A stretch of DNA of 64,000 nucleotides from NCBI GenBank assembly GCA_000004985.1, contig GG738897.1, one strand, 5' to 3'. The stretch comes from Naegleria gruberi (lineage: Eukaryota). The notes under the pieces were generated by a model, which was not told the origin of the DNA, made no database searches, and was given only the letters and a program-made list of their open reading frames with translations. Positions within the stretch are counted from its first letter, which is position 1; each line of letters begins with the position of its first letter. The position numbers and the translations under genes are program-made. Below, piece by piece: positions 1-64,000 of the stretch.

Positions 1-2
1 GC

Positions 3-437
3 GTGGAAAAGGAGATTTACAAACTTGAGGTTCTTGAAGCATTATTAGAAACTATTCCCATCAATACTGTAATTTATTGTAATTCTGATAATGTTGCCAA
101 TGGTATTTCAAATTACCTTCAAGCACATAATTTAGCAGTTTCATGTCTAAGCAAAGACATGTCAGAATTAGAAATTGAACAAAAAACCAATGAATTCAGA
201 GAAGGAAATGTCCAACTCCACTTGATTCTTGCAAATCTAAAAGTTTCCCGATTGAAATTCAATCCTCGAGTAGTTATCAATTTCAATCTCCCTTGGCAGA
301 ATGATAAGTATACATATTGGACTCCTTGCTTTAGTCTAATAACGAATGAAGATAGAATCAAGTTGAAAGAAATTGAAAAGATTTATTCAATAGAAATACA
401 AGACAAAGAGCTACGAAAATACAGTATTTGGAATTGA
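3..437 (+). CDS. eIF4A-like DEAD-box helicase C-terminal domain (5' partial, runs off window start); catalytic motifs degenerate
   Basis: Translation aligns along its length with the eIF4A helicase-C domain (TVIYCNS.., ..MSELEIEQKTNEFREGN.., RVVINFNLP). Motif VI HRIGRxGR is replaced by YTYWTPCF, and the TDLLARGID region by LANLKVSRLK. The C-terminal tail (DRIKLKEIEKIYSIEI) resembles the eIF4A tail. Confidence 0.6.
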   Translation: MEKEIYKLEVLEALLETIPINTVIYCNSDNVANGISNYLQAHNLAVSCLSKDMSELEIEQKTNEFREGNVQLHLILANLKVSRLKFNPRVVINFNLPWQNDKYTYWTPCFSLITNEDRIKLKEIEKIYSIEIQDKELRKYSIWN

Positions 438-663
438 TTGATTTTATCAAAATTTTCACACGTTTACTGGAAAGCTACTGTAAAATATACGGAAATTGAA
501 TGGTGCATGACGGTCTAGACTAAGCTTACCAAAAATATGTCCATCTTTGGAAATGCTTTACAGAGTTTACAGTATGATGTACTGTTTCTTTCACAGCCAA
601 TTCAAAGCGTGTTGTGTGTGTTGATGACTCAAACAACAAAAAAACAAATCCATTCAACTCAGA

Positions 664-1318
664 ATGAAGTCCCTCATGTTTATTTTAGCTCTGGTCTTGT
701 TCTTGGCCTTGAGTGTGCATGGATCTATCTATCAATACAGATATTTCAGTGATGCCAAGTGTACAACTACCCCTTACTTGACTAGATATTGGAATTATGA
801 TTCATGTGAACCAGTAGCAAATAATTGTACTTTTGGAGGTGAATCACGAACTTGTCTTTCCAAATTGCCAGAAATTACCCCTAGTTCCAATACCATTTCG
901 ATTTATAGTTTTAATTTTGGTTCTTGCTATGGTTGGAATGATGTTTATACATTTGCTACAGATAAATGTATTCCTTACTCAATGGAATCAGGTAGTATAA
1001 TCAAATACCAATCCATGAAGACAGACGGATGCGATAAGATCACCTACTATTATGGAACTGATTGTACTAGGGAAGGAAAAACAACAACAATTTCTGGCAC
1101 GAACTTGTCTTTCCAAATTGCCAGAAATTACCACTTCATGTGTTGACCAAACATTCAAGTTTGTCTGTCAAGCAGATCCAAAACCAGCCAAGTCAGTACT
1201 TCCATCGAGTGCTTTTGCCTTACAAGCTCCAACAATTACTTTGGTTTTAATTTCAATGTTGGCAAAAATAATCAAGAACATTGTCAAGAATCTTAATAAA
1301 ACAAATAAAGTCTTTTAA
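664..1318 (+). CDS. secreted cysteine-rich protein with two tandem domains and a GPI-anchor-like hydrophobic C-terminus; the reading frame shifts between ~1050 and 1097 (ORFs 664..1146 and 1052..1318)
   Basis: The N-terminus is a signal peptide (MKSLMFILALVLFLALSVHG). A 35-bp perfect direct repeat (cacgaacttgtctttccaaattgccagaaattacc) lies at 845-879 and 1098-1132, 253 nt apart (253 mod 3 = 1). It encodes RTCLSKLPEIT in the frame of ORF1 (first copy) and in the frame of ORF2 (second copy). ORF2 ends with a hydrophobic tail (TITLVLISMLAKIIKN). Confidence 0.45.
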
Positions 1319-1325
1319 AAATAGA

Positions 1326-1398
1326 TGCTGACGGACGGGATCGAACCGGCGACCAATGGCTTATTAGACCAACGCTCTACCTACTTAACTACGCCAGC
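1326..1398 (-). tRNA. tRNA-Ile(AAU)-like
   Basis: Reverse complement: GCTGGCGTAGTTAAGTAGGTAGAGCGTTGGTCTAATAAGCCATTGGTCGCCGGTTCGATCCCGTCCGTCAGC(A). It has a 7-bp acceptor stem, GG in the D-loop, anticodon loop CTAATAA, and T-loop TTCGATC. It closely resembles eukaryotic tRNA-Ile-AAT, but has mismatches at 27-43 (T-T) and 50-64 (C-T). Confidence 0.6.
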
Positions 1399-1563
1399 AT
1401 TACATCTATTAATTTTACAAATACCATCTAAAATCTTTATCATCCTTAATTCCTTATTTCCCCATCTACATTTTTGAAAAAACCACATGAAAAGATGTCA
1501 CCTATTTTATTTCCACTTTAAAATCTAAGGAAGCCTAAAATTATTTGTTTCTCAAAACAAAAA

Positions 1564-3219
1564 ATGCCCACAAACAACCATCACAATTCCTATCACCCAT
1601 ATCAACAACAGAGAAACTCCGACTCTGATCATCAACATCATCGACAACACTCTCGGAATCATCACCATCATCATCATCATCACCATCATCAGCGAAATAA
1701 TAACTACAATCATAGAGGAAATTATGATGAATATCAAAATAATAATCCAACAATGAGAGAAAATTCAAATCATCATCATCAATATAATATTCCGTATTCA
1801 CATTCTTCTGCTACATCTCAGCAGGGTGGAAGATATTTCGAGCAATTAAATAATAATAATAATCGTCATCAACAACAATACAGAGGAGGAAATCAATCAT
1901 CATCAAATCAAGTTAGATTTTCAATACCATCCTCATCGTCATCAAGTAATTCCTCAAGAATTGAAAAGAATCGAGAACCTGAAAGTCATTCGGCTAAATG
2001 TGACATCTGTAGAGAATATAAACAAAGTGGAATGATGAAATGTATATCTTGTGATGATTGCTACAGACATGTTGATTGTGATGTCGCAAGAAATCCAAAA
2101 TCAAAGCCTAATTCAGAATCTAAATATATCAATTTCATGTGTGAAAATTGTTTTGAAGTTAAGGTCAAGATTGAGGGAGATGACTTTCGAATTTTTGCCC
2201 TCAACAAGGTTACTACAACACCAATTGAAAATGATTTGGATAAAATGGATGATAGTGAAACTTCTTCAGTAATGTGCCCACTTTGTAATCAATTAATTGC
2301 TGGACATTCTAGGGAAATATTTAATAATCATTTAAGGTTTAAATTCAAAGATGCTCTAATTGAAAAGTTTCTACTCACTGGTACTATTCCAATTCCAATT
2401 ACTTCGAGAAAAAGTGGAGTATCCATTGAACACTCATTTAAACCCAATGATTTTAACTCCCTATCAACCTGTTTCTTTGTGCTGGGATTCAAAAAGGATC
2501 AGTTAGAAGAGTACATGGTCAAGAATTGCCCTATTGAATATAATGACATTAGAAATTTCTTAGAAATTGACAGGAATTCATCTATTTGTATCATTTCATG
2601 TTGGACTGTACGAGGTGCCTTCATTTTAGCATGCAAGTTGAGATGTGCAGTGATTGAAACTGCTCATCCAATGATTTACTTTATCAAATCAACAAGATCA
2701 CTCAAAGTATTCCAAAAAATTTGCTCCATTCAAGAATTTACTGGACTTAACAAAGACATTCAATCCATTAAGAATATGGAAATTACAAGTCTTGTTTCAA
2801 GTGAGGGAAAGAATGAGACAATTGTCCACTTTAAAGATGATTTTGATTGTATTAAATGGATGTGGACTTGCCACAAATCTGCCACCACAAGACTTCCCAA
2901 GATTGAATTTCATGATGACCATTTAATTGACACAACGACTATATGTCATATTAAAAATTTACCAACCAAAGACATTACTTTGAGTGAGCTGTGGAAAGAT
3001 ATCAAGAGGAGCTTCAAGCAGAGACTGACTTTCCTCTCCAATCGAGAACAATCAAAGATCAAGTATTATGTCTCTGATTGGTTCTATGATGTTGGTAATC
3101 ATATTATTAGAGTTGAATTTCATCATTCCAAGTTTTGTGAATTATTTAAATTATTGCTTGATGGTTTGGAATTACTTGATGTAAAATTATCAATCACAAT
3201 TCCAAGTTCTACTAGTTAA
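1564..3219 (+). CDS. His/Asn-rich protein with a PHD-type (C4HC3) zinc finger
   Basis: 551-aa ORF with an ATG start. The N-terminal region contains a His run and Asn-rich stretches. A C4HC3 pattern is present: CDIC-x10-CISC-x4-H-x2-C...C-x2-C, followed by a second CxxC...H motif. Confidence 0.6.
   Translation: MPTNNHHNSYHPYQQQRNSDSDHQHHRQHSRNHHHHHHHHHHQRNNNYNHRGNYDEYQNNNPTMRENSNHHHQYNIPYSHSSATSQQGGRYFEQLNNNNNRHQQQYRGGNQSSSNQVRFSIPSSSSSSNSSRIEKNREPESHSAKCDICREYKQSGMMKCISCDDCYRHVDCDVARNPKSKPNSESKYINFMCENCFEVKVKIEGDDFRIFALNKVTTTPIENDLDKMDDSETSSVMCPLCNQLIAGHSREIFNNHLRFKFKDALIEKFLLTGTIPIPITSRKSGVSIEHSFKPNDFNSLSTCFFVLGFKKDQLEEYMVKNCPIEYNDIRNFLEIDRNSSICIISCWTVRGAFILACKLRCAVIETAHPMIYFIKSTRSLKVFQKICSIQEFTGLNKDIQSIKNMEITSLVSSEGKNETIVHFKDDFDCIKWMWTCHKSATTRLPKIEFHDDHLIDTTTICHIKNLPTKDITLSELWKDIKRSFKQRLTFLSNREQSKIKYYVSDWFYDVGNHIIRVEFHHSKFCELFKLLLDGLELLDVKLSITIPSSTS
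1660..1692 (+). repeat. (CAY)n codon repeat encoding a poly-His tract inside the 1564..3219 CDS
   Basis: catcaccatcatcatcatcatcaccatcatcag. Confidence 0.8.
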
Positions 3220-3351
3220 TAAATTATTTTCACCTCCTTATTGATAAGAAATTGAGAAATAACATTGTTTTAATTGTTTTTTTAAATTAATTTTATTTAC
3301 AAAATTTCAAGTAAAGTGGACTTAATCACTTCACTGTCTCTCGATCTAAAT

Positions 3352-4749
<1,398 letters not shown>

Positions 4750-4863
4750 TTATTCGGGTTTTGGTGATTTTATTTATTTAATTTTGTAGTTTTGTATTTT
4801 GGCGGCAAAACGAATATACAACTCGATTACAACTACTGTTAAATTTTAAAAAGGAGGGAATAT

Positions 4864-4872
4864 TTTGGCGCC
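4864..4872. promoter_or_regulatory. E2F-like site TTTGGCGCC ~155 bp upstream of the beta-tubulin ATG (a second TTTGGCGGC lies at ~4798)
   Basis: A GC-rich palindromic motif within an AT-rich intergenic region. It matches the E2F consensus TTTSGCGCS. Confidence 0.25.
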
Positions 4873-5053
4873 AGTGTATTTTGAATCGAAAATTGTTGAA
4901 GGATGATGAGACTGAAATAAATACAAGAATTGGTGCGAATAATTACAAAGAAAGATTATAAATCATTGAAAGAAGAATGCCTTAATATAACGAGCAACCT
5001 AGTCCATTTTGAAGATCATTTCTCAGATTGGATATTTTAAAGAGAAAATCATT

Positions 5054-7105
5054 TTATTCAAAAGCTTCTCCTATTGAAGAAACTCTTCTTGCTCTCTCTG
5101 TGAAATCGTTCAATGTATCAATTTGACGATTGGTTTGTTCGGAAGTTAATTGTATATTGGTGAGTCTTCTTCTTGATGTAATTGTCTTTGTTAGACCATT
5201 GTAGAATGCCTGACCACGAGAGGACAGAACCTTGTTACGTAAAGCTCGTGGCACCTTTCCTCCAAAATCATTGTAAAATATGGAGGTGTATTTAACAAAG
5301 TTGGCATCAATTTCTTCTAACAAAATTCCTCCTAAAATTTGCCCCTTTACATTGCCCTTCTCAAGTGGAGCATCCTTATTGTCAATGCTCTTCTTGATAA
5401 TGACATAATCTCTACTCTCTGTGCCATCCTCATTAATTTCTCTTCTCACAGTTGTTCCTATACAGTATTCTCTCTTTGAGAGAGGCCACATTAGTTTGTG
5501 TACCTCTTTCTGATAGCTCACTGAGTATTCGTCATTCTTGATATATTCAATAAATTTACAATCTTTCAAATTTGGATCAATGATTTGTGAGTATCTGGTG
5601 TCTAAAAGTGCATCCAACAATTCATCAGTTGTTCCATTCACAATACCAACCTCCTTAATGAGCTTCTTACCATTTGGTTTGTTCTTTTTCTTTTTAGATG
5701 ATGACGTTTGAACTTTTTGAGCGTTGATTTGAGTAGCATTGAACTTGTACTGAGATGAGCTCAAATTTGATACCTTCTTGGATCCCAATTCAGAGTTGAA
5801 AAAGTTAGGATGACTCTCTGCCATTCTCAAATTCTCAAATGATTCATCTGGTTGCTCTATTTGAGAGCCTGTACTAAATCTCTGCTCACTTTCAAATGAT
5901 GAATACTCTTCATTTTGAGAGAGCACTTTCCAAGCATCACTTTTTAACCATAACAATTCATGGAATACATCGAAAAATCTCTCATCAATATTCTTATTAT
6001 CCCTCTCTCTGAGTAATTCTTCGAATCTGTCCTTGATTAGAACTGGTTCATTATCGGTAGAGTGAGAGATGATATCAGAAATGACCTCAGCATGGTTGGT
6101 AGGACACGAATGGCTATGAGTGAATTGAGGAGCAGAGAGTGAGAAGGAAGAGGTCATGCTTAGTGATTGAATTCTAGAACGTCTATTATTTCTAGTACCG
6201 ACGGAGGAAAATAGTGAGACGAGGCACTTTTTCACCGATTCTACATTGGTGGAGCCGACAATATTTGGCAACTCCTTCTTGACATGATTCACTGAATAGG
6301 AAATAAATTGATTACTGGTAATAAATCTTGAAAAGCTATCAGTCTTGAGTGAAATGGTCACCTCAGTCATAGCCTGATCAAACAAGTTAGTTGGGGTATT
6401 GGAAGGAGTGCATTCATCCTCAAATTGATTCACAATTTGGTCTTTGAGAGCGTTAGGTAAATTGAGTTGTTTATCACTAGTGAGTGAGTCATCGACAAAG
6501 GTTTCTACAATATATTTGGCTTGTTGATATCTTTCATTTGAATTGGAAATTTCTCTATAGGTTGGAATGAGTTGAAGAAATTCCAGTGGTGCGCTATTCC
6601 TCTCATACTGAAGAAATTCCCTAAATGCTTCCAAAAAGTCTCCTCCAACATTCATAAATGCATCAAAAACTATTGTAAAATGTTTCATATTTTCCAAAAC
6701 GAGAGATTTAAGAGCAGTCTCATCGATTGAGGCTTGTTTTGTTCCAATAAGTCTGGCTCCTAAATTAATAGGACTATTTGGACCACTTCCATTAGGAAAG
6801 AAGGATCCAGGAGAGTTTGGCATTGATCGTGAGGATGGTATATTACTATTTCCAACAGACAATAAGTTATTACTATTGTTAGAAGAATGATCTGGCACAA
6901 TTCCTAAAGCACTCCACGGAGACATTGGTGATGTTGAAAGCAAACTAGAAGTTGGTGAGCAGGGAGAAACCATACTATTTCCTGAAGGATTATGAGTTGA
7001 CCTCTTGAGAGAAGATGAGGTTGACGAAGTTGGAGAAGTTGCTCTATTATTCATGTTATTATTGCTGTTAGACGAAGATGACGATTTCTGATTTACAAGT
7101 AACAT
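5054..7105 (-). CDS. RGS domain + START (StAR-related lipid transfer) domain protein
   Basis: The ORF track starts at TTG (7111); the first ATG is at 7105. The RGS-like segment is (..LEFLQLIPTYREI..AKYIVETFV..FDQAMTEVTISLKTDSFSRFITS). The C-terminal START-like segment is (KEVGIVNGTTDELLDALLDTRYSQIIDP...WPLSKREYCIGTTVRRE...GGKVPRALRNKVL). The N-terminus is Ser/Asn-rich. Confidence 0.75.
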   Translation of the reverse strand: MLLVNQKSSSSSNSNNNMNNRATSPTSSTSSSLKRSTHNPSGNSMVSPCSPTSSLLSTSPMSPWSALGIVPDHSSNNSNNLLSVGNSNIPSSRSMPNSPGSFFPNGSGPNSPINLGARLIGTKQASIDETALKSLVLENMKHFTIVFDAFMNVGGDFLEAFREFLQYERNSAPLEFLQLIPTYREISNSNERYQQAKYIVETFVDDSLTSDKQLNLPNALKDQIVNQFEDECTPSNTPTNLFDQAMTEVTISLKTDSFSRFITSNQFISYSVNHVKKELPNIVGSTNVESVKKCLVSLFSSVGTRNNRRSRIQSLSMTSSFSLSAPQFTHSHSCPTNHAEVISDIISHSTDNEPVLIKDRFEELLRERDNKNIDERFFDVFHELLWLKSDAWKVLSQNEEYSSFESEQRFSTGSQIEQPDESFENLRMAESHPNFFNSELGSKKVSNLSSSQYKFNATQINAQKVQTSSSKKKKNKPNGKKLIKEVGIVNGTTDELLDALLDTRYSQIIDPNLKDCKFIEYIKNDEYSVSYQKEVHKLMWPLSKREYCIGTTVRREINEDGTESRDYVIIKKSIDNKDAPLEKGNVKGQILGGILLEEIDANFVKYTSIFYNDFGGKVPRALRNKVLSSRGQAFYNGLTKTITSRRRLTNIQLTSEQTNRQIDTLNDFTERARRVSSIGEAFE

Positions 7106-7228
7106 TTTCAAAGTTGTAGTCTATATTGATTAATAGCAAGTGTTCTATGAAATGTTCTGATTCGTGGGTCTGTTCAGGGACACTCTCTCGATATCTATTG
7201 AAAGGTTTTTTTTACAGTAAACAATTCC

Positions 7229-7237
7229 TTTGGCGCC
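7229..7237. promoter_or_regulatory. E2F-like site TTTGGCGCC ~120 bp upstream of the 5054..7105 gene
   Basis: Same motif as at 4864. Confidence 0.2.
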
Positions 7238-7942
7238 TTTCAATTGTAGCTAATCACCTCACGTTGTTGTTTGGAAGTGATTGTGTGATGCCGAGAAAGA
7301 AAAAACAAGCCTTGACAAAAAGAGCTTTGTAAATATTTACGGGAAAATTGTTGTATGTTGATGTCAATTAATAAATCAACTAATACGTGTGGTGTGTTGT
7401 TGAAAAAATATTGCTTCTTATTGTATGTGGTGCTGATGAAATATTTGGAACAACTAGCAACACGGGCAATTTCGAATAATAGATCTGAAAGAAAGAAGAA
7501 GGTGTTGTTGAAATGATGAGGTTTTTTTGCAAAGTGCATGCAAAGATTTGTTGCTGCTTGTTGAAAAAAGGATCGTATTAAACCTTTTCAGTTTTCATCA
7601 ATGTTCAAAATAAGATTGGAAAGCAAAAACCGAAATAGTGGGAAACTTTCTCTTTTCGGCTAGTAAAGAACAAATTGAAATGCAAGTCATGGTTAATTGA
7701 GTAGCCAATAATTTACTTGTAATCAAGAAATACAACAACTTTGAAAGAGATTCGAAACAGATGTGATCGTATTGCCTCTTGGAAAGGACTGTTCGTTGAG
7801 GTTACAAGAATGGTTTTACTGGGTCTGTAAGTAGAATAAGTTTATTGTCGTATTTGAGAGAGACAGAAAAAATGATGTTGGTTGACTAATGATATTCCTT
7901 ATTAGCTCAATAAGAGATTCTCATTTCCAGATTGAATCATTT

Positions 7943-9553
7943 TCAATTGGTCATTTCATTAATTTTACCAGTGAATAAAATAGTATTGGTTGGCAAGTGT
8001 TGCAAAATAAATACAAATGGTCGATCAGCAATGAATTGATAGGAAGGAGTAAATTTTTTCATGGCTCTTCCACCACCTCTACCGCCCATTGCAGTAGCTG
8101 CAGCTGCAACTGTTCCAGATTCATCAACTTGAATGAAGGCCTTATGAATAACATTGCTAATGTGTACTTGATCGTTAGAATTGGCCAACATGCTTGAAAA
8201 ATCAGCTTGTGAAGAGAAAATATTCTTGATATTGAATGGATCTTCTCTAAATGATTGCACTAAATTTGGGAGTGTGGCTTGAAATTTGAATTTTGGAATT
8301 TCAATTCTGTCAACCTTTACAAAGGTATTTGGTTGGAGTTGAGTAACATCTTGGAGTTTTTCAATGATCCATTGATTGAAATCATTCTCAGTTTCTTCGT
8401 TGAGTGTGACATTTTCATTTGGTTTAATAAATGTCATGCAGTAATCTTCATCAGAGTAAGGCAATTGCAACAATTGATATTCATCCAAATTGGCATAACA
8501 AAATTTCTTATCAGAAGACATGTGCATCATATCACACTTGTCTCCACCACTTGGATTGGAAATAGTTCTGAAACTCTTCTTGAAGGTGGACCTATTTTTG
8601 AATTGATATTTCCACTTGCCATTGAAATAAATGGCATTCACAAGAACCATAATGGTTTGCCTATTTATATCTGTATCTGAAAGTAAATCTCTAATGTACT
8701 TTCTAGTTTTGTCTTCAACCCACTTGTTGATTAATCTGACTTGAGCAGAGGGCTTATTCATAAAGTCAACTCTCTCTGCTTGGGAATCGAACTTGCTTTC
8801 CAATTCTTGTAAGAATGGCTCTTTAATTTGAACAGTCTCTTGAAGATAAATTCTATTGGCAATGGAGAGTGTATCATTGGTTTGAATCAAGATCTTTATC
8901 ATGTTGGTATACTTTTCAAGTTCAGTTTTCTTCCAATTTTCAAACTTTTCCTTCAAAGTATTGAAATTTCCAACGCTATCATAACTCTTGCTCAAGAATA
9001 ATCCATCAATAATCTCAGTAAGAGATTCATTATTTGTACCCACCATACAATTCAAAAAGCAAATAAAAATTGAGAAGGGAGACATGACAACATTCTCCTT
9101 CAACCCAACTTTTATGCTAAACAAGGCAGATGAAAATTCATTCTCTGCCAATGACATGTTTGTTTGAGAAGTTGACACTCTTCTCTTTCCCCATGACGGT
9201 CTTGTTTGTTTTTGATCATCATTCTCATCAATCATGGCATTATCATCAATTTTACGATTTTTGCCATCATTGAATGAGAGACGATCAGTGTATTGATGAG
9301 TGGCCACTCTTCCACCTCTTGGAGATCCTCCTCTTCTATTGTGATTTCCACCACGATGGCTGGTTGTTGTGGATCGTTCAGAAGGAGGAGTAGATTGACC
9401 AATACCAATAGAAATGGAAGTTGTTGCTTCGGTGGTTGTCTTTTCTAATTGGCCGGTGAGTGGATTATTAGTAAATTTGGTGTGCTTTGGCATTGTGTGT
9501 TGTGTTTGAATAAATAATATTTTTTTTTGATTGTTTTTACAATCATTGATCAA
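7943..9553 (-). CDS. serpin (serine protease inhibitor)
   Basis: Serpin signatures: NAIYFNGKWK, the reactive-centre hinge VDESGTVAAAATA, and FIADRPFVFIL. The ORF-track start is TTG; the true start is probably the internal ATG (MPKHTKF..., ~9490). Confidence 0.85.
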   Translation of the reverse strand: MINDCKNNQKKILFIQTQHTMPKHTKFTNNPLTGQLEKTTTEATTSISIGIGQSTPPSERSTTTSHRGGNHNRRGGSPRGGRVATHQYTDRLSFNDGKNRKIDDNAMIDENDDQKQTRPSWGKRRVSTSQTNMSLAENEFSSALFSIKVGLKENVVMSPFSIFICFLNCMVGTNNESLTEIIDGLFLSKSYDSVGNFNTLKEKFENWKKTELEKYTNMIKILIQTNDTLSIANRIYLQETVQIKEPFLQELESKFDSQAERVDFMNKPSAQVRLINKWVEDKTRKYIRDLLSDTDINRQTIMVLVNAIYFNGKWKYQFKNRSTFKKSFRTISNPSGGDKCDMMHMSSDKKFCYANLDEYQLLQLPYSDEDYCMTFIKPNENVTLNEETENDFNQWIIEKLQDVTQLQPNTFVKVDRIEIPKFKFQATLPNLVQSFREDPFNIKNIFSSQADFSSMLANSNDQVHISNVIHKAFIQVDESGTVAAAATAMGGRGGGRAMKKFTPSYQFIADRPFVFILQHLPTNTILFTGKINEMTN

Positions 9554-9649
9554 GCTATTAATAATTGTTGTTGGAACATGTAGTGAAAATTATTGAACAT
9601 CCTTAAACGGTGTTACACAATAGGTGATTTGATTGTTAAAATAGCATGC

Positions 9650-9943
9650 TTAACAAGCTCCATGATATGAAGTTCCCTCTACTGATTTTGTTGTTGGTTT
9701 AAAAATCGTCTCACCCAAACCAATCTTGTTCGATTTCTTTTCAACCTTCTCGGCATTTGGTTTTCTTTCCTCTCCAACAACAATAGCAGGAAGCTTTTCT
9801 TTGGCTACTGTCTTGGTTCTCTTCTCCACTGTTTTGCTATCTACTTCCACAACCTCGGATGTTGTTTTTTTGGTTGTTTTCGAGACTCTTTGCGATTGGT
9901 TTTTTACCATTTTTTTTTGATCTTGAATGAAAGAGTTATCCAA
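9650..9943 (-). CDS. small lysine-rich hypothetical protein (uncertain)
   Basis: 97-aa ORF that is K/E/T-rich. No recognisable domain. Confidence 0.2.
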   Translation of the reverse strand: MDNSFIQDQKKMVKNQSQRVSKTTKKTTSEVVEVDSKTVEKRTKTVAKEKLPAIVVGEERKPNAEKVEKKSNKIGLGETIFKPTTKSVEGTSYHGAC

Positions 9944-10718
9944 TTTAAAGAAGAAATTGTAAACAAGTTAAGAATTGTTCCGTTACCTCCAACAAACTGA
10001 TGATGAAATTGCTTGATGATGTAATGGAACTTACATTTCACTAATCATTCAATGATTTTCAATATAATATTGTTGTTAGAAAACACCATTTCTCAAAGAA
10101 CCAATCGTATGCTAACTCTCACAACAGAATCCATCCAATACTAGTGACAGCAACAAATCGGTACTTCGAGCGTGATGAATCATCAACACCACATATTGAA
10201 ATGGTAGTTGTCAACCTCGTTTAGTTTTTGACAATGTGGATTAATTGGAAAAACAATAACAAAAATCGTAACTGTTCTTTTACTGTTTGGTTATTTTTGC
10301 ATCTGTGAGTCTTTTTCGACAAGTAAAAAAACGCAACACAACTCTTCTCTTGTGAACAAAGTTTTCGTTTCTTCTTCTTTCTAACACTTTCTGTTAGAAA
10401 CAAAACGATTCCTTTGCTTCTTCATCATTGAACAACTTTACACAAAGGGAAGATAATAATAGGGAAACCTTTTGCCATATTTCATCAACCTCTCAAAAAT
10501 TCTGAGCCTTTCACAAGTTGTTTCTCATACTGTTAGAAACCCCAAAAAAAAACACAACCAAACACTTCAACAACAAGTGCAGTAACAAGACACAGCACTA
10601 TATCGACAGTCATTAAGTTTCACATAGGTATTAAATAACAACAACAACAAGAAGGTCAACAACAGTTGTGAAAAACAATTTACGAAACATTATACGAAAC
10701 TAGACTGAAGAAACGGAA

Positions 10719-12563
10719 ATGCGACTTCCTTCTTCACACAACAATAATTATCAAGAAAATCTTTCACATGCCATCCAAGAAACTTTTAAAAAGTATAATG
10801 TACATTTAGAAATGTGTCTTGGCGATGGTTTCATCATGAATGGTTTTTTGGATTTTCTCAAGAATGAACTAAATGCCAGTTCTTTGGAATTTCTTGTTAA
10901 AATTGATGAATATTCGAATAGTCATAATTCGTCTACTTTCTATTCGAATGGCAGTAGTGTCAATAATGTAAATTCACCAGCAGGATTGCTTCCTTCAATT
11001 CAGACATCTACAACAACAATATCAACAATTAGTATTGGTTCTCCGTTGTCTCCATCAGTTTCGTCCACTAGTTTCACCTCACCAGGAAGAAAGGTTCAAA
11101 GAAAGGATTCTCTGAAGGATTTAACAGAACATAATTCAATTTTTTCACAACCCTTCAACAATAACAAGATAAGTAGAAAGGCCAAAGCTAAGGAAATTAT
11201 CGACAAATTTCTCAACGATCATTCAGCACATCAAGTCAACTTGTCCAGTCAAATAAGAGATGCTGTATTGAGAAATTATGAAAAGGAATGTTCTAGAGGA
11301 GGTGGTGAAAATGATATTAATCCACATTTATTTGATGAAGCCAGAACAGAAGTTAGTTTACAATTGAAATGCGACAGTTTCGTCAGATTTTTGAAGAGTC
11401 ATTCTTTTTTCAATTTGATTGTGAGTAAGGTAGAGAAGGAAGTTACCTCAAAGAATTTGGATGCCATTTACAAGTTTTTGAATATCTACTTTTCCAAGAT
11501 TGGAGAGACAAAGAAAAATCAAGTTTCTCAATTTATTACAAATAAGTCGAATAGAGCTCTTTCTCCTGCTTCACCTGCTTCTGGTTCTGGTTCAGGTTCT
11601 GGATCTCCATTGGGATTGGTTTCACCATTGGCTGATCTTTCAAGTGATGATGGTTCCATTGACTCGGTTGAATCAATTACTCATGTCAATCATGTTCAAA
11701 CAATGCTTTCCCTTCATACCCTTTCTCCAAATGGAATAGAAACAAAAATATTGGATAATGTTATGGATATTAGAGAAAAATTCACCAAATCTATTGCTGA
11801 ATTGGTAGATGATATTGTTACTGAGCAACAATTTGATTTACTTATCGAATTGGTCAATAACGAAAGTTTGTGGTTGAAAGTTCACGAAGATTCTGAATCC
11901 TCATGCTTTGTTTCAGAAAACAAATTCTATCACAACAGTAGAGGATTGAAAATTTATAAGGAAGTGGGAATTATTGAATCATCTCCTGAGGAAGTACTCT
12001 TTGCATTGACAGATATGAGAATCTTGAATATCATTGACGATACCATGTCCAATGTGAAATTTGAAAGATTTGTCAAAGGACCTACCTATGCAGTCAGCTA
12101 TTTGAGCAGTAAAATGAAAATGGCTTGGCCAATGAGTGATAGACAATTCCTGATTGGAACTTCCATTAGAGACGAAACATTTGATTCCTACAATGGATAT
12201 ACCATCTTGAGAAGAAGTCACGATTGCAAAGAGGTTCCACTCAGTAAGGGATGCATCAAGGGTATCTTTCTAGGAGGCGTTGTTATTGAGAAATTGAGTG
12301 AAAAACACACAAGATTCACAGCTTCAGGATTTGTTGACATGGGTGGCAAATTCCCACTTTCTCTCTTTAACAAGATTCTTTCACTAAGACAATCAAAAGG
12401 TGTTGAAAATGTCAAGAAGGGAATTTCAAAGAGAAGAAACATGCCACTTACAGAACAACAAGTCAACTCTGAAAATTCATTCTACTTGTTGGATACTCTC
12501 TTCTACTCGAGAGAACACAAAACTCAACCAAACAGTAGCAGCTCTCACACTCCTTCATTTTAA
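10719..12563 (+). CDS. RGS domain + START domain protein (paralogous in architecture to 5054..7105)
   Basis: ATG start. RGS-like segment: (AKEIIDKFLNDHS...FDEARTEVSLQLKCDSFVRFLKS). START-like segment: (KEVGIIESSPEEVLFALTDMRILNIIDD...WPMSDRQFLIGTSIRDE...GGKFPLSLFNKIL). Confidence 0.75.
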   Translation: MRLPSSHNNNYQENLSHAIQETFKKYNVHLEMCLGDGFIMNGFLDFLKNELNASSLEFLVKIDEYSNSHNSSTFYSNGSSVNNVNSPAGLLPSIQTSTTTISTISIGSPLSPSVSSTSFTSPGRKVQRKDSLKDLTEHNSIFSQPFNNNKISRKAKAKEIIDKFLNDHSAHQVNLSSQIRDAVLRNYEKECSRGGGENDINPHLFDEARTEVSLQLKCDSFVRFLKSHSFFNLIVSKVEKEVTSKNLDAIYKFLNIYFSKIGETKKNQVSQFITNKSNRALSPASPASGSGSGSGSPLGLVSPLADLSSDDGSIDSVESITHVNHVQTMLSLHTLSPNGIETKILDNVMDIREKFTKSIAELVDDIVTEQQFDLLIELVNNESLWLKVHEDSESSCFVSENKFYHNSRGLKIYKEVGIIESSPEEVLFALTDMRILNIIDDTMSNVKFERFVKGPTYAVSYLSSKMKMAWPMSDRQFLIGTSIRDETFDSYNGYTILRRSHDCKEVPLSKGCIKGIFLGGVVIEKLSEKHTRFTASGFVDMGGKFPLSLFNKILSLRQSKGVENVKKGISKRRNMPLTEQQVNSENSFYLLDTLFYSREHKTQPNSSSSHTPSF

Positions 12564-13853
12564 TTCACTAATGAATTTTACAAATAGAGAAGATGATTAT
12601 ACGAATCATCTTCATTAATATGATTTGAAAACAAATCTGAATGCTTAGTCAAGCATCTATTGAGTTTACAATTTATTTGACATTATTTACATATCGAGAA
12701 CTTTTTATTTAGAAAGTCAAGTATTATTCTAGCCAAATAAGATGACCACTATCAACTGTAGTCAAGTAAAGTGTCAATCAACACTGTGAAAACTCAACAA
12801 GGCTACTTGACACCTTTGGCCAAAAGACGAAAACAAATCCAACACGTTTCAACTGGTCACTTTTCCAATATCTTAATGCCTAATTGATGTGTTGGTTTTA
12901 AAGATGTTTGATAGAAAGCATTATTTGAGGTTGAATTTAACATTTATAATTCGTCGGATTTATTAATTCCGAGTCACCTAGTTTCGTTAATACAACCAAA
13001 TATGAACTATGGTTGCAAAGTATATTGTAAAAGTGGTTGGTAAAATATCTTGGTGGTCTGTTGGTCAGTTATTCAAATACATTGATGGTCATACGTTTTC
13101 AATGGTACCATGAAGTTTCGAATAACATTTTCAGCCTCTTCTGACCAAAAACACAACATTATCCGAAATATGTTGAAGAAAGAGAAACCACTTTACGAAT
13201 TCGAGAATTGAATAATAGTATTGGTAACAATTAAAATAGCCTGATCTTCACGAATAAACTCATTAGAAAATCACCTTCATGTCAATTTTACTTTCGTCTA
13301 CTTTCTTCTATTCAATAATTCTCAATTTACCTCTCAAAAACACCAAATATCATCAGAGATTCCTTCTCCATTCAAGTCAAAACTCAAATATTTCACAACC
13401 CAAACCTTGCCATCACATCTCTCACATTTCCCTCACCAACCTCAATACCAGTGTACACAAAACCAACGTCACTTGCCATCAACAAAAAAGCGGATCTTCA
13501 TTTGACTGTTTGAAAATGGCTTCGTTCCCGCTCAAAATAGATTGCTATCATCGCGTCGAGTCTTTTTTCGTATTTCACGTAAAATGAAAGCGTTCATCAC
13601 ATCAGATCTTTTCTTCGATGAGAAACAGTTAGCACAGCGACCTGCCCGTTCTTCAGGCGTGAATTAAAACAAAAAATCATTTTCCATACAATTTCACGTT
13701 TGTTTATCGATAATCGCATCTATTAGCTCGACGCTTATACGATATACACCCAGCGACCCACTAAACAAAAGTAATTGCACAACAACGAGCAAAACAAAAA
13801 GGAAGACTGGAAAAGAAAATCTCGAGTCTATCCATTAATAGAAGAACAACATT

Positions 13854-15692
13854 ATGAGTGTTATTGAGAATTATTCTAATATTCAATCTACTACTACCTC
13901 TGCTAACAATAAGAGCAATTTTACAAGTTTAACCACATCAACAATGATATCGAATCAAACACCACCTCAACAAGGTGTTGTCAATACTCAAACACCAACT
14001 CTACGTACCCAACAAGAAATTAAAGCAGATTTGTATCAAGCAGTCATAAAAGGTATGATCAGCAGGGTACAAGAATGTTTGGAAGAGTTGTTGTCACTCG
14101 CTCATATTACTCAAAATACTGCCAATTCAACTGGTCAACTGTCATCTCCAGTTATTGGAAATGTATTGTATTCAACCTCACCTACTTCCCCTACTCACGT
14201 TAGTACCAACGGATTGGTTACAACACCAACATCAGATTTAGTCAACTCTGTAGAAGAATCAATTACCAATAATCATCCAGTTTCCTCCCCAAATAATTCA
14301 GTATCCTCTTCATCTTCATCTTTAATGATTGGTAGCCCAAATAATCATCTTTCAACTCACCTCTCAACAAGTGGATCACAAAAATTAATAACTATGGATC
14401 AAATAATACTGAAAACAACATTCCCTGAAGAATTTGATATGAATGTTGTTCATCTGTCGGCAAAACATGCACAAGCAGATATTCTCCAACACGTTATTTC
14501 ATCTGCTTGTTGTGATGAAAAGTGTTCGAATACAAATGGTGGTCCAAACGCCAATCACTCAAATGAATGTCAAAGAAAAACAAATGCTCTCCTATCAAGT
14601 GTGGATAAGCAAAATGCCACTCCAATTTTCTATGCTGTACAATCAGGATCAAATGGAATTTGTGCATTTTTATGTAGTTTTAAAATTGTACAGGATCAGT
14701 TAAATTTGCATGCTGATCGATATGGTTTCTTACCTGTTCACTGGGCTTTGAAGAGAAAACAATTCGAAATTAGTGATACATTACAATTATTTGGTGCAAA
14801 ACTCGATACCACTGTTGGTATCGGTGTTGGTCTTGGAGAATCTGTACTTCATATTGCTGTCAGAGAAAAATCTATGGAAAGCATTGAATATTTGGCAAAG
14901 ACAAAACCTGGTATCCTTTTAAAGAAAAATTCACAAGAAGAAAATGCTCTCTTTGTATGTTTGACTGATTTCAGAGGAACCAGAATTAAGAGGATTGAAG
15001 AATCTTTCCTCACCAAGCTTCTCCCAACTGGAGGTGATTTGTTTGGAAATGATGCATTCGAAAGAGCAATTCTTCAAAAGAATGGTCATGGTAGAAATAT
15101 CTTGATGGAATCTATTGCAAAGAATGACATGTCTTCCTTCTATGCTATCTTACAATATCTCTATCATGAAAAGAATTCAACAAAACAAAGATTAATTCCA
15201 ATTCTTTTCAACGAAGTTGATTCTCAACAAAAGAATTTGATGCACTTGTGTGTTCAATCAGTATTTTTGACAGGTATGGCCTTTGATCCTGATACAGATG
15301 AAGCTTCTCTTGATTGGATGAATGCTCTCGAATGGACTCATGATTTTATTGAAACTGTCAGTCCAGTATTGAAACTCAGCAAGATGGCTCACTTATTCCT
15401 TGCCAAGGATAAATATGGTGACACTCCAAAAGAAAGTTGTAATCAATTCTATGATGCCACCAGTGATGCACAAGAACCTTTAATTATTGCAGAATCCATT
15501 TCCGAGTCTCTTTTGGAAGCAGCCACCAGTTGGGCTTCTGGAAAAAAGCGAAAATCAAAGAAGGGTGGAAGAAAAACACTTAACTTTTCTGATACTGACG
15601 AAAATCAAAATGCCAAAGCTCCAAGAGCCTCGTCGCTCCATCAAGTTATGGATTTCATTGGTATTACTGTCAAGAGAGGTTTCAAGAAATAA
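13854..15692 (+). CDS. ankyrin-repeat protein with a basic C-terminal NLS-like tail
   Basis: 612 aa. The central region has ANK-like repeats (NATPIFYAVQSGSNGICAFL, YGFLPVHWALKRKQFEISDTLQLFGAKLD, GESVLHIAVREKSMESIEYL). The C-terminus reads KKRKSKKGGRK. Confidence 0.6.
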   Translation: MSVIENYSNIQSTTTSANNKSNFTSLTTSTMISNQTPPQQGVVNTQTPTLRTQQEIKADLYQAVIKGMISRVQECLEELLSLAHITQNTANSTGQLSSPVIGNVLYSTSPTSPTHVSTNGLVTTPTSDLVNSVEESITNNHPVSSPNNSVSSSSSSLMIGSPNNHLSTHLSTSGSQKLITMDQIILKTTFPEEFDMNVVHLSAKHAQADILQHVISSACCDEKCSNTNGGPNANHSNECQRKTNALLSSVDKQNATPIFYAVQSGSNGICAFLCSFKIVQDQLNLHADRYGFLPVHWALKRKQFEISDTLQLFGAKLDTTVGIGVGLGESVLHIAVREKSMESIEYLAKTKPGILLKKNSQEENALFVCLTDFRGTRIKRIEESFLTKLLPTGGDLFGNDAFERAILQKNGHGRNILMESIAKNDMSSFYAILQYLYHEKNSTKQRLIPILFNEVDSQQKNLMHLCVQSVFLTGMAFDPDTDEASLDWMNALEWTHDFIETVSPVLKLSKMAHLFLAKDKYGDTPKESCNQFYDATSDAQEPLIIAESISESLLEAATSWASGKKRKSKKGGRKTLNFSDTDENQNAKAPRASSLHQVMDFIGITVKRGFKK

Positions 15693-15877
15693 AAACATAA
15701 TAAAATTCCAAAAACATTTAAAAATTTTGTATTTTAAATAGATCAAGTCAATTATTGTAAAGTTAGTTTGGAGACTTGACACCCAAAAGTAAGTTCAAAT
15801 AAACTTCAAGTTCAAATATTTTCACAAAATGTAACACGTGAACTTGCTGATTTGTTCGAAATTGTTTATTGAAGATC

Positions 15878-16945
15878 TCATAAAAATTCCTCAACAAAAG
15901 ATTGATCAAGTTTGGGAGACACTTTTGGAGATGTAATCATAGGCTCATCACTCAGTACTGTAAATGAATTGGTTGGGGAAATACCATCGCTCAATATCAT
16001 TGATTCATTGTTCTCATCACCAACTCTTCTTCTCTTGTCTCCATTACTTATTGATGAATGTTTGGATTTGAGAGGTTGTACGAAAAAGAGGCCCTCATTG
16101 GAGGTCAGTTTGAGTGGCTTTCCTCTGTGGAGCTGATTCTTTTCCTGATTATTCTTGGGTGAAATATTCTTGGAGAGTGCTGGACTAGTGAGTTTAGTGG
16201 ACTCGTTCAATAGTAAAATTCTATCAAGGGGAGTCTCGTAGGTAGTAGTGGCATTATTATGTACATTGGTTGAAAAAGTTGTTGAATTATTGGAATAGTC
16301 TACAGATGAGGTAGTCAAACAGTTAGTCATATAGCAGGTATTGGAAGTAATTGGTTTATCCACAATATTGAAATCAAAATCCAATTCTATCGAATTGTTT
16401 CTATCGAGTTTGGAAATATTTTGTTCAATCAATTGATTACTCGTAGTAGTAATATTTAAACCAACAAATTGTGAATGGTTGTGATCAATTGTTGAAGTGT
16501 TGTTATTACTTCCTTTAAAGAAGTGAAAGATATCAAGTTTGTTTTGCTTTTTCAACTTTCTCTTCTTTTCCTTCTTCTTTTCGTTAGCATTCTTATCGTT
16601 AGTGGAGGAAACAATTTGGGAAGGAATTATAATTGGATGATTAGTCATGGAAAATCTTCTCTTATTATTGGAATTTAACATGGTAAAGGAGGAAATTACA
16701 CTCGATGAGGATGGTAAATTATCTTCAATGGTTTCTTCTTCCTTCTTTTGTTCTATCATTTCATAAAGTTGATGACAGTTACAGGTTTCGTATTTCTCTT
16801 CAGTAGAATGATGATGATGGTGATGATGATGATCTTTCGAGAGTCGAAATAATCTTTTGAAAGGATTAGACGAAACTACTCCAATGTTATTAGTGTTGTT
16901 TGTTGTTGTGTTATTATTATTTGAATGATGAATATTGGTGACCAT
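15878..16945 (-). CDS. low-complexity Asn/Ser-rich hypothetical protein with a His8 run
   Basis: 355-aa ORF with an ATG start. It contains HHHHHHHH and poly-Asn/Thr tracts. Confidence 0.45.
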   Translation of the reverse strand: MVTNIHHSNNNNTTTNNTNNIGVVSSNPFKRLFRLSKDHHHHHHHHSTEEKYETCNCHQLYEMIEQKKEEETIEDNLPSSSSVISSFTMLNSNNKRRFSMTNHPIIIPSQIVSSTNDKNANEKKKEKKRKLKKQNKLDIFHFFKGSNNNTSTIDHNHSQFVGLNITTTSNQLIEQNISKLDRNNSIELDFDFNIVDKPITSNTCYMTNCLTTSSVDYSNNSTTFSTNVHNNATTTYETPLDRILLLNESTKLTSPALSKNISPKNNQEKNQLHRGKPLKLTSNEGLFFVQPLKSKHSSISNGDKRRRVGDENNESMILSDGISPTNSFTVLSDEPMITSPKVSPKLDQSFVEEFL

Positions 16946-18132
16946 TTTGCTATTTGTGAATGAGTCAGACGAAACTACTGATGATGGAGATTGGAAACTC
17001 TTGGGTGATTAGGTTTCTTTCACTGCTTGTCTTATTGGATACTATTCAAGTCTTTGAAGGCTAAAATAGATTAGGCAGTGTCAGTCTGGAGAGATAGGTC
17101 GGTTGAGTACGTTTTTTTTAAATATTAATTTAACTCTTACATTTAGTTTCGAATACATCGACCACGAAATAGAACGAAGAATTGTATGAAGTCAAACAAA
17201 TGAGACTATGAAACTACAACAGGAAGTTTAAGGAAGTAGTAGCAGCAATTTGGACAATTATTTAATTGCTAATATTGTCATTCTCATCAACATGTCATTG
17301 AATAACACAGATTCCTTCCAAAAGGACATGTTGTGTATCAATTTAAAACAATAAAGGTGGGAATTGGCAAAGCTATATTCGCTTGACTCATTCATTGTCA
17401 GTGGTAAAATTGCTGAGTAAAGATCGGAATGAATAGTCTAGCTTTGGTGATAAATAGATGACTAGATCATTGCATGATGGTGAATTAATAATTGCTATTC
17501 GCCACATTAATAATTTTGTTAATTGATGAAATTACAATCGTCATCATGTTCTTATTCTTCCGTAAGAAGCAGCACCGTTGATAAAAGGCAGTGGATGGAT
17601 TTAGAACTCTGCAATAGGCAACTTGGATTACTAAATTTCTTTTTGAAAGACTACAATTAATTGTTCTTCCATCCTCTTTCTTCTTTGTTCCTCTTCATTG
17701 TTGTGCTTCCTCACATGCTTATTTTGTATTAAGGAATTTTTTTTGAGGCTTTTTGTGTTTGACGCTGTGAAGATGAAGGCTTTGATTTTTCTTAATAAAA
17801 AAAATTACGGAAAATAGGCTTTTGAAAATTTATTTTAATGATGATTTTAGAAATATTATTATTGTATTCGTAACTATAATTATACTTGTAACTGTATTAG
17901 TTGAATGAAAAGGTGATATGGAGAAGATTGGAAAGAGAGTTTGAATTATATCGGAAGGAATGAATAACCAATTTTTATTTAAATAATGATAATTATTAAT
18001 ATTAAAAAAATCAATCATCTTTATTGAATAATTAATAATGAATGAATAATAATAATACACAATAATAGCTTGAACACTAATGAACTAATACAACTAATAG
18101 AATCAATTTAGAAAGCAAAAATCATCAAAAAA

Positions 18133-19449
18133 ATGTCTTCAAATTATCCACCTCCTTTCAATCCTTCTCTGAATACACCAACCTCATCAGGGGCACAACA
18201 ACAAAATAATCAACAAGTGCCCCAAGAACAAGAAGGAGATCAAGGATTTGCTCTTCATCCATATATTAGACAATTTGCTAACGTTAATAATACCAACACA
18301 TTATCATCAGCTGATGCACCAACAGTTTTATCATCCGGATCATTGTCTACTAAACAGAGTCTTGATAGTGAAAGTTATAATCCAAATGTTGTTGGTAGTA
18401 GTGGTTCTTCTCCTCTGATCCAATCATCCTCCTCACCAATAACATCTCCACAACAAGTAATTCCACAGGGATATTCTGTAAATAACAATACATTCCTTCC
18501 ACCACAACAAGCCTATTACACAAACTCTGGCATCTTTAGAAATGTTCCTAGTCATAATGGGTTATTATCTGATGGAAATATCGAACCAGTTCTAAACAAA
18601 GGAGAAGGCCCACAATTTCAATATTTTGGAATTGGTCCTTGTTGTTGTTGGGAAGTATTAGTTTGGATCTTGTCAAAGATGACATTTGGTATTGTGGAGG
18701 CCTTCTTTGCTATTCCAATGGCCAATAGTCAAATTAGTGAAATGATTGTTGGAGGAAGAAGACTCAAATTTGATACTCATGATCCATGGCTAAAGGTTCC
18801 AATACTTTGCATTATTAATAACTTTATCAATTCATCAACATTTGGATTGTGGTACTTGTCTGGAATGATGCACATCTTTTACTATTCTGAGCTTGATAGA
18901 CGTATTTCTTGGGGAGAAGTCGTAGATCCTGATGCTGAAAATAATATAGTGTGGCATCCAATTGATGATGGAAGAGAAAAGTTCAAAATCTTGTCTGCCT
19001 TCCCAGGAGTAACCACTGAAATTGTTACTTGGGGAGCAAGATTGTTTTCTGTTACATTCTTATTGGGATTTGCTGAACCTTGGATTAAATCATATTACTA
19101 TTCAAGATTGATGCCAAAGATGGAATTTGGAGGTGTTGGACAATTTTACTATGCCAACAAAAACCCAACAACCTATGGAAGAGACAAACTCAAGGTAGTG
19201 TTTAATGCAAGAGGTCATCAAATTTTCTTCCGTTGGTTGCAAGGTCACATTATTGTATTGGCCTCGTGTGGAATGTTTTTGTGCTGCTTTGGAAATTGGA
19301 TTGATGCCTTCATGAACAGATACCTTCATGTTGACGAAACAGTTACCACCACATTGAGTCCATTCATAATTTCTGAAGAGTCACTCTCTGTTGCTCAATC
19401 TCCAAGCGAGCCAAGCACATACAATTACCGAATTCCAACCAATGTTTAA
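18133..19449 (+). CDS. hypothetical membrane protein (Gln/Asn-rich N-terminus, Cys-Cys-Cys motif, hydrophobic core)
   Basis: 438-aa ORF with an ATG start. The GIGPCCCWEVLVWIL segment and several hydrophobic segments are present. A truncated paralogous copy lies at ~21440-21880. Confidence 0.55.
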   Translation: MSSNYPPPFNPSLNTPTSSGAQQQNNQQVPQEQEGDQGFALHPYIRQFANVNNTNTLSSADAPTVLSSGSLSTKQSLDSESYNPNVVGSSGSSPLIQSSSSPITSPQQVIPQGYSVNNNTFLPPQQAYYTNSGIFRNVPSHNGLLSDGNIEPVLNKGEGPQFQYFGIGPCCCWEVLVWILSKMTFGIVEAFFAIPMANSQISEMIVGGRRLKFDTHDPWLKVPILCIINNFINSSTFGLWYLSGMMHIFYYSELDRRISWGEVVDPDAENNIVWHPIDDGREKFKILSAFPGVTTEIVTWGARLFSVTFLLGFAEPWIKSYYYSRLMPKMEFGGVGQFYYANKNPTTYGRDKLKVVFNARGHQIFFRWLQGHIIVLASCGMFLCCFGNWIDAFMNRYLHVDETVTTTLSPFIISEESLSVAQSPSEPSTYNYRIPTNV

Positions 19450-19929
19450 TGTTGTTATCATAAACAAGCATTTATGTTAACAAGTTCCAATAACATAACA
19501 ACATTTGATTTATCGATTCAATTAGAAAGTAAAACCAAATAATGTCAACAATGTGTCATGATAATGAAAATTCATCTGTATTATTAAGATGGTCACAATG
19601 CCTAGGTGCAGCCAAATTACTAATCCAACAGTCACTTCATGGACGCATCATGGACAATAATGCTCCCTAATAGTATCTTGCTTTCAGAGAATCATCATAA
19701 CCTTTCGGCCCGCATAGCGTTGATATTCGGTAGTTGTCTTGGAATGTCAAAATGAAGCACCACTCCTCCAACATTGTTAACGAAACATAACTTGTCATGT
19801 GCCTAGATGGGCCAACGTACCTTTTAAAAAGTGACAAAGAAATTCATGCAACCCAATCGTATTTAATAAGGATATTATTTACCACTTCTTAAATTGTGAA
19901 GGAGTCAAGATTTTCTCTTTACACAAGAG

Positions 19930-20991
19930 ATGAAAAACGCATTTTCACACACGAACAAAAAACCTCAACTCCTTCCATTGCAGAAACTTGACCCACTACT
20001 ACTAACAACATCAATGATGAAGAAATATTTGTCACTGACACTGCTCATCTCCATAGCATTGTTACTTTTAACCATTTATCCAAGCTATCAATTATCTCTT
20101 CGCTACGGATTGCAAAGTGTCAGCAATTCTACAATTGCAACAAAAGGTTGGCAATTCCCTCAAGCCATTGATGCAGCCACAGGTGTTTATATCAGGACAC
20201 AAGAATGGAGAACTTATTTGAATACTTTCACTAATTCATTCCCAGTGCCAGATTGTGAACCTCCTTCATTTCCTTCAGTTTTCAATTTTTCATCAACTGT
20301 TTTGAATTTATGTTATGAAAGCAATGCATTGTATCCTTGGAATTTAATACACATCAAGGCAGGTAATATGCTTGTTGATACATTGAAAAAACATTATGGT
20401 ATTGAATTGACAGCCAATTTTGTGTTAATTAATACGCAAACTGGCTATTTCACTTCATTAAAGAAGGCAGTTGATGATGGAAGCTGTGACGTTGCCATTG
20501 CTTCAACAAATATTGACAGTACCAGAACAACTCAAGCTCACTTCCAATGTGCCTACGGTTCTTCATATAATGCCTATATCAGATCCGAGCTTGATCCTAA
20601 TATTCGTGTTGAAAATGAAACTGGTCTTAATCAACCTGGAATTAAAGTTGCAGTTTACAAGACAACAACATACGATGCTTGGGCAACTGCGAATTTACCA
20701 CTTGCAACCATTATTAGATTTTCAGGTGGTTATTACGAAGCATGGCCAATGATTCTCGATAAACAGGTCCATGCAGTCATTACAGATGCTGTGGATTTGC
20801 TTTCTTGGCTTTCTACAAATAAGGGAAATTGCTCAACATGCAAAGTTGGACTCTTTGGAGATGTCTTTACTTATGGAAGCTTTGTGTCGAATCAATATGA
20901 TGTTAGAATTTCTGGAACTATTTCATTGTTGGAAATGCAAAATGCATTGCTCTTTATTCTCTCATGTTTAGCAACAATATTCCTGTTGTAA
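19930..20991 (+). CDS. GPI-anchor-like secreted protein with a bacterial-type solute-binding (SBP_bac_3 / periplasmic-binding type II, iGluR-LBD-like) domain
   Basis: An N-terminal hydrophobic signal and a C-terminal hydrophobic tail (LLFILSCLATIFLL) are present. The core region (CDVAIASTNIDSTRTTQAHFQCAY...GIKVAVYKTTTYDAWATANLP..ATIIRF...VHAVITDAVDL) matches the D(i/v)aia..tit..R...dFS.pY and v.avi.D consensus of amino-acid-binding SBPs. Confidence 0.55.
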   Translation: MKNAFSHTNKKPQLLPLQKLDPLLLTTSMMKKYLSLTLLISIALLLLTIYPSYQLSLRYGLQSVSNSTIATKGWQFPQAIDAATGVYIRTQEWRTYLNTFTNSFPVPDCEPPSFPSVFNFSSTVLNLCYESNALYPWNLIHIKAGNMLVDTLKKHYGIELTANFVLINTQTGYFTSLKKAVDDGSCDVAIASTNIDSTRTTQAHFQCAYGSSYNAYIRSELDPNIRVENETGLNQPGIKVAVYKTTTYDAWATANLPLATIIRFSGGYYEAWPMILDKQVHAVITDAVDLLSWLSTNKGNCSTCKVGLFGDVFTYGSFVSNQYDVRISGTISLLEMQNALLFILSCLATIFLL

Positions 20992-21439
20992 ATACATTAA
21001 TTAACTAATACATTGATTCTTTTAAATTCCTCAACCAATTTACAATAAACCTTCCAATTCACATTGTAGTGGTTGTATTCTCCTATCTTCCACAGTAAAC
21101 TGATCGACCAAACATAGTAATGCTGTAAATGCCAACAACTTTAAAGCTCCACCCTTTTCAAGCACCAACACAAAGCTCTGCATACAAGTGGCCCACATTT
21201 ACAATTTTTCATTTTGTGAAAAAAACAACAACAACAAACCTTAATAGAAGTGAACAAGAGCAGTCATGCCATCATTATCATCTGTGGATTCATCAACACT
21301 ATTGGACAAGAAGAAGAAGAACAACAAACACGAGCTATCAACAACATTGACCTTCGATGAACAAGTTAAAAACATTCAGGTTCGCTACTTTGGAGTCTCA
21401 CTATCTCAATATTTGGTGGCGAGCTCTCTACATGTTGTT

Positions 21440-21880
21440 GAACATTTGGATTAATTGATTCGTTCACACTATGGTCGAGAGCAGATTGGGGAGATGTTGA
21501 AAATCCAGAACAATCCAGATTAGTTTGGTTTCCAAACGATGATGGAAAGGGAGAATTCAAGATTTTCACAGCTTATGCAGGTTTATTTTATGAAATTTTC
21601 ATTTACTTGGCAAGATTGGTTTCTGGATTTTGTTTAGGATTTGGAGAACCATGGATTCTTTCATATGAATATTCCCTCATCTTTCCAAATATGAAATTTG
21701 GAGGATTAGGTCAATTCCAATATATCAAACACCAATTCGAAAGGAAACGATACTTTACAATACAAATTTGAAGTTACTGGTTTACATATTATGGTTAATT
21801 GGTTGTTTGGTAATAAGATTAGAATGGGAGGTGTTGATAGTAGTGAATATTACGAAAAATCAATGGTTTAAAAGAATTTA
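21440..21880 (+). pseudogene. truncated, frameshifted copy of the C-terminal half of the 18133..19449 gene
   Basis: Translation of one frame gives WGDVENPEQSRLVWFPNDDGKGEFKIFTAYAGLFYEIF..GFGEPWILSYEYSLIFPNMKFGGLGQFQYIKHQ. The parent reads SWGEVVDPDAENNIVWHPIDDGREKFKILSAFPG...GFAEPWIKSYYYSRLMPKMEFGGVGQFYY. The frame then shifts (..KFEVTGLHIMVNWLFGNK vs KLKVVFNARGHQIFFRWLQGH). A stop lies immediately upstream, and there is no N-terminal half. Confidence 0.55.
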
Positions 21881-21990
21881 ATTTTATTACAATATATTGT
21901 TTAATATTTTCAAATTCTCCTTATTTGTAAATTTTTGAAATTTTAAAAAATATTTAATTTTATTTTTAATTGTAAGATTTTAGGTCTTTT

Positions 21991-22283
21991 CTATTTGAAA
22001 TATTTAAGAGAAAGTAATTGAGATGCTGAAGGTCTTTGATTTGCATCTTTTTCTAACATTTTCAAAACTATTTCAATCAATTCGTCCGAATATTCGCAAT
22101 GAGCAGATTCTTTCATTTGATTCTTCAATATTTTGATTGCATTCTCCGCTTGATTTCCCATTAGCAAGTTACTAATCGAAGTTGCCAAGTCATTGGTCAT
22201 GATTTGATAAATTGAAATACCCAATGAGAAAATATCCGTATTATATGAATATGAACTTCCAAGTGCAACTTCAGGACTCATAT
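21991..22283 (-). CDS. receptor-like Ser/Thr kinase gene copy 1, exon 4 (kinase C-lobe end, stop included)
   Basis: The exon encodes ..SPEVALGSSYSYNTDIFSLGISIYQ... It joins exon 3 through a 47-nt GTAAGT..AG intron (22284-22330). Phase is consistent with ..GTPL|Y|MSPEV. Confidence 0.7.
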
Positions 22284-22330
22284 CTGAATAGTTTAGTTTA
22301 GTTTGGGTAATGAAAAATTATAATACTTAC

Positions 22331-24351
22331 AAAGTGGAGTTCCAGCATAGGATTGACCTGTCATTTCTTGATACTTTTTGGCTAATCCAAAATCTGCCAA
22401 TACAATGTCAATATTGTCGCTTGTCATTTTCTTAATAAAAATATTTGTTTGCTTAATATCTCTGTGAATAATGTGCATTTCTTCATGTACATATTTCAAT
22501 GCATTCAACATTTGTTTCAATATTTGCTTGACAATCTTTTCACTGCAATTTTCTTGTTTCAATTTTGTTAAATCTCCCAATTCAAAATAATCCATGTCAA
22601 TAATCAATAAATTGTCATTTGTAATGAAATAATCATTAATTTTGATAATATTGGAATGGTTGATATGATTCAATTGAGATGCTTCTTTCATAATTGTATT
22701 CAAATCTGTCAATGTTTCAAATTTAACAAGTTTGATTGCTTTCAATTTGTTTTTCTTTAAATCTGTCACTTTGTAAACACTTCCAAATGCTCCTTGTCCA
22801 ATTCTTGTAATGTTTGAATATCTGGAGAATGGATTTATCATATCTGAGCCAACAGAAGATCCAGCAGATGAGGAAATAATCATTGAACTAGACGAAAGGA
22901 AAGTTGTTTCGGATAATTCAACATTTCCTGTGTCCAATTTAGCAATTTCAAAGTCCTTCTTTTTCTTTTTTGAGAAACACACGACTATTACAATAATTAA
23001 TATCACAACTATTAGTAAAATCAATAAAACCCCAACAATCGGTATCACAATAGCTACTATCAAAACTGTAGAATCAATTATTGACTGACTTTTGAGTTCA
23101 CAAAATTGACCTTCAAATCCAATCTTACATTGACAAACATCAATATCAGAACATTGTCCATTTCCATTACAAACATTTTCACTTGATGCCAATGTTCCAT
23201 TACAACTCAATTTGGAATCACATGTACTATTCCAAGAATTGTAAGTGTAGTTTCTTCCACAATATGGAATAATCTTTCGAATATAAGCTCTAGCATCAAT
23301 GAAAAAGATTTCACCCGTACTTTCATCGTAATCCACTTGTCTTGCAAACGTTGAAAAGATTGAATAAGTTCCAAATCCATCTCCATTGAATTTTGGGGAT
23401 GCAACTCTTGATCCAGCAATATCCAGCAATAAACCGCTCCGTTTCTGATACATTCGAACAAGAGAAGTTCCACTACCATCCAAAATAATTATATCTCCAT
23501 TCTTTTTCACATAGAAAGCAGAGGGATTATCGATCGATGATTGGAGGGCTGGTAGTTTATCACCTGAATAGCCCTGAATTGAATTTCCAACCAAAGTTCT
23601 TAAATAATAGGTGCCTTCAGATAGTTTTTCAATTCTTCTAATGGTAGCTTGTGTACTTAAATATATGTAACCACTATCATAGAAAATATTTGATATTACA
23701 CCTGGAAATGTCACATTACTCATGATTCCATCATCAGAAATGAGACCATTGTTTGAAAATGTAATATCTATTGACATTGTTTTAGTTGTTTGGCTGTATC
23801 TGTAAATTGCTGAATCCAAGGCGATTAGCAAATCACCAGTCGTATCCTCAACTGTCAATCCATTAATTAAATTAAATTGTGGACATGGAGAATCAACTGC
23901 ATTAATTCCAGTCACGAATGATCCACACACTGTTGATCCAATAACAGTTTCATAATTCATAGTGTCTGGATCGATTCGAATAAATCTACATGTATCCTTA
24001 ATATAGATTTTTCTATCAAATTTTGAGAACACTCCTTGAGCCTTTGCGGTGCCGAGTTGTGCATTGAAAGTAAAATAGGGTGATTTAACTGAAGCAAGTG
24101 GAGTTGTTAACAGTGAGCTACTTAAGGTGGTAGACTTGCCAGTAGTTTCATCAAATTTCTTCAAAGTTCTCATATCCATATAGTAGCTCACTTTCTTTGA
24201 TGCATCTCTCATTAACATTAACGGAGTTAAAGTTCTTGAAGCTGGACTTAGTCCTGCAATTGTGGAAACTCTTCCATTCGAAATTTCACTCAAATGATAT
24301 TGGTTTGTCACAAGAATTCTGGAATCTTGTTTGACAGCTCTTGGTAAATAT
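22331..24351 (-). CDS. receptor-like Ser/Thr kinase gene copy 1, exon 3 (NHL-like repeats, EGF-like Cys module, TM helix, kinase N-lobe and catalytic loop)
   Basis: EGF-like module: CNGNGQCSDIDVCQCKIGFEGQFCE. TM segment: VLIVAIVIPIVGVLLILLIVVILIIVIVV. Kinase motifs: GQGAFGSVYKV, HRDIKQTNIFI, DFGLAKK. An upstream 66-nt GTAAGT..AG intron (24352-24417) joins it to exon 2. Confidence 0.7.
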
Positions 24352-24417
24352 CTACAGTTCCATCATTAAGGCAGGAATTATTCGAATTTTCCCGAATATT
24401 AAAAGAATTATACTTAC

Positions 24418-25509
24418 AGAGCTGAGCTTTCGACTGGAATATTCTCACCATTGAATCCATAAACATAGACGATTGTGTTTGAAACATTAAGATGATCCAA
24501 TCCTCCAATTTTCTTCAATGTAAAACTTTCTAATTGAAAATCATAAAGTTGACCCATATTAAAAAAAAACAAATTTCTATCATTTTTTTGAAATCCATTA
24601 AATGTCAAAGATGTTGGCATTGGCGTGCTGAAAACTAACATTGATCCATTCTTAAAGTCAACATACTCATACAGAGTATTCAATGAACCTGAATATAAAA
24701 ATAAGGAATTAGAATCAGGATATCTGATATTTGGAATAGCAACAATTTGATCAAGATATCCATTTGGAATTGGAATTATTAATTGGTATAAAACTGTAGA
24801 TTTTTGTAAAATACTGATTAGATACTCAGAAGTTCTTAAATAAATTGTAGAATTGTCGAAAGAATCACCAAGTACATCAATCGCACTTGAATAAATTGGA
24901 GATTTGATTATTAAAGTCAAGTTTTGAGTTTCCACATTGAAATTGTAAAGTGATGTATCTAAATTAGTGAAAATCAAAACATCACCATTTCCAATATGGA
25001 TTGAATTGGCGACTAGCATGTAAAAACGCTGTGGAATGTTGGCCGTGTATTTGATTAATCTTTCACAACCCAATAAAGTGGTCATTTTTCCATTTGAAAC
25101 CTTTCGTAAATAATATGCTCTGTCAATAAAGTACAAGTCATTCTTATAGTAGAATGGGAATAAAACACTTCCTGTTGAATACATTTGGAGAGGTGAAATG
25201 TTTTCACCATTTGGATGATTAATTATTCCACCAGATAATGTGGAAACCATCTTGGTTTGTAAATCAATCTTTCGAATACAACTATTCGATTTATCTGCCA
25301 CTATTATCGCATTCTGAGTGATAATTAAAGAAGATGGTTCATAAAACTTGGTATTTAAAGAATCGAATAATTGATTATCACCATCGTATCCTTCTGAACC
25401 TCCAATAAGGATTTTAGTTTCATCTGAATTCAACAATTTCATTTGTATGAAATTATTACTTTGAGATGAAGTGTAAATTTCACCTCCATTCGAAACATAG
25501 ATACCATAT
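24418..25509 (-). CDS. receptor-like Ser/Thr kinase gene copy 1, exon 2 (NHL-like beta-propeller repeats)
   Basis: Continuous ORF 24414..25442 extended upstream to the AG acceptor. A 43-nt intron (25510-25552) with a GTAAGTG donor separates it from exon 1. Confidence 0.65.
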
Positions 25510-25552
25510 CTTTCGTATAATTATTAAACAAATCATTCAATTATTCACTTAC

Positions 25553-26376
25553 AAATTAGATTGAGCCACTCCTCCATCCACAATTCTATACATTCCATTT
25601 CCATCAATTGACTTGACTCTTTCTGCATCTGTAAAATAGACAATATCCTTATTTCCATTAGAAACAACGAATATATTCTTTGGAGATTGTAATTTCAAAA
25701 GCTTGGCATCTACACCATCATAATCACCATTTAAATAACCACCTCCTCCAATAATGGAAGTTTGTTTTGTGGAAATTTCGTATTTCTTGATTAGATTATT
25801 ATCTGTATCTGAAATGTAGGCAAATCCATTGGAAGAAACATAAACACCTCTTGGATTATTAAACGCATGTGCTATAGATGATGTTGTTCTTGTTCTATTC
25901 GAAACTATTCTAATCTTATTATTGAGTGAATCAGCAATAAACAAATCACCATTCAATGGATTCACAGATATAGCTGTCGGTGTATTCAATAATGTACCCA
26001 CAGCCTTCAATCCATCTCCATTGAATCCAGAAGTCACATATCCTGCATAAACTTCTGCATATTTATACATGTCAAAAATCCTAAAAACTACATGTCTATC
26101 AGCATCTGCAACAAAGACATCTCCATTCAAACCAGCACTCAAACCAGTAGGAGACAACATGTAGGCATATTTAGCCTCCACAATATCAAAATTATTGTTG
26201 AAACCTTCAAGTGTCTGTGTATAATAATTGACAGGTGTTGAAGATAGCGATTCCACAACCACCACCACCCCTGTAGACAACAACGCCATGAATACAAGCG
26301 CAAGGTATAAACATTGAATCCTCCTTGTTGTGCATAACATATTCTGACATCCATTGCTCAACCCACTTGTTACCAT
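25553..26376 (-). CDS. receptor-like Ser/Thr kinase gene copy 1, exon 1 (ATG, signal peptide, NHL-like repeats)
   Basis: ATG at 26376. The signal-peptide-like segment is MLCTTRRIQCLYLALVFMALLSTGVVVVV. NHL-type repeats follow (GDVFVADADRHVVFRIFD, GDLFIADSLNNKIRIV, GFAYISDTDNNLIKKY). The four spliced exons total ~1409 aa. Confidence 0.65.
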
Positions 26377-26674
26377 TTTTTTTCAGTGTTTGTTGAAATC
26401 CGCCAGAAATATTCGTTCACTGTCCAGTGAGAAATTTGTGGATTGGTGTAACACAACAAGAACACATTTCCAGCCAAGAAACGTAGAAAAATTTATTGCC
26501 TTGTTTAGAAAAAAAGTTCCACCTATGGCGCAAATTGATTCGTTCCTATGAAATTGGTTTAGCTATGGGGGAAAATGGTTTGCCTGTTGTTTGCCTTCTT
26601 GGTGTGTCTTCAAGCTATTCCTTTTTGCTTAAATTTTTATCAAAACCGGGCACGATAATGCAAAAAGGTGAATA

Positions 26675-26759
26675 CCCAATGCCAGGAATTGAACCTGGAT
26701 CACGTGAATACTGGATTTTACTCCAAGGAGACACTTGTCTTTCATTAGACGACACTGGG
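26675..26759 (-). tRNA. degenerate tRNA-like element (perfect acceptor and T-arm, but no G18G19 and no resolvable anticodon arm)
   Basis: Reverse complement: CCCAGTGTCGTCTAATGAAAGACAAGTGTCTCCTTGGAGTAAAATCCAGTATTCACGTGATCCAGGTTCAATTCCTGGCATTGGG. The acceptor is 7 bp (CCCAGTG/CATTGGG), the T-arm is CCAGG-TTCAATT-CCTGG, and the D-loop AATGAA lacks GG. It is 85 nt long. It could be an intron-containing tRNA precursor, or a tRNA-derived pseudogene or element. Confidence 0.35.
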
Positions 26760-26904
26760 TTGATATTTAGAAAAAATTGGAATGACCTATTTCTAATAAC
26801 AATCGGATATTGTTCATATTTTTGGTTTGCAATAATCAATCAATAGGCAAAAATGCAGTTTTGAAACTTCATTAAAATCTAACCTTAACAAACTAAAAGC
26901 GATA

Positions 26905-26975
26905 TGCATTAGCCGGGAGTCGAACCCGGGTCACCAGCTTGGAAGGCTGGTATGATACCGTTACACTACTAATGC
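26905..26975 (-). tRNA. tRNA-Gly(UCC)
   Basis: Reverse complement: GCATTAGTAGTGTAACGGTATCATACCAGCCTTCCAAGCTGGTGACCCGGGTTCGACTCCCGGCTAATGCA. It forms a clean cloverleaf with acceptor GCATTAG/CTAATGC, anticodon stem ACCAGC/GCTGGT, loop CTTCCAA (anticodon TCC), and T-loop TTCGACT. Confidence 0.85.
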
Positions 26976-27089
26976 TTCCTTTCTATATCTTATATTATGA
27001 GTATTGTATATTATATTTGACATGCTGTCTTATGTGATGAGAATGTAAAATTAATTTCAATAATTGAGTGTATTTCTTGCCAACAAGCC

Positions 27090-28439
27090 CTAACAATAAT
27101 CTTGTAAAGTAAATGAGTATTGGTTCTGGAAATTGGATCTAGCTAGTTTAGGAGCCATTAGCCTCAAGCTTTCCAATAATGATTGTCTCTTCTCTGTCGA
27201 AAAGGAGAAATTTCCAATTTCCAAATAATAAAGGTTTGGTAACATTCCACCACCAAACTTGACATTATCAACTTCGTCCACCAAAACTTGTCCGTATCCA
27301 CCATTCCTTCTCTCCACTCTAAAATACTCAATCTGAGTAAATTCACCTATTCTCGAATAGAAATCTCCAGATATTTGATGACAAACACCAAGGTTCAAAT
27401 GTTTCAACTTAGGAAGAGCCTTCAAGAATCCATACAATCCTTCATCATTAATAGAAACTCCTATATATCCATAGCCATGATCAACGTCAATAGAAATTTT
27501 TTCAAGATTAGGGCACATTCTAGTTATGTACATTAGTATATTTACATCACAATAGTTATGAAAAAATATTTCAAGATCCAACAAATTAGGTGTCAACTTG
27601 AGAATGTCAATAACAAATTTTTGAGATTGTACATCATCCAAAATACATCCAGACACAATTCTCAAGTTTTTCAATGAGGTCAGTAGGGGACACTCGTAGA
27701 AATCTTCATATTTTTCATCTGAAACAGAATCTCCAAAGCTGATCTCCAAATTCTCCACCAAATGACAAAATCTCAACACATAATACATATCACTCAATAA
27801 ATGCTCGAAATACAATTTTAAATTCTTCATAAAGAAACCAAGTGGGATTGTTATAATTTCCTTTTCCTTAACTATTCGTTTCTCCTCAATTGTTGACTCT
27901 CCCTCATTGCTAAAATTAAAGCCAACAGTTGGTTGCAACACAACAAATGGAATTTTTCTTTTTTCATAAATGGAATCAAAATTTTTAACCTCCATTTCGA
28001 AATAAACCTTAGCATTAACAAAATTAAAGAAATTAAATTCCAATTCTTCTGAAAGAAGCTTTAAATTTCCTCTATATTGTTCGGCTATTTTCGTGAACAA
28101 TGCAAAATTAAATGTACTAGCATCAATAACCACATTTTTGCAAATTCTCAATATTGTTGCAATTGACCAATATTCATGTTGATTTTGTACATATTCAACA
28201 GCCATTGGATACATGATCGAAATCCAATCACGAATGATTGAATAATTTCTCTGACAAGTCATTGAATAATTTATCAATCCACCAAACGTCAGAAATTTAA
28301 ACATGTAATTTAATTCATCACTCGCCAATCGATCGAGAATGATCTCGGAATGATCATTTGCAATTTTTGTTTTTTTAGCCATTTCCATATTTTTCAATGA
28401 AAAATCGGAAAGAGTTCCACTATGGGTGCGTTTCAACAT
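27090..28439 (-). CDS. F-box-like / leucine-rich-repeat protein
   Basis: ATG at 28439. The N-terminal segment (HSEIILDRLASDELNYMFKFLTFGGL) is F-box-like. The C-terminal half has LRR-like periodicity (LTSLKNLRIVSGC, LKLTPNLLDLEIF, LPKLKHLNLGVC). Confidence 0.4.
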   Translation of the reverse strand: MLKRTHSGTLSDFSLKNMEMAKKTKIANDHSEIILDRLASDELNYMFKFLTFGGLINYSMTCQRNYSIIRDWISIMYPMAVEYVQNQHEYWSIATILRICKNVVIDASTFNFALFTKIAEQYRGNLKLLSEELEFNFFNFVNAKVYFEMEVKNFDSIYEKRKIPFVVLQPTVGFNFSNEGESTIEEKRIVKEKEIITIPLGFFMKNLKLYFEHLLSDMYYVLRFCHLVENLEISFGDSVSDEKYEDFYECPLLTSLKNLRIVSGCILDDVQSQKFVIDILKLTPNLLDLEIFFHNYCDVNILMYITRMCPNLEKISIDVDHGYGYIGVSINDEGLYGFLKALPKLKHLNLGVCHQISGDFYSRIGEFTQIEYFRVERRNGGYGQVLVDEVDNVKFGGGMLPNLYYLEIGNFSFSTEKRQSLLESLRLMAPKLARSNFQNQYSFTLQDYC

Positions 28440-28691
28440 TTTTTTTAATATTGATTTGCTTTCCGAATTTTTACAACAAGAAAATTTCCACTAATTTCTA
28501 TGAAATACGAATTTATTGTGTTAAAAATAAAATCAAAAAATTACATCTAGAGCAAACATCACAACAACATCCGAGAGCAGGAACACAAACTTAATGTTTC
28601 CCATCATGAGATGATCATTGTCATTTTGCAAATAATTAGAAAGGAGTATTCTTCAGGCTCCTCTTTCTATAGGATAGAATTCTAGTACAAA

Positions 28692-29801
28692 TTAATCTTC
28701 CATGATATCAACCTTTTCATTCAAGGCAGCATCAGAGGCAAGGGATTGCTCAACAAGTTCTTGACTTTCTGAAGGAGCAACTGTGGTTGTTTCTTCTTCT
28801 TCTTCTTGAGATGGAGCAGAACTTTCCTTTTGAGCAGTTTCTTCTTCTTCAGTTTCTTTAACAAGTCTGTGTCTCTTCAAATTGGACAAGTATTTGGATA
28901 AACTCATTGTGAAAACCATTTCTTCTTCATCTTCAGTAGCATCAAAGATAATGTAAACCTTAAAATCATTCTTAGCTTCACTCTTCTTACAAGCAATAAT
29001 ACCACTTTCACCTTCACCAATAATTACATAATCTTCATTCTTCTTCATCCACTCTGGACAATCATCATCGTTCAAGATAAAGATTTCATGCTTGATGAGA
29101 CCAAAGGAATGACCGCCAACATGCTTCTTAGTAATGGTGAACTTGATATCCTCTGGGAATTTAGCAGAGACGAAAGCATTAATTTCCTCTGGAATTGGTT
29201 CTTCATCTCTGTAGGCACGCTTTGGGAGATTGAGCTTAATAGTGGCACCCAACTTTTTCATCAATTCGAAATTCTTCTTAGATAATGGATAGGTCCATTC
29301 TTCCTTTTGCTTATTGGTAGTCTTCTTTTCAGCGGCAACATCTTCATCAGCCATTTGATTTTCAACATTTTCCTTATCTTCAGTTTCCTTCTTAGCAGCA
29401 GCCTTCTTCTTGTTCATCTTTTCAGTGAGTTTACTTCTCTTATCGAAGGAATTCTTACTTGCAGGCTTGGATGCCTTTTCTTCCAAGCTCTTATAATTGA
29501 CGTTCTTTCTTCTTCTGGTACCAGCAACAATGTTGGAAGAATCGAATTCACCACCAACTTTGACCATTCTCTTGGAACGATCCTTTTCCTTGGTTTTGAA
29601 ACCAGTCAAGAGCAAGACTCTCTTACCATTCTCATCTTCCACGAGTTTGGCTCCTGTAATCTTTTCCTTAAAATCACGAGTGCAGACTTGGAATTCTTTG
29701 GCAAGTTCTTTGACTGGAGCAAGTTCTTCATCAATTTCAGTTTCGTCGATTGGATTGTATCTCTTTTTACCGACGCTGATTACTTTAGTGGCCTTTGGCA
29801 T
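28692..29801 (-). CDS. Lys/Glu-rich, probably nuclear, hypothetical protein
   Basis: 369-aa ORF with an ATG at 29801. It has basic and acidic low-complexity segments around a conserved-looking core (EWTYPLSKKNFELMKKLGATIKLNLPKRAYRDEEP...GGHSFGLIKHEIFILNDDDCPEWMKK). E2F-like motifs lie in its upstream region. Confidence 0.5.
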   Translation of the reverse strand: MPKATKVISVGKKRYNPIDETEIDEELAPVKELAKEFQVCTRDFKEKITGAKLVEDENGKRVLLLTGFKTKEKDRSKRMVKVGGEFDSSNIVAGTRRRKNVNYKSLEEKASKPASKNSFDKRSKLTEKMNKKKAAAKKETEDKENVENQMADEDVAAEKKTTNKQKEEWTYPLSKKNFELMKKLGATIKLNLPKRAYRDEEPIPEEINAFVSAKFPEDIKFTITKKHVGGHSFGLIKHEIFILNDDDCPEWMKKNEDYVIIGEGESGIIACKKSEAKNDFKVYIIFDATEDEEEMVFTMSLSKYLSNLKRHRLVKETEEEETAQKESSAPSQEEEEETTTVAPSESQELVEQSLASDAALNEKVDIMED

Positions 29802-29911
29802 TTTTGTGTTAGCTAGATTTGTTGGATTTTTTTTGTTGTTTTGTGTGAAGAGAAGGTGAACAAGAGGTGAGGGCTTTTATTTTGAATTTGATCGTGTAAC
29901 GGTTTTTGAAT

Positions 29912-29920
29912 GGCGGGAAA
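29912..29920. promoter_or_regulatory. E2F consensus GGCGGGAAA (reverse complement TTTCCCGCC) upstream of the 28692..29801 gene; a second palindromic TTGGCGCCAA lies at ~30053
   Basis: GC-rich motifs in an AT-rich divergent promoter region between 29801 and 30427. Confidence 0.25.
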
Positions 29921-30426
29921 TCAACAAATCCAACGATTTGAATTTCCACTTTTCTATGGAAAGACGCAACCAGAAACACAGCAATAAAACATTCGGATAC
30001 AATAGACGTTACATTTAAATTGTGTGAGTTTGTTGCCAGCTGTAATTCACTATTGGCGCCAATTCTTGGTACTAATGGCTTGATGTTGCCAAAGAAGGCA
30101 AGCAAGAGAAAACAACAAAAGATTTCGAAGAAACAACAATTATCATCAATACGTAATGTAACATGATGAAAGTAATGCAAACAATTAAATAATAATCAGA
30201 ATTTACATGTTAAAGATCATGATATTGTTATCCTTACAATAAAGGTGAATGCTGTTTTAATCAATAAATTGCTGCTGTCATCCGTCCTTGATTAAAAATA
30301 AATCTCTTAACCTTCCCATAGTAAGAGAAAGACATTCATAAAAAAACAAGATTATTCACATATATCTCTTCATGTTAATAATTCAATTCGACTTATTATT
30401 CGATTCCAAATTTTAAACGAAACACA

Positions 30427-33309
30427 ATGAATGATCCCTCTAATACTTTCCCAGCAGCGAGCCAGCCTTCCACTACTGATGACAATAATCATGGTGATGA
30501 TGAAGTTGTGGTGAATAACAGTTCATCAACTACTCTCTTTCCAACTTTCCCTCCTTCTCTATCATCAACAATCAATAACACTTCATCATTACTTATTAAC
30601 AACAATAATTCTCTATTTTCATTCCAGCCTCTGCAATCAAACCCACCAATACCATCATCATCATTCTTTAACACTTCCAGCAACAATAATTCTTCTTCTT
30701 CCTTCTTTCATCACAATGATAATAATTCAAACAAAACAAATTTCTTTTCCTCCTCAACTTTTGAAATTAAAAACAATAACAACACGCAACTACGAGCCGC
30801 AACGAAAGAAGAGCAACATCAACAACATGTAATTACATCACCATTATCACCGATAAGCCTACGGCTTACATCTGCTAGTAATAATAATAATAATAACTGT
30901 ACTGGAATTAATAATAACATGAATATTAACAATAATGAATCAACGGAGAGGAGTCTAACAATTTTCAAAGCATTGAATAATAATAATAATAATACTAATA
31001 ACAATTTTAATCACATTAATAATAATAATATTAACAATAAGGAGGCTAGATCATCATCGGAACGAATTGGAAGACAAAATGTAAATAACATCTTCTCTAG
31101 CCCTTCTCATGCTAATAGCAACAATATTCATAACAATAATACCTCTCCATTATTTTCTCTACAAAGTAATAGTAATAATAGAGAAATGGAAATAGATACC
31201 TCAGGATTACTTGATTCTGAGAGGGTTTCATTTAGTATTAGTACATCAACAACAAGTAATCCCATCAATTCACTTCCAATTCCATACCAAACAGGAGTAG
31301 CTGATTCAACTCTTCATATTGCTACTGAAAGCTCATATTCAGAAAATTCACACAATTTACTGAATAATAGTTATGATAATATAAATCCCTCCGAGGAAGT
31401 TATTAGAAAAACAAGACACCAAATTGAAACAGTTGAAAATTGGGTACGACGTGCAAGTTTTTATTATCTAGTGAAGGGATTATCAATAGGATTATTGATT
31501 TTCCTCTTTTTATCCTTATTTGTGGCAGTTCTTGTTGGCCTTGCTACATTTGCCTTGGAAGAAATGAGAACCAAGAGCATTAGAGAAACGGCCAAGTACA
31601 ATTGCTTTATGGCAGATAGTGCAATCAAGAAAAGAATCGAGGTGACTATCACTGCTCTAGATAATATTCGAGAGACAGTCATCTCTTGGGATTACAATGT
31701 AGATCCTGACAAGTTTGACGAGTTTGCTATGAAAACAAGTCAATACCAATACTTTAACATCATTCACACATTTGGAATGACAAGGAATTATACACTAACA
31801 GAGGTGTATCCAATGAATGTTTTGAAGAGTCTTGTAGGACAAGAGATTGGAATTGAACCCAATCATAGGGAACAATTACAGATTGCAATAGAAACAAATA
31901 GTACTACTATTTATGGACCATTCCTTACTATCAATAATCAATACAGCTTGATGGCTCAACAGCCAATCCTTGATTTCAATTTAAATTTCTGGGGATTTTC
32001 CTTGGTTGTTTTGGAGTTTGGAGAAATTTTTCAACAAGTTAACTTGACCTCTCTTTTGGAGAATTACTCTATTCGATTTTATGATAACAAGCAAGGAATG
32101 GTATTTTATCAAAGGCTTCTTTCAGAACATAAGAATTATGATCTGAATAACTTGGAAAATGCACAATTTATTTACGAAGCCATTAATATTACAATTATTG
32201 ATACAACATGGGAAATGCTATTAATTCCAATTGATTATCACGATTCTAGTGTGTTGACATTGGAAATTTTAATACCAATCATTATTGTTGTATTTGGTCT
32301 ATTGGCCATACTCATATCTTCCATATCCTTCTCACGTTATACATTACGAGTTAGGGCAGACAAGGAGACTCTGGAGATATTTGCTTCTACAGACGAAACA
32401 CTGAAAAAAGAAATTGTAGAATTTGTGGAAAATACCTTAAAGAAGGTTGAAAATTACGTAAAAGAAGAAAATAATTTGATAGAATGTATCAATTCCTTAG
32501 ACCCTCTTGTCACTCTATTTATTGATGAATCTGCTTTAATTAACACTGTTAACAGGCCCTTCTTGACTTTATTTGGGTACAATGATGAAAGTGAATTGGA
32601 AAATGTGGACCTACAACAAATCTTGCCACTGTTTGATATCACTGATGTTTACAAAACACATGAGAAAACACCTGCACAAGATAGAGAATACATTCTTCAT
32701 TTCCCCTATGTTGAGGGATGTAAAAAATTCGGAGCTCGGATTAAACTATCTCTAAGCCTGACTTTTAGCAATACCTCAATAACAGAGCCAGTTTTCTGCA
32801 CAATCCTACTCAAGCCATCTGAATCCTTATTGAACAATATTCCAATTGACGAGGAGATTACTGAGAATACGAGCAAGTTTATGAAGACGATAATTGAAAA
32901 TAAGAGCAACATGATGAGTTTTATAGATTTTCTAAAAAAAAAGAGAAGACAAGATGATAGAAATATCATCTTTATTCAAAATGTGAAAGCTTATAAGGTC
33001 ATGAAAAATATACAGGAACGAAATTCGTATATGGAGGAAATAATCACCGATTGTATAATCTGTAAACCAAATGAGAGACTCTATGATGTGAGCCCTGAAG
33101 CATTTGATTCATTCCACAAAAAGGTACGAGAAAGTTCAGAAGATAAATCAGGTGTATTTGATGCTTTGGTAGTCATTGTCATTCAAAATTTCTTCCTTCT
33201 CAATGTGTTTGATAGCTGGCAAAAAGAGAGAACTCGTAAAGAGGCACCTTTGAAGAATTTGTTTGATCCAATTCTCAAATCCAAGACTAAACTTTCAAAC
33301 ATTAACTAA
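30427..33309 (+). CDS. two-TM sensor-type membrane protein with a PAS-like domain and a C-terminal RGS domain; Asn-rich N-terminus
   Basis: First TM: LVKGLSIGLLIFLFLSLFVAVLVGLATFAL. Between the TMs lies a ~250-aa extracytoplasmic region. Second TM: LEILIPIIIVVFGLLAILISSISF. PAS-like segment: (LFIDESALINTVNRPFLTLFGYNDESELENVDLQQILPLFD). C-terminal RGS-like segment: (FIDFLKKKRRQDDRNIIFIQNVKAYKV...FDSFHKKV...NVFDSW). Confidence 0.6.
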   Translation: MNDPSNTFPAASQPSTTDDNNHGDDEVVVNNSSSTTLFPTFPPSLSSTINNTSSLLINNNNSLFSFQPLQSNPPIPSSSFFNTSSNNNSSSSFFHHNDNNSNKTNFFSSSTFEIKNNNNTQLRAATKEEQHQQHVITSPLSPISLRLTSASNNNNNNCTGINNNMNINNNESTERSLTIFKALNNNNNNTNNNFNHINNNNINNKEARSSSERIGRQNVNNIFSSPSHANSNNIHNNNTSPLFSLQSNSNNREMEIDTSGLLDSERVSFSISTSTTSNPINSLPIPYQTGVADSTLHIATESSYSENSHNLLNNSYDNINPSEEVIRKTRHQIETVENWVRRASFYYLVKGLSIGLLIFLFLSLFVAVLVGLATFALEEMRTKSIRETAKYNCFMADSAIKKRIEVTITALDNIRETVISWDYNVDPDKFDEFAMKTSQYQYFNIIHTFGMTRNYTLTEVYPMNVLKSLVGQEIGIEPNHREQLQIAIETNSTTIYGPFLTINNQYSLMAQQPILDFNLNFWGFSLVVLEFGEIFQQVNLTSLLENYSIRFYDNKQGMVFYQRLLSEHKNYDLNNLENAQFIYEAINITIIDTTWEMLLIPIDYHDSSVLTLEILIPIIIVVFGLLAILISSISFSRYTLRVRADKETLEIFASTDETLKKEIVEFVENTLKKVENYVKEENNLIECINSLDPLVTLFIDESALINTVNRPFLTLFGYNDESELENVDLQQILPLFDITDVYKTHEKTPAQDREYILHFPYVEGCKKFGARIKLSLSLTFSNTSITEPVFCTILLKPSESLLNNIPIDEEITENTSKFMKTIIENKSNMMSFIDFLKKKRRQDDRNIIFIQNVKAYKVMKNIQERNSYMEEIITDCIICKPNERLYDVSPEAFDSFHKKVRESSEDKSGVFDALVVIVIQNFFLLNVFDSWQKERTRKEAPLKNLFDPILKSKTKLSNIN
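30879..30896 (+). repeat. (AAT)n codon repeat (poly-Asn) inside the 30427..33309 CDS; more copies lie at ~30977-30993
   Basis: aataataataataataa. Confidence 0.8.
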
Positions 33310-33724
33310 ACTACAGTAATTTGTGGATCTCTTTACAACAACTCAACAAGTAGATTGAAAAGTTTGAATATTATCTGGATAAATTGAATTTTCGTCATTT
33401 GGCAATACCTCACCAAAATGGTAAGTTATCCAACTTCCAAATTGAAACGAAGCAGTAAACATCAGATACTTAGTGATATCCACTCGATAGAAAACCTTGC
33501 CACATGCATCACTATCACTATCCATCTTATCTGAGTGACGATGACATTGGATACATGCTTACTTTCTATCATAGATACTTTAATCCAAAATGTAATGTAT
33601 TGTAATCTCATCCATTATTCATTCTAGATAAATAGTGACACAATCAAGCATACTATTCTCTCATCAATAAGAAAAAAAACAATTCAAAGCAATATATTTG
33701 GACTGTCTCTCTTTAAGAATAATA

Positions 33725-34208
33725 ATGGCTCAACAATATAGAACTGTTTCCTCTGTCAATTTTTCACTTGGTGTACTCGTGCTTGCTCTCTGTTTGGGAT
33801 ACTTGCTTTTCACCGCAGCTCATGTTGAAGCTGCCAAGAAGAAACCAGCAAGACCACCTCATCATGGTCAACACAATTCTACTCATCCACCAACTCCAGC
33901 TCCTCGTCCAGTCAATGAAACCTCTGCTAGTACTCCAGTAAATGATAAGGAATTGATTGACAAGATCAATGCCAATGAAACTCTCGGTTGGAAGGCTACT
34001 GAATATCCACGTTTTGCAAACTTGTCCATTTCAGAAGCAAGAGACTCACTCTTTGGTTTGTCCTTGCTCAGTACTGATCCTGACACTCCAAGATTGGACA
34101 TTGAACCACGTGTTGACTTGCCAATGAATTTTGATGCTAGAACTCAATGGAGAGGATGCATTCCAGCTGTTAGAGATCAACAAACATGTGGCGCCTGTTG
34201 GGCTTTCT
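33725..34208 (+). CDS. cathepsin B-like cysteine protease, exon 1 (signal peptide, propeptide, active-site Cys)
   Basis: ATG at 33725 (MAQQYRTVSS..., a signal peptide). The exon ends at the ..QQTCGACWAF active-site motif. A 96-nt GTAAGT..AG intron follows (34209-34304). Confidence 0.85.
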
Positions 34209-34304
34209 GTAAGTTTCTAAGTTTTACAATTTGATTTATTAATTTTAACTTTTTTACAATTTTCATTTAATACAAATTTCCTTTTTGGTAATATTGACAA
34301 ATAG

Positions 34305-34885
34305 CTGCCACCTATGTATTGGCTCATAGATTGTGTATTGCCACCAATGGTAAAACTAATGTTGTCCTATCACCAGAATATCAAGTTCAATGTGATACTA
34401 TGAATAAGGCCTGTCAAGGAGGATATTTGAAATATGCTTGGTCATTTTTGGAAAGGACTGGAACTACTGTTGATTCTTGCATTCCATATGCTAGTGGAAG
34501 AGCAACTTTCTCATCTGGTACTTGTCCAGCTAAATGTAAAGTCTCTACTCAATCCATGACCATGTACAAGGCTAAGAACTCTCGTTACATTTCAGGTGTC
34601 AATAATATTAAGGCAGCCATAATGAGTTATGGATCTGTGCAAAGTGGCTTCACTATTTATCGCGATTTCATGTCATATCGATCTGGAGTTTACAAACATG
34701 TCAGTACCACAACTTTGGGTGGACACGCTGTTGCATTAATTGGTTGGGGAGTTGAAAGTGGAACTAATTATTGGTTAGCTGTCAATTCATGGGGATCCAA
34801 TTGGGGTATGTCTGGTTATTTCAAGATTGCCCAAGGAGAATGTGGAATTGAGAATCAAGTCTATGCAGGAGAACCAGTTTACTAG
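34305..34885 (+). CDS. cathepsin B-like cysteine protease, exon 2 (occluding-loop region, His/Asn catalytic residues)
   Basis: The spliced junction reads CWAF|SATYVLAHRLCIATNG. The exon carries GGHAVALIGWGVESGTNYWLAVNSWGSNWGMSGYFKIAQGECGIE, typical of cathepsin B. Confidence 0.85.
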
Positions 34886-34952
34886 TTTACTAGCTCTGCA
34901 ATTTTTGAAATAAATTTTTGATTTTAAAAAAAACTTAAAAAAATCAAAAAAA

Positions 34953-37900
34953 ATGTTTTTAAAACAATGGCTCAATAATAAGAGGAGCAACTCGATGAGT
35001 ACATCATCGTCATCGGGATCTATTAGTAATATGGTGAATACCAACAATAATCAGACAACAAATCCGAATAACAGTTACTCATCAGGGCTGGATAATTTGG
35101 GATTTTTAGATCAGCAAACATCACCCAATTCGCCTCCATCCTCCTCCTCATCACAATTTACCACATCCTCCCAATCACCAACTTCCAATAATCAAAACAA
35201 AGGAGTTTCAGGAGTTGTTGGTGATCAATCTCCTCTCCTTTTCAATCCTCCGAATAATAATAGCACAATTAATAATGAAAAATCAACAATTATGAACACG
35301 TCCACTTACTATACCTACACTGTCCAATCAGAAGAGGGTCTCCCTTCCATGGCCCAACATCACCATTTAGATGATGTTTCATCATCGGATGAGAATTTTC
35401 AATCACCACGAATGGTTCCTCTTCATGTCAATACTACACCTTCTTCATCAAACAATCATCATCAACACTCTGCATCGAGAATGATGCAACCGAATAGAGA
35501 CTCACCACTGATTCATCCCCACCATCATGCCATTCGTGTCTTTCCCTATGATTTACGAAAATTCAATAATAATCAACAACAACAACACATTTCTCATCAT
35601 CAATATTCACAATTATCAACAACACCAAATCAACAACAACATGGCAGTGAAGAATTAGCAGTATCAGTCTCTCCAATTCCTTCCAACCTGATGATGAATA
35701 TACCAGAGATTGGATTAAGTCCAATCACTTCAGGACCCAACAAACTTCTCAATTCTCCACATTCACCAATTGATGATGATCATAATAATGGTGGTGGAAT
35801 TTCACCAAAGAGTGATGAAGAAGTTTCTGTCTCTCTCTTCTCAGGGGATATTTCCAAGGCAGTTCATGATGAGTATTATCCATCACCACAAAAGCTTTCG
35901 GCCTCTCGGTTGTTACCTTCTGAACCACCATCACCAACTGCAACGACCACTAGGCTGGGTGATTCATTCAATAGTCAAATGCATTCACCATCTGTACGTT
36001 CGACAGCTTCAAATGTTTCCACTTCGAGAAGGAGAGCCAACAGTAACAGTTCAAACATTTCATCAACAATGTCCTTCCAGAATCCACAACAAAATGCTCC
36101 ATTTATTGTCTATTCTTTGAAGAATCAATCATTGGGATTTATGAATACTGCCATTTCACATCATTGTTCGAATAGAAATGCCAATCATCACACCCATAAT
36201 TTGTGTGAGGAGTGTACAAATTGTAATATTGCAAGAAATCATACTAGTCCATTTTCTGAAGTGTCAGTCATTAATATGATTGATCCAAATTCATCTCTTG
36301 GTATTGGAGAAGTGAATAATATTAATAAGGTTATATTATTGTACGATAGAAATGTAAATTTAGATACAAGTTATGCTTGTTTGACTCCATACTTTTTCAA
36401 TTATTGGAATTATGCTAATTTTTGTAATAGAAATGGAGAGGAGGTTGGAATTCCGAGAATACCTCCACATCAATACTTTTCCCTGAATGAGGAATTTATG
36501 TTTTATAGATGCAGACCTTTGAAAGTTGCTCCTAATAATATGGTTAGCTCTCCAATGCTGACATGCTATGAGGATGGTAGAATTTCAGTGTGGGATGCTA
36601 CCAATTCTAAACGAGTGGCCAACCTGAACGGTCACAGATTGACAATTACTTGTGCAGTACCAATTTTTGCTCAGGGAACTCTCATTTCTCAATCATCAGA
36701 AGATTCCAATCTCTATTTCCAATATACACCATTTGCTCAATTCTTATTGACTGGATCTGGAGATAAGTCCATTAAATTGTGGGATATTTCAGCAATTTGG
36801 AGCACATCAGGTCAGGCACCTACATTCAATCTGAATCCAGTGAGAACCATGAACATTCACGAATCGAGTGTTAGATGTATTGAACTACTCAATGATGGAT
36901 CCCCAAGATTTTGCTCTGCCTCCAATGATGGTAAAATTTGTTTGTGGAATTGGTTCACTGGAGAGCTCCTCCAAGTGATCAATAGAAGAGAGGATGGATG
37001 CATTTCCAATATGTTTATCATGAATTCCATGTTTTACAATGATATGTCATTCATTGAAAGGACGAACAATACCATCGTTTCAACATGCTCCAACAAGCCA
37101 GATTTATTCATCTATGATTTTGAAAAGATTGAAGATGTTATTGAGGAATCACCAACTATAACCGATGATTCGTCTAGCAATGACTTTTTCTACAAGTTAA
37201 TTGATGAAGAATTGGTACCTTCAGCAACAACAGAGCCAAGTAGTAGTGCATCCGTAGTAACACAACCACCTATTACATCCAACAAACCAAAAAATATCAT
37301 TTCCAGTCTAAAGATTCTCAATATTTTCTCAATGCCTTCCACTTCATCAAATGCTGATAACATTTCACAAAAATCAGATAATTCCTCTCATTCATCCATG
37401 ACTCAATCAATGAATCAATCGATGAACCAATCGCCAAACCAATCTAATCCAACCCTTCCTGCTAAACAGTCAGAGTTTGATTACATTATTAGCACTGTAA
37501 ATAATTTTGGAGAATTAACCTTTTGGAAAACAGCTCAGATCGATTCTGAAGCTAAATGGAACAAGTTGTGCTCTTGCAAGAAGATTCGTGAAATTTTGGA
37601 ATCCAAATACTCATCAAACGAACTCACCTATCAAGCATGTATTCAGTTGGTGGTGAATAATCACTTCTTGTTGGTTTCTCTCGCAAACCACTTGTTCATT
37701 TTCGATATTGCTGACATTCTCATGCACACAGAAGGTAATCAGGAATGTAAATTCTTATTGGAACAGGCAGAGGCTCACTCATCCACCATCACTACCATGT
37801 GTACTCTTCATTATGGTCATATTATTGCCACTGGTGCAGAGGATGGCACGATTCGATTATGGGACACTGGCAAACTGTTGATATCTAATAATCCATACGT

Positions 37901-38624
37901 ACCAACTCCAAATCCAGAAACTGCCTCAACAACAGCCAGCAGTATTTTACATCCTATTGAAAGTATTTTTATTGGAACAAGTAAGAATGTACAAACAGCA
38001 TTTTTGAGAAATATTGCCACATTACAAATGCACAGCCAAGCAATTGTCTCTCTACAATCACTCAATGAATATGCATTTATTAGTGTGGCAAAGGGTGAAC
38101 CATTTGCCTTAATGTGGAAAGATTCGAGAATGGAGAAGAAGCTCAGAGGATATTACGCATTCCATTATGGATTAGGAAATACTGACATGCTCAGTAGTGG
38201 ATCAGCCGGAGGATACAATGTGCCAAACATGCTCTCACTCATGCTTGGTGAGAATAATAGTGTTGCTACAGCACTCAATGTGACACCATTTGCCTATCTC
38301 AGTATGGTTAATAATAGACAAAGAAGTAATAGTGGTATGAGAAAGGTTCAATCTGTGATTGGATTCAAGAATCCAGGATATGGTAAAGCACTATCACCGA
38401 AGAGTTCCAGTACTGAGGATTTGACAGTCAATACGCAAAGAGAAAAGGCAGCTATGAGGGCATTTACTACTGATGATGAAAGATTGAACAAGGATGATGA
38501 AGCTTCTGAGGCTTTAGAATCTCAACAACAGGATGATTACTGTGAAACGTGTACAAGTGAAGTTTCAACTCCTGTACAACATTCACGTACAGACACGGTA
38601 GATAGTGAAAAACTTTTAGAATAA
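34953..38624 (+). CDS. large WD40-repeat protein with a low-complexity N-terminal half
   Basis: 1223 aa with an ATG start. WD40 signatures are present (LLTGSGDKSIKLWDI, CSASNDGKICLWNW, ATGAEDGTIRLWDTGKL). Confidence 0.7.
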   Translation: MFLKQWLNNKRSNSMSTSSSSGSISNMVNTNNNQTTNPNNSYSSGLDNLGFLDQQTSPNSPPSSSSSQFTTSSQSPTSNNQNKGVSGVVGDQSPLLFNPPNNNSTINNEKSTIMNTSTYYTYTVQSEEGLPSMAQHHHLDDVSSSDENFQSPRMVPLHVNTTPSSSNNHHQHSASRMMQPNRDSPLIHPHHHAIRVFPYDLRKFNNNQQQQHISHHQYSQLSTTPNQQQHGSEELAVSVSPIPSNLMMNIPEIGLSPITSGPNKLLNSPHSPIDDDHNNGGGISPKSDEEVSVSLFSGDISKAVHDEYYPSPQKLSASRLLPSEPPSPTATTTRLGDSFNSQMHSPSVRSTASNVSTSRRRANSNSSNISSTMSFQNPQQNAPFIVYSLKNQSLGFMNTAISHHCSNRNANHHTHNLCEECTNCNIARNHTSPFSEVSVINMIDPNSSLGIGEVNNINKVILLYDRNVNLDTSYACLTPYFFNYWNYANFCNRNGEEVGIPRIPPHQYFSLNEEFMFYRCRPLKVAPNNMVSSPMLTCYEDGRISVWDATNSKRVANLNGHRLTITCAVPIFAQGTLISQSSEDSNLYFQYTPFAQFLLTGSGDKSIKLWDISAIWSTSGQAPTFNLNPVRTMNIHESSVRCIELLNDGSPRFCSASNDGKICLWNWFTGELLQVINRREDGCISNMFIMNSMFYNDMSFIERTNNTIVSTCSNKPDLFIYDFEKIEDVIEESPTITDDSSSNDFFYKLIDEELVPSATTEPSSSASVVTQPPITSNKPKNIISSLKILNIFSMPSTSSNADNISQKSDNSSHSSMTQSMNQSMNQSPNQSNPTLPAKQSEFDYIISTVNNFGELTFWKTAQIDSEAKWNKLCSCKKIREILESKYSSNELTYQACIQLVVNNHFLLVSLANHLFIFDIADILMHTEGNQECKFLLEQAEAHSSTITTMCTLHYGHIIATGAEDGTIRLWDTGKLLISNNPYVPTPNPETASTTASSILHPIESIFIGTSKNVQTAFLRNIATLQMHSQAIVSLQSLNEYAFISVAKGEPFALMWKDSRMEKKLRGYYAFHYGLGNTDMLSSGSAGGYNVPNMLSLMLGENNSVATALNVTPFAYLSMVNNRQRSNSGMRKVQSVIGFKNPGYGKALSPKSSSTEDLTVNTQREKAAMRAFTTDDERLNKDDEASEALESQQQDDYCETCTSEVSTPVQHSRTDTVDSEKLLE

Positions 38625-38695
38625 ACCAATTCATAATGGAATATTTTGGCCTTTGAAAACATGATTTTAGTTGAGAAAAGAGCAAAAATTCAGAT

Positions 38696-38769
38696 ACCCT
38701 CCACCAGGAGTTGAACCTGGATCTTGCGAATGAGCCAGTCGCATATTCTAACCATTGAACCACAGAGGG
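38696..38769 (-). tRNA. tRNA-like gene (Glu/Gln-type scaffold) with an atypical 9-nt anticodon loop CTGGCTCAT; paralog of 45505..45578
   Basis: Reverse complement: CCCTCTGTGGTTCAATGGTTAGAATATGCGACTGGCTCATTCGCAAGATCCAGGTTCAACTCCTGGTGGAGGGT. The acceptor is 7 bp, the D-arm is GTTC/AATGGTTA/GAAT with GG, the anticodon stem is TGCGA/TCGCA enclosing 9 nt, and the T-arm is CCAGG-TTCAACT-CCTGG. The 3' trailer ATCTGAATTTTTG resembles the trailer of its paralog. Confidence 0.55.
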
Positions 38770-39136
38770 AATTAATGAAACAACCAAAAATTCTCAAAAT
38801 CACAATCTGGAATTGTACAACAAAACTATTTACTGATGCATTTATTTTGAAACACAAAACATCGAAATTAGAGGAAGCTTTTCAAAAGATCAAAAATCGA
38901 TGCCAAGTTATGTCTACTGTTAAAGAATTGGCAAACAATGAAAATTTTATCAATGATACCAAGTCCATAATTAACTCCTTATTTTGCAGTAGGTCTTTAA
39001 CTGTTTTTTTGCTTCCTTATTTTGTCAGTTCTTTATTGGTGAATATTTGTACAAGTTGCCTTTTGAAAAAAAAATAGGAAAAAAGTAAAGGATTTACTGA
39101 AAACAAACTAAAAATAATAAATAAACTATTTTCTGA

Positions 39137-39416
39137 TTATTTGAAGTAAGGCATTTGGAGAATCTGCCTTGCACTTGGACGAGTTTCCTGATTCCTGTCC
39201 AACATTTTAATCACAATTTCCATTAATTCATTCGAATATTGTTGTTCAGCTTCCATTTGCTTTGTGAGAATTGACACAGCATTTGCTGATTGATTTCCCA
39301 TCAACAAGTTTCCAATAGAAATTGTTTCATCCTTTGTCATGATCTGATAAATTGAAACTCCCAATGAGAAAATATCGGTATTGAAAGAATAACAACTTCC
39401 CAATGCAATTTCAGGA
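39137..39416 (-). CDS. receptor-like Ser/Thr kinase gene copy 2, exon 5 (kinase C-terminus, stop included)
   Basis: The exon encodes ..SPEIALGSCYSFNTDIFSLGVSIYQIM... A 50-nt GTAAGC..AG intron (39417-39466) joins it to exon 4. Confidence 0.7.
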
Positions 39417-39466
39417 CTATTTCAATATCATGGTCAATTAAGTTGTGAAATTTAACATTTGCTTAC

Positions 39467-41554
39467 CTCATAAAAAGTGGAGTTCCAGCATAGGAATGAC
39501 CTTTCATTTCTTGATGCTTTTTAGCTAAGCCAAAATCAGCCAAAACAACTTCAATATCATTTCCAGAAAGATTTCGAATAAAAATATTTGAAGGTTTGAT
39601 GTCTCTGTGAATGATTGATAATTCTGAATGGACATAGTCAAGAGCACTCAGTACTTGTTTCATTATCTTTCGAATAATATCTTCAGAACATGTTTCTTTC
39701 TTTGTAAATCTTGTCAAATCGCCATTTTCAAAATAATCCATATCCATACAAAGTAAATTATCTTTTGTAATGAAATAATCATTGATTATCAAAATATTTG
39801 GATGTCTAATATTACTAAATTGTGATGCCTCTTTCATAATCGTATTCAAATCTGTAAATGATTCAAATTTCACAAACTTGACAGCTTTGATTTTGTTTCC
39901 ACATTTGGTATCTGTCACTTTGAATACACTTCCAAATGCACCTTGTCCAATTCTGACCATATTAATATATCTTGAAAGGACATCTTCATTATCTGACACA
40001 TTGGATCCCATAGACGATGAAATAATTACAGAACTGGATGGGAAGTCTGACATTTCAACAATTGTGGCATTTGCTATTTCATTTCTCTTCACTGCCTTCT
40101 TCTTCTTCATAGATAGTAGAATGATAACCACCACAACAATTATCACTATTATTAAGCCAATTCCAACAATTGGAATCACAATTGCAACCACCAAAACAGT
40201 TGTTGATTGATCGTTGGCTAAATTATCGAGTGAAGATCTTTCACAAAATTGACCATCGAAACCAGTAATACAGTTACAAATATCCAATCCAACACAACTT
40301 CCCTTTCCATTACAACTTTTTGAATCTGAAGAACTAGTTCCATTACAAGTGATTGGTTGACATTTGTCACCATAGAAACCACTCAAGCAATCGCATGTAT
40401 TATTGAAAGAATTGAATTGTGCTCCTCCTTCACAAACAGGATATAGCTTTCTAATTAGTGAAGTTACACCATTGGTTGACACTGTTTCAAGAAAAAGAGT
40501 TTCGTCCGATTTCTCATTTACATCAATAGTATAACCAAAACCAATAAAACTTGTTTCCACTCCCTTCAGGTCTCCATTGAAATAGGTACTCTGCTCTCTT
40601 GGTTTTCCTGCAATGGTCACTAACAATCCAGTTTTTTTCACATACTTTCTAATAATATTATTACCAGAATCCAATATAATTATATCACCATTCTCTTTCA
40701 CATAAAATGACTTAATTTGAGACAATTTAGACGAAACAGCAGGTAGATTATCACCACTATATCCATCAGTCCCAGTTCCAACAATACTCTTCAAATAGAA
40801 CGAACCATTCTGAAGTCGTTCCAAAACTCGAATGGTGTTTGCTGTGCAAAAGTAATGCAGGTCATCACTAATGGAATGAGAGGAACCAATGACACCAATT
40901 CGTTTGTCATTTTCTACAATGATTCCATCTTCAGATTCGAAAGGTGAATTGAGTGGATTCCAAAAGAATACACGAATCATACCTGAACTCTTTTCAATCT
41001 TTCCAAAAAAATCTGGATAACAAATGTAAATATCGCCATTCTTGGGATTTACAGAAAGACCTTTAGTACTTTGCTTTCCCAATGGAGAATTCAAAGCTGG
41101 AATGTCAGGAATCACTGTTCCACATTCCTTTCCTGCCACTTTCTGATATTTCAATGTTTTTGGATCAATTTGAATAATTCTGCAATAATCTGCAACATAA
41201 ATCATATTATCATAGAGAGAGAATACCATTTTAACATCAACTCTTGGAAAAAGTGCAAACATAAAGGAATCTAAAAGTACTAAAGAAAAGGAAAGGAAAG
41301 GTTTGACAGCTGGCAATAGAGAGGTAATTTCACCAGTTTTCTCATCATACTTCTTCAATACATTCTTATCTATTATATAGATTAGATTTTGATTTGGATC
41401 TCTGCAAAAGGAATTCATGTCCATACCAAGTAAGTTTGAGCTAGGATTGCTGCCAACTATAGTTTTGGCAATTCCATCAACTATTGTGTAAATGTAGGAT
41501 GATACTGTCGCAATGTAAATGACTCCATTATGTGCATAAATTGAATTAATCGAC
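39467..41554 (-). CDS. receptor-like Ser/Thr kinase gene copy 2, exon 4 (NHL-like repeats, EGF-like module, TM, kinase domain)
   Basis: EGF-like module: CNGKGSCVGLDICNCITGFDGQFCE. TM segment: VLVVAIVIPIVGIGLIIVIIVVVVIIL. Kinase motifs: GQGAFGSVFKV, HRDIKPSNIFI, DFGLAKK. The ORF is open from the acceptor at 41554. A 40-nt intron (41555-41594) lies upstream. Confidence 0.7.
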
Positions 41555-41594
41555 CTTTTAAGGTTTCGAATAAAAAATTTTCAAAGAAACTTAC

Positions 41595-42650
41595 ATTGCT
41601 GATTGAGTGGCATTAACATTCTCACCACTATATCCATCAAAATCAACATAAGTTCCAGAATATGTACCTCCATCAATTCCACCAACCTTTCTTAAACTAA
41701 GATCATCCAAATTTGCTTCATAAATTCTGTAACCATTCGCAACATAAATCTTTCCATATATGGAATCATAGGCAACACGTGAAATTGAAACTGGAAATTC
41801 AATCCAGTCCGAAGATTGATTTTTCCATTCCACTTTTATAAGTATTCCAGATGAAATATAATATAAAGTATTGTTTAGGATGGAAAACTCATTTACACTG
41901 TACTCAATCTTACTTGAATCTTGTAAAGTTTCGTTTTGATATTTGTAAATGCCATCTGAACTCACAAATCCAATGTACATTGTGCCATTATCAAAGGAAT
42001 TTCCAAAACCAGTAATAGAGCTAATTGGATTACTGTAATTAATTTGGAAATATCTCATCCTTAATGTATCCAAATTAAGAACGTGTAAATCGTGGTATCC
42101 AGAAATAACCAAATCTCCATTTGGAAAGCAAAATAAACTTAAAATTGATTTGAAAGTTCTCGTTGGTGAAGTTTCTGTTTTCAATTTTGAACTCACTCCA
42201 AAGACAGTCTTGATTAGTCCATCTATTTTCGAAACCTTTCTAATAATCAAATGTTGTTCCACAAAATAAAGTTCATCATTATATATGAATGGTTTGTACA
42301 ATACATTGACTTGTGAAATCTCAAATCTTGGCAAGTCCTCTCCATAGGGATGATTAATGAATCCACCACTGAATGTTGACACAATCTTATTGGAAACATC
42401 AATCTTTCGAATACAATTATTGGATTTGTCCACAAGATAGACCATTGTATTTTTCACAATCAAAGAACCAGGTTCATAAAATCGAACATTCGAATAAGAA
42501 TTAACTAAATCATCTCCTTCATATCCAAACGAATCTTTTTCACCAATTATTGTTTTGGTTGAACTATCAATTAAAGAATTCATTTGTAGAAAATGTGAAT
42601 TGGACGACGAGGTCCAAATTTCATTATTGGACGAAACAAATATTCCATTT
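41595..42650 (-). CDS. receptor-like Ser/Thr kinase gene copy 2, exon 3 (NHL-like repeats)
   Basis: ORF 41591..42583 extended upstream to the ..tattag acceptor. It is homologous to exon 2 of copy 1 (YGIYVSNGGEIYTSSQSNNFIQMKLLNSD vs NGIFVSSNNEIWTSSSNSHFLQMNSLIDS). Confidence 0.65.
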
Positions 42651-42673
42651 CTAATAATTATGGGATAGTCAAT

Positions 42674-44412
42674 GTGGTAGACTTAAACAGAAAGTTCATT
42701 TTCTGAATCAGCAAAGGACCTTCTTATCCAGCAAAGGCCCCTCTCATCCAGCAAGTCACCAACCAATAAAACACCGAATAATGCTTTTTCAGCAAATAAC
42801 TCCTTCTTAATTTCATAAATTACTGATTTAGCAAAGCTTTCTTAATTATCCAAAGATTTGTTCCATTGCAGCAAATTCAATAAAGAAGAATATAAAGTGC
42901 TGATTTATTCTAAACCTGATTATTACGGATTAACAACTTTTATATATTTTGATGTATACATATTATAGTTGCTGTTACTATTAACTTAAGCATTGTGGCT
43001 TCAAGTTGGCAAACTGTAACAACAATCTAAGGACGTGAAAAATATTCAAAAGTGTATTCTTCATAACAAAACATAATCTAAATTAGTATCAACATCTTTA
43101 TTTGAGTTGTTTTATTTGCCATGTGATCCGACTATAAAAGTGACTGTATATGAAGAATCCACCTTAATTTGTAATTTTTTGTTCTGCAACAGCAAATCAA
43201 CGGAAAATATTAATGAAAAGACATCATGTACTAATTTACTATGTTATTTGATGAAATCAAGTGGAGAATGCATAAAACAGATTTTGATACAAGAAAACAC
43301 AATGATGATAATAAAAATATAATTTTATTTAATTATTGAAATAATTCAAGGTGGAAAATCAGCAAGATTTCCGACCTTGAAATTTACCTTGTTGGAAAAT
43401 TCACCATTAGTGAATTTTATTGATGGTTCGATGATGATGACCATTAAGATATTTACCATAATGATCGGAAATGAACTTGTTGATGATATTGATGATAAAA
43501 GATATGATGAAGAGAAAATTCCACAACTCTATGAATACTAAGTGGAAAAATTCCAACTCTCTTGATGGTGATATTAGACATCCCTACTAATGATACTATG
43601 TTGTTGAAATTCTATCATCATGATGAAAATATATGGTGAATGATGAATACACCACCAACAAGGTAAAAACTCAAAATATCCAAAAACTATTATTCGGAGT
43701 GTTGTTGATGATGTATTTGAATAGTACTATTCGAAGAAAGTTTGGAAGATGATGAAGTACATGTTGAGTTATTGCATATGTATAATTTCAAAATATACAT
43801 GAAGCAAACTTGATGAAATGAGAAGATGAATTCCTGCTATTGATACTGGTGATACTATAGAGTATTGCCAACAATCCCTAATTGAAGAAATTCCTAATGA
43901 ACAAGTAAATCTGCTGATGAGGATGATATTATGTGAAATTTGAAATTTCACCCAATAACAAGTACTAACAGAGACTCCACTTGCTTAAATTACTATTAAT
44001 ACAATAATAAATATACTGTGATGATGAACTCCGGCTTAATGATGATGTTTGGAAGTGTGAAATTTCCGATGATAGAAAACCACTATAATTCATTCCGAGA
44101 AGAAGCACCACCATAAAATATTACTATTATTACTATTGGTGAGATGTAGCCCAGCCACTATAATTGAAGTATTCCAAAATGATGATGAGTTGATTGAAAT
44201 AAATACCAGTGATGATGTAGAGGTATTTTTTTTACTTTCTTCAATTGCTAAATGGGAACAATTTCGTGGCTTATTCAGTAAAATTTTGCCAATTTACTGT
44301 TTATTTGCTGATTAAGTATGCGCGGATTCAGTAAAAATGATAAGCACATGGCTTGCTGAAACAGACCATCCTTTGCTGTTTTTTTTGAAAAATTTGCTGA
44401 AAAAGTACTACG
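42674..44412. mobile_element. ~1.74-kb non-autonomous DNA-transposon-like insertion inside intron 2 of kinase copy 2, flanked by a 9-bp direct repeat ATAGTCAAT (plus strand) and carrying subterminal inverted CAGCAAAGG repeats
   Basis: The homologous intron in copy 1 is 43 nt; here it is ~1.8 kb (42651-44450). ATAGTCAAT occurs at ~42665-42673 and ~44413-44421. The left end has CAGCAAAGGACC / CAGCAAAGGCCC / CAGCAAGTC at 20-bp spacing plus further CAGCAAA copies. The right end has the reverse-complement CCTTTGCTG / TTGCTGA copies. There is no long ORF. The interior holds a TGATGA-rich degenerate repeat (~43380-44230) and repeated CACTATAATT..ATTCC units. Confidence 0.45.
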
Positions 44413-44450
44413 CATAGTCAATTAGTTTGAGTTTCTGAAAAAACACTTAC

Positions 44451-44709
44451 AACTTGGTTTCAAGTTCTGAAATTGCTATCCTTCGATATTTACCATTCTT
44501 ATCAATGGATTTGACTCTTTCGTCATCTGTGAAATAAACAGTGTCATCTTTCCCATTCGAAACTACATGAATATTCTTTGGAGATCGAAGAATTATTGAA
44601 TTGGCCTCAACATTATCGTACGATCCATCTAGATATCCATTTCCACCAGCGATTGTTGTCAAAATCTTGCTGCCAATGTCATATTTCTTTATCACGTTAT
44701 TTCCAGAAT
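44451..44709 (-). CDS. receptor-like Ser/Thr kinase gene copy 2, exon 2
   Basis: The exon lies between a 42-nt GTAAGT..AG intron (44710-44751) and a GTAAGTG donor at 44450. It encodes DSGNNVIKKYDIGSKILTTIAGGNGYLDGSYDNV..., which are NHL-like repeats. Confidence 0.65.
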
Positions 44710-44751
44710 CTTTTGACATGTTTCAAAGAAATTTAGAAATATTTAACTTAC

Positions 44752-45310
44752 CTGCAATGTAGAGTATGTTATTATTGGAAACATACACTCCCAATGGTTT
44801 GTTGAATGCAAAAGGTAGAGAAGAAACCAAATTCGTCTCAGCAGAAACTAGACGAATCTTATCATTATTCGTGTCAGCAATCCACAAATCACCATTAATC
44901 GCCACACTCAACGAAGAAGGTGAATTAAACAAGGTTTGTTTCACATCATATCCATCCTGATTAAAACCAAGTCCTAACCCTCCAAAAACAATCATACTTT
45001 CGTTTGGAAAAATCTTGAAAATTAATCCTCTCACACAATCAGACACGAAAATTTCATCATTATTTCCAGAGCAGATGCCACATGGAGCTTTTAGAAAGGC
45101 ATGTTTGGCAGTGAATGTTCTGTCAACATCTTGACCATTGCCTTTGTATCCTGTTAGTGTTTGTAGTTGGTAAGTTTCGGCTGCTTTAGTTTGAAAGAAT
45201 TTGTCTGAACTGCTTTGAAAGAGAAGAAACAGTAAACAGAGCAGTATCATCAATGTGTTTAGTTGCATTTTTTTGAAAAGTTTCTCCTTGTTGACAATCC
45301 TGACACACAT
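44752..45310 (-). CDS. receptor-like Ser/Thr kinase gene copy 2, exon 1 (signal peptide, NHL-like repeats)
   Basis: The ORF track starts at TTG (45361). In-frame ATGs lie at 45310 and 45268; the latter begins the signal-peptide-like MQLNTLMILLCLLFLLF. The exon ends with ..YIAG|GTAAGT. Confidence 0.6.
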
Positions 45311-45504
45311 CAAACTCCTCTGATTGAGAGCTAGTTGATGACTTTTAGCATAATCTTGCAATAATAGAAATTCCCCGATTCCAACTAGAATAGTTATAAT
45401 GGAATCTTCAGGAGTTGGAGTTGTGGTTCCAATTTGTGGGTATAAAAATAACTTGGTTTACTACTCAACTGCGTGACAAAAGTTTTTTTTTCAAATTAAT
45501 ACTT

Positions 45505-45578
45505 CCCTTTGTAGTTCAATGGTTAGAACGTGCGACTGATCCACTCGCAAGATTCAGGTTCAACTCCTGGCAGAGGGT
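45505..45578 (+). tRNA. tRNA-like gene with an atypical 9-nt anticodon loop CTGATCCAC; paralog of 38696..38769 in inverted orientation
   Basis: CCCTTTGTAGTTCAATGGTTAGAACGTGCGACTGATCCACTCGCAAGATTCAGGTTCAACTCCTGGCAGAGGGT. It has the same scaffold as the 38696 element, differing mainly in the loop. The 3' trailer is TCCTGAATTTTGG. Confidence 0.55.
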
Positions 45579-45763
45579 TCCTGAATTTTGGTCTTCCTAA
45601 GATGCTAGAGACATTAATAAACACCTTTTATTTTGAAGGGTTTTCTATCAGCAATTCCAATATTTGTTCTTCTCCAATGATTCGAATATAAATGTTATTA
45701 GAAACTTGAGCAACCCTCTGACTTGTTCAAGTTCTTGCCAATTACTATGAGTGCCCATTCACC

Positions 45764-46069
45764 ATGTTCAAGCCAACTTCCATACTATCCATTATGTTAA
45801 ATAGACCACCTGCCACCTGTCATCCAAATCAAAAACAAAAAAAAATGGTCAGCATTTACAGATTCTTTATGAATTGTCTTTTACTCTTTATTGGTGTCGT
45901 CTTTCCACCATTTGGTTTCCCACTTGTCATTGGTGAACATGTTCATGATGTCAATACTAGATATAAATATTGGGGATTGAATATTCTCTTGACTATTTGT
46001 TTGTGGCTTCCTGGAGTTATTCACTTCTTGTACTATTGGATTAAATCAGGTCATTTCTGTGCTGATTAA
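45764..46069 (+). CDS. Pmp3/UPF0057 (YqaE, RCI2/Lti6) family small membrane proteolipid
   Basis: The C-terminal 60 aa (CLLLFIGVVFPPFGFPLVIGEHVHDVNTRYKYWGLNILLTICLWLPGVIHFLYYWI) matches the two-TM Pmp3 consensus (..LPP.gV.......iN.lLTil.w.PG.ih..y.i). The true start may be the internal MVSIYRFF. Confidence 0.7.
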   Translation: MFKPTSILSIMLNRPPATCHPNQKQKKMVSIYRFFMNCLLLFIGVVFPPFGFPLVIGEHVHDVNTRYKYWGLNILLTICLWLPGVIHFLYYWIKSGHFCAD

Positions 46070-46299
46070 ATTGTTTAGAATAACGTTTCGAATAAATATT
46101 TCTGTTTGAATTGATGATGAAAAATTGCAAGTATGTGATGACAAGTTAAACGGCTACATATGTTTTGGGTGTTGATTCTAAAAAAGGTCATTTAGTTGGC
46201 GCCATTCTGTGAAATTTTCCTTCACATTCACTTTGCCTTTGTTTCCAATACTGTTTTTCATTCGATAGAAACAATTTACCATTTATTTAATCAAATTTA

Positions 46300-48810
46300 C
46301 TACTTTTTAATGGTCAATGGATCATAATCTGGATTCAATGAGCTTCCACAAGTAGCCACTTTTCCAAAATAGGAAAATTCAGAACTAGCCATTCCAGGAA
46401 TCATCAAATCATCACTTTTTACAACTTGAATCGTATCAACATGGAAAGTTCTCAATATTGTTGATGGTTCTGTCAAACTAAATCTCAACTTTTTGAGTGA
46501 AAATGAACTTGTTGTAAACTCAGAAATTGGAATTCTTACTCGTGCTGTTGTATTGTCAATCTTGTAATTTAAAACGTGCTCCTTCTTTACAATTACTTGT
46601 TTACCGAAAGCAGTTACTGAAATATTGAGTGGTCCATAATTATCTGAAACTCTAACAAAGAATTCGAAATGAGAATAGGCAGCACCGCTCAAACCATTAG
46701 TTCTTTCAAGATAGACATCACCACTTCCCATAATCATCTTGATTGCATTACCACATAATCCTCCTTCTCCATTAACTTCATAGGAAGCATCTCCATTTCC
46801 AGTAACAGTCGAGAATGAATTCAAATTGTCTGTGAAGAAGGCATTTCCAAAAGTTCCGTAATTGACACATGAATCTGTGGCATTGGCTATTGGAGGAGGT
46901 AAGGCACATGTCGAAGTAGTCGAATTACTGCAATATAATTGAGCTCTCAAATGTCCAGTTGGATTTTGAGTGGTTGACAATTTGACAAACATTTGACCTT
47001 TCAATAGAGCTACTTGTTCTTGATAAGATAAATCAAGGAGGAAACGACTGACACCATAAGGGGATATTGGATTATCCAATCCTGGATGGATAATTCTCTC
47101 TTGAGTACCGACAGCTCCAATTCCAACTGAAATTTCAGTGGCGATTAAATTCAAATTGTGGAAAACTGTGAAATCTAAAAGTTTTGCTTTGAAATCCCAA
47201 AATGCAAAGACTTTTCCTGAGCCATTTGAGCCAATGAGGGATGAGTTGACTGCTTTTTGTTGGCAGACTTCTAAATTTCCAACAAATCGATCTTCCTTCA
47301 TTAAGGTATTGTAAACTAATTTGGAAGAAGTTGGATTACCAAATTTAGATGGAGCACAGTTATTGTTTGGACAAGTTGCAACAATTCTAATCAAACCAAC
47401 ACTATGATAATCAGAAAATGGGTAAACATTCTCAAAATCATCTCTTGGCACTCTATTTTGTAACTTGACATATAAATGCTCAGTTGTCTGATTGTAATAT
47501 GCCAATTCATTTGGTGAAACCATGACCTCAGCCAATGAACTTGCCCAAGTCACAGGATACGTATTCGAACTTCCACTTTCTGACCAAGTTATCTTGAAAT
47601 CTGTCTTATTTGGATACTGAATTGCCAACACAATCCAATCATAGTTGACTGCATTTTTCAAGCTGACGGACAAATCTCTCGGAGTTGGATGATCATTTGG
47701 CCATCTCAGTCCATAAAATCCTCTATTAAGCAAGTTATATTGTATTACCCATGTGTTATCATTACCTCCTGGGCTTCCATTGGATGGTCCTTGAATATTT
47801 CTCAATTGGTCAACCACGTACATTCTTGGTGTGATGATATTTGCGTTTTTCAATTCAGGTTGTGCAACTCCTTTGGATGAGGTAGTATTGTATGTTGTAA
47901 ACTCGTTATTTCCGACCCTGAGTTGAACGAACATTTCACCAGTTGCGGGACAACCATAAGCACTCCAATCACTATTCGAAACACAACCAGAAAAGGCGTT
48001 CAATGGATCTTGACCAACAATCCAACCTCCACTTGGAAAACCACTAATACTTCCATCCAAATCTGCCCAAATTCCCATTCTCTGGTTATCATATGGAGTA
48101 TTATTCAAGGCATAGAACTTGTTAGAATTAATAAAGGTCAACCCAAAGAGTTTGTTAACTGCTGATTCCAATTGTTTACGAGAACGATGAGAAACTGCAC
48201 CAGAGGCCTTATATGCATCTGGAATAAAGTTAATAAATGTGCAATTGTAAAGTAATTGAGGACCGTCGTCTTCATAAACTTCGTAACCACGAATGATCAA
48301 CTCATCACTTGCATAGAGTTGAGGACGAGTTCTACCACCAACGTCAACCTTTGATCTGAAACTTGAATCGCCTACATTAGAGGTCTCACCAATCATGATA
48401 GAGTTTCTTGTAATAGTTGGTCCCTTTGGTGCAGTAATTTGTACGTTATTGTCAAATGCCAAAAAGTTTTCCAAATAAAGAACTCCTCCCTTAACCCAAG
48501 CTCCATAATCTCTATTCTTGTAAGCAGTAAAACGGAAGAATGAAGCTGACCCATTCAATGGGTAGTATCCCTCAGTTTCTAATGTACCATCAGAAAGCAA
48601 CATTTCATCAATCCACAATCCAGTAATTGAGCTGTGAGCAACGTTATCTTCGAATGGAGCCATTGCTGTTCTTCTTGGATTGAAATCTTGACCTGCATAG
48701 ATGGTAGCACTCATTCCAACAGGGAAAACTGGGAAAGAGAGCCAGAATCCGAACTTACCACCCACAGCAACGTTTCCAATAAAGGTATTGTTTGGCTTTT
48801 TTATGGTTGA
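46300..48810 (-). CDS. large secreted parallel beta-helix (PbH1) repeat protein, exon 3 (CEMIP/TMEM2-like)
   Basis: 837 codons are open from the acceptor at 48810. The exon is joined to exon 2 by an unusually short 31-nt GTAAGT..TTTTAG intron (48811-48841), phase 0. Confidence 0.6.
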   Translation of the reverse strand, partial: STIKKPNNTFIGNVAVGGKFGFWLSFPVFPVGMSATIYAGQDFNPRRTAMAPFEDNVAHSSITGLWIDEMLLSDGTLETEGYYPLNGSASFFRFTAYKNRDYGAWVKGGVLYLENFLAFDNNVQITAPKGPTITRNSIMIGETSNVGDSSFRSKVDVGGRTRPQLYASDELIIRGYEVYEDDGPQLLYNCTFINFIPDAYKASGAVSHRSRKQLESAVNKLFGLTFINSNKFYALNNTPYDNQRMGIWADLDGSISGFPSGGWIVGQDPLNAFSGCVSNSDWSAYGCPATGEMFVQLRVGNNEFTTYNTTSSKGVAQPELKNANIITPRMYVVDQLRNIQGPSNGSPGGNDNTWVIQYNLLNRGFYGLRWPNDHPTPRDLSVSLKNAVNYDWIVLAIQYPNKTDFKITWSESGSSNTYPVTWASSLAEVMVSPNELAYYNQTTEHLYVKLQNRVPRDDFENVYPFSDYHSVGLIRIVATCPNNNCAPSKFGNPTSSKLVYNTLMKEDRFVGNLEVCQQKAVNSSLIGSNGSGKVFAFWDFKAKLLDFTVFHNLNLIATEISVGIGAVGTQERIIHPGLDNPISPYGVSRFLLDLSYQEQVALLKGQMFVKLSTTQNPTGHLRAQLYCSNSTTSTCALPPPIANATDSCVNYGTFGNAFFTDNLNSFSTVTGNGDASYEVNGEGGLCGNAIKMIMGSGDVYLERTNGLSGAAYSHFEFFVRVSDNYGPLNISVTAFGKQVIVKKEHVLNYKIDNTTARVRIPISEFTTSSFSLKKLRFSLTEPSTILRTFHVDTIQVVKSDDLMIPGMASSEFSYFGKVATCGSSLNPDYDPLTIKK

Positions 48811-48841
48811 CTAAAAAATTGTAAAGAACTTTCAAACTTAC

Positions 48842-49161
48842 ATTTGTAATCCAATAGACACTAGCATCACAATCCGATGGAATAATTTGTAATTGATCAG
48901 CATCTCCAACCGGATTCACTTTTACGCCTAAATTATTTCTAAATTCATTTCCAAATTCGGAACCATCTTCCAAATAAAAAGCATGACCTGTAATATTGAA
49001 ACAGATATTGTTTTTCACGAGAATGTTTCTAGAATCATGAATGACGATGCATCTTTGATAACTATTCCAAATGGCATTGTTTGCAATCATGAATTGAGTG
49101 GAAATTTGTTTGCTTGTGTCTTTTAACAAGTGAAGATGTAATCCGTATCTTCCCATTAAAC
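48842..49161 (-). CDS. secreted PbH1-repeat protein, exon 2
   Basis: The exon encodes ..IANNAIWNSYQRCIVIHDSRNILVKNNICFNITGHAFYLEDGSEFGNEFRNNLGVKVN.., a right-handed beta-helix repeat signature. A 62-nt intron (49162-49223) lies upstream. Confidence 0.6.
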
Positions 49162-49223
49162 CTAAATATGAATAAACATTTAGATTTAGAGTTGAAATTA
49201 ACTGGAAATTATTCGAAACTTAC

Positions 49224-50172
49224 CTTTTTGACCAACATTTCTCAACTCAACTCCAACAAACTGAAATTGCTTAACCAATCTAACAATCAAATGAGATCCA
49301 AAACTGGATGCATCACTTGAATCATCTCCCTTAAACACAATTCTTCTGGTCAACAATGCAACTTCTGAAAATGTGTAATCTTTACCAACGTGTGTGAAAT
49401 TTAGCGGACTTTCCAATGTCAATGTCAAACCATCAGCTGAAATTGCCTTAATAGTAGCTTTTTCATTTTGATCTGGAAAAGCAACACCTCTTTGCCAATT
49501 TCTGGAAGTGTCATTCATTATCTTGAAATCAACAACTTCACCATAATCAGTTGAAGTTAGCAAAATGTCATCGCCAACACTCCACATGCCAGTGACAGAT
49601 TCTTTCAATGTGATAGAGCTGGTATTCTTGAGTGCAGTAGCATTAAGACGTGTCCATGCCTTATCATTAATCAATTGTCCAACAACTTGAACAGTGGCAC
49701 CTGTCAAAAATGCAATTCCCTTATTTCCTAAATTAGCATTATCATATGGATCAGTACCAAGTGTATTTTCAGTAGATCTAGGACCATAAAATGTAATGGT
49801 AATCTTCTTATAGATAGGACATGAAGTACTTCCCATAATAAACGAAGCATTTCCTTCAACTCTAATGTGATTGACGTTAATATTCATGAATTTGTTGTCA
49901 AAGATTAAAGATCCACCACTTTGGACTGTGATTGAGCCATACTTGACTGGTGGGGAGGTTTTGATTAATACTTTCTGACCTGAAGTGATTACAATGGCAG
50001 ATTCAGCGACTGTGTAATTAGAAAGTGAACTAAAGTCGACTAAACCTGATTGACCGTAAGGACATGCTTGACCATTGGCAAAACCAAACCAACACGCGCT
50101 AATAACAAGAAGCGATGCTAATAAAGCTAGTAATTTCATTTTTTTTACAATGATAAGCTCTTCAAGTTCCAT
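49224..50172 (-). CDS. secreted PbH1-repeat protein, exon 1 (signal peptide, G8-like N-terminal domain)
   Basis: ATG at 50172. The signal peptide is MKLLALLASLLVISA. A Gly-rich beta region resembling a G8 domain follows. Confidence 0.55.
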
Positions 50173-50674
50173 TACTTGCTCTATTTATTTGTTGACTAGT
50201 GACAGATGTTAACTGGATTTTACGTACTGGAAGAGGAACAACTTTTTAGAACTGACCAGTTTGGGGGTTGAACAGAGTTTTTCTTTTGAGTGAACTCCCA
50301 TTGTCAAGCTACCCAACAGTCCAATCAATAATTTTCCATTCCAATAAGACAGTTCTCATTTCGAACTAAATGATTCGAATAAGAGGTTACATGATTTCAC
50401 ACAATTACAATCCTTTTGTAAAGATTTACAGTTTCTAACATTCAACCAATACCCATCTTCGTTTCAATTATCTCTCTAGAGTCCAAACATCCAACCTAAA
50501 CTATTCTAAAACTAATTCCCAAGTTCATTACAAAAAAATGGGACAAACACAACACACTGCCATTCCACCATCCAATTCTTCACCACCACCACCACCAGAA
50601 AATGAACATCACAACATACAACAATTAATTATCAACAACAAGATGAATGGGCCGAAAGAATTTTACTCGTCGGA

Positions 50675-51826
50675 TTGAGAAGAAGTGGAAAGACACTCTT
50701 TCTTCAAACCTTGTGTCCTGATACAGTTTTATATAAAGATTTATTAGAATCTGTGAGTGGGAAAGTATTGCAACATATTCTGAAAGCAATGATGATTCAT
50801 AATGTTGAGGAAAAATTATTAGAATTGATGAAAATTGTGAAAATGTTTGATGAGGATGGAGAGAAAATTTCCAAGAATTTGCAAACTTTTGTTGAATTGT
50901 ACGTGAGAAGTAATTCATTACCTGCTGAGAGACCTATTTCTTTTGTGGAATTATTGTTGGATTTGTGGAAGTTTCGAATATTTGCAGAGTTTTATTATGA
51001 GAATATGGATAGATTTTATTTTAATGAAAATTTGGAATTGTTTGTTGACAAGATGAGAATGCATCGAGAGGATGGAATACTTTTTGATCCACTTCGAATA
51101 ATTTCAAAGGAAACTCTTGGATTTACAGCAGCTGTCAAGAAATTGGATAACAATTCCATTACTATAATTGAAAATAGAGGAACAAGACCTGATACAAATC
51201 TGAATGCCAAAAAGGTATTAGTGTTAACTGTTTCCCTGGTAGATTGCATGATTTCTGTAAAGGATGAAAGCAATTTACTGAACTTGACAACATTCACTTC
51301 ATATCCAAACTCCAAATTCGATTCTGCACTTTCCTTCTTTGAAGATATTGCCAAAAGCAGAGCATTGAAAGATTTCCAACAAAACACTCGTGTCTGTATC
51401 CTCTTTACAAAAGCAGATTTACTAATGAAACGATTGGAAAAATTCGAAACCTTTCCACGACATGAAAAGGAAGAATGTAAAACAATCCAGAGAAATGAAA
51501 TTTCAAATTTGAGAAATTTCTTCATGGAACGAAATGTCATTAATTATGTAGTGAATGAATTTTATGAAATTTTACGGAAATCTGGAATGGAAAGTATTGA
51601 ATTTGATTATCACATTATTAATGCATTGAATGAGGAGGAAGTGAATCGTGCATTTGAACTCATTGTAAAACCACTCAATCAACGAGGAGTTTCGAAACAT
51701 TATCTTTCTCCATGCCTTTACAGACCTTTAGAATACATTCCAATACAATTGTACAATAATCTTAACAATCAATACCTCACTGATGTTGTCATTATTACAA
51801 ATCCATCAAGAAACCAATCATTCTAA
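50675..51826 (+). CDS. degenerate G-protein alpha-subunit-like (pseudo-GTPase) protein; the N-terminus appears frameshifted
   Basis: The in-frame upstream extension reads ..ERILLVGLRRSGKTLFLQ, a P-loop GxxxxGKT (compare LLLLGAGESGKST). NTRVCILFTKADLL stands in place of the NKxD motif. The DVGGQ switch II is replaced by ENRGTRPD. An MGQTQHTA... ORF from ATG 50538 is in a different frame and stops at 50678. Confidence 0.5.
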   Translation: MRRSGKTLFLQTLCPDTVLYKDLLESVSGKVLQHILKAMMIHNVEEKLLELMKIVKMFDEDGEKISKNLQTFVELYVRSNSLPAERPISFVELLLDLWKFRIFAEFYYENMDRFYFNENLELFVDKMRMHREDGILFDPLRIISKETLGFTAAVKKLDNNSITIIENRGTRPDTNLNAKKVLVLTVSLVDCMISVKDESNLLNLTTFTSYPNSKFDSALSFFEDIAKSRALKDFQQNTRVCILFTKADLLMKRLEKFETFPRHEKEECKTIQRNEISNLRNFFMERNVINYVVNEFYEILRKSGMESIEFDYHIINALNEEEVNRAFELIVKPLNQRGVSKHYLSPCLYRPLEYIPIQLYNNLNNQYLTDVVIITNPSRNQSF

Positions 51827-52314
51827 TTGACAAGCTAATGACAAATACTTCCAAAAAGTTTAGTCTCAACTTTCCAATAATCGACACTAACCAAAACTAA
51901 ACTCAAATCTTCAGAGTCTATTAAAGGAAATTGCAATAAATGAAACTCAACACTTTCCCCAAAAGACATCCAAAGTAAATTACCATCAAATTTAATATGT
52001 GAAATTGTCACAGCAGGAAAGAACCATTGGTGAGTTAATTTGACATTGAGCAGATCAATACTGTTAAATACTCTTCCTTTGTAAAGAGTTGGAGGATGTG
52101 GACAAGTTGCTAGTCGCCATTGAAAAGACACAACCATAAAGTCAACCAACATGCCAAGTGTCAATAATTAAAATAGAAAGGTGCCAGTTACGAAAGCCAT
52201 TTTTACATATTTGAGGTGAAGTGCGAGGTCTGCAAGCCGTTGCGTCATTATCAAACAATTTAACATTCAAAAAAAAAAGATTAATTTCACACGAAACGAA
52301 ACTATTCGAAACCA

Positions 52315-53244
52315 ATGGTCGCTTACTTTGCTTCATTAGCTTCGTTAGATAACAATTTCGAAGATTTACGACCACGTAGACCTACCAAGGTTTCTCCCAG
52401 ATCTTCCACAAGCTCTTCTCCAAGAAATAATGCTGGGGAACATTCGCCAACGAGCCAAGATTCGTCCGACATTCTTCAACTTTCTCCAACAACAAGTATG
52501 ACGAAATTACCAGTAGAAAGGACTCGTTCACATTCGAATAGTGGTAACAGTACCTATTCTTCATCTTCAGTTTCGTCGAGTGGGTCTCAGAGTGTTAGAC
52601 GAAACTCACCATTAGAAAGTCCACAACCTCTGGAAAGGTCGATTCGTGAAATGGCAAGAAATTATGTGATCAATATTGAAAAGTTCCTGTCTACCAATAA
52701 TCATGATGAAAATGAGAGCTTTTCAGAGTTTCTCAAGTCTGAATGTAATTTGGCCCCTTTAGAATTTTATCAGAAAGTAACCGAATTCACGACTAAACCG
52801 GAAAAGAAGGAATTGGCACGTTATTTGATAAAGAATTATATCAAGGAAAGAAGTAATAGTGAAATTAATATTGCAAATAATGTGAGAGAAGTCATTTTGA
52901 AGGAATATAAGGAATGCAAGCACAACAATAGTCAAGTTTCGTCTAATATTTTCGAAAAGGCCTGTAATGAAGTTAAACTGTCGCTCAAGAATGACAGTTT
53001 CACAAGATTTGTTGCCAGTGAACAATTCAGCAAGTTAATTTTGAAGAAATTCAATCAAGCAAACAAATCACTAGATTCGAATAATTCTACAGAAATATTG
53101 GAATCCATTTTCGAATCAATTGGTTCTCTCTCCCCACTTTCCTCTCCTAAATTCTCTGCTCATTCTCATCCTCAAAATATTGTAAACAAATCTTTGGATA
53201 CTATTGCAAACTCTCAAATTATTGTAACTCCTCCAAATGAGTAA
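52315..53244 (+). CDS. RGS-domain protein with a Ser-rich N-terminus
   Basis: ATG start. The RGS-like segment is (ERSIREMARNYVINIEKFL...LEFYQKVTEF...ARYLIKNYI...FEKACNEVKLSLKNDSFTRFVASEQF). Confidence 0.7.
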   Translation: MVAYFASLASLDNNFEDLRPRRPTKVSPRSSTSSSPRNNAGEHSPTSQDSSDILQLSPTTSMTKLPVERTRSHSNSGNSTYSSSSVSSSGSQSVRRNSPLESPQPLERSIREMARNYVINIEKFLSTNNHDENESFSEFLKSECNLAPLEFYQKVTEFTTKPEKKELARYLIKNYIKERSNSEINIANNVREVILKEYKECKHNNSQVSSNIFEKACNEVKLSLKNDSFTRFVASEQFSKLILKKFNQANKSLDSNNSTEILESIFESIGSLSPLSSPKFSAHSHPQNIVNKSLDTIANSQIIVTPPNE

Positions 53245-53836
53245 TTTACTTTCCAATAAGATTATTAGAATTGATAACAAGATGGAATTATAGAACTATA
53301 GCAATGCGAGTAATTGAAAAAGTGACAGAATTGTTCACTATTTCTAAAATTGTAAACTAATTTTTCAATTAAAATATTTTTGAAATTAATTTTTTTATGG
53401 TTCAATTAATGGTTAATATCTCACAGGTTGAAACTTGAAACAAAGTCTAGAGATATACACTCCAAACCAATTAACAAAGTTGATGAGATTACAAAGATTG
53501 ATCAAATTTGTTTAAGAAATGTGCTAAACGTGGATTAAAGTTCATCTATATCATTACTGTTCACCTTAATAAGACTTGCATGAACATCTCAAATAACAAA
53601 GATTCTTTCTTCCTTACCAAGGCAATTTAAGATCCAATTCTAAGGTTCAGATTCAATCTCTACGAACACTTTTAAAGTCCATTTTAAGGTTGCCACGTTC
53701 CGAAAAACAATTAAAAAAAATCTCATCAACATAAAAAGCCTTAACGTTTTTAAAAAAAACACATCACGAGCCATCACAACAAACCGCCACCTTAAACCTT
53801 AGCCGCTAGAACGATAACAAACAATTCTCAAGAAAA

Positions 53837-55015
53837 ATGTCCTCCATCACACAACGGGAAGCACCACCTTACACTAGAATTCAATATGTTTCGCTTTCAA
53901 CTCTTGGGGTCATCACGGAAAAGATGAAGACTAAGATATTAACAGTGGCTACTAAGGAAAATTCCAAGCACAATATTACTGGAGTTTTGATTTGTGTGAG
54001 GGATATGTTCTTTCAGATTATTGAAGGAAAGACTGCTGATATTGAACAATTATTTGCAAATATTGTCAATGATTCGAGACATAATAATGTTGCATGTGTC
54101 GACAAGTCGTATTTTGAAAGTGAGGATGATAGAATGTTTCCTTCGTGGGATATGAAATCAATTGAGGTTGATTGTTTGTTTCCTACCAAGAAGGATGTAT
54201 TGATTTGTGGGGAAAATTGTAATCCACTCGATCCAACTCATAAGAGAGTTATTGAGACTGCATTCTCTGCTTTTACAACAATGATGGGAAGTATGTTCAG
54301 AGCTCAACAAGTGTTCAAGAATTATGCCCAACCAAGTGTAACCAAATTTGTTAGGGATGGATTGAATCCTCTCTGTATTCAATCTGTTGTTACGGAAAAG
54401 ATTGTAGTTTTTATTGACCTTGTAAATTATACCACCTTGACAGAAATCATTTCTCAATCGAGAAGCGTTGCAGAAATTGTAAGAATTCTCAACTTGTTCT
54501 TTGCCTGCGTTATGGAAATTGTCGAAGAGCACGGTGGAGACATTACCAAGTTGATTGGTGACTGTGTAATGTGTCATTTTGATGGGAAAGATTCACAAAA
54601 GGCCATTGATTGTTCGTTGAAAATATTGGAACGATTAGACCATCTCAGATATGAAACAACAGATCCATTCGAAAAGCTCATCTACTGTACAATAGGAATC
54701 TCGAAGGGTGAGGTCATTTTGGGAAATGTTGGCACAGTTGGAAGAAAGCTTGACTATACAGTCATTGGTGATTCAGTAAACACATCAGCAAGATTACAAT
54801 CCTTTGCCTCCACTACTCAATACTATCTCATTTTCGATGAGAATGTAAAGAATGATTTGATTAATGAAGATTATGTAATATCGTGTGGTTCGATTGAATT
54901 GAAAGGAAAGAGAAATACAGTCAATGCCTACACAATAGAGAATGTATATAATAGAAAACCTCAGAAAGAAGATTTGAATGGTCTTTTCAATGTGTGTTCT
55001 TTATCAATATTGTAA
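53837..55015 (+). CDS. BLUF domain + class III adenylyl/guanylyl cyclase (photoactivated adenylyl cyclase-type protein)
   Basis: N-terminal BLUF signature: YTRIQYVSLS...NITGVLICVRDMFFQIIEGK...NDSRHNNVACVD...FPSWDM. C-terminal cyclase homology domain: VVFIDLVNYTTL...HGGDITKLIGDCVMCHF...IGISKGEVILGNVGTVGRKLDYTVIGDSVNTSARLQS. Confidence 0.85.
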   Translation: MSSITQREAPPYTRIQYVSLSTLGVITEKMKTKILTVATKENSKHNITGVLICVRDMFFQIIEGKTADIEQLFANIVNDSRHNNVACVDKSYFESEDDRMFPSWDMKSIEVDCLFPTKKDVLICGENCNPLDPTHKRVIETAFSAFTTMMGSMFRAQQVFKNYAQPSVTKFVRDGLNPLCIQSVVTEKIVVFIDLVNYTTLTEIISQSRSVAEIVRILNLFFACVMEIVEEHGGDITKLIGDCVMCHFDGKDSQKAIDCSLKILERLDHLRYETTDPFEKLIYCTIGISKGEVILGNVGTVGRKLDYTVIGDSVNTSARLQSFASTTQYYLIFDENVKNDLINEDYVISCGSIELKGKRNTVNAYTIENVYNRKPQKEDLNGLFNVCSLSIL

Positions 55016-55043
55016 ATAAACTTTTTAAAAAAATGTCAAAAAA

Positions 55044-55982
55044 ATGTCTCGTGTCGTAGTGGAACTTGTTGATTTAAATGTCGTGGAAAATTCATCATCA
55101 TCAGATCATATTATTTATTTAATTAATATATTGAAGAGATCATTTACAAAAAAAAAACATCAATTTTCGTTGAATTTTAACATGATTGGTCAATTTGATC
55201 AACTTTCTCCAAAAGATCCTGTCTTTGATATTGCCATTTCCAAAAAATATGACACGATACTCATTCCACAGAGGGTTGGTATATCAATTTATAATAGACC
55301 AAGCAGTCGGGAAACTTTCCATCTCGAGCAATTATTCAAAGTAGAGAAACCCAATTCTGGGCTTCGTTGTATGAAATTGGTTGAAGAGGAAGGAGAGGAA
55401 TTTATCTATGCAACAGATTACTCAAGCACTGTTGTTAAATTTAGTGTTTCGGATATTATGATACGAAAAGTATTTTCAATTATTTGGCAATCTGAATCAT
55501 TTTCTAATTTGTGGGGATTGGATGTTTTGAATGGAAAAGTTTATGCAGTTGACAATATGAAGTCAGTTAAAATTTTGGATTGCAAAAGTGGTGCAACTAT
55601 TTCAGAAAATGCTCCAAATGTAGCAGAAGGATACGGTATTCATTTCTTGTCAGAGAAACAAGCAGTAGTAAGCAACTCAAAGAAAGTGGAAATATTCGAA
55701 AGGGACAATTTTGGTAATTGGAATTCCATCAAACAAACTCAATTTCCAATGGAAGCTGCTTATTCAATTTTCTGTGAAGAATCATCCGGATTAATCTATG
55801 TTTGTGATGATTCTAAATTACATGGATTGAATATTCATGTGGTAAGACAGAATGATTTGACATTGGTGAAATCATTTCCAATTCCTTCCTTGCATTTTGG
55901 TGTTATGGTGGACGATAAAAGTGGATTGCTGTATGTGTGCCATTATGAAAGTTCGAAAATGCAGGTTAATGTTTATGAATAA
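55044..55982 (+). CDS. hypothetical protein, possibly a beta-propeller (NHL/TolB-like repeats)
   Basis: 312 aa with an ATG start. Repeats of the ..LIYVCDDSKLHGLNIHVV / GLLYVCHYESSKMQVNVYE type are present. Confidence 0.4.
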   Translation: MSRVVVELVDLNVVENSSSSDHIIYLINILKRSFTKKKHQFSLNFNMIGQFDQLSPKDPVFDIAISKKYDTILIPQRVGISIYNRPSSRETFHLEQLFKVEKPNSGLRCMKLVEEEGEEFIYATDYSSTVVKFSVSDIMIRKVFSIIWQSESFSNLWGLDVLNGKVYAVDNMKSVKILDCKSGATISENAPNVAEGYGIHFLSEKQAVVSNSKKVEIFERDNFGNWNSIKQTQFPMEAAYSIFCEESSGLIYVCDDSKLHGLNIHVVRQNDLTLVKSFPIPSLHFGVMVDDKSGLLYVCHYESSKMQVNVYE

Positions 55983-56754
55983 TTATTGAAACAAGTATTG
56001 TAACGGATTTTGATTGACATTTAAATATTGAAATATGAATAATCACGTTTTAGATAAAAAAATGAAAAGACGAACAAAGATCTTCTCCCTTCTCTCATTC
56101 CTATCTATTTCTTCAATTGCCAATTTCCAATCACTCAACCAGAAACTCTTACATGAGATGTTGATTTCATGTGTTTAGTCATTTTAACACTCAAACCAAC
56201 TCAATATCCAAGAATGTATGTGGAATATCTACTTTTCTCCAAAGTTCCATTGATATTGAGAAGAGATGATACCATTGTTTATGTTTCACAGGAGGATTAT
56301 CATAAATGTTGCTCAAATGAGAGATTGAAATTGAGATCTCAAGGGAAAACAAGAAGGGTGACCTTAACAATACGAAGGAATGTTTTTGGAGGAATTGTGT
56401 TGGATAGCTTGGATAAAATTGAAGAAATTCCAATAACAAGAGATGTCTATCCACTCAAATATTAGCAATTTAAAAATTCATTTTCATCATAGTTACAACA
56501 CTTTACAACAATTGAAATTAGATTTTCAAAGCAATGGACAACGCTTGTGGCGAAAAATTGCCCAAAAAAAACAACGCAATCCATAAATGCCGCCTTTTTC
56601 ACCTTTTAAAAAATGTTCATCATCCAACAACATTAAATTTCATCATTAAATAAAATAGCAACAACAATAAGATAATAATAACATCATCATCATTGATTTA
56701 TTAAAATTCAATAATAGTAAACTATATAGTAATAATAATCAACTTGGATAGAGA

Positions 56755-57480
56755 ATGAGTACAAAGAGAAGTACAGTATTACCAGATAATTTCCTTAAAT
56801 TTTGTAGGGAACAAGTAGCATCAGCAGATAGAAAGGATTCCTCAGTTTGGACTTTGGAAGCAGAGAAGGATGGAGTCTCTGTCTATTCGAGACCAGTGGA
56901 TAATCAAGAAGGAGGTTTGGAATTGGCTTTTCGTATTAGTGGTTTGCTGAAGGCTTCTGTTGAGGAGGCTTTTGAGGCTACACGAAATGTACATTATAAA
57001 GTTGTTCAGAAGAATGCCATTGAGGAAGGAAGAGTAGTGGAGGATCATTATTCAACACCTGACGAGGATGGAGAATTGTATGATATTGTCTATCAGAGAA
57101 CTCCTTCTCCGAATACATATATTATTGCCAAGAGAGAGTTTTTCTCTGCTCGTTACTTTACTGAGATTGAGGGCAAAAAGTTGATTTTTGAACGATCGAT
57201 TAATATTAATGATTTGGCTCCACAGACTTTAAAGTCTATGAAGAAGATTCCTGGATTTAATGAACCAGGTGCTATTGAAGGAACTATCAAATTTAGTATT
57301 GTTGAATTTGAGGCAATTAGTGAGACTAGCTCAAAATTTGAGGTTATTAGCAAGATGAATTTGAATGGTTGGATTCCAATGAAACTTATTAATAATTTAA
57401 TGAAGATTGCTCCTCAAAAGGCAAGAGATGACATTGAATCGTGTATTGACACTTACAGAAAGTCCAAGCAACAAAAATAA
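56755..57480 (+). CDS. START (StAR-related lipid-transfer) domain protein
   Basis: 241 aa with an ATG start. Fold signature: ..WTLEAEKDGVSVYSRPV...YDIVYQRTPSPNTYIIAKREFFSARYF...LNGWIPMKLINNLM. Confidence 0.7.
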   Translation: MSTKRSTVLPDNFLKFCREQVASADRKDSSVWTLEAEKDGVSVYSRPVDNQEGGLELAFRISGLLKASVEEAFEATRNVHYKVVQKNAIEEGRVVEDHYSTPDEDGELYDIVYQRTPSPNTYIIAKREFFSARYFTEIEGKKLIFERSININDLAPQTLKSMKKIPGFNEPGAIEGTIKFSIVEFEAISETSSKFEVISKMNLNGWIPMKLINNLMKIAPQKARDDIESCIDTYRKSKQQK

Positions 57481-57591
57481 TTTCCTCTCTACCTCAACTG
57501 CATCACCATTTCTAATTTCTAGCTTCACTTGTACAAATTATTTCTATTTTGAATTATTAAATTATTTTACACTCAATCAATAATTATTGAA

Positions 57592-58314
57592 CTATTCTTG
57601 ATGAGAATGTCCAGCTACAGGATATTCTTGACCTCCAATGACACGAGCAAAGAATCTCAACAAGTTTCCAACACTTTCCAAACAATTAGCAACAAACATT
57701 TTGAGTGATTTCAAGAAATAAATTGCCAAAATGAATGAAATCACATAGAACCAATTTGAATCCATCACTGATTGATAATTAGCCATTGAAAAATAGAAAA
57801 GATATCCAGTCACAAAACCAATCAATAAGAAGGACCAATCATAGACAAAGAGCATGATAAACATTTGAAATTTCATGGCATCTGTTAAAGCTCCATATCG
57901 AAATACGAAATAAATTTGCCAAGTAACAATCAATTGACATAATCCAATGACATTCCTCTTTCCAATTCCATTCTTGAGTGTTTCATTCACTTGAATCACA
58001 ATTCTCCAAACAATCCACGAAACTACAAATAACATTCCCATCAATTCCAACAACAAGACAAATAATCTATTAGCATCAAATGACAATCTTTCAAAATACG
58101 AGCACATTGTATAGAGACTATACAAACAAACTCCGAAATGTGTCCACGACCGATAGACAAACAAACTCGTCAAGAATCGATAATATTCTCCATCACGAAA
58201 TATTTTGTGAAAATTAAAGCCAAACTCATTGGTTAGCTGATTGATTTTCCTTGTATCGGAACGTAGAAAGATGATGAAAAGTGGAAGGGCAATGATTGGG
58301 AACAATTCGAGCAT
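57592..58314 (-). CDS. multi-pass membrane protein, possibly a derlin/rhomboid-like pseudoprotease
   Basis: The ORF track starts at GTG; the first ATG is at 58314 (MLELFPIIALPLF...). The YRFLTSLFVYRSWTHF..LYSLYTMCSYFER segment is reminiscent of the derlin WRLvTSF motif. There are 5-6 hydrophobic helices. Confidence 0.4.
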   Translation of the reverse strand: MLELFPIIALPLFIIFLRSDTRKINQLTNEFGFNFHKIFRDGEYYRFLTSLFVYRSWTHFGVCLYSLYTMCSYFERLSFDANRLFVLLLELMGMLFVVSWIVWRIVIQVNETLKNGIGKRNVIGLCQLIVTWQIYFVFRYGALTDAMKFQMFIMLFVYDWSFLLIGFVTGYLFYFSMANYQSVMDSNWFYVISFILAIYFLKSLKMFVANCLESVGNLLRFFARVIGGQEYPVAGHSHQE

Positions 58315-59019
58315 TTTTTTTTGATTTTTTAATTTTTTTATATTTTCAAAGTATTTAAAGTTTACAATAATATGCAAGTTTGATAAGAGGAACACGTTTT
58401 TACAAGACACGAAAATGAGAGGTTACACTCCATGAGGAGAGATTTGAGTAATGTTGAGTTTTACAATGGCATGATCAGCTTGCTTAGCAACCTCGTGTTG
58501 TAAATAATTTGTAAATATTCCACATGTTCACATGTTGATCATTGAAGTAATTTCCTCATAATGTCTATTTCTCACTACCAAGAAAGTTATCTTCCGATTC
58601 ATCATTTGATTGTGCAAATATTTCAAGATTACAACCACCAACAGTTCAAATACTGCTTTCATTAGAAATATATGATGAAGTGCTGATAAAGACTGTTCGA
58701 TATTTCATGTCAGCGTTGAGTTGTTTGTCAAAAAACTGCAATATTCCAATTAAAAATTTTGAAAAGAGAGCTATGGACAATTTGTAACAATAATTATCCA
58801 TCTCATTAGAGCTATGGATAATTTGTATTTCGAAATATCTGCTACTATTTTCCAATTTTTAATTCTGCAAAGGAAAAAGTAAAGATTCGGCACTAACCTA
58901 ACTTGGTATTACTAAAATGGAATCATTCCAAATTCGTCCATTATTTCATATAATTCAACAACTCAATAAATACTCAGCACTCCAAACATTCAAAGTTTTT
59001 CATACAAAAAAAGTTGAAA

Positions 59020-60306
59020 ATGTCATCTCAAATCCAAAAGAATCTACAAGAACAACGTCCAATCAAAGCAATCAATGCAGCAGCAACTGCTACCTCTGAT
59101 GAGGAGGGCACTGTTTTGAGATTTTATCCTCAGGATATTACCGTTACACGAAACCAACCTCTCCTCGAAATGATAGAGAAATGTTACGTCCCCCAAGTCT
59201 TTAAAGATGGTCCTCAAGATGCTGAGATGAGTATAGTTGGTGGAAAGATTAAAATGTCTCAGATTGACAAGTTGATTCCACGTACTCCAGGATTTGATAA
59301 GTTACATACCTTCACAGCTGCCAAGTTGACTGCCAATATGTGGCGAGACACTGTCAAGGCATTGAGAAAAACATTCCCTGATGATAAAAAGTTGAGTAAG
59401 GCAGCTGAATACTGGGATAAGATGCCGAATGGTACTCTCCAAATTAGTCCATATGGTTTGGAGGACGAAAAGAATGCCTACTATTCACGTGGTGGTACTG
59501 GTAGTATTGTACTAAAGTTTGGTTATTTCACCGATGACAAAGGAGATACAATTTACACATGTCAATCACCTGACATTGTTGCTCATGAAACTGGACATTA
59601 TGTATTGGATCATTTGCGTCCAGAATTCAATGATTCTAAAAATGTACAAACTGGTGGCCTTCACGAAGCATTTGGTGATATTTCTGCCTTAAGTTTCGTA
59701 TTTGCTGATGATGCCATGGCTAGAGCTTTAATTAATCTAACATTTGGTAACCTTCATGCTTCAGCAAACAACTTTGCTGCTCACTTGGCTGAGGAATTTG
59801 GTATTTCATTGGGAATGCCTGGTTATCTCCGTAATGCTGATGATGATTACAAACTTTCTCAGGTTGAGGAAGAGGTCCACGCCATATCAGAGGTGTTTAC
59901 TGGCGCTTATTATGATGCCCTTGCAAGTGCTTTTAAGGCAGCTACTGAAGAATTCACTGAATACAATTCAGTCAATTTGTTGCAGGCAGTGAGTGAATAC
60001 TCTCGTAACCTCCTATTGCATGCCATTGTAACTGTTGGAGGAAAATCACCAGATTTTGCTGATATTGCCAATAGATTATATGAGATTATTGACCTTCATA
60101 GTAAGAATGCACCTGCAAAAGTAGCTTATTTGCAAAAGTTAAAGTGGAAAACTTACTTTCAAACAGAGTTTGAGCGTCGTGAGGTCAGTAAACCAGTTAA
60201 TCAATTACGATATGCTGCAAAGAAGAGGGATATGGTTGCTGAACAAGTCAGACCAGAGAAGGAGATCCTAACAATGGTTTGTGGCGCCCGTACTCTCCAA
60301 AATTAA
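59020..60306 (+). CDS. putative zinc metallopeptidase (HExxH)
   Basis: The ORF-track start is TTG; the ATG is at 59020. An HETGH motif (IVAHETGHYVLDH) has a downstream GLHEAFGD glutamate. Confidence 0.55.
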   Translation: MSSQIQKNLQEQRPIKAINAAATATSDEEGTVLRFYPQDITVTRNQPLLEMIEKCYVPQVFKDGPQDAEMSIVGGKIKMSQIDKLIPRTPGFDKLHTFTAAKLTANMWRDTVKALRKTFPDDKKLSKAAEYWDKMPNGTLQISPYGLEDEKNAYYSRGGTGSIVLKFGYFTDDKGDTIYTCQSPDIVAHETGHYVLDHLRPEFNDSKNVQTGGLHEAFGDISALSFVFADDAMARALINLTFGNLHASANNFAAHLAEEFGISLGMPGYLRNADDDYKLSQVEEEVHAISEVFTGAYYDALASAFKAATEEFTEYNSVNLLQAVSEYSRNLLLHAIVTVGGKSPDFADIANRLYEIIDLHSKNAPAKVAYLQKLKWKTYFQTEFERREVSKPVNQLRYAAKKRDMVAEQVRPEKEILTMVCGARTLQN

Positions 60307-60406
60307 TTATGTATATATATAAACAACAATTAGTGAGTATTATTGGATGTGTACTTCAAAGATATCTTATCAAAGTTTGCTTTATTGCTTAAATGATTTT
60401 TTGGTT

Positions 60407-61363
60407 TTACAAATTATTCAAGTCAACCAAAGTGGAATTTTCCATCAATTCTTTCAATTCATCTTCCCATCCCAATTCTCTCACTAACAATTCCACACAT
60501 CCATCAATGGTCTGATCAGCTCCTCCCAAATATAAATCCAAATGATTATTCTTCACATCACATTCTCTAATAGCTGATTGAATATTGTAAAATCCTCCAC
60601 ATCGATCTCTATTGATTAAAACTCTCATCGTTCCATGAGGTGCATATTCTGGAAGGAGGGCCACTGGATAAACTTGTAAACTAGTTCCAATGACAATGAA
60701 TAGTTTACAATTTTTGTGTTTTTTCAAATCTTGAAAAACACATTCTCCAAATTTGTCTGGTAAATCTTCTCCGTACAGAACTACATCAGTTTTTACAATA
60801 TTTCCACAAACATTGCATTTGGGAATTTGAACTTCTTCCTCACTTTCACTTGTCATTTGATCTCTCAAATATTGTAAAGTAAATTGTTTTTTACAATGCA
60901 TGCAATGAGAGGTGTGCAATTTTCCATGACAATGCACCAACAATTCATCTGAAACTCCACTTTTTCTCTCCAATCCATCAATATTTTGTGTGTACAATCT
61001 CATTAACTTGTTCTTATCTTGCAATAGCTTGATAAAGAAATGAGTTTTCGATGGTTTGTATTCGGTGGCAATGAAATTCTTCATTCTTTCAAAAAATGGA
61101 ATTGGATTTTCTTTGAAATAACCAATTTCGAATATTGATGTTGGATCTTTGACTTCGTACTTATCGAGTGAGCCATTTACAAAGAGTCCTTTACCTGGAG
61201 TTCTAAAATCTGGAATGCCACATGAAGTTGACAATCCGGCACCTGTCAATACAATTATGGAGGCATCTGAAATGTTGTTAATTTGCTGAGCGAGTAATTT
61301 GACAGCATCAAGTCGTTCCTCATCAGAAATGGTTGGTTCCACACGTTCTTTCTTTTTCGTCAT
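60407..61363 (-). CDS. sirtuin (SIR2-family NAD-dependent protein deacylase)
   Basis: Sirtuin signatures: GAGLSTSCGIPDFR, TQNIDGLE, Zn ribbon CxxC...CxxC (HCMHCKKQ...CNVCGN), and VVLYGEDLP. The ORF-track start is GTG at 61477; the first ATG is at 61363 (MTKKKERV...). Confidence 0.85.
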   Translation of the reverse strand: MTKKKERVEPTISDEERLDAVKLLAQQINNISDASIIVLTGAGLSTSCGIPDFRTPGKGLFVNGSLDKYEVKDPTSIFEIGYFKENPIPFFERMKNFIATEYKPSKTHFFIKLLQDKNKLMRLYTQNIDGLERKSGVSDELLVHCHGKLHTSHCMHCKKQFTLQYLRDQMTSESEEEVQIPKCNVCGNIVKTDVVLYGEDLPDKFGECVFQDLKKHKNCKLFIVIGTSLQVYPVALLPEYAPHGTMRVLINRDRCGGFYNIQSAIRECDVKNNHLDLYLGGADQTIDGCVELLVRELGWEDELKELMENSTLVDLNNL

Positions 61364-61691
61364 TTTTTTTTGCAGTGAAATTTGGAAGATAATTTTGAAC
61401 AGTTGACAGAAATTTGAAGTTGAACTTGACACTTTACAATACAACAGCAAATTGTTTTCAATTTCCAACTTCCACACCTATCTTTCAAAATATTTCCGCT
61501 TATCAAGTAGAAACTTTTCTATTGGTTGATGCACCACCAATCTTTCAAATTCGTCGCCTTTCATACTCAAATTTACAACACTGTTCAGTTCAAGTGGTTT
61601 AGAATATTATAAATACCTGCTGCTGATGCTTCTAATTAAAAACAACAAAAAATATAACCAAACAACTCATTAGAAACTAAACTAAACGAAA

Positions 61692-62144
61692 ATGATGCTC
61701 AATTGTCAAGTAAGCGACGAAATTATCAAATCTTATGAAGAAATGAGAATGGGAAAGGGTGCCAACAAGGATAAAAAGTTCCTAGTCTTGAAAATGCATG
61801 AAAATTCCATTCAAATCGATCAAGAATTAACTAAACTCTCCTCATTGGACGAATTGACCGCCAATCTCCCTCCAAAAAACACTCGTTTCATTTGTTATCA
61901 TTTGAGTTTCGAAATGCCAACTCAAAACGAAAACAGTGGTATCAGAGAAGGAACCAGAACCAAAATGATGTTTCTCACTTGGTGTCCAAACGAAACTAAA
62001 GTTAAGGAAAAGTTTCAGGTTGCAGCCACAGTCAAAACTGTTAAGGAAAAATTGAATGGATTGAGTGCAACGATTCATTGCTCTGTGAAGGGTGAAATTG
62101 ATGAAAAATTAATGATTGAAAAGTGTTTAACTTTTATGAAATAG
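61692..62144 (+). CDS. ADF/cofilin family actin-depolymerising protein
   Basis: 150 aa with an ATG start. ADF-H signature: FLVLKM...NTRFICYHLSF...KMMFLTWCPNETKVKEKFQVAATVKTVKEKLNG. Confidence 0.8.
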   Translation: MMLNCQVSDEIIKSYEEMRMGKGANKDKKFLVLKMHENSIQIDQELTKLSSLDELTANLPPKNTRFICYHLSFEMPTQNENSGIREGTRTKMMFLTWCPNETKVKEKFQVAATVKTVKEKLNGLSATIHCSVKGEIDEKLMIEKCLTFMK

Positions 62145-62278
62145 TGAAATTTTTGTAAAGTTTTAAATAATATTGAATAAAATTCTGTTATTTTCATAAG
62201 TCTAAAAGCGGAAATATTTTCTAGTGTTGTGAAAAAGAGCGCTCTGCAAAGTTCCACTTTCATTCCAATGGTTCTTCC

Positions 62279-62731
62279 ATGTTGTTACTGATCTATTCGA
62301 AAGGTTTCGTCCACTTAAAAAAAATGTCCCACTTTCAATTCATCCTTCATTCTGCCACCAATCTTCCAAAAGCCGACGTTGTTGGCACCATCGATGCCTA
62401 TGCAGTTATTAAAATTCCATGTGAAACATGTGTAAAGGAATATGTGACACCTTTCATCAATGATGATGAGAATCCAGTTTGGAATTTTGAATGTCCATCA
62501 GAGATTTATATGAATACTAATGATGAGATTACTGTGGAAATATGGGATAAGGATACATTCACGAGGGATGACTTTGTTGCGAACTGTCAAATTTCAATTT
62601 CTAATATTTTGGCATGTCCATTTAAGGAAAAGACAATAATATTGAAATGTGTCGATGATTACACTCCCTATGACAAGAGCAAACCAGCAACAGTCACAAT
62701 TTCTGCTTTTTATAAATCCTTTAGAAATTAA
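62279..62731 (+). CDS. C2-domain protein
   Basis: FQFILHSATNLPKADVVGTIDAYAVIKIP..NPVWNFEC..EITVEIWDKDTFTRDDFVANCQISI is a typical C2 calcium/lipid-binding fold. Confidence 0.65.
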   Translation: MLLLIYSKGFVHLKKMSHFQFILHSATNLPKADVVGTIDAYAVIKIPCETCVKEYVTPFINDDENPVWNFECPSEIYMNTNDEITVEIWDKDTFTRDDFVANCQISISNILACPFKEKTIILKCVDDYTPYDKSKPATVTISAFYKSFRN

Positions 62732-62907
62732 AAGTTCTAAACTAATTGTGAACTGTTTGTAAACTCTTCTCTCTCAAAAACAAAACACCATTTCAACTAT
62801 TTGATCCATCTCCAGAGAGCTAATTTCAGATCTCAATCTGTTGTGGTTGTTGATAATCAAAAATTAAGATTGACAATATGCTAGAAAGTGATGAAATTAA
62901 AATTATC

Positions 62908-62979
62908 CTCCCATGCCGGGAATTGAACCCGGACCTCCTGGGTGAAAGCCAGGTATCCTAGCCATTGGACTACACGGGA
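62908..62979 (-). tRNA. tRNA-Glu(UUC)
   Basis: Reverse complement: TCCCGTGTAGTCCAATGGCTAGGATACCTGGCTTTCACCCAGGAGGTCCGGGTTCAATTCCCGGCATGGGA. It forms a canonical cloverleaf with anticodon loop CTTTCAC. Confidence 0.85.
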
Positions 62980-63208
62980 TTTATATTCCTTAAAAATATT
63001 ATTAAGGTTTTTTTTATTAAGGATTTGCTTCTTTTTGCTAGTAGGCGCATATCTTCGGAATATTCATGATAAACCGTACATGTACAATGTCAAATATTAT
63101 TAAGTTCTCCAACATCGAATTTAATCTTATACACAAAGAAAGTGCATAGTACGCTCTGTGACAAAAACCAGAGAGTTGATTTGTTTGGAAAAGTTGCTAA
63201 TATTTGGT

Positions 63209-63949
63209 TTATTCAGTTTCAATCATGGTATCTTGGATAGTTTCGAATTCGTCAGAGTCTTGAAAATCATCTTCTTCAATAATAACTTCTTCTTCTTCTG
63301 AACTGTCCATGTATTCGGATTCGAGTTGAGAGCTATCTTCTCCGAATTGTGTATCTTTGAAATTAATATCGAATATTTGTTCCACATAGCGTTTCATTTG
63401 ATTCCATTGATTTTCCAATAGTTCAAAACTATTAGAAATTGCAGCAAGTGCTTCTTCACTATTGTCATTGAGTAAAAGTGAATATTCTACAATTTCTACC
63501 AATTCAAATGCCTGTTCACATTGTTCAGCACCAATTAATAATTTGATCTCTTCAATATTTCCTTTAATTTCGTCTAGTTTGTCCTCATTCGTCTTTCCAA
63601 TAATGGAATTATAACGTTTCCTTACACCTTTGTCAGTTCTCTCCTTAATACCTTTTAATAATTCAATCATCAAACTAGCCTTTTCAGCACCAACAGCATT
63701 ATTCTCTATTTGATAATAAAGATTAGTGAGCTTTCTCATCAGTGGAAGAGTTTCTTCTTGGATTTCGTATCTTCCAAATTGGAAAGAATCAAGTTCTATC
63801 ATAGGAATCAACTCTACCTCACATAAATTGTGTTTCAAGTAATATTGTAAATTTGCCCTATAGGCAGCTGGAGTTTCTTTAGAATACATTATTGTAATCT
63901 TTTCCAACGTTCTGGCAGAAATATGAGAGTTGACAATATCTAACATGGC
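63209..63949 (-). CDS. acidic hypothetical protein (C-terminal D/E-rich tail); the start is uncertain and the ORF stays open to the window edge
   Basis: The ORF-track start is TTG at 63970. The first ATG is at ~63949. The upstream frame has no stop before position 64000. Confidence 0.4.
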   Translation of the reverse strand, partial: AMLDIVNSHISARTLEKITIMYSKETPAAYRANLQYYLKHNLCEVELIPMIELDSFQFGRYEIQEETLPLMRKLTNLYYQIENNAVGAEKASLMIELLKGIKERTDKGVRKRYNSIIGKTNEDKLDEIKGNIEEIKLLIGAEQCEQAFELVEIVEYSLLLNDNSEEALAAISNSFELLENQWNQMKRYVEQIFDINFKDTQFGEDSSQLESEYMDSSEEEEVIIEEDDFQDSDEFETIQDTMIETE

Positions 63950-64000
63950 TATCTTTTCAGTAATAACCAAGTGTTTGCATTTTGGAAATAATTTAAATAA

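Follow-up and report, generated by a model that had tools for sequence, protein, structure and literature searches.

Does the open reading frame (ORF) at positions 53837..55015 of a 64-kb stretch of Naegleria gruberi DNA (hereafter the window) encode a working light-activated cyclase and, if so, which one, acting on which nucleotide and of what origin? It had been predicted from the sequence that a BLUF photoreceptor domain is fused here to a class III nucleotidyl cyclase, as in photoactivated cyclases (PACs). Short photoactivated adenylyl cyclases are common tools for the light-driven elevation of cAMP, in cells as well as in animals, and few of them, the Naegleria PACs included, derive from eukaryotes. 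The reading defended below, to which a probability of roughly 0.95 is assigned, is that the locus is the N. gruberi NgPAC2 gene and that its product is soluble and belongs to the short photoactivated adenylyl cyclases, the bPAC/OaPAC type.

Identification of the open reading frame as NgPAC2

The coordinates given in the original prediction coincided exactly with a single unbroken, ATG-initiated ORF on the plus strand (53837..55015, stop codon included; ORF listing), and a further in-frame stop codon was found 10 codons 5' of the ATG. The ORF forms a complete intron-less CDS of 392 aa followed by a TAA stop, and its product, which contains 13 cysteines, was identical over 392/392 residues to the N. 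gruberi protein EFC39700.1 / XP_002672444.1 / NAEGRDRAFT_72396 / UniProt D2VTR5. All features described below lie on the plus strand. Two antisense ORFs within the gene, at 54013..54189 and 54158..54577 on the minus strand, were attributed to chance, the gene itself being well supported.

In public databases D2VTR5 / XP_002672444.1 is named only 'predicted protein', and no paper citing XP_002672444, D2VTR5, NAEGRDRAFT_72396 or EFC39700 was found in the literature searched. Four PAC genes, NgPAC1 to NgPAC4, have been reported in N. gruberi (Tanwar et al. 2017, PMC5608697), and the name NgPAC2 was assigned by translating the primers in supplementary Table S1 of that paper. The NgPAC2 forward primer translates to M-S-S-I-T and continues with CA, with which a Gln codon begins, and the reverse complement of the reverse primer translates to S-I-L-T-Y-E; the ORF product begins with MSSITQ and finishes with SIL, and thus fits the NgPAC2 primers at both termini. 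NgPAC1 and NgPAC3 were rejected as identities for the ORF, as the ends encoded by their primers (MSSIQE...LEM and MPTMNN...ALTEYC) do not match. The third member of the 90% cluster to which the protein belongs (UniParc UPI000392399A, 395 aa) consists of the ORF product plus a C-terminal TYE, and is the cloned NgPAC2 construct.

Because the primer-encoded termini match and the TYE-tagged deposit is otherwise identical, we identify the ORF as NgPAC2; judged from sequence, the name rests on five N-terminal and three C-terminal residues together with the tagged deposit, and not on a published accession. The gene is real but not new, being that of the already CHARACTERISED protein NgPAC2, and the inclusion of Naegleria among the known PAC hosts was correct, the ORF product being identical to an N. 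gruberi protein that has been published as a PAC. As NgPAC2 has already been cloned, spectroscopically characterised and assayed in human cells, its recovery from the genome contributes nothing new to the biology; since the databases still read 'predicted protein', however, the link between XP_002672444.1 / D2VTR5 and NgPAC2 is worth recording.

The BLUF domain

The profile search proposed for checking the prediction was run, and both the BLUF and the cyclase domain scored above threshold. The BLUF flavin-binding blue-light sensor domain (Pfam PF04940) was located at aa 14-107 (53876..54157); the match scores 79.9 bits, well above the cut-off of 25 (E=1.5e-22), and spans positions 3-92 of the 92 in the profile. 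Conservation was assessed in an alignment of 14 PACs, comprising the ORF product, two PACs from N. australiensis and eleven further PACs of the single-unit kind, bacterial or metagenomic in origin. The N-terminal BLUF signature that had been claimed was recovered in full, in the form of the motifs YTRIQYVS, ITGVLICVRDMFFQIIEG, DSRH (aa 79-82) and FPSWDM. Chance would by no means account for the presence of all the quoted motifs, the cyclase motif GDSVNTSAR (see below) included.

Within the beta1 motif YTRIQYVS (aa 12-19; 53870..53893), Tyr17 is invariant in 14/14 aligned PACs and, by analogy with its counterpart Y6 of OaPAC, would be the electron and proton donor to the flavin. The ITGVLICVRDMFFQIIEG motif (aa 47-64; 53975..54028) aligns with FFQILEG of OaPAC and contains Gln60, which is present in 13/14 aligned PACs, is equivalent to OaPAC Q48 and probably serves as the hydrogen-bond switch. 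The beta5 motif FPSWDM (aa 101-106; 54137..54154) aligns with MFPDWSM of OaPAC; its Trp104 and Met106, both invariant and equivalent to OaPAC W90 and M92, are the putative output side of the BLUF domain. The flavin-contacting Asn42 is likewise invariant across the 14 PACs, so that the ORF product carries the full set of BLUF photocycle residues (Y17, N42, Q60, W104 and M106).

The cyclase domain and its base specificity

The class III adenylyl cyclase catalytic domain (Pfam PF00211, Guanylate_cyc) was located at aa 190-368 (54404..54940); here the score is 58.5 bits, against a required 21.9 (E=8.9e-16), and positions 11-182 of the 183 in the profile are matched. The original prediction of a C-terminal cyclase bearing a metal-binding Asp and a GDxVN motif agrees with this match and with the presence of GDSVNTSAR (GDxVNxxAR motif; aa 311-319, 54767-54793). 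The first metal-binding residue, Asp194, lies in FIDLVNYT (54410..54433) and is invariant in the alignment, as are the adenine-recognising Lys238 and the second metal-binding residue, Asp242, in KLIGDCVM (54548..54571). The stretch LDYTVIGDSVNTSAR (54749..54793) carries Asp306 and Thr308, associated with base specificity, and Asn315 and Arg319, associated with the transition state; D306, T308 and N315 do not vary across the alignment, and R319 hardly does. Further downstream, ELKGK (54896..54910) includes the nearly invariant K356, G357 and K358, the last of which we take, from what is generally known of class III cyclases, to be phosphate-contacting. All of the metal-binding (D194, D242), transition-state (N315, R319) and adenine-specifying (K238, D306, T308) residues are therefore intact.

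Lys238, Asp306, Thr308 and Arg319 correspond to K197, D265, T267 and R278 of bPAC, respectively, of which K197, T267 and R278 are assigned, in work that included mutagenesis of bPAC, to substrate binding, base recognition and the transition state (PMC8522238). Because the adenine-type trio Lys238/Asp306/Thr308 is conserved, the enzyme is predicted to use ATP. The PF00211 profile spans adenylyl and guanylyl cyclases alike, and the domain match would also be compatible with a light-activated cyclase of the guanylyl or another nucleotidyl kind; however, bPAC requires the triple change K197E/D265K/T267G at precisely the positions of this trio to become a guanylyl cyclase with a preference for GTP (PMC4569695), and production of cAMP by NgPAC2 has been measured (PMC5608697). 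A substrate other than ATP is accordingly considered extremely improbable.

Comparison with known PACs and predicted structure

When sequences of solved structures were searched with the ORF product, the best match was OaPAC (E=2.1e-61), followed by bPAC (E=2.1e-56), each extending across both domains. An AlphaFold2 monomer model built on the 14-PAC alignment (mean pLDDT 83.4, pTM 0.71) displayed the beta-alpha-beta-beta-alpha-beta-beta order in its BLUF domain, and in a Foldseek comparison of this model with the PDB the top full-length matches were to bPAC (5m2a), at E=3e-36, and to OaPAC, at E about 1e-35, over 376-383 columns. The isolated bPAC cyclase domain (5mbg) fits the model with a TM of 0.91 and an rmsd of 2.1 A, whereas the whole-chain rmsd between the model and the crystal structures is ~16 A, a value to be expected when a dimeric protein is modelled as a single chain; the relative placement of BLUF and cyclase domains is thus a prediction from that monomer model. 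The domain search, the structure-sequence search, the fold search and the residue alignment are thus in agreement on a PAC-type fusion of BLUF and class III cyclase, as had been predicted, and the present analysis establishes which domains the protein contains, which of its residues are conserved, what fold it has and that its sequence equals that of the Naegleria protein.

The single chain is ordered BLUF, long alpha3 helix, handle and cyclase, with a 24-aa segment ahead of the helix. The same BLUF–alpha3–handle–cyclase arrangement, in about 350-390 aa, is found in bPAC/BlaC of Beggiatoa (PDB 5m27, 5m2a) and in OaPAC of Oscillatoria acuminata (PDB 4yus, 5x4t), and all functional residues are common to these proteins and NgPAC2. 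The alpha3 linker helix (aa 133-163) and the handle (aa 166-189) together occupy 54233..54403, with model helices at 133-163 and 166-173, and align with OaPAC from residue 111 and with bPAC from residue 113 onward. NgPAC2 differs from the bacterial short PACs in that its host is a eukaryote and in that identity is only about 30% to bPAC and OaPAC and about 30-37% to bacterial PACs. The structural departures from bacterial PACs are small: the Naegleria proteins are extended by 10 residues at the N-terminus, by some 24 between beta5 and alpha3, by 4 aa (SQSR) behind the first metal-binding Asp and by a single residue in the GTVGRK loop.

The extra segment ahead of the linker helix, DCLFPTKKDVLICGENCNPLDPTH (aa 112-135; 54170..54241), contains three cysteines and scores low in the model (pLDDT 57-64). 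In the alignment it is missing from 11/11 bacterial-type PACs, whole in N. australiensis PAC1 and half present in PAC2, and 12 of its approximately 24 residues are confined to NgPAC2 and N. australiensis PAC1. Phe73 marks the sole alignment column at which NgPAC2 alone differs, the residue being Tyr in 13/13 other PACs. Leu239 of NgPAC2 occupies the position of bPAC Phe198, which gates the access of K197 to ATP (PMC8522238). The C-terminal tail of 24 aa (54941..55012), with a predicted helix at 377-391, is not conserved beyond Naegleria (alignment and model); OaPAC activity is lowered by the C-terminal tail of that protein (PMC6937261), which offers an analogy only for the tail of NgPAC2.

Proposed mechanism

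Crystal structures of bPAC and OaPAC are parallel homodimers with an alpha3 coiled coil (PMC6937261). By homology to these two enzymes we infer for NgPAC2 a parallel homodimer, a coiled-coil relay and the roles of the individual residues. The flavin would be held by the N-terminal BLUF domain, where blue light would trigger transfer of an electron and a proton between Tyr17 and the flavin and a rearrangement of the hydrogen bonds around Gln60. The signal would then leave by way of Trp104 and Met106 on beta5 and enter the long alpha3 helix, which is expected to pair with alpha3 of the partner subunit in a coiled coil, and the handle would relay it to the cyclase dimer and open the latter. Two active sites would lie where the two cyclase domains meet; in them Asp194 and Asp242 probably bind two divalent metal ions, adenine would be selected by Lys238 with Asp306 and Thr308, and the transition state would be stabilised by Asn315 and Arg319; ATP would thereby be cyclised to cAMP.

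Family size and origin

The architecture had been described as rare in eukaryotes and as known from Euglena PAC, bacterial bPAC and the Naegleria PACs. Rarity is a fair description, as only 67 of 1.84 billion cluster representatives reached E<=1e-30 when all were searched exhaustively with HMMER, though among eukaryotes the architecture proved to be distributed more broadly than Euglena and Naegleria. The named eukaryotic relatives, all of the double-unit kind, are from Euglena stellata, E. longa, E. gracilis, the diplonemid Rhynchopus euleeides and the apusomonad Thecamonas trahens. Such double-unit PACs (for example Euglena stellata Q6L886, E. gracilis P84739, that of Rhynchopus euleeides and Thecamonas trahens XP_013758351) resemble NgPAC2 in being eukaryotic and in having BLUF followed by class III cyclase, but carry two units per chain in 718-1335 aa; NgPAC2 has one BLUF and one cyclase stretch, as against four stretches in the Euglena type.

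The 50% cluster of NgPAC2 itself is represented by a PAC from N. australiensis. One N. australiensis PAC (UniProt W0SLB1; Yasukawa et al. 2013) shows 77% identity over 98% of the length and carries the aa 112-135 insert in its entirety as well as SQSR, with the same pattern of cysteines as NgPAC2. A second PAC of that species (UniProt W0SQL6; Yasukawa et al. 2013) is 54% identical, has an N-terminal extension of ~100 aa and lacks 12 of the insert residues.

Calculated per BLUF-cyclase unit, bacterial-type PACs scored 180-200 bits against NgPAC2 and double-unit PACs about 70-115 bits; the corresponding identities were 29-37% for the bacterial-type single-unit proteins and 20-27% per unit for the double-unit proteins. 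Neighbour joining placed the three Naegleria PACs in one clade (100% bootstrap) among the single-unit PACs; the sequences labelled as bacterial in that tree are mostly environmental ones of bacterial PAC length, few of which bear bacterial names. Double-unit PACs fell outside the group that includes Naegleria, but this separation from the single-unit PACs is weakly supported, appearing in only 73/200 resamplings; the Naegleria proteins grouped with the double-unit PACs in 33/200. Scores and identities favour a kinship of the Naegleria PACs with the bacterial-type single-unit PACs; horizontal transfer is not claimed.

Genomic context

With relatives outside Naegleria that are nearest among single-unit, bacterial-type PACs (29-37% identity), the gene might be a bacterial contaminant of the assembly. 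Alternatively it might be a decaying remnant of the kind seen in N. fowleri, where a BLUF protein (P0143) that is homologous across aa 11-290, at 29% identity, has an intact BLUF domain but a degenerate cyclase half, with the second metal-Asp motif lost (LMESSVM vs LIGDCVM), the cyclase signature gone and no Pfam cyclase match. The surroundings of the gene speak against the first of these readings. The ORF immediately upstream (52315..53244) corresponds to the Naegleria RGS-domain protein XP_002672443.1, and the other neighbours (G-alpha-like, START, SIR2 and G8/CEMIP-like ORFs) are also eukaryotic in type. The GC content of the gene (0.36; GC3 0.34) is near the values of its neighbours and that of the window (0.34), and the database record of the gene lies on a contig of 326,913 bp. 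Furthermore, the gene recurs, together with the beginning of its downstream neighbour, on an independent soil-type metagenome contig, which shows 7 mismatches across 1365 bases (99.5% DNA identity). The second reading is opposed by the cyclase half of NgPAC2, which is fully intact. Contamination and pseudogene were thus ruled out by the flanking genes, the intact catalytic residues, the GC content and the independent metagenome contig, and are left with hardly any probability.

When the 64-kb window was searched by tblastn with the NgPAC2 protein, the gene matched itself alone, and there is therefore no tandem PAC family in the window. The G-alpha-like, RGS and PAC genes were observed to stand in a row on one strand. 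A sequence search of the PDB with the G-alpha-like ORF gave no match, and the 312-aa ORF downstream of the PAC gave only insignificant matches, to LDL-receptor beta-propellers (E>=0.16); in neither case did these searches provide a functional link to the PAC.

Published activity of NgPAC2 and possible causes of its weak response

Heterologous expression followed by an assay of light-dependent cAMP production, which the original prediction had suggested as a check, has already been published for NgPAC2. The protein is described by Tanwar et al., who cite Penzkofer et al. (2013, Chem Phys 412:96) on this point, as having 'typical BLUF photochemistry' with slower recovery in the dark, and light-induced cyclase activity in vitro is reported there as well (PMC5608697). 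In HEK-293T cells the light-induced rise in cAMP, measured in lysates, was moderate with NgPAC2 and the weakest among the three NgPACs, the light response being about 14-fold for NgPAC1, about 34-fold for NgPAC3 and about 10-fold for bPAC; NgPAC2 also gave the least CREB phosphorylation and the least Cox-2 and PGE2 response among the NgPACs (PMC5608697). In view of the weakest light response of the three, the activity of the NgPAC2 homodimer may be low.

The PAC of Euglena consists of alpha and beta chains. In a similar way NgPAC2 might have little activity of its own and be mainly a regulatory or partner subunit in mixed dimers with its paralogues; or else its output would be tuned by the cysteine-containing insert. 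Its last place among the NgPACs in cAMP, CREB phosphorylation, Cox-2 and PGE2 would fit such a role, as would the four PAC genes reported in N. gruberi, the three cysteines at aa 112-135 directly ahead of the signalling helix, and F73 in place of the Tyr found in 13/13 other PACs. When NgPAC1, NgPAC3 and NgPAC4 were sought by word-indexed searches of the sequence database, only one N. gruberi BLUF-cyclase cluster was returned. On the other hand, the catalytic, metal-binding and specificity residues are all intact, and NgPAC2 is therefore not a dead enzyme; NgPAC2 alone raised cAMP in HEK-293T cells and, as reported, also acted in vitro; and a weak response in a human cell line may stem from expression, folding or temperature. 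A mainly regulatory or insert-tuned NgPAC2 is for these reasons considered unlikely, and the preferred reading remains an adenylyl cyclase that is active in its own right.

The residue differences between NgPAC2 and bPAC offer specific candidates for the weak activity. Judged by comparison of the proteins, the candidate causes are the insert before alpha3, Leu239, Phe73 and the 24-aa C-terminal tail. The host is a non-photosynthetic soil amoeba. It is conceivable, though slightly less probable still than the partner-subunit role, that the DCLFPTKKDVLICGENCNPLDPTH insert is a second input (e.g. redox- or metal-sensitive) gating the light signal and that the row of G-alpha-like, RGS and PAC genes represents a functional link between G-protein and light-driven cAMP signalling in the amoeba; both ideas derive from position in the sequence. 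If that were so, a second input site in the insert would account for the weak and slowly recovering response of NgPAC2.

Relatives of NgPAC2 in Naegleria and other eukaryotes

Four PAC genes are reported for N. gruberi in the literature (PMC5608697). When NgPAC2 and N. australiensis PAC2 were used as queries against the protein database, NgPAC2 was the sole N. gruberi BLUF-cyclase retrieved and NgPAC1, NgPAC3 and NgPAC4 were not recovered; public protein sets may lack gene models for these three. A protein already cloned, characterised by spectroscopy and put to use in cells, NgPAC2 is still labelled only 'predicted protein' or 'uncharacterized protein' in its own record (XP_002672444.1 / D2VTR5).

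A homologue of the Naegleria PACs was identified in the pathogenic species Naegleria fowleri (P0143, 354 aa), in which the BLUF domain is intact; its cyclase half has lost the metal-binding GD motif and no longer gives a Pfam cyclase match. P0143 is a BLUF protein whose output domain is either dead or repurposed.

Double BLUF-cyclases, with the domain layout of Euglena PAC, were found in the apusomonad Thecamonas trahens (P0155, XP_013758351; 1335 aa), where the annotation reads 'adenylate cyclase' only, and in the diplonemid Rhynchopus euleeides (P0147; 807 aa). A protein of 742 aa from an SRA-derived assembly (P0156) carries a single BLUF-cyclase unit, 34% identical to NgPAC2 per unit, followed by a tail of approximately 380 aa which is of low complexity, rich in Gln, Asn, Ser and Lys, and eukaryotic-looking. 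It came out as sister to the Naegleria clade with weak support (31 of 100 resamplings) and may be a further eukaryotic short PAC of unknown source.

Environmental copy of NgPAC2

The NgPAC2 gene was also found in a soil-type metagenome contig (L001, positions 1..1365; ENA metagenome assembly ERZ929261), and the encoded protein differs from NgPAC2 by two amino acid changes (Y272N and S387T). As only 7 mismatches were present in 1365 bases, the sample must have contained a very close Naegleria gruberi strain.

Genomic neighbourhood of NgPAC2

An AATAAA sequence overlaps the NgPAC2 stop codon, and the next ORF, of 312 aa (region 55013..55982, plus strand), begins 29 nt past this codon, so that the 3' end of NgPAC2 and the 5' end of its neighbour must be overlapping or extremely short. 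There was no Pfam match for the 312-aa ORF, and its only PDB matches, which were beta-propeller-like, were insignificant. Its exact translation was absent from the protein collection, and the public gene model is therefore a different one.

Upstream, a divergent G-alpha-like ORF (50675..51826; PF00503, 44.5 bits, under the cut-off of 48.8; no match in a PDB sequence search) and an RGS-domain gene (52315..53244) precede the PAC gene consecutively on the plus strand (50675..55015). This row of three signalling genes could be due to chance in a signalling-rich genome, or could represent a functional neighbourhood.

Other features of the window

A tRNA was detected at 45505..45578 on the plus strand (Rfam, 55.4 bits), with a 9-nt anticodon loop (CTGATCCAC) and C1-G72 as its first pair. 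ARAGORN assigned it to Asp with anticodon ATC, a doubtful call; it could be an unusual tRNA, or else a pseudogene. Within 46300..50172, two ORFs are arranged head to tail on the minus strand, one with a G8 domain (49198..50172) and the other CEMIP-like (46300..48765); they probably constitute a single intron-split gene.
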